The position numbers were made by a program, and so were the translations under genes. A model generated the notes under the pieces. The model saw only the letters and a list, made by a program, of their open reading frames with translations. It was not told the DNA's origin and ran no database searches. Shown one piece after another: positions 1-20,000 of a stretch of DNA of 20,000 bases. Each line of letters opens with the position of its first letter. Position 1 is the stretch's first letter. Where the stretch lies: the sequence record SRR22947725_1818; one strand, written 5' to 3'.

Positions 1-13
1 CTGAGGGGGAGCG

Positions 14-1030
14 TTACCGTTCGGGCAAGACGATTGGGACCTCGACAAGATTGACAGGGGCGCCGTCACGTGGGGAGTCTTCCCACATGATGATGGCGCC
101 GGGTCCGGGTTGGTACTCCGACGGGAAGTCCGATACATCGACCGCCACTTCGAAGATGCCCCAGGTCCCGTTGCCGCCGGTCGCTGTCGTGAAGCCCTCG
201 GTCATGAGCTCGCCGTCGTTGTCGCCGCTCGTAATGGCGTATCGGACTGTCGCTTCGAACGTGTTCGATTCTCCTCGAATCACCAGCGGGTTGGTGACCT
301 CAGCGCCAGGGGACGGCTGCTCGATCATGATGCTGGCCCGAACCTCCGCGAAACTGTCACGGGTCAGCCCTTCACCGACCACGAACCCGTGCGACAGGAT
401 TGGGTCGACCGCCGTGCCCTCGATGTGGAACTTCACTCGGTCGATTTCGTCGAACTGGGTGATGGTGAAGACGACCTGAGCCAGCCGAATCGTCTCGTCC
501 AGCGAGCCACTCGAGCTCGCGAATTCTGTCGAGAGGTCGACGGTTGCGGTCGCTCCGTCGCGGGCGATTCCGAGCACCTTCGTGCCGGGTGGAATGCTGG
601 TCGTCATTCTGATTGACCGCTCATCGGCGTTCAATCCGTTGAACAGCATCTCCAGGCTGCTGCGGACGGGGACGTCGGCGGCGACCTCACGTGTCCCCGC
701 GCCCAGACGTTCCGGGGAGCCAGCCGAAGGGTTCCGGACAGTCCAGCCCCAGTAGACGTTCGCAGAGGTCGTCGTGGCCGGCAGGGGAGTCGTCGCGGTC
801 GCCTCGGCGGTCGTCGTGGCGGGCAGGAGAGTCGTCGCGGTCGCCTCGGTGGTCGTCGTGGTGTCAATGGTGCTGGTGCTGGTGCTGCTCTCCGGTTCCG
901 CGCTGGGCACCGAAGGCGTCGATTCCGTCCCAACTTCGGCAGCGCCACCACACGAGACACCAAGACACCCCAGCCCGAACGCGACAGCGCCGACGATGAC
1001 GAGACTCTTCTGCGGCCATCTGGCGGGCAT
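14..1030 (-). CDS. Secreted lipoprotein with Thr/Ser-rich linker, GerMN domain and C-terminal Gmad2 Ig-like domain
   Basis: 338 aa. Hydrophobic N-terminus ending in lipobox-like GVSC; Thr-rich stalk; GerMN-like TTSIPPGTKVLGI...ATVDLSTEF...LAQVVFTITQFDEIDRVKFHIEG; Gmad2-like IEQPSPGAEV...IRGESNTFEATV...GTWGIF...EDSPRDG. AGGAGG SD upstream of the ATG. Confidence 0.85.
   Translation of the reverse strand: MPARWPQKSLVIVGAVAFGLGCLGVSCGGAAEVGTESTPSVPSAEPESSTSTSTIDTTTTTEATATTLLPATTTAEATATTPLPATTTSANVYWGWTVRNPSAGSPERLGAGTREVAADVPVRSSLEMLFNGLNADERSIRMTTSIPPGTKVLGIARDGATATVDLSTEFASSSGSLDETIRLAQVVFTITQFDEIDRVKFHIEGTAVDPILSHGFVVGEGLTRDSFAEVRASIMIEQPSPGAEVTNPLVIRGESNTFEATVRYAITSGDNDGELMTEGFTTATGGNGTWGIFEVAVDVSDFPSEYQPGPGAIIMWEDSPRDGAPVNLVEVPIVLPER
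767..861. repeat. 42-bp in-frame tandem repeat (2 full copies plus a partial)
   Basis: 767-808 and 809-850 match at 39/42 nt, then a partial third copy at 851-861. Encodes TEATATTLLPATTT / AEATATTPLPATTT in the lipoprotein linker. Confidence 0.9.
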
Positions 1031-1130
1031 CGTGCACCTCCTGATATCACCGTCGCGCCAACGCTGTCGCTGGCCCAGGGTCGAACGTCACGTGGTCACA
1101 TCGTCAGCTCGGAGGGCTGATGACAGGCGA

Positions 1131-2636
1131 TTAGGTGCGCTGGTAGTTCGGGGCTTCCTTGGTAATCGTCACGTCGTGCGGGTGGCTCTCTTGGCGGCCG
1201 GCGGTGGTGACCCGCATCATCTTGGCGCTGCGCAGCTGCGCCAGCGTCGCGGCCCCTGCGTAGCCCATGCCGGAGCGGAGGCCACCGACCAGCTGGTAGG
1301 CAACGTCACCGAGCGGGCCGGAGAACGGGACGCGACCCTCAATCCCTTCGGGCACGAGCTTCTGGCTCGCTGCACCGACTGCACTCTTCGAACTGGAGGA
1401 CTGGCCGGTGGCGTAACGGTCTTGGCTGTCGCCCGTCATCGCGCCCATCGAGCCCATGCCGCGGTAACTCTTGTATCGGCGGCCCTCGAACAGCTCCATC
1501 TCGCCCGGGCTCTCCTCAACTCCTGCAAGCAGGGATCCGAGCATGACCGTTTCAGCACCAGCAGTGATCGCCTTCACGATGTCGCCGGAGAACGTGATGC
1601 CGCCGTCGCCGATGATCGGGATGCCCATCTCCTTGGCGCGTTTTGAGGCGAAGTAGATCGCCGACAGCTGAGGCATTCCCGCGCCGGATACGACACGGGT
1701 CGTACAGATCGAGCCTGCACCCACGCCGACCTTGACCGCATCGGCGCCGGCCTTGGCCAACGCTTCTACACCATCTTCGGTCACCACGTTGCCGGCGGTG
1801 ACGGCAAGTTCAGGCCAGGAACCCTTCACCCGCTCGATGGTCTTGATCACGTTTGCCGAATGCCCGTGCGCCGTGTCGATCGACACCGCATCGACCCCCA
1901 TCGAAACCAACGCGTCGACGCGCTCTTCGACATCGGCGCCTACACCGATTGCCGCAGCGCAGCGGAGACGTCCCTTGCCATCGCGGGAAGCGTTCGGGAA
2001 ATCCAACCGCTTCTGGATGTCCTTCACCGTGATGAGGCCGGCCAGACAACCGACGCCGTCGACGAGCGGCAGCTTCTCGATGCGATGTTCCTGCAACAGC
2101 AACTTTGCCTCATCGAGGGACGTACCGACGGCGGCGGTGACTAAGCGGTCAGAGGTCATGAAGTCGGTCACTGGCCTGTCAAAGTCGGTCCCTTCGCAGA
2201 ACCGGATGTCACGGTTGGTCAGAATCCCCACGAGGTGACCCTCGTCGTCGGTGATCGGCACACCACTGAACTTGAACCGGTGCATCAACGCCTCGGCCTC
2301 ATGCAGCAGCGCAGTCGGTGGGAGCGTGACCGGGTCGGTGATCATGCCCGATTGGCTGCGCTTGACCTTCTGCACTTCAGACGCCTGATCAGCGATCGAC
2401 ATGTTGCGATGGATCACACCGATGCCGCCGTAGCGGGCCATGGCGATGGCCATCCGGCCCTCGGTCACCTTGTCCATCGCTGCGGACACAAGGGGCACGG
2501 CCAGTTCGATGTCGCCGGCGAACGTCGCGGTCGTATCGACCTCGTCGGGCAAGGTTTCGGAAAACCCAGGGATGACGACGACGTCGTCGAACGTCAGCGC
2601 CTCAAATCGGTCGAAGAGATCGTCGTTGATACTCAT
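1131..2636 (-). CDS. guaB: IMP dehydrogenase with CBS pair
   Basis: 501 aa. [26 protein letters not shown] domains ([15 protein letters not shown]), IDTAHGHS, catalytic loop GSICTTR, YRGMGS, flap DRY and PEGIEG, ESHPHDV...EAPNY. SD AGAGGA upstream. Confidence 0.97.
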
Positions 2637-2662
2637 GGTTGATCCTCTGATAGATGTTGATG

Positions 2663-3349
2663 TCAGGTCAAGGGGGGAGTGGGCGCTGCTGTTTCCAGTG
2701 TGACAGCACGGTGCAAGTCGTCAATGTCGGTGAAGCGGCGCGAGCACAGGTTCGCCATGACGCCGACGAGGAGGCGGTGCTCGATGGCATGCACCGCAGT
2801 CTCGAATTCTTCGATGGAGCGAGTCGTGTCGATCGGTACTGCCTCGGTGGCGAGCAGTGGGCCGTCGTCGACACCTTCGTCGGGAACGAAGTGAACCATC
2901 ACGCCCGACTCGGTTCGAGTACCCGCAACCGCTTCGTCCCAGGCACGCTCGATCGCGCGCAGCCCAGGCAACTCACCTGGCTGAGCTGGGTGCAGGTTGA
3001 CCACTCGACCGGGAAACCAGCCCAAGAAGCTCATCGTGAGAATTCGCATCCAGCCAGCCAGCACGATGAAGTCGGGATCGAACCCGGCGACCAACTCGGT
3101 GAGCCGGGCGTCGTAGTCCGGCCGGTCTTCACCCGAACGCATGCCAATACGAACAGCGGGTACACCTGCGGCGTCGGCGCGCTGCAGTGCAAACACGTCC
3201 GCCTTGTTTGACACCACCGCAACCACCCGGCCATTGATCCGGCCGTCAGCACACGCGTCGAGGATGGCCTGCAGGTTGGATCCGTTGCCGGACACCATCA
3301 CCACCAACCGCTGTTCGCGAACAGGACGTTCCGGCTGCTCGCCAATCAT
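2663..3349 (-). CDS. purN: Phosphoribosylglycinamide formyltransferase (GAR transformylase)
   Basis: VSGNGSNLQA, LAGWMRIL, NLHP, GVMVHFV..VDDGP. Start reassigned from 3412 to the ATG at 3349, which forms an ATGA overlap with the upstream stop and has GAAAGAG upstream (228 aa). Confidence 0.93.
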   Translation of the reverse strand: MIGEQPERPVREQRLVVMVSGNGSNLQAILDACADGRINGRVVAVVSNKADVFALQRADAAGVPAVRIGMRSGEDRPDYDARLTELVAGFDPDFIVLAGWMRILTMSFLGWFPGRVVNLHPAQPGELPGLRAIERAWDEAVAGTRTESGVMVHFVPDEGVDDGPLLATEAVPIDTTRSIEEFETAVHAIEHRLLVGVMANLCSRRFTDIDDLHRAVTLETAAPTPPLT

Positions 3350-5550
3350 GACAACACCACTCTTTCGTTCGTCGAGCCCGGCGTTCGGTCGGTCAGTTCG
3401 CCGATGACCCACGTGGTCTCGGCGATCGATGCTTGCACTACGGCTGTCTGGTCAGGAGCGCACACGACAACCATGCCGACGCCCATGTTGAGGGTCCGGT
3501 ACAACTCGACGGTGTCCATCTGCGGAGTCAGCTCGCGGACAAGCTGGAAGAGGGGTGGCACGGGCCAGGAACCCAACGTGATGTTTGCATCGACATTGTC
3601 GGGCAGCACCCGCGGCAGGTTCTCGGGGAGTCCGCCGCCCGTGATGTGGGCCAATGCCTTCACGGCGCCCGTCTCGAACGTGGGTGTCAGGAGATCGAGA
3701 TACGAGCGGTGAGGTTCGAGCAGGGTCTCGCCGAGAGGACGGTCGAAGCCGTCGGGCGCCACATCCATCGGGGCCCACTCAAAGATCTTGCGCAACATCG
3801 AATAGCCATTCGTATGCGGCCCACTCGATGCAATGCCGATGAGAACGTCCCCTGCGGCAACATCGTCGCGCGGGAGCAACTCGGACCGCTCGGCAACACC
3901 GATCAGCGTGCCGGCGATATCGAACGAGCCGGGCTGATAGACGCCTGGCATCTCGGCGGTCTCGCCCCCGAGCAATGCACACCCAGCGGCTTTGCACGCG
4001 TCAGCCATCCCGCCGACAACCTCGGCCACCAGGTCGGCGTCGAGGACGCTCGCCGCGATGTAGTCCAGAAAGAACAGCGGTCGGGCCGACTGCACCAGGA
4101 CGTCGTCAATGCAGTGGTTGACGATGTCCATGCCGACGCCGCGGACCATGCCCAAGCGCGCGGCCAACTCGACCTTGGTGCCCACCCCGTCGGTGGAGGC
4201 CACCAGCACCGGCTGATCCATTGCCTGAATACCCGCAGCGGAAAACACGCCGCCGAAGCTGCCGACGCCCTTGAGGACGCCCTCACCGGGCGTGTCGTGA
4301 GTGGCTTCGACGGCGGCCTTCATCTCGTCAACGGCGCGTGTGCCCTCGTCGATGTCGACGCCGGCCGCGGCATAGCTGGCAAGGCCCGCACCGGGCGCCC
4401 GCCACGCAATGTCGCGTCGCACCTGCATGCCGTCGAACGTGATCCTTGCCATCCGGCCGTAGGCCCGATCGCGAGCAGCGCCCAGATCGGTGCCCAGTCC
4501 GGTGACGGCCAAGACGCGACCCCCCGATGTCTTTCCATCGGCGCCGACTCCCGCATCAAAGCGATAGGTGCCCTCCACGTCACCGCGATCAATGATCGAG
4601 TGTCCAGTGCCAGGGTCGTCTGGATAGCCAGGCGATGCTGCAACAACGGTGACCGCTGACTGGGTCGAAATTCGCAGTGGCACACTGCCCACATCGCCTT
4701 GCGTGCAGGCGAGCGCCAATTCCGCGAGGTCGGTCTCGAGGAGAGGCAACACCGTTTGCGCCTCAGGGTCGCCGAAGCGCACGTTGTACTCAATGAGGCG
4801 CGGACCGTCGGGGGTGAGCATGAGTCCCGCGAAGATCACGCCCACGTAGGGGGTGCCCTTGGCAGCGAAGTGGTCGAGTACTGGTTGTACGAACTCGGCG
4901 ATCAGTTCATCACCACTGAACGGAACTGGTGCGGGCGCATAGGCGCCCATGCCGCCGGTGTTGGGTCCGGTGTCGCCCTCACCAATGCGTTTGTGATCCT
5001 GTGCCAAGGGCAGCGCAACAGCAGCCGTGCCGTCACACAGCGCGAGTAGTGAACACTCGGGCCCGCGCAACCGCTCCTCCAGCAGGAATGGTCCGGTCGA
5101 CGCAGCATCGGCAATGGCCTGCCGTGTCTCGGTATCGCTGTCGGGAACTGCAACGCCCTTACCGGCAGCCAAACCATCGAGTTTGACGACGACGGGTGCA
5201 TCCAAATCGGCCCACCAGGCGAGTGCGGCGTCCTCTCGGTCGTTGCCCTCAAACCGGGCAAAGGCCGGGCCGGCAATACCCAGTTCGGTTGCCAGATCGC
5301 GGGCGAATCCCTTTGAGGCTTCCAACTGCGCCAGTTCGGCTGTCGGTCCAAACGACGGGATGCCTCGCTCAGTTGCGAGATCAGTCATGCCCGCAACCAG
5401 CGCGGCTTCCGGGCCGGGAATCACCAGATCGGTGTCATTTGTGCTTGCGTCGTCGAGACCAGAGGCCAACCGAACGTCATGCCCATGCTGTCGACAGGCC
5501 CAGGCAATCGCCTGCTCGCGGCCGCCGCCGCCAATCACCAAGATGCGCAT
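3346..5550 (-). CDS. purD/purM: Bifunctional GAR synthetase / AIR synthetase (PurD-PurM fusion)
   Basis: 734 aa single ORF. Residues ~1-385 are PurD (GGGGRE, GPEAALVAG, LEASK, KLDGLAAGKGV, QDHKRIGEGDTGPNTGGMGAY, EYNVRFGDPE, GGRVL, RRDIA). Residues ~390-734 are PurM (SYAAAGVD, STDGVGTK, PLFFLDY, GGETAEMPG, SSGPHTNGYS, AHITGGG, NMGVGM). Confidence 0.95.
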   Translation of the reverse strand: MRILVIGGGGREQAIAWACRQHGHDVRLASGLDDASTNDTDLVIPGPEAALVAGMTDLATERGIPSFGPTAELAQLEASKGFARDLATELGIAGPAFARFEGNDREDAALAWWADLDAPVVVKLDGLAAGKGVAVPDSDTETRQAIADAASTGPFLLEERLRGPECSLLALCDGTAAVALPLAQDHKRIGEGDTGPNTGGMGAYAPAPVPFSGDELIAEFVQPVLDHFAAKGTPYVGVIFAGLMLTPDGPRLIEYNVRFGDPEAQTVLPLLETDLAELALACTQGDVGSVPLRISTQSAVTVVAASPGYPDDPGTGHSIIDRGDVEGTYRFDAGVGADGKTSGGRVLAVTGLGTDLGAARDRAYGRMARITFDGMQVRRDIAWRAPGAGLASYAAAGVDIDEGTRAVDEMKAAVEATHDTPGEGVLKGVGSFGGVFSAAGIQAMDQPVLVASTDGVGTKVELAARLGMVRGVGMDIVNHCIDDVLVQSARPLFFLDYIAASVLDADLVAEVVGGMADACKAAGCALLGGETAEMPGVYQPGSFDIAGTLIGVAERSELLPRDDVAAGDVLIGIASSGPHTNGYSMLRKIFEWAPMDVAPDGFDRPLGETLLEPHRSYLDLLTPTFETGAVKALAHITGGGLPENLPRVLPDNVDANITLGSWPVPPLFQLVRELTPQMDTVELYRTLNMGVGMVVVCAPDQTAVVQASIAETTWVIGELTDRTPGSTNERVVLS

Positions 5551-7061
5551 CAGGCGATCACTCCCTCGAACGCCAGCTTGGCCTGCGCATCACCGACAGC
5601 GAGCGGGTAGTCGCCCGTGAAGCATGCGTTGCAGTACCCCTCGCCGGACTCGGTGTCGTTGACGGCTCGCATCATCCCTTCCAGCGACAGGAAGGCAAGG
5701 CTGTCGGCACCGATGTGCTCTTGAATCTCAGCGACCGAGAGTCGTGCGGCCATCAGGTCGTTGTCGTGGCCCATGTCGACGCCGAAGTGGCAGGCATGCT
5801 TGATCGGCGGACACGTGATGCGCATATGCACTTCGCTCGCCCCAGCGTCTCGAACCAACTTCACGAGCGGACCGGCGGTCGTGCCACGGACGAGCGAATC
5901 GTCGATCATGATCACCCGCTTCCCCTTGAGGTTTTCGCTCAGCGCATTGAACTTCAGCGCGACACCGCGTTCGCGGATGTCCTGCGTGGGTTCGATGAAC
6001 GTGCGGCCGATGTACCGATTCTTGATCAGCCCATCGTTGAACGGCAGTCCACTCTCCCGTGCGAAGCCGATCGCGGCAGGAATCGACGAGTCGGGTACGG
6101 GAATGACGACATCGGCATCGACCATCGATTCCCTCGCCAGCTCGATACCCAGCCGCTGCCGCGCGTGGTGCACGCTCTTGCCATCCCACACAGAGTCGGG
6201 ACGCGAGAAGTAGACGAACTCGAACGTGCAGCGCGCACCTTTGGGTTGGGGCGCCAGCACCTGGGTCCGCTCGATCTCGCTGCCGCGCAACGTGACCATT
6301 TCGCCGGGTTTGACCTCGTCGATGTCCACGCAGCCCAGCGTTGACAGTGCACAGGTCTCGCTTGCGACGGCATGGCCGCCATGAGGGAGGCGTCCGACGC
6401 TCAGCGGACGGAAACCCCATGGGTCGCGCACGGCAATGACCTGGTCGGCCGCCAGAATGACCAGGGAGTACGCGCCTTTCCAGGCAGGCAACGTTCGCTC
6501 GATCCGCTCCTGCCAAGTCTGCCCGCCAGCAGCAGCGAGCATCAGCGTGAACACCTCGGTATCGCTGGTGGCCGTCAGGCCGAACCCCTTGTTCAGTAAC
6601 TCGTCACGCAATGCCGTCGCGTTGACCAGGTTGCCGTTGTGGGCCACCGACAGCGGCCCGTGCATGGTCTCGACGAGGAACGGCTGGATGTTGCGCTCGG
6701 CATTTGACCCCGTGGTGCTGTAGCGGGTGTGCCCGATGGCGTGGTAGCCGGTCAAGGGTGCGAGCGCCTCGGGCGTGAACACCGTGGAGACGAGACCCGC
6801 TTCTTTATGCAACCGTGACCGTTTGCCGTCACTCACCGCAATACCTGCGGCCTCCTGTCCTCGATGCTGCAACGCAAACAGCCCGAAGAACGCCAGCTGC
6901 GCGACGCCCTCTCCGTGCGGCGTCGACAGACCGAGGACGCCGCACTCGTCGCGTGGCTTGTCGCTGATGCGCACCGGCGTTTCCGTTGTTTGCGTACCCA
7001 GGAGGTGTCGTCCGCGACCCGTGCCGGGTACGCAAACGGATGTGTGGGGTGTTGTGTTCAT
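5550..7061 (-). CDS. purF: Amidophosphoribosyltransferase, Fe-S type with propeptide
   Basis: DECGV (catalytic Cys), LQHRGQEAAGI, GHTRYST, AHNGNL, SDTE, RDPWGFRPL, VPDSS, PRPP loop IDDSLVRGTT, Fe-S cysteines CTFE / CHFGVD / CNACF. Start is either the ATG at 7061 (ATGA overlap with purC) or the GTG at 6974. The stop overlaps the purD start (TGATG). Confidence 0.96.
   Translation of the reverse strand: MNTTPHTSVCVPGTGRGRHLLGTQTTETPVRISDKPRDECGVLGLSTPHGEGVAQLAFFGLFALQHRGQEAAGIAVSDGKRSRLHKEAGLVSTVFTPEALAPLTGYHAIGHTRYSTTGSNAERNIQPFLVETMHGPLSVAHNGNLVNATALRDELLNKGFGLTATSDTEVFTLMLAAAGGQTWQERIERTLPAWKGAYSLVILAADQVIAVRDPWGFRPLSVGRLPHGGHAVASETCALSTLGCVDIDEVKPGEMVTLRGSEIERTQVLAPQPKGARCTFEFVYFSRPDSVWDGKSVHHARQRLGIELARESMVDADVVIPVPDSSIPAAIGFARESGLPFNDGLIKNRYIGRTFIEPTQDIRERGVALKFNALSENLKGKRVIMIDDSLVRGTTAGPLVKLVRDAGASEVHMRITCPPIKHACHFGVDMGHDNDLMAARLSVAEIQEHIGADSLAFLSLEGMMRAVNDTESGEGYCNACFTGDYPLAVGDAQAKLAFEGVIA
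6982..7040. repeat. Inverted repeat / stem-loop at the purC-purF junction
   Basis: Perfect 12-bp arms GTTTGCGTACCC (6988-6999) and GGGTACGCAAAC (7026-7037), extendable by TCC/GGA across a 3-nt bulge. The 26-nt loop contains an inner GTCG-TCCG-CGAC hairpin. Confidence 0.8.
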
Positions 7062-8008
7062 GCAGGAATCTCCAGTGCGCTGACTGCGTCAATGATGCGT
7101 TGTTCGGCGGGATAAGTGGCCCGTTCGAAGGCGAGCCCCGTGAGGCGCTCGTAGGTCTCGATGTAGCGAGCGCTTGTCTGCTCCCACACCTCGGCGGGCA
7201 GCTCAGGGACATCGCCTTCGCCGGTGTAGCCGACGTCGGCCAGGGCCCGGCGGACGACTTCTTTGTCGAGGCTCTGCGGCTCCAGGCCGGCGGCCAACTG
7301 CTCCTCGTACGTCTCGGCGACCCAGTATCGCGAGGAGTCGGGCGTGTGGACCTCGTCGATCAGCATCACGGCGCCAGCTGCGTCGAGGCCGAACTCGTAC
7401 TTCGTGTCGGCCAAAATGAGCCCGCCAGCCGCTGCTCGTTCGCGGCCACGTTCGAACACCGCAAGTGCTGCTGTGCCAACCTGATCCCAGACATCACGAT
7501 CGACGTGGCCCTCGGCAACAACGTCCTGAATGTCGAGTGGAACGTCGTGCTCGCCGAAGTCGCCCTTGGTGGTGGGCGTGATGATGGGCTCGGGCAATGC
7601 GGTGTTCTTGGCTAAACCATCGGGGAACTCATGGCCGTAGATGTTGCGAGCACCCGCCGCGTACTGCGTCCACAACGCCGTGTCGGTGACTCCACTGATG
7701 TGTCCACGGACGACGACCTCAACGCTGAGTGGAGCGGCCTCGCGGGCAACAAGGACGTTCGGATCGGGCAGCGACACGACATGATTCGGCACGATGTCGG
7801 CGGTTTGCTCGAACCACCAGGCCGCCAGTTGGTTCAACACCTGGCCCTTGTAGGGCACCCGGGCGATGATCCGATCGAATGCAGACAACCGGTCCGTGGT
7901 GACGAAGAGCCGCTGCCCTGAGCCGAACGCGTACGAAACGCGCACCTTGCCGAGCCGGCGATCATGGAGTGGTAACTCGATGCTGTCGAACGGCTCGGGG
8001 AGTGTCAC
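7058..8008 (-). CDS. purC: SAICAR synthetase, long type
   Basis: GKVR, TTDRLSAFD, PYKGQVLNQ, EVVVRG, TPTTKG, ADTKYEFG, DEVHTPDSSRYW, SLDKEVVR. Start reassigned from 8083 (inside purQ) to the GTG at 8008, 4 nt after the purQ stop, with AAGGGA upstream (316 aa). Confidence 0.95.
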   Translation of the reverse strand: MTLPEPFDSIELPLHDRRLGKVRVSYAFGSGQRLFVTTDRLSAFDRIIARVPYKGQVLNQLAAWWFEQTADIVPNHVVSLPDPNVLVAREAAPLSVEVVVRGHISGVTDTALWTQYAAGARNIYGHEFPDGLAKNTALPEPIITPTTKGDFGEHDVPLDIQDVVAEGHVDRDVWDQVGTAALAVFERGRERAAAGGLILADTKYEFGLDAAGAVMLIDEVHTPDSSRYWVAETYEEQLAAGLEPQSLDKEVVRRALADVGYTGEGDVPELPAEVWEQTSARYIETYERLTGLAFERATYPAEQRIIDAVSALEIPA

Positions 8009-8012
8009 GTGC

Positions 8013-8756
8013 TCAGAGTCCCTTGGCGTGTCGCACGCCGTTCTCGAACAATCGGAGACCCAAACTGGAGGGTTCACCAGCACCCCGCGTCTTCACAGCA
8101 GCACTGCGGCCGTGGTGCGGATGTTGTCGCGCCACAATGTGATTCTCAGGGTGCGGCATGAGGCCGAGCACCACGCCGCTCGAATCGCAGACGCCAGCGA
8201 TGTCGGCAACTGAGCCGTTGGGATTGGTGCTGCGATATCGCAGCGCAACCTGCCCAGCAGCGGCGAGAGAATCAGGGTCGGGGTGCACGTAACGGCCCTC
8301 GCCATGGGCGATCGGGCAGTGGATCGGGTCCTCGATTCCCGAGGTCCACACCGACTTGCTCTTGACCTCGGTCTCCAACACGACCCACCGGCAGTCGAAA
8401 CGGCCCTGCGCGTTGTGTCCGAGAGCGCCGGGCAACAACTTGGTCCGCGTCAGCACCTGAAAGCCGTTGCAGATGCCGATCAGTGGGCGCCCGCGGGCGA
8501 CAAAGTCGCGTAGCTCATCGCCCAACCCCATCATCAAGTCGAGCGCCAGCATGCGACCAGCGCCCAACGAATCGGCGTGGCTGAATCCTCCGGCGACGAC
8601 GGCCAGTCGGTAGTCGCCCAACAGTCGCGGTCGCTCGACCAACTCGCTCGCCAACACGATCTTTGCGTCAGCGCCTGCTAACTCAAGCGCTTGGCGTACG
8701 TCACCATCACGGTTGGTGCCAGGCCCGGCGATGACGACGGCGGGAACCTTGCTCAT
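8013..8756 (-). CDS. purQ: FGAM synthase glutaminase subunit
   Basis: 247 aa. PGTN, GGFSHAD, GICNGFQ (nucleophile Cys), AHGEG, NPNGS, GLMPHPE (His/Glu of the triad). ATGA overlap with the purL stop. Confidence 0.96.
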   Translation of the reverse strand: MSKVPAVVIAGPGTNRDGDVRQALELAGADAKIVLASELVERPRLLGDYRLAVVAGGFSHADSLGAGRMLALDLMMGLGDELRDFVARGRPLIGICNGFQVLTRTKLLPGALGHNAQGRFDCRWVVLETEVKSKSVWTSGIEDPIHCPIAHGEGRYVHPDPDSLAAAGQVALRYRSTNPNGSVADIAGVCDSSGVVLGLMPHPENHIVARQHPHHGRSAAVKTRGAGEPSSLGLRLFENGVRHAKGL

Positions 8757-11584
8757 GACGTTGCCTGCAGTCCGTTGTGGGTGGCGTAGGCCTCGTGGTT
8801 GAAGGCATCAGCGAGATCGGAGACCAAAATTGGTTCGACTCCGGGCAACGACAACATGCCGGACTCGCTGACCTCGCCGATTTCAAGACACTCGTCGTCC
8901 ATGATCCGCTTGAACGCTGCCACGCTGCGCGGCTCGATCTCGACGACCAAGCGACCCAGCGACTCGCTGAACAGCGACGTCGATAGATCGTCGTGCGGTA
9001 ACACGTCGATGGTGGCGCCGAGGCGCCCGGCCAGGCACATCTCGCCGAGGGCGACGGCGAGTCCGCCTTCGCTCACGTCGTGGCAAGCCGCGACCAGTCC
9101 GGCCTGCATGGCGGCGTGCAGATGGCGATACCGATTGGGAGCATCAGGGTCCGGGGCTGGAGCGGCGCCGGCCACCGGGGGAGCGCCCAGCACCTTGTCG
9201 AGGTGAGATCCGGCGAATTCGGAATCAGTCGACCCCAGGAGCATCAGCACATTGCCGGCCTCGGCCAGGTCAGGGGTAACGCACCGATTGGCGTCAGGTA
9301 CATGTGCGACCGCGGTGATGACGAGCGTCGGCGGCACGGCGTGACGCTCGCCGTCGTTGCCGATGTACTCATTGTTGAGGCTGTCTTTGCCCGATACGAA
9401 CGGAGCGTTGTACATGTAGGCAGCAGCGCAACATCCCTCGACCGCTGCGGCGAGCTCGCCCAGCGTGCTGGGACGACGCGGGTCACCCCACGAGAAGTTG
9501 TCGAGCAGTGCGACCATGTCGGGGTCAGCCCCGACGGCCACCACGTTGCGAATTGCCTCATCAACAACGGCGTAGGCCATCGCCTCAGGGTCGTGGATGC
9601 CGTACCACGGGTTGACGCCGATGCCGATCGCGATGCCGTGCTCAGCCAGCGGTTCGGCCAGGACCACACCATCGGCAGGCCCATCACCAGCTGCGCCGAT
9701 CAGCGGACGCACCACGGTTGACCCCAAGATTTCGTGGTCGTAGCGATGAATCGTGCCTGCCTTGCTCGCGATGTTGGGATGCGACATCAGCGCGATCAGC
9801 GCCGCTTTCGGATCGGCCACCGTTCGGCCGACCGACGGTGATCGATCAGGCTCGGGCAAGACGGCGTTCATCCGTCGCTGTGGACGACCGTCGTGCAAAA
9901 ACGCCGTGTCGATCTCGGCCACCGGCGTGCCGCCTGATCGGACTGTCAGAACGCCATCACCGGTGAACGCGCCGATGTCGGCTACGCCAACACCCACGCG
10001 CTTGCAGCGATTGAGAATGGCACTCACGTTCCGCGATGGCACCGAGATGACCATGCGCTCCTGCGCCTCGCTCAGCCAGACTTCCCAGGGCTCGAGGCCA
10101 GGGTATTTCCGCGGCACGAGATCCAGTTCCACGTCGGCGCCGATGCCCTCCGCCATCTCGCCCACCGCTGAGGACAGACCTCCGGCTCCGCAGTCGGTGA
10201 TCGACGAATACAAGTCCTCCGCACCGATCAATGCGTCGATCAGCAGCTTCTCGATGATCGGATCGCCGATCTGCACACTTGCGCCTGCGACCTCGCCAGT
10301 GCTTGCATCCATTGTCGCCGACGAGAACGTCGCACCTCGAATGCCGTCGCGGCCGGTTGCGCCGCCGAGTACCAGCACCCGATCGCCGGCATGCGGTCCT
10401 TCATGGAGGGGCCGCGCCTTCGACGTACCGATGCAGCCGGCGAAAACCAGCGGATTGGTGGTGTATGTCGGGTCGTACAAGATTGCGCCGGCCACGGTGG
10501 GCAGCCCGATCTTGTTGCCATAGTCAGCAACACCGTCGATCACGCCCTCGCGGATTCGGCGTGGATGCAGCGAGCCGTCCGGGAGGTCGCTCAGCGGCAG
10601 GTCGGCCGGCCCGAAACACAAGATGTCGGTAATCGCGATGGGCTTGTGTGCAATACCCAGCACGTCGCGAATCACGCCGCCGACACCGGTGTTGGCTCCA
10701 CCGAATGGTTCGACTGCAGATGGATGATTGTGCGTCTCGGCTTTGAGCGCAATGGTGATGCCTTTGTGAAACTCGACGATGCCGGCATTGCCGACAAAGG
10801 CAGAACGCACGAACGGTGCATCGATGGTTTCGGTACAGAGCCGCAGTTGCTGCATCAGCGGCTCGATGACCTGCTCGCCCTCGGGCCCGCCCGTCGCGTC
10901 AATCGCGGCCCGGAAGGTTTTGTGCGCGCAGTGTTCGCTCCAGGTCTGGCCCAACGTCTCCAACTCGAGATCTGTGGGATCGCGATCCAATCCAGTGAAG
11001 TGATCACGAATGACGACCATCTCCTCCGGGTCGAGGTAGAGCGCCCGCTCGACGTTGATCTCGGCCAGTCGCGTCTCGTCGGCTCCGCGAATCGGAATGA
11101 TCGCGGCCGTCGAACGAATATCTTCGCCGCCCGGGTGTGCGGGTTCGATCGTGCCCCACGCCCATCGTTCGATGATCGTGTTCGCCACAACGCGCTCGAT
11201 GATGTCGTCGGCCACATCGTCAGCGAGGCCCTCGTCGAAGCGAATGCGTAGACCTGTCGCGGCTGCCTCGATGTCAATACCCAAGGTGCCGCAGGCATGC
11301 CGCACGGCATCGGCGCCGCTGTCGGTGACGCCGGGTTGCAGGGTGATCTCGACCGCATGGCTCGTCGGAAGCTCCCAGTTGCCACGCTGAAGCAGCGGGT
11401 CGACGAGCACACTGTGGAGCCGATCGAGTTGTGCCGAATCGAGGTCTCCGTCGACGAACACGATGTCGGCAATGGCGACCTCGCCGATGTTGCCGAAACC
11501 AAGATCACTCGCGCCTCGCTCGATTGCCGCGGCGCGCGGATCGGCCTCGATCGGATGGAGGGTGAGACGGTGCCTGGGGGCCAC
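8753..11584 (-). CDS. purL: FGAM synthase synthetase subunit with fused N-terminal PurS-like domains
   Basis: QTWSEHCAHK, KAETHNHPSAVEPFGGANTGVGG, GRDGIRGATFSS, DCGAGGLSS, SEAQERM, DNFSWG, VSGKDSLNNE, HDVSEGG, LFSE. Start uncertain: GTG 11584 preferred because TACAGT lies 7 nt upstream (943 aa); ATG 11608 is the alternative. Confidence 0.93.
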   Translation of the reverse strand: MAPRHRLTLHPIEADPRAAAIERGASDLGFGNIGEVAIADIVFVDGDLDSAQLDRLHSVLVDPLLQRGNWELPTSHAVEITLQPGVTDSGADAVRHACGTLGIDIEAAATGLRIRFDEGLADDVADDIIERVVANTIIERWAWGTIEPAHPGGEDIRSTAAIIPIRGADETRLAEINVERALYLDPEEMVVIRDHFTGLDRDPTDLELETLGQTWSEHCAHKTFRAAIDATGGPEGEQVIEPLMQQLRLCTETIDAPFVRSAFVGNAGIVEFHKGITIALKAETHNHPSAVEPFGGANTGVGGVIRDVLGIAHKPIAITDILCFGPADLPLSDLPDGSLHPRRIREGVIDGVADYGNKIGLPTVAGAILYDPTYTTNPLVFAGCIGTSKARPLHEGPHAGDRVLVLGGATGRDGIRGATFSSATMDASTGEVAGASVQIGDPIIEKLLIDALIGAEDLYSSITDCGAGGLSSAVGEMAEGIGADVELDLVPRKYPGLEPWEVWLSEAQERMVISVPSRNVSAILNRCKRVGVGVADIGAFTGDGVLTVRSGGTPVAEIDTAFLHDGRPQRRMNAVLPEPDRSPSVGRTVADPKAALIALMSHPNIASKAGTIHRYDHEILGSTVVRPLIGAAGDGPADGVVLAEPLAEHGIAIGIGVNPWYGIHDPEAMAYAVVDEAIRNVVAVGADPDMVALLDNFSWGDPRRPSTLGELAAAVEGCCAAAYMYNAPFVSGKDSLNNEYIGNDGERHAVPPTLVITAVAHVPDANRCVTPDLAEAGNVLMLLGSTDSEFAGSHLDKVLGAPPVAGAAPAPDPDAPNRYRHLHAAMQAGLVAACHDVSEGGLAVALGEMCLAGRLGATIDVLPHDDLSTSLFSESLGRLVVEIEPRSVAAFKRIMDDECLEIGEVSESGMLSLPGVEPILVSDLADAFNHEAYATHNGLQATS

Positions 11585-11591
11585 CGGCGCG

Positions 11592-11633
11592 ACTGTAGGG
11601 AACCCCATACGACACCAGTGAAATTTGTACAAA
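11592..11633 (-). promoter_or_regulatory. Candidate pur operon promoter (-10 TACAGT) with upstream palindrome TTTGTACAAA
   Basis: Minus-strand TACAGT at 11592-11597 is 7 nt upstream of the GTG, the leaderless geometry typical of actinobacterial TANNNT promoters. A perfect 10-bp AT-rich palindrome lies at 11624-11633. Confidence 0.5.
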
Positions 11634-11771
11634 AGGTTTGCGGGCTCGATGCCGGCGAAGAACCTTCGCACGAGCAGCCAGTTGGCCCGACACTGTCGGG
11701 GCCAAGACGAATGAGCGACACGAAAATGAGCGGAGTGCGGCGTTGGGGTCGATCACTGCGATGATGGAGCG

Positions 11772-12473
11772 ATGGCAGACGGAGCGACACGGGTGGTGCT
11801 GATCAGGCACGGAGAGTCTCAGGTCACCGTCGACCGCGTCATCGGCGGCCACCGCACATGCAGCGGCCTTTCCGACCTGGGACGACAGCAAGCAGCGCGT
11901 CTCCACGACCGACTCGCCAACACACACGAACTTGATGGTGCGGTGCTGATCAGCAGCAACTTCGACCGAGCGATCGAGACTGCCCAGGTCATTGGTCCCG
12001 CCATCGCAGGCGCGGACCTCCTGATCGACCACGGATTCGGTGAACACGATCCCGGACCGGAACTCGACGGCATGACATTCGCTGCCTATGTCGACCGGTT
12101 CGGATCCCCTGACTGGGGCGGCGACCCCCATCACGAGGTCTTCCCGGGCGGTGGCGAGACCATTGCCCGATTCCACCTGCGGGTCGGATCAACCCTGTCG
12201 AAAACGCTCGCGACGCACCCTGGGCGGACGATCGCAATCTCCTGCCATGGTGGTGTTGTCGATGCCATCTTCCGTCAACTCCTGCGCACAGCGCCCACCG
12301 GAGCGTTCGACCTCTGGACGTCGAACACGTCCCTGACCGAGTTCGTACCCTCGCAGCGCGCCGCCGAATCAGCGACCGACTCGAAGTGGCGCCTCGTCCG
12401 GTACAACGACGCCGCACATCTTGCAGGCCTCCCACCAGCCACCAACCCTCCCGCTCAACGTCGCGACGACTGA
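11772..12473 (+). CDS. Histidine phosphatase (phosphoglycerate mutase) family protein
   Basis: 233 aa. LIRHGES, LSDLGRQQA, SSNFDRAIETA, GET, SCHGG, NTSLTEF, YNDAAHL. Confidence 0.9.
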   Translation: MADGATRVVLIRHGESQVTVDRVIGGHRTCSGLSDLGRQQAARLHDRLANTHELDGAVLISSNFDRAIETAQVIGPAIAGADLLIDHGFGEHDPGPELDGMTFAAYVDRFGSPDWGGDPHHEVFPGGGETIARFHLRVGSTLSKTLATHPGRTIAISCHGGVVDAIFRQLLRTAPTGAFDLWTSNTSLTEFVPSQRAAESATDSKWRLVRYNDAAHLAGLPPATNPPAQRRDD

Positions 12474-12494
12474 GCGTCGCTGGACCGGAACGTC

Positions 12495-13841
12495 ATGACC
12501 TCGCAGCGAACCGCTCGACACTGGATCGTCGTCGGTGCCGGTTCAGCCGGGTGCGTGCTCGCCAACCGACTGTCAGCGGACTCCGATTGTCGCGTGACGC
12601 TCCTCGACGATGGCCCCGACTTGCGGCAGGATGCGATTCCGGCAGCAGTTGATGGACCCAACTTTCTTGACGCCCTGAACGAGCCGGGCCGAACCCACGC
12701 TGATCTGCTCGCCAAGCGCACCACCGACGCTGAACCGAGTCCGTACCCGAGGGGACGCGGTTTGGGAGGATCGAGCGCAGTCAACGCCATGGTTGCCCTG
12801 CGCGGCAGCGAACAGCAATACCGCGACTGGGGATGGAGCGACGCTCACCGCGCATGGGATCGGGTGCAGATTCCGGCCGAGGCGGCAGCCGACGCGGAAC
12901 TCGGCGTCGTCGATCGAGCACTGCTTGCGGCGGCACCACGAACCGAACGGGCGCTGCTGACCCGCCGGGCGGGCCGCCGGATCACATCGGCAGAGGCCTA
13001 CCTCTGGCCGGTGCTCGACCGACCGAATCTTGTGGTGCGGCCGAACACAGCCGCCGATCGTCTTCGCATCTCAGGCCGCCGAGTCACGGGGGTGCACCTT
13101 GTCGACGGCACCTCGATCGACGCCGACCATGTCGTTGTCGCGGCCGGTGCAATCCACACACCTGCAATCCTGCTCCGCTCAGGGCTGGATACACCGGGCA
13201 TTGGCCAGGGCCTCCAAGATCACCCGGCGGCTCCGCTGACGTTGTTGCTGCGCGATGGCGTCGACAACTGGCCGGGCGGCCTGGTCATCGGCACGCTCTT
13301 GCACCAGCACATCGGTGAAGATCTCGTGCAGCTCCTCCCGATGAATCACATCGGTCGGGTGCCCGGCGCCGAACGTCTCGCACTGTTGATGCCGGCGCTG
13401 ATGACTCCGTCAGGTGCCGAGGGCACCGTCACGATCGACCGTGAGGGTCAGCCGCTCGTCGACTTCGCACTCTTGAGTGATGCTGACGACCTTGCAGCAC
13501 TCGGCGCAGCGGTCAGGCTTGCGCTGGATGTTCTGTCGCAACCATCGTTCACGGACATCGTCGAAACGGTCTACATCGACGAGCATGGCACCACGGCGGA
13601 CGCGCTGGTCGACGACACGACCCTCCAAACGTGGCTCCGCAGCCGGGCAGGCGACTACGTCCATGCATCGAGCAGCTGTGCAATGGGCGTCGTCGCCGAT
13701 GATCACTTCAGCGTGGTGGGCTACGAGGGACTGTCGATCTGTGACGCGTCGGTCTTTCCTAACATCCCGGATGCAAACACGCACCTTCCGGTGACTATGG
13801 CCGCTGAACGCTTCTGTCTGCGTGAAACAATGTCGGCATGA
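12495..13841 (+). CDS. GMC family FAD oxidoreductase (compact, MftG-like)
   Basis: 448 aa. IVVGAGSAGCVLANRLS, RGRGLGGSSAVNAM, AAGAIHTPAILLRSG, GQGLQDHP, active-site YVHASSSCAMG, DASVFP, ANTHLP. Confidence 0.88.
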   Translation: MTSQRTARHWIVVGAGSAGCVLANRLSADSDCRVTLLDDGPDLRQDAIPAAVDGPNFLDALNEPGRTHADLLAKRTTDAEPSPYPRGRGLGGSSAVNAMVALRGSEQQYRDWGWSDAHRAWDRVQIPAEAAADAELGVVDRALLAAAPRTERALLTRRAGRRITSAEAYLWPVLDRPNLVVRPNTAADRLRISGRRVTGVHLVDGTSIDADHVVVAAGAIHTPAILLRSGLDTPGIGQGLQDHPAAPLTLLLRDGVDNWPGGLVIGTLLHQHIGEDLVQLLPMNHIGRVPGAERLALLMPALMTPSGAEGTVTIDREGQPLVDFALLSDADDLAALGAAVRLALDVLSQPSFTDIVETVYIDEHGTTADALVDDTTLQTWLRSRAGDYVHASSSCAMGVVADDHFSVVGYEGLSICDASVFPNIPDANTHLPVTMAAERFCLRETMSA

Positions 13842-14812
13842 CTTCGGACTTCAGTCTCGGCCTGCACGAACTCGGTGATCAGTGTTTCGCATATCTGCAG
13901 CCGGACGGCAGTTGGGGCTGGAGCAACGCCGGTCTCGTTGTCGGTGATGGCCAGTCGCTGCTTGTCGACACCCTCTTCGATCTCAATCTCACCCGTGCCA
14001 TGCTCGACGCAATGGCCGCGCACACCGCTGCGGCGCCCGTGGACTCGCTGGTCAATACCCACGCCAACGGTGACCACTGCTACGGCAATAGCGAGGTGCG
14101 CGTCCGATGGTCCGAGGTCGACATCGTGGCATCCGCCGCCTGTGCCGAAGAGATGCCGCACACGCCACCGTCGATGCTGCACGCGCTCAACCAGGCACCG
14201 GGCGAAGTCGGCGATCTGTTTCGCAGCTTCTTCGGCAAATTTGACTTTGACGGCATCGAACTTGAGCTGCCGACAACGACGTTCAGCGGCCGTCATGCCC
14301 TTGATGTGGGGGGACGCCGCGTCGATCTGATCGAGGTGGGCCCGGCGCACACGGACGGCGACGTCTTGGTCCACGTGCCCGATGCCAAGACCGTCTACAC
14401 CGGTGACATTCTCTTCATCGGCGGCACGCCCATCGTGTGGGCTGGACCCCTGAGCAATTGGGTCGCCGCATGCGACCTCATGCTTGAGATGGACGTGGAC
14501 ACCGTGGTGCCTGGCCACGGCCCACTCACCGACAAGGCCGGCGTACGCGAGGTACGCGACTACCTTGCATTTGTCGACACCGAGGCCGCCGGTCGGCAAG
14601 CAGCAGGCATTGACGCCTTTGACGCCGCGCGAGATATTGGCGCGGCCCTTGCGGCCGACGAACGATTCAGCAGCTGGGGTGAGTTCGGACGGATCGCAGT
14701 GAACGTCGACACCGTGTACCGCTCGCTCGACCCACAGCACACCACGCCTGACGTGGTCGAGCAGTTCCGTCGGATGGCTGAACTTGAATCGGCCACGCCC
14801 GGCCACCCGTGA
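13838..14812 (+). CDS. Metallo-beta-lactamase-fold hydrolase (cyclase-like subfamily)
   Basis: 324 aa. AYLQPDGSWGWSNAGLV, LLVDT, metal motif THANGDH, AHTDGD, YTGD, VPGHG. ATGA overlap with the GMC gene. Confidence 0.88.
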   Translation: MTSDFSLGLHELGDQCFAYLQPDGSWGWSNAGLVVGDGQSLLVDTLFDLNLTRAMLDAMAAHTAAAPVDSLVNTHANGDHCYGNSEVRVRWSEVDIVASAACAEEMPHTPPSMLHALNQAPGEVGDLFRSFFGKFDFDGIELELPTTTFSGRHALDVGGRRVDLIEVGPAHTDGDVLVHVPDAKTVYTGDILFIGGTPIVWAGPLSNWVAACDLMLEMDVDTVVPGHGPLTDKAGVREVRDYLAFVDTEAAGRQAAGIDAFDAARDIGAALAADERFSSWGEFGRIAVNVDTVYRSLDPQHTTPDVVEQFRRMAELESATPGHP

Positions 14813-16056
14813 GATCGTCATCGTCGAGCAACGCTGGACGCTTTCACGACGTCGTCATCATCGGTGACGGACCAGCGGGCAGTGCCCTTGCCCATGCCTG
14901 CGTCGTGCGTGGCCTCGACGTCGTCCTCATCGGTGGTGACGCCGATTGGTCGGCGACATACGGAGCGTGGCTTGATGAGGTTGACCGCCTCTCAATCCTG
15001 ACCGGCCTCGACGTCACGGCAGGCACACCGTTCGACGTCTGCGCCTGGACTGATCGGCGCCACGAATTGCGCCGCCCGTACACGCTCCTCGACAACGCCG
15101 CGCTGCGCTCAGCGCTTCGCCGCGATGTGCCGAGGATGACTGCGAAGGTGCTCAGCGTTGCGTCCGGGAGTGACCGTCACCGAGTCATCCTCGACATCGA
15201 CGAGGAGCTCACCGCTCGTCTCGTGATCGATGCCACGGGATGGCCGGCCGCCTTTGCCAACCGAACCCACGGCGACGGGCTGGCGTTCTGGCAAACCGCT
15301 TTCGGTGTCGTGCTCGCTGAACCGCCGGTTGGCGACCTCGGTCAGCCGACACTGATGGACTTCCGTGAGCCCCCACGGACACCGGCTGCACCGCGGAGCG
15401 GGCGCACGCCCGCAACGTTTGCGTACAGCCTGCCGGTGGCCGACGGATGGCTCGTCGAAGAAACAGTGCTTGCGGCGCGACCTGCGGTCGAACCGGTTGC
15501 ACTGGTGCCACTGCTCGCAGCGCGGCTCCACCTGGAACCGGACGACATGCTCGACCGCGCCCTGCGTACAGAGTACGTCCGGATCCCGATGGGCGCATCG
15601 CGTCCTCGACGAGATCAGGCAGTTGTCGCATTCGGCGCAGCCGCGGGCTACGTCAATCCGACGTCCGGTTACTCCGTCGTCCACTCGATGCAGATGGCGC
15701 CAGCGGTCGCCGTGGCGATCGCCGAGTCACTCAGCGCCCGCCCTGAGACTCACGTGGCTGACTCCGCCCTGGTGTGGAACGTCGTGTGGCCGATTGCGCA
15801 TCGCCGGACACGACTGCTGCACGACTACGGCCTTGACATGTTGGGCCAGCTCGACGGAGCCGCCGTCCGAGAGTTCTTCGCAACGTTTTTCGACCTGCCG
15901 CTGCAGAATTGGTCGACATACATGCGCGCTGATTCCTCGCCGACTGACGTGGGCCGTGTGATGGCGCAACTCTTCCGAGCCGCCCCTTGGTCGACCCGGC
16001 GTCGACTGCTCCGCGGTCCTCCTGCTGACTTCGTCCGCCTTGCCCGCCCTTCCTGA
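14809..16056 (+). CDS. Lycopene cyclase family protein (CrtL/CrtY-type flavoprotein)
   Basis: 415 aa. DVVIIGDGPAG, TYGAWLDE, IDATG, QTAFGV, LMDFR, TFAYSLP, LVEET, E..RIPMG, FGAAAGYVNPTSGYSV, FFATFFDLP. GTGA overlap with the MBL gene. Confidence 0.85.
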   Translation: MRSSSSSNAGRFHDVVIIGDGPAGSALAHACVVRGLDVVLIGGDADWSATYGAWLDEVDRLSILTGLDVTAGTPFDVCAWTDRRHELRRPYTLLDNAALRSALRRDVPRMTAKVLSVASGSDRHRVILDIDEELTARLVIDATGWPAAFANRTHGDGLAFWQTAFGVVLAEPPVGDLGQPTLMDFREPPRTPAAPRSGRTPATFAYSLPVADGWLVEETVLAARPAVEPVALVPLLAARLHLEPDDMLDRALRTEYVRIPMGASRPRRDQAVVAFGAAAGYVNPTSGYSVVHSMQMAPAVAVAIAESLSARPETHVADSALVWNVVWPIAHRRTRLLHDYGLDMLGQLDGAAVREFFATFFDLPLQNWSTYMRADSSPTDVGRVMAQLFRAAPWSTRRRLLRGPPADFVRLARPS

Positions 16057-16118
16057 TCCGACCCGGTCCACCGGAGGCCACACACGACGCGGTCGGGGAG
16101 TGGACCCGGGCGGTCAGG
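16052..16118. terminator. Possible bidirectional terminator-like hairpin between convergent genes
   Basis: Imperfect inverted repeat CCTGATCCGACCCGGTCCAC (16052-16071) / GTGGACCCGGGCGGTCAGG (16100-16118) that includes both stop codons; 28-nt loop; no U-tract. Confidence 0.4.
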
Positions 16119-16857
16119 GGCTCGGAGCGCGCGTCCGGAGCGAGCGGCGGACAGCCAACACCCAGCCCGCCGCAACACAGGCCGAGAAAATGAACCACTG
16201 GAACGCGTACGACAGATGGTTGCCTTCGCCCAGTACTGGCGTGTCGAGCAATGTCGGATCTGCCGGGCCGGCGACGGGTTCTGACGAGACCAACTCGACG
16301 TAGAGCGGTACGAGGTCGCCGCCAAACTGCGGCGCGAGGCGTTCGAGATCCACGCGTCGGGTCTGTGCGATCACCTCGGTATCCGCGTCGCTCAATTCGC
16401 CACGCTGGCGAACCTCGGACGGGCGCAGCCGTCCTTCAATCGTGACCGCCACCGCCGGAGGAGATGGGACTTGCCCCTCCACGGGAATCGCCCCTCGATT
16501 GACGATGAGGACACGGCCGTCATCGATCACGAGTGGGGTCAGCACATTGTCGACTGCACGCCCACCCTGGGTCCGGTTGAACAGCACCACCTGGTCGGGG
16601 AGATACGTGCCGGACGCCGTGACACGGCGATTGGCGACCGCGTCCGGACCGAGATCCGCGGCGAGCAACGATTCGAGTGGAACCGGCGTCTGCTCGATGC
16701 GTTCGATGAACTCGGCGTTGGCGTCGCGACGCTGGTCGAGACGCCGCAGTTGCCACATGCCCGCGAAGATCATGCCGACAACTGCGCAAGCGCAGAGCAG
16801 GTGAAAGCCGAGCCACTTGGGCCGGAGGAGGAAGCCGAACTTCGACGCCGCTGCCAT
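16114..16857 (-). CDS. SURF1 family protein (cytochrome oxidase assembly family)
   Basis: 247 aa. N-terminal TM followed by GMWQLRR, RRVTASGTY, VLTPL, LIVNRG, IEGRLRPSE, GNHLSYAFQWFIF and a C-terminal TM. Confidence 0.92.
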   Translation of the reverse strand: MAAASKFGFLLRPKWLGFHLLCACAVVGMIFAGMWQLRRLDQRRDANAEFIERIEQTPVPLESLLAADLGPDAVANRRVTASGTYLPDQVVLFNRTQGGRAVDNVLTPLVIDDGRVLIVNRGAIPVEGQVPSPPAVAVTIEGRLRPSEVRQRGELSDADTEVIAQTRRVDLERLAPQFGGDLVPLYVELVSSEPVAGPADPTLLDTPVLGEGNHLSYAFQWFIFSACVAAGWVLAVRRSLRTRAPSP

Positions 16858-16866
16858 CGCTGATGG

Positions 16867-16891
16867 ACGGTATCGGGTCCTTTGTTACTGT
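16867..16891. promoter_or_regulatory. Back-to-back -10 elements for divergent SURF1 and phosphotransferase genes
   Basis: Minus-strand TACCGT (16867-16872) lies 9 nt before ATG 16857. Plus-strand extended TGnTACTGT (16883-16891) lies 7 nt before ATG 16899. Confidence 0.5.
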
Positions 16892-16898
16892 CCGCCCA

Positions 16899-17933
16899 AT
16901 GGGCCCTGATGACATCACCAACGAACGGATGTCTCAGCTGATGGGCGCCGACATCACGCTCGTCACCACGAGTCGTATCGGTGACGGCCTCGTTGGTTTG
17001 AACTTGCGGGTCGGCCTCGAGTGTGCGGATCCAGCGGTGCCGTCTTCGGTGGTGATCAAGTTGCCATCACTCGATGAGACGAGCCGTGCCACCGGGATGG
17101 CACTTCGCAACTACGAGCGCGAAGTGAAGTTCTATCTCGGTGTCGCAGACACGGTCGACATCCGCGTTCCGCACTGCCACCACGGTGAATGGCACGAATC
17201 GTCTGGCGATTTCATCCTCGTACTCGAAGACATGGCGCCGGCGGAACAAGGCAATCAAGTCACCGGTTGCAGCCCGGAGATGGCGGTCGCCGCCGTGGAA
17301 GAACTCGCCAAACTGCACGCGCCGCGATGGGACGACCCGACGCTCGACGATCTCGACTGGCTGGGTGGAAGATCGACACCCGAGGACATCGCCGCTGTGG
17401 TGGGGCTCTGGGCGATGTTCATGCCCAGCTTCCTTGAGACGTACACGCACCATCTGGATGCGCCGCAACTGGACATGCTTAATGCCTTCGGCGAGCGCAT
17501 CGAAGGGTGGATGAACGGTCGTTCCGGTCCCAAGACTGTCACCCACGGCGACTATCGACTCGACAACCTGCTCTTCGGCGACGGAATCGCAGCACCCCGG
17601 GTGACGGCCGTGGACTGGCAAACACCCGGCCACGGTTCGCCGGTCGTTGACCTCTCCTACTTCTGCGGCGCTGGTCTCGTTCCCGAGGAGCGCCGAACTC
17701 ACGACCATGCGTTGGTGCGCAGCTATGTTTCAGCGTTGGGTATCGGGGGCGTCGATGCCGACGAGGCCTGGGTCTGGGAGCAGTACCGCCGAGAGACATT
17801 CGCGGGCGTCGTGATGGCGGTCATTGCTTCGCAAGTGGTGGGGGAGAGCGAACGCAGCGAGGCAATGTTTGCTGCCATGGCCACCCGCCACCTCCAACAT
17901 GCCATCGACCTTGATTCGTTGGCCCTGACCTGA
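16899..17933 (+). CDS. Aminoglycoside phosphotransferase / EcKinase-like phosphotransferase
   Basis: VVIKLP, YEREVKFY, LVLEDM, LAKLHA, Brenner motif HGDYRLDN, VDWQ, DLSYF. Start placed at ATG 16899 (344 aa) rather than 16863, which would leave only 5 nt to the divergent gene. Confidence 0.85.
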   Translation: MGPDDITNERMSQLMGADITLVTTSRIGDGLVGLNLRVGLECADPAVPSSVVIKLPSLDETSRATGMALRNYEREVKFYLGVADTVDIRVPHCHHGEWHESSGDFILVLEDMAPAEQGNQVTGCSPEMAVAAVEELAKLHAPRWDDPTLDDLDWLGGRSTPEDIAAVVGLWAMFMPSFLETYTHHLDAPQLDMLNAFGERIEGWMNGRSGPKTVTHGDYRLDNLLFGDGIAAPRVTAVDWQTPGHGSPVVDLSYFCGAGLVPEERRTHDHALVRSYVSALGIGGVDADEAWVWEQYRRETFAGVVMAVIASQVVGESERSEAMFAAMATRHLQHAIDLDSLALT

Positions 17934-17943
17934 TGGGCATCTG

Positions 17944-18444
17944 ATGAACGACACGCCGATGGAGCTTCCCGACTTCCACATTCCGCACGCCGAGAAGATC
18001 GAATGGATGATCGAGACCAACGGCTGGGCACTCGAACCAGTCGAGGCGCGTCCGGACACCGATCCGCCGACCCCTGCCTACGCGTACTCGATTGGCATGT
18101 CCGACGCGGTTGCCTTCCCCGACGTCGCCGTCTTCGGTCTCACGCCCGTCGCGGCCAACGGCCTCGTCACGCTGGTTGCAGATGCCTGTCGTGGCGGCAC
18201 CGAAATCCCGCTCGGTGTGGAACTCGTCGGGCTCCTCGACAACGAACTGCGCTGCTGCTTCGCGTCGATAGATCTCGGTGCGCATGGCCACCTCTTTTCG
18301 ACGGCGGCTTCGTGGTATCGCGGTGCGCCGTTCTCGATGGTGCAGCTGATCTATCCCGATCGCAACGGCTTCATGCCGTACGAGGCTGGCTACGAGCAGC
18401 GGATGCGGCTCGCCCAACCCGTGGTGGGTGACGTCACAGCCTGA
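17944..18444 (+). CDS. DUF4262 domain protein
   Basis: 166 aa. GWALEPV...AYAYSIGM...PDVAVFGL...QLIYPDRNGFMPYE is the pattern I recognise for DUF4262; starts 10 nt after the kinase stop. Confidence 0.78.
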   Translation: MNDTPMELPDFHIPHAEKIEWMIETNGWALEPVEARPDTDPPTPAYAYSIGMSDAVAFPDVAVFGLTPVAANGLVTLVADACRGGTEIPLGVELVGLLDNELRCCFASIDLGAHGHLFSTAASWYRGAPFSMVQLIYPDRNGFMPYEAGYEQRMRLAQPVVGDVTA

Positions 18445-18606
18445 TCAAAATCGACGCTCGCCCGCGGAATGCGTCGCGAGCGTTCCGGGGCTCGGGCAAA
18501 CGGCCACTGATACATTCGCGATGTCATGCCGGATCCAGTTGCGCTTCCCGCCACGGGCGCGTGGTTGCTCAGGTCACCCGCCCGGACGTCGACGGCGGCC
18601 TGATCG

Positions 18607-19386
18607 GTGCCCGAGGGACTCGAAGCGGAAATCTGGCGGAGCGCACTCGATGCACTGGTCGGAAGGACGATCACCGATGTCTGGATCGACGACCGCGTTG
18701 CTGATCCTGGGCTCGCGGTCGTGTTGCCGGGTTCAATGGTGGAGCGAATCGAGCGCTGCGGCAAAGTGATCCGAATCCACACGCCAGATCATGTTCTCGG
18801 CCTCCATTTCGGGATGACCGGTCGGGTGATCGTCGACGGAGTGGCACCGATCGAGTCGCTCGAGTACGCCTCAGACAAGGATCGCCCAGCGTGGGATCGC
18901 CTTCGTCTTGGGACCGCTGGTGCGACTGGAACCGACATCCCCGCGCTCCGCGTGAACGACCCGCGCCGTCTGGGTCGATCGTCACTTGACGCTGATCTTG
19001 ACCATCTTGGAGTCGACATCTTGAGCGTCGATGCCGACCTTCTCGCGGCGGCACTCGACGGTCGGCGCGCCGCCATCAAAACGGTGCTGCTCGACCAGAC
19101 CGTGGTCGCCGGCCTGGGCAACCTGTGTGCCGACGAAGTGTTGTGGTGGTCAGGCGTGGCGCCACAGCGCGGCGTTGACTCGCTCACCGAACCGGAGGTT
19201 GGCTCCATCGCGTCGGCAATTGCCGTGCGGCTGCCCATCATGCTCAGGCGTGGAGGGTCGACGAAGGGCGAGCTGAACCCGAACACACGGCAAGCGCTCG
19301 GCTCGTGTCCGCGCGACCTGGCGCCGCTGCAACGGGCGACGATCGGTGGGCGAACAGCTGTGTGGTGCCCTGAACATCAACAGTGA
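18607..19386 (+). CDS. Fpg/Nei family DNA glycosylase / AP lyase
   Basis: 259 aa. N-terminal catalytic PE (MPEGLE), RCGK, LHFGMTG, DPRRLG, H2TH IKTVLLDQTVVAGLGN..ADEVLW, C-terminal finger with GGR..VWCP..Q. Confidence 0.9.
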   Translation: MPEGLEAEIWRSALDALVGRTITDVWIDDRVADPGLAVVLPGSMVERIERCGKVIRIHTPDHVLGLHFGMTGRVIVDGVAPIESLEYASDKDRPAWDRLRLGTAGATGTDIPALRVNDPRRLGRSSLDADLDHLGVDILSVDADLLAAALDGRRAAIKTVLLDQTVVAGLGNLCADEVLWWSGVAPQRGVDSLTEPEVGSIASAIAVRLPIMLRRGGSTKGELNPNTRQALGSCPRDLAPLQRATIGGRTAVWCPEHQQ

Positions 19387-19466
19387 CGAGGCAGTGATGG
19401 GGCAGAGACCGCGGGGAATCATGCGAGCTTCGCAATCCGCGTGCCGACCTGGCACACTCTCTGCTG

Positions 19467-20000
19467 GTGGACGTCAAGGTGCTGAGAGACTTGGTTGCCA
19501 GAGTGGCGGCGGCTAGCGCACCAGAAACGAACACGATCTACGCCGTTGTGGTGGCACTCGGGGCGATCGGACTTGCGCTCGCTGTCCTGGCCGTCTGGCT
19601 CATCAGGCAGACCCAGCCCGAACGTGAGCTCCTCGCCCCACTTGAGCGCATGTACGACCGCTCCTGGCGCAAACAAGAGCCTGCACAGATGCGGCGCGAT
19701 CTTGACGAGGTGCGACCAGCACATGCTCGCCCGGTTGCTCGAGGGCGCGACGTCCCTGAGGTCGATGACGAGTTCGCGCAGAGTCAACCGAGGGTGGCGA
19801 CGTTCGACGACCTGCGCGCGGAGCACGCGTCCGACACAAAGCATGAGTCGAGCGAACGATCCGTCGCCGGTGCCGACCCGCTGTCGGCCACGCGTGCTGT
19901 CCCAGAACTGATGACCGATGGGACGCCGCCCGCCAGCATCGACATGGACAGCGACATGGGCAGCGACATGGACATCGACAGCGACATCGACAGCGACAGC
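19467..20000 (+). CDS. Hypothetical single-pass membrane protein with acidic tail (3' end outside the window)
   Basis: Translated by hand; absent from the ORF track because it has no stop in the window. 178 open codons from GTG 19467: MDVKVLRDLV...TIYAVVVALGAIGLALAVLAVWLIRQTQPERELLAPLERM...DMDSDMGSDMDIDSDIDSDS. Upstream in-frame TGA at 19395. Confidence 0.75.
   Translation, partial: MDVKVLRDLVARVAAASAPETNTIYAVVVALGAIGLALAVLAVWLIRQTQPERELLAPLERMYDRSWRKQEPAQMRRDLDEVRPAHARPVARGRDVPEVDDEFAQSQPRVATFDDLRAEHASDTKHESSERSVAGADPLSATRAVPELMTDGTPPASIDMDSDMGSDMDIDSDIDSDS
19935..20000 (+). repeat. Degenerate 6-bp coding microsatellite (GACANN)n
   Basis: Run of GAC ATG / GAC AGC / GAC ATC units encoding (D-x)n with x = S, M or I; runs to the window edge. 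Confidence 0.85.

Follow-up and report, generated by a model that had tools for sequence, protein, structure and literature searches.

A fused purD-purM gene of a marine Acidimicrobiales bacterium very probably arose inside bacteria, from neighbouring purD and purM genes

Is a bacterial gene that joins GARS (PurD) and AIRS (PurM) in one frame a relative of the eukaryotic fusion, the product of a transfer, or an independent fusion? The locus that raises this question lies in a window of 20,000 nucleotides (SRR22947725_1818; positions refer to this whole stretch of DNA), whose source organism is an Ilumatobacter-like member of the Acidimicrobiales, a marine actinobacterium. The original prediction had left all three options standing; trees and AU tests favour independent fusion and speak against the other two. 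We consider it very probable that the fusion took place independently inside bacteria, from neighbouring purD and purM, and that it yielded a bifunctional enzyme.

The fused purD-purM is a genuine single gene at 3346..5550 on the minus strand, with its ATG start at 5550-5548 and its TGA stop at 3348-3346. The open reading frame list and the translation give 734 aa plus stop and no internal stop, and many stops interrupt the plus strand across the same interval. The uninterrupted 734-aa frame that had been predicted here was confirmed, though it lies on the minus strand, and the PurD and PurM motifs noticed in it proved to belong to two complete enzymes, both above curated cut-offs. The NCBIfam model TIGR00877 (purD) covers residues 35-385 with 367.4 bits (cut-off 288), and TIGR00878 (purM) covers residues 392-721 with 327 bits (cut-off 236), matching profile positions 2-331 of 332; these matches far exceed chance. 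Pfam recognized five domains, GARS_N, GARS_A (residues 78-264, E = 7.9e-55), GARS_C (299-384), AIRS (443-553) and AIRS_C (566-723), of which the three PurD domains each exceed their own cut-offs. On the evidence of TIGR00877, Foldseek and AF2, the GARS half comprises residues 1-381 (4408..5550, minus strand) and ends at the conserved R-x-D-I motif, and the AIRS half, supported by TIGR00878, a PDB sequence match and Foldseek, comprises residues 393-734 (3349..4374, minus strand). In a 74-sequence alignment the query carries the expected residue in all of the invariant PurD columns G7, R11, E12, K123, E158, E165, K187 and E263; the same is true of the invariant PurM columns G457, K459, D475, E530, T637-G640 and N688 in the alignment, where the columns of D454, T458 and H635 are nearly invariant (≥90%).

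A linker of 11 residues (382-392; 4375..4407, minus strand) leads from the PurD C-terminal motif to the PurM Y-x-x-A-G-V motif, as delimited by a junction comparison. Its length is 11 aa in 14/14 members of the query clade, whereas linkers are 6-38 aa long in other fused Acidimicrobiales and 24-27 aa long in Chloroflexota and Spirochaetota fusions. The junction string that had been placed at about 4355-4420 was found at residues 378-399, corresponding to nucleotides 4354-4419. AF2 modelled the fused protein with a mean pLDDT of 94; 10-residue block means range from 87 to 98 in the GARS half and are lowest over residues 381-400 (64 and 72). Foldseek aligned the D half to PurD structures with TMt 0.78-0.85 and the M half to bacterial, human and fungal PurM with TMt 0.84-0.96 (0.92-0.96 for 1cli and 5avm; 0.75-0.88 for Pyrococcus entries), and 5avm is also the best PDB sequence match of the M half, with 313 bits.

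The PurD half departs from its relatives at one site, a derived deletion in the N domain at residues 29-41 (5428..5466, minus strand), where TIGR00877 profile positions 24-59 find no match in the query. About 25-29 residues are missing, among them the PGN(A/G)G motif that the relatives keep, and the alignments show a gap of about 25-37 columns relative to every other PurD aligned; by profile and alignments alike, the N domain is therefore incomplete. The rest of the domain around the deletion was modelled with pLDDT 95-98. Because a motif kept in every other aligned PurD is lost, full GARS activity is an assumption on our part, based on conservation in many species and on the lack of a second purD.

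The N-terminal half would act as glycinamide ribonucleotide synthetase, step 2 of de novo purine synthesis, and the C-terminal half, past the linker, as aminoimidazole ribonucleotide synthetase, step 5. Both activities are probably retained, including the putative GAR synthetase activity: the protein has every invariant motif, and the nearest genomes yielded no further copy of purD or purM. By analogy with PurM and human GART, the fused protein may form a homodimer through its AIRS half, which would build the PurM active site, and so bear two GARS units; the dimer and kinetic analogies are taken from passages of PMC2978367 and PMC8449271. The gene is part of the operon purSL-purQ-purC-purF-purDM-purN, which is translationally coupled. 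The TGA stop of purF (amidophosphoribosyltransferase; 5550..7061, minus strand; TIGR01134, 501 bits) shares one base with the purDM ATG (TGATG), and the purDM stop shares the sequence ATGA with an in-frame purN ATG at 3349. This ATG is the probable start of purN (GAR formyltransferase; 2663..3349, minus strand), the TIGR00639 match of 182 bits having been obtained on the longer frame 2663-3412. Fusion and codon overlaps with purF and purN together would fix the stoichiometry of these enzymes and would hold GARS near the source of its unstable substrate.

There is practically no likelihood that assembly or sequencing errors created the frame, or that it is a pseudogene decaying from two genes, although three genomes of the same genus (G002, G012 and G020) carry the gene as several frame-shifted pieces on one contig. 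In comparisons built on the nearest genome, G001, and its relatives, the full-length frame is intact in 16/25 same-genus genomes and four more are cut only by contig ends. All 8 sampled genomes of the window's own family and all 7 of a further family (f5) carry the fusion, and across three families purDM retains 50-99% identity and never varies in linker length. Among the best 120 proteins listed, 119 contain all five domains (74-99% identity), and the closest include one from Ilumatobacter coccineus on a 4.83-Mb contig. Support across the junction came from contigs rather than raw reads. Public-run contigs, drawn from three DNA studies and from one metatranscriptome library, cross 3900/3916-4900 without indels and with at most 6 substitutions; at least the best of the DNA contigs may come in part from the window's own source. 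No catalytic motif is disrupted, and the AF2 model has a mean pLDDT of 94. No second purD was found in G001, which has one TIGR00877 match above the cut-off, and G014 and G109, both complete or nearly so, gave a single match each. Conservation in independent assemblies refutes the artefact reading.

That the gene shares one fusion event with the eukaryotic GARS-AIRS genes (Ade5,7/GART), whether as their relative, as their donor or as a recipient, is in our view highly improbable. The query and the eukaryotic proteins both place GARS before AIRS in a single polypeptide, and the D half finds its top PDB match, by sequence as well as by fold, in Cryptococcus GARS. The original prediction had judged the PurD motifs closer to Ade5,7 than to E. 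coli or B. subtilis PurD; for the D half this holds slightly (263 bits for Cryptococcus GARS vs 239 and 225), but Thermus PurD is its equal (261 bits). Two motifs that had been called Ade5,7-like fared worse. GMGAYAPAPV recurs in other fused proteins that are not fungal and whose origin is either unknown or non-eukaryotic, and the fungal protein reads GMGCYAPTPI; the 'DIAxRA junction' is the conserved PurD C-terminus, R-x-D-I-(A/G)-x-R, which unfused PurDs also carry and which does not indicate a junction homologous to that of the eukaryotic fusion. The linkers of the eukaryotic fusions compared measure 10, 17 and 23 aa against 11 aa in the query. In separate trees of the halves, the AIRS half stands apart from eukaryotes: the query groups with Chloroflexota, Spirochaetota and Acidimicrobiales (UFBoot 100), the named eukaryotes group with Pseudomonadota (Vibrio, Rhodovibrio; UFBoot 96), starred branches part the two, and no AIRS ancestry common to query and eukaryotes to the exclusion of unfused bacterial PurM was recovered. 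AU tests (iqtree2, 54-row sets, LG+F+G4, fast constrained searches) rejected a union of the query clade with eukaryotes for the M half (p = 3e-8) and for the D half (p = 1.6e-4 and 0.0017), as well as a union of the gene-pair module with eukaryotes for the M half (p = 5e-8). Fungal GARS is nearer to PurD of Bacillota, Chloroflexota and Nitrospirota (47-50% identity) than to the query (40%), and in the trees the fused forms are surrounded by neighbouring but unfused genes from their own order. The eukaryote link is largely refuted for the AIRS half, and the likeness to fungal Ade5,7 is convergent. Because the D half does not reject a sister relationship between eukaryotes and the Acidimicrobiales gene-pair group as a whole (AU p = 0.19 and 0.17), and because fungal, urchin and butterfly GARS share a broad 56-row clade with the module in the D tree (SH-aLRT 92, not starred), a narrower connection can be envisaged, namely that eukaryotic GARS comes from the same PurD subfamily, of Chloroflexota/Acidimicrobiales type, as the bacterial pair, with the pair or an early fusion as seed, and that the AIRS part was later swapped for a proteobacterial-type PurM. 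We judge this quite improbable.

Both halves belong to a lineage of purD→purM gene pairs that occurs in some Acidimicrobiales families, Chloroflexota and Spirochaetota and stands apart from the dispersed purD and purM genes of other Actinomycetota. The module groups with Chloroflexota and Spirochaetota for the M half (UFBoot 100; 97* for a 42-row clade in the 104-row set, for which a quick tree was used), and monophyly of all Acidimicrobiales was rejected for both halves (p = 0.0018 for M, 0.0037 for D). Each half of the query falls among purD and purM genes of its own order that are adjacent but unfused. The nesting among ordinary actinobacterial PurD and PurM that the original prediction had considered was thus found as far as the order is concerned, but within the non-canonical gene-pair lineage and not among 'ordinary' genes. 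At 13 Acidimicrobiales loci purD and purM are adjacent in this order, with 5-92 nt from the purD stop to the PurM motif and with differing frames. Fused and adjacent forms are sisters in three groups (L026+L028, L022+L029 and L033+L034+L040; UFBoot 99 each) and are interleaved in both trees, with 5-6 state changes by parsimony over 39 Acidimicrobiales rows, and a single clade of all fused forms was rejected (AU p = 2e-45 for M, 2e-43 for D). Outside the order, fused purDM was found in none of the 68 genomes of a phylum sample.

Transfer of an already fused gene from another phylum, e.g. Chloroflexota or Spirochaetota, is also unlikely. Both halves are foreign to canonical Actinomycetota, fused forms are known in Treponemataceae/Rectinema and in Chloroflexota, and the M tree places the query clade nearest to Chloroflexota and fused Spirochaetota proteins rather than to other Acidimicrobiales; because of this weakly supported grouping (SH-aLRT 85, 104-row set), acquisition of an already fused gene is possible. 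The D tree, however, makes the query clade sister to adjacent and fused genes of four families of the same order (f15, f23, f27 and f11; 99*, and 99.3), the linker is much shorter than those of the Chloroflexota and Spirochaetota fusions, and fusions are rare in these two phyla, occurring in at least 1/201 and 2/151 sampled genomes. Under independent fusion inside bacteria, a purD directly upstream of purM would have lost its stop and the intergenic spacer. One such loss would date to the ancestor that the window's family shares with two neighbouring Acidimicrobiales families, and several other lineages would have undergone it separately. The gene pair would have replaced, not supplemented, the dispersed purD and purM that Actinomycetota typically carry. 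Because the trees are unrooted, fusion is indistinguishable from fission in them.

Compared with fungal Ade5,7 (Cryptococcus neoformans; PDB 7lvo, 7lvp), the query has the same N-terminal GARS, C-terminal AIRS and short linker and joins the same two non-consecutive pathway steps. It differs in its independent origin, with the AIRS halves in separate parts of the tree, in identities of just 40% (D) and 37% (M), in its linker (23 aa in the fungal protein examined) and in lacking part of the GARS N domain. Metazoan GART (GARS-AIRS-GARTfase) shares the GARS-AIRS order, and its full domain order equals the gene order of the window, purDM then purN with the ATGA overlap; a dimer mediated by AIRS, as described in passages of PMC2978367, would be expected for the query by analogy. 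The query GARTfase, in contrast, is a separate gene, and the named animal AIRS groups with Pseudomonadota. Monofunctional PurD and PurM (Thermus thermophilus 2ip4 and 5avm; E. coli 1gso and 1cli) match the query halves in family, fold and motifs (TMt 0.80-0.96; 239-313 bits), whereas the query is fused and its PurD is about 25-29 residues shorter in the N domain. The other prokaryotic fusions, in Rectinema/Treponemataceae, some Chloroflexota and other Acidimicrobiales families, share its architecture and, for both halves, its gene-pair lineage; their linkers vary (6-38 aa), and because they are interleaved with unfused adjacent pairs they represent separate events. In the Francisella GARS-SAICAR synthetase fusion GARS is joined to another enzyme; a passage of a JBC 2021 paper (PMC8449271) names no other bacterial GARS fusion. 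A published account of a bacterial PurD-PurM fusion was not found in our literature search, which covered listings and the passages cited here, and such fusions are already auto-annotated in databases.

These results correct a textbook-style statement, in that the GARS-AIRS architecture arose repeatedly in prokaryotes: it is fixed in whole marine Acidimicrobiales families, sporadic in Chloroflexota and Spirochaetota, and present in giant-virus MAG contigs. They have no bearing on eukaryote origins of the sort that had been hoped for. Dispersed, adjacent, fused and N-domain-trimmed forms make up a natural series that could test what a cell gains by fusing two non-consecutive pathway steps. Many other loci that matched both halves turned out to carry distinct neighbouring genes, arranged as purD-purN-purM in Lachnospiraceae and as purM→purD in Pedosphaera and Omnitrophota. 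There is also a large clade of 52 D-M representatives, for which ESM Atlas and IMG/VR pointed to giant-virus MAGs; a protein search gave one member labelled 'archaeon', and none of the 61 genomes of a Thermoplasmatota sample had a fused form.

The remaining genes of the neighbourhood lie on the same strand. Downstream is guaB (IMP dehydrogenase; 1131..2636; TIGR01302, 569 bits). Upstream of purF, the listed frames of purC (7058-8083) and purQ (8013-8756), for which NF009251 (390 bits) and NF002957 (180 bits) were given jointly, overlap, which suggests a later purC start. The purL frame (8753..11671), a PurS-PurL fusion, has PurS, FGAR-AT linker, AIRS and AIRS_C domains and is 972 aa long as listed, a frame length and not a fixed start. 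Its N-terminal PurS-like extension is in frame in 3/3 family genomes, and the matches in 2/2 outside genomes lack the extension.

The fused gene purDM is uninterrupted over 3346-5550 and encodes 734 residues, as in the original prediction, but it lies on the minus strand (ATG at 5550, TGA at 3348-3346); the plus strand there is riddled with stops. Along the protein, Pfam places GARS_N, GARS_A, GARS_C, AIRS and AIRS_C in that order, and the NCBIfam purD and purM models score 367 and 327 bits (cut-offs 288 and 236, respectively). The protein has the residues of the invariant catalytic columns of a 74-row alignment, from which AF2 produced a model (mean pLDDT 94.1, pTM 0.62) in which both domains are confident and the linker is less so (pLDDT 64-72, residues 381-400). 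In Foldseek searches, the PurD (D) half matched PurD structures (7lvo first, TMt 0.78-0.85) and the PurM (M) half matched PurM structures (TMt up to 0.96). We conclude that purDM is real and conserved, and that its product is probably bifunctional.

The fusion is real. Among the 120 top-ranking database proteins listed, 119 have all five Pfam domains (74-99% identity) and the remaining one is a 557-aa fragment; named sources of close fused proteins include Ilumatobacter coccineus (4.83-Mb contig) and Ilumatobacteraceae MAGs. Within the genus of the nearest genome, the frame was full-length and intact in 16 of 25 genomes, and the other nine were cut at contig ends (4), split into frame-shifted pieces on the same contig (3) or without a match (2). 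The predicted junction string was located at residues 378-399 (nt 4354-4419), and support across it, which the original prediction had left to be confirmed, came from Logan contigs of three DNA studies and one metatranscriptome library, all from runs of seawater or marine metagenomes, that crossed it without indels; the best-matching DNA contigs may include the window's own source, and a contig from an RNA library is not proof of transcription.

To survey the PurD-PurM architecture, we used genome samples. Among 301 Acidimicrobiales genomes, each at least 80% complete and 289 with a match, at least 24 had a one-frame match over both halves; this is a lower bound because a long-linker fusion is split into two matches and because 404 weaker ones fell outside those listed. 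The fusion was present in all sampled genomes of the window's family f1 (8/8, seven genera) and of family f5 (7/7), in the one f72 genome sampled, in 5/7 of f15, in 1/7 each of f27 and f11, and in G190 of f52. It was rare or absent in the other groups sampled: 0/68 phylum-sample genomes from outside the order, at least 1/201 Chloroflexota, 2/151 Spirochaetota (a sample that counts the genome on which the draw was centred) and 0/61 Thermoplasmatota. Ten unpublished genomes, all non-fused, are counted in the denominators of the Acidimicrobiales and phylum samples and have no other bearing on the results. ESM Atlas clusters of this architecture were assigned to Actinomycetota (132 members), Chloroflexota (62) and Nucleocytoviricota (90).

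We compared gene arrangements across 60 actinobacterial loci: purD and purM were fused in 19, separate with purD immediately 5′ of purM in 13 (families f15, f23, f52, f57, f77, f38 and f78), and on the same strand but 6.6-17.7 kb apart (dispersed) in 28. In adjacent pairs, purD and purM are in different frames and the purD stop lies 5-92 nt ahead of the conserved PurM N-terminal motif, so one small indel would fuse the genes. The spacer from the PurD C-terminal R-x-D-I motif to the PurM Y-x-x-(A/S/T)-G-V motif measured 11 aa in 14/14 members of the query clade (f1, f72 and f5), 6, 9, 16, 16, 17, 22, 22 and 38 aa in other fused Acidimicrobiales, 24-27 aa in Chloroflexota and Spirochaetota fusions, and 10, 17 and 23 aa in three eukaryotes. 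The junction motif predicted to be fungal-like turned out to be an ordinary PurD end that unfused proteins have too.

The query shares 40% (D) and 37% (M) identity with the fungal protein, 41-47% and 49-57% with adjacent-type Acidimicrobiales, 43-49% and 42-47% with dispersed-type Acidimicrobiales (L042-L049), and 38-44% and 40-47% with other Actinomycetota (L050-L069), respectively. Its M half is 56% and 52% identical to PurM of an Anaerolineales and a Caldilineaceae genome, and fungal GARS for its part shares 47-50% identity with the PurD proteins of Bacillota, Chloroflexota and Nitrospirota.

We built separate trees of the two halves. In the M tree (104 rows, quick IQ-TREE, LG+C20 PMSF, SH-aLRT), the query fell into a 14-row, all-fused clade of f1, f72 and f5 (support 100), nested in a 42-row clade (support 97) of every adjacent or fused Acidimicrobiales PurM, Anaerolineales, Caldilineaceae, other Chloroflexota and fused Rectinema/Treponemataceae. 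Dispersed-type Acidimicrobiales grouped with other Actinomycetota in a separate 45-row clade (support 96), which also holds a lichen fungus, sea urchin, butterfly and two nematodes, beside Vibrio and Rhodovibrio. A 54-row M tree (LG+F+G4) was concordant, with UFBoot values of 100 for the query clade, 100 for the Acidimicrobiales adjacent/fused lineage with Chloroflexota/Spirochaetota, 94 for eukaryotes and 96 for eukaryotes with two Pseudomonadota. In the D tree (105 rows), support was 97 for the query clade and 99 for this clade with f15, f23, f27 and f11; next out were f52, f57, f77, f38 and f78 with Caldilineaceae, and dispersed-type Acidimicrobiales again lay among other Actinomycetota. 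Both halves nest in the adjacent/fused lineage and eukaryotic AIRS sits with Vibrio and Rhodovibrio, but fungal, urchin and butterfly GARS lie within a broad 56-row D clade of that lineage and Chloroflexota (support 92, not a strongly supported branch).

AU tests (54 rows, LG+F+G4, constrained trees by fast search) rejected a union of the query clade with eukaryotes for M (p = 3e-8) and for D (p = 1.6e-4 with six eukaryotes, 0.0017 with four), which favours the independent fusion offered as one option in the original prediction. Joining the whole Acidimicrobiales lineage to eukaryotes was rejected for M (p = 5e-8) and not for D (p = 0.19 and 0.17). We infer that purDM arose independently, within bacteria, by fusion of two adjacent genes, and that it is convergent with fungal Ade5,7. 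Also rejected were single clades of Acidimicrobiales (M p = 0.0018, D p = 0.0037), Actinomycetota (4e-53, 0.0047) and fused Acidimicrobiales (2e-45, 2e-43). Over 39 Acidimicrobiales rows, parsimony required 6 (M) or 5 (D) switches between fused and unfused states; because the trees are unrooted, they do not distinguish gain from loss of the fusion. Families f27 (G123 vs G218 and G293), f11, f15 and f52 each contain the canonical dispersed type and a Chloroflexota-like adjacent or fused pair, which implies that essential purine genes were replaced through horizontal transfer, either inside the order or from outside it.

The literature searches turned up no account of a bacterial PurD-PurM fusion, yet the architecture is already auto-annotated in UniRef ('Multifunctional fusion protein' for the I. 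coccineus protein), in JGI, where close proteins bear a double-enzyme product name, and in ESM Atlas clusters. A JBC 2021 paper makes a generalisation opposite to this finding (PMC8449271).

A stretch of ~25-29 residues that contains the PGN(A/G)G motif is missing from the query PurD N domain at residues 29-41 (5428-5466, minus strand); the domain is still modelled at pLDDT 95-98. Each of the 18 genus-level proteins examined has the deletion, as do genomes of three further f1 genera (L011, L012, L013), whereas the segment is retained in other fused-clade members (L014-L020, P0122) and in all remaining PurD sequences of the alignments. Because its bearers form one sub-clade within the fused clade (support 96 for M, 99 for D), the deletion post-dates the fusion. 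By analogy with human GART, described as an AIRS-mediated dimer with mobile GARS units (PMC2978367), purDM would dimerise via AIRS, fixing a 1:1 stoichiometry. The same paper gives PRA a half-life of 5 s at 37 °C (PMC2978367). Fusion may also help GARS, given that kcat/Km for PRA of the fused Cryptococcus enzyme is reported to be about threefold higher than that of GARS alone (PMC8449271).

The gene belongs to a minus-strand purine cluster of PurS-extended purL, purQ, purC, purF, purD-M, purN and guaB. Because the stop of purF (5550-7061) overlaps the purDM start (TGATG, 5550-5552) and an in-frame ATG of purN, directly downstream on the same strand, overlaps the purDM stop (ATGA, 3346-3349), the three genes are probably translationally coupled. 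The order purD-M then purN matches the domain order of animal GART, and one 988-aa protein from a metagenome (P0132), whose domains run GARS-AIRS-GART, lay among bacterial rows in both trees.

Further arrangements were seen elsewhere. Fifty-two marine GARS-AIRS proteins with odd amino-acid composition form a large clade with strong support; it includes two giant-virus MAG contigs (L177, L178; IMG/VR) and P0193, P0170, P0186, P0198, P0205 and about 47 more. One ESM Atlas cluster with this domain layout is assigned for the most part to Nucleocytoviricota. Gut Bacillota (L086-L133, Lachnospiraceae and relatives) carry purD-purN-purM as three adjacent separate genes, and 19 of the 150 top representative proteins (P0137, P0139, P0150 etc.) were single GARS-GART-AIRS polypeptides, which grouped with eukaryotes in the AIRS tree. 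The reverse order was found as a 796-aa AIRS-GARS fusion in a Chlamydiales MAG (P0149) and as adjacent purM-purD genes in Pedosphaera and Omnitrophota (G683, G684).

The window's purL (8753-11671, minus strand) has an N-terminal extension of ~200 residues bearing PurS (Pfam residues 106-171), in frame in 3/3 family genomes and absent from the purL matches of one other Acidimicrobiales and one other actinobacterial genome; it is a PurS-PurL fusion resembling an intermediate towards large PurL. Pfam also identified a Germane/Gmad2 lipoprotein-like ORF (14-1030, minus strand), a lycopene cyclase (14809-16056, plus strand) and a DUF4262 protein (17944-18444, plus strand).
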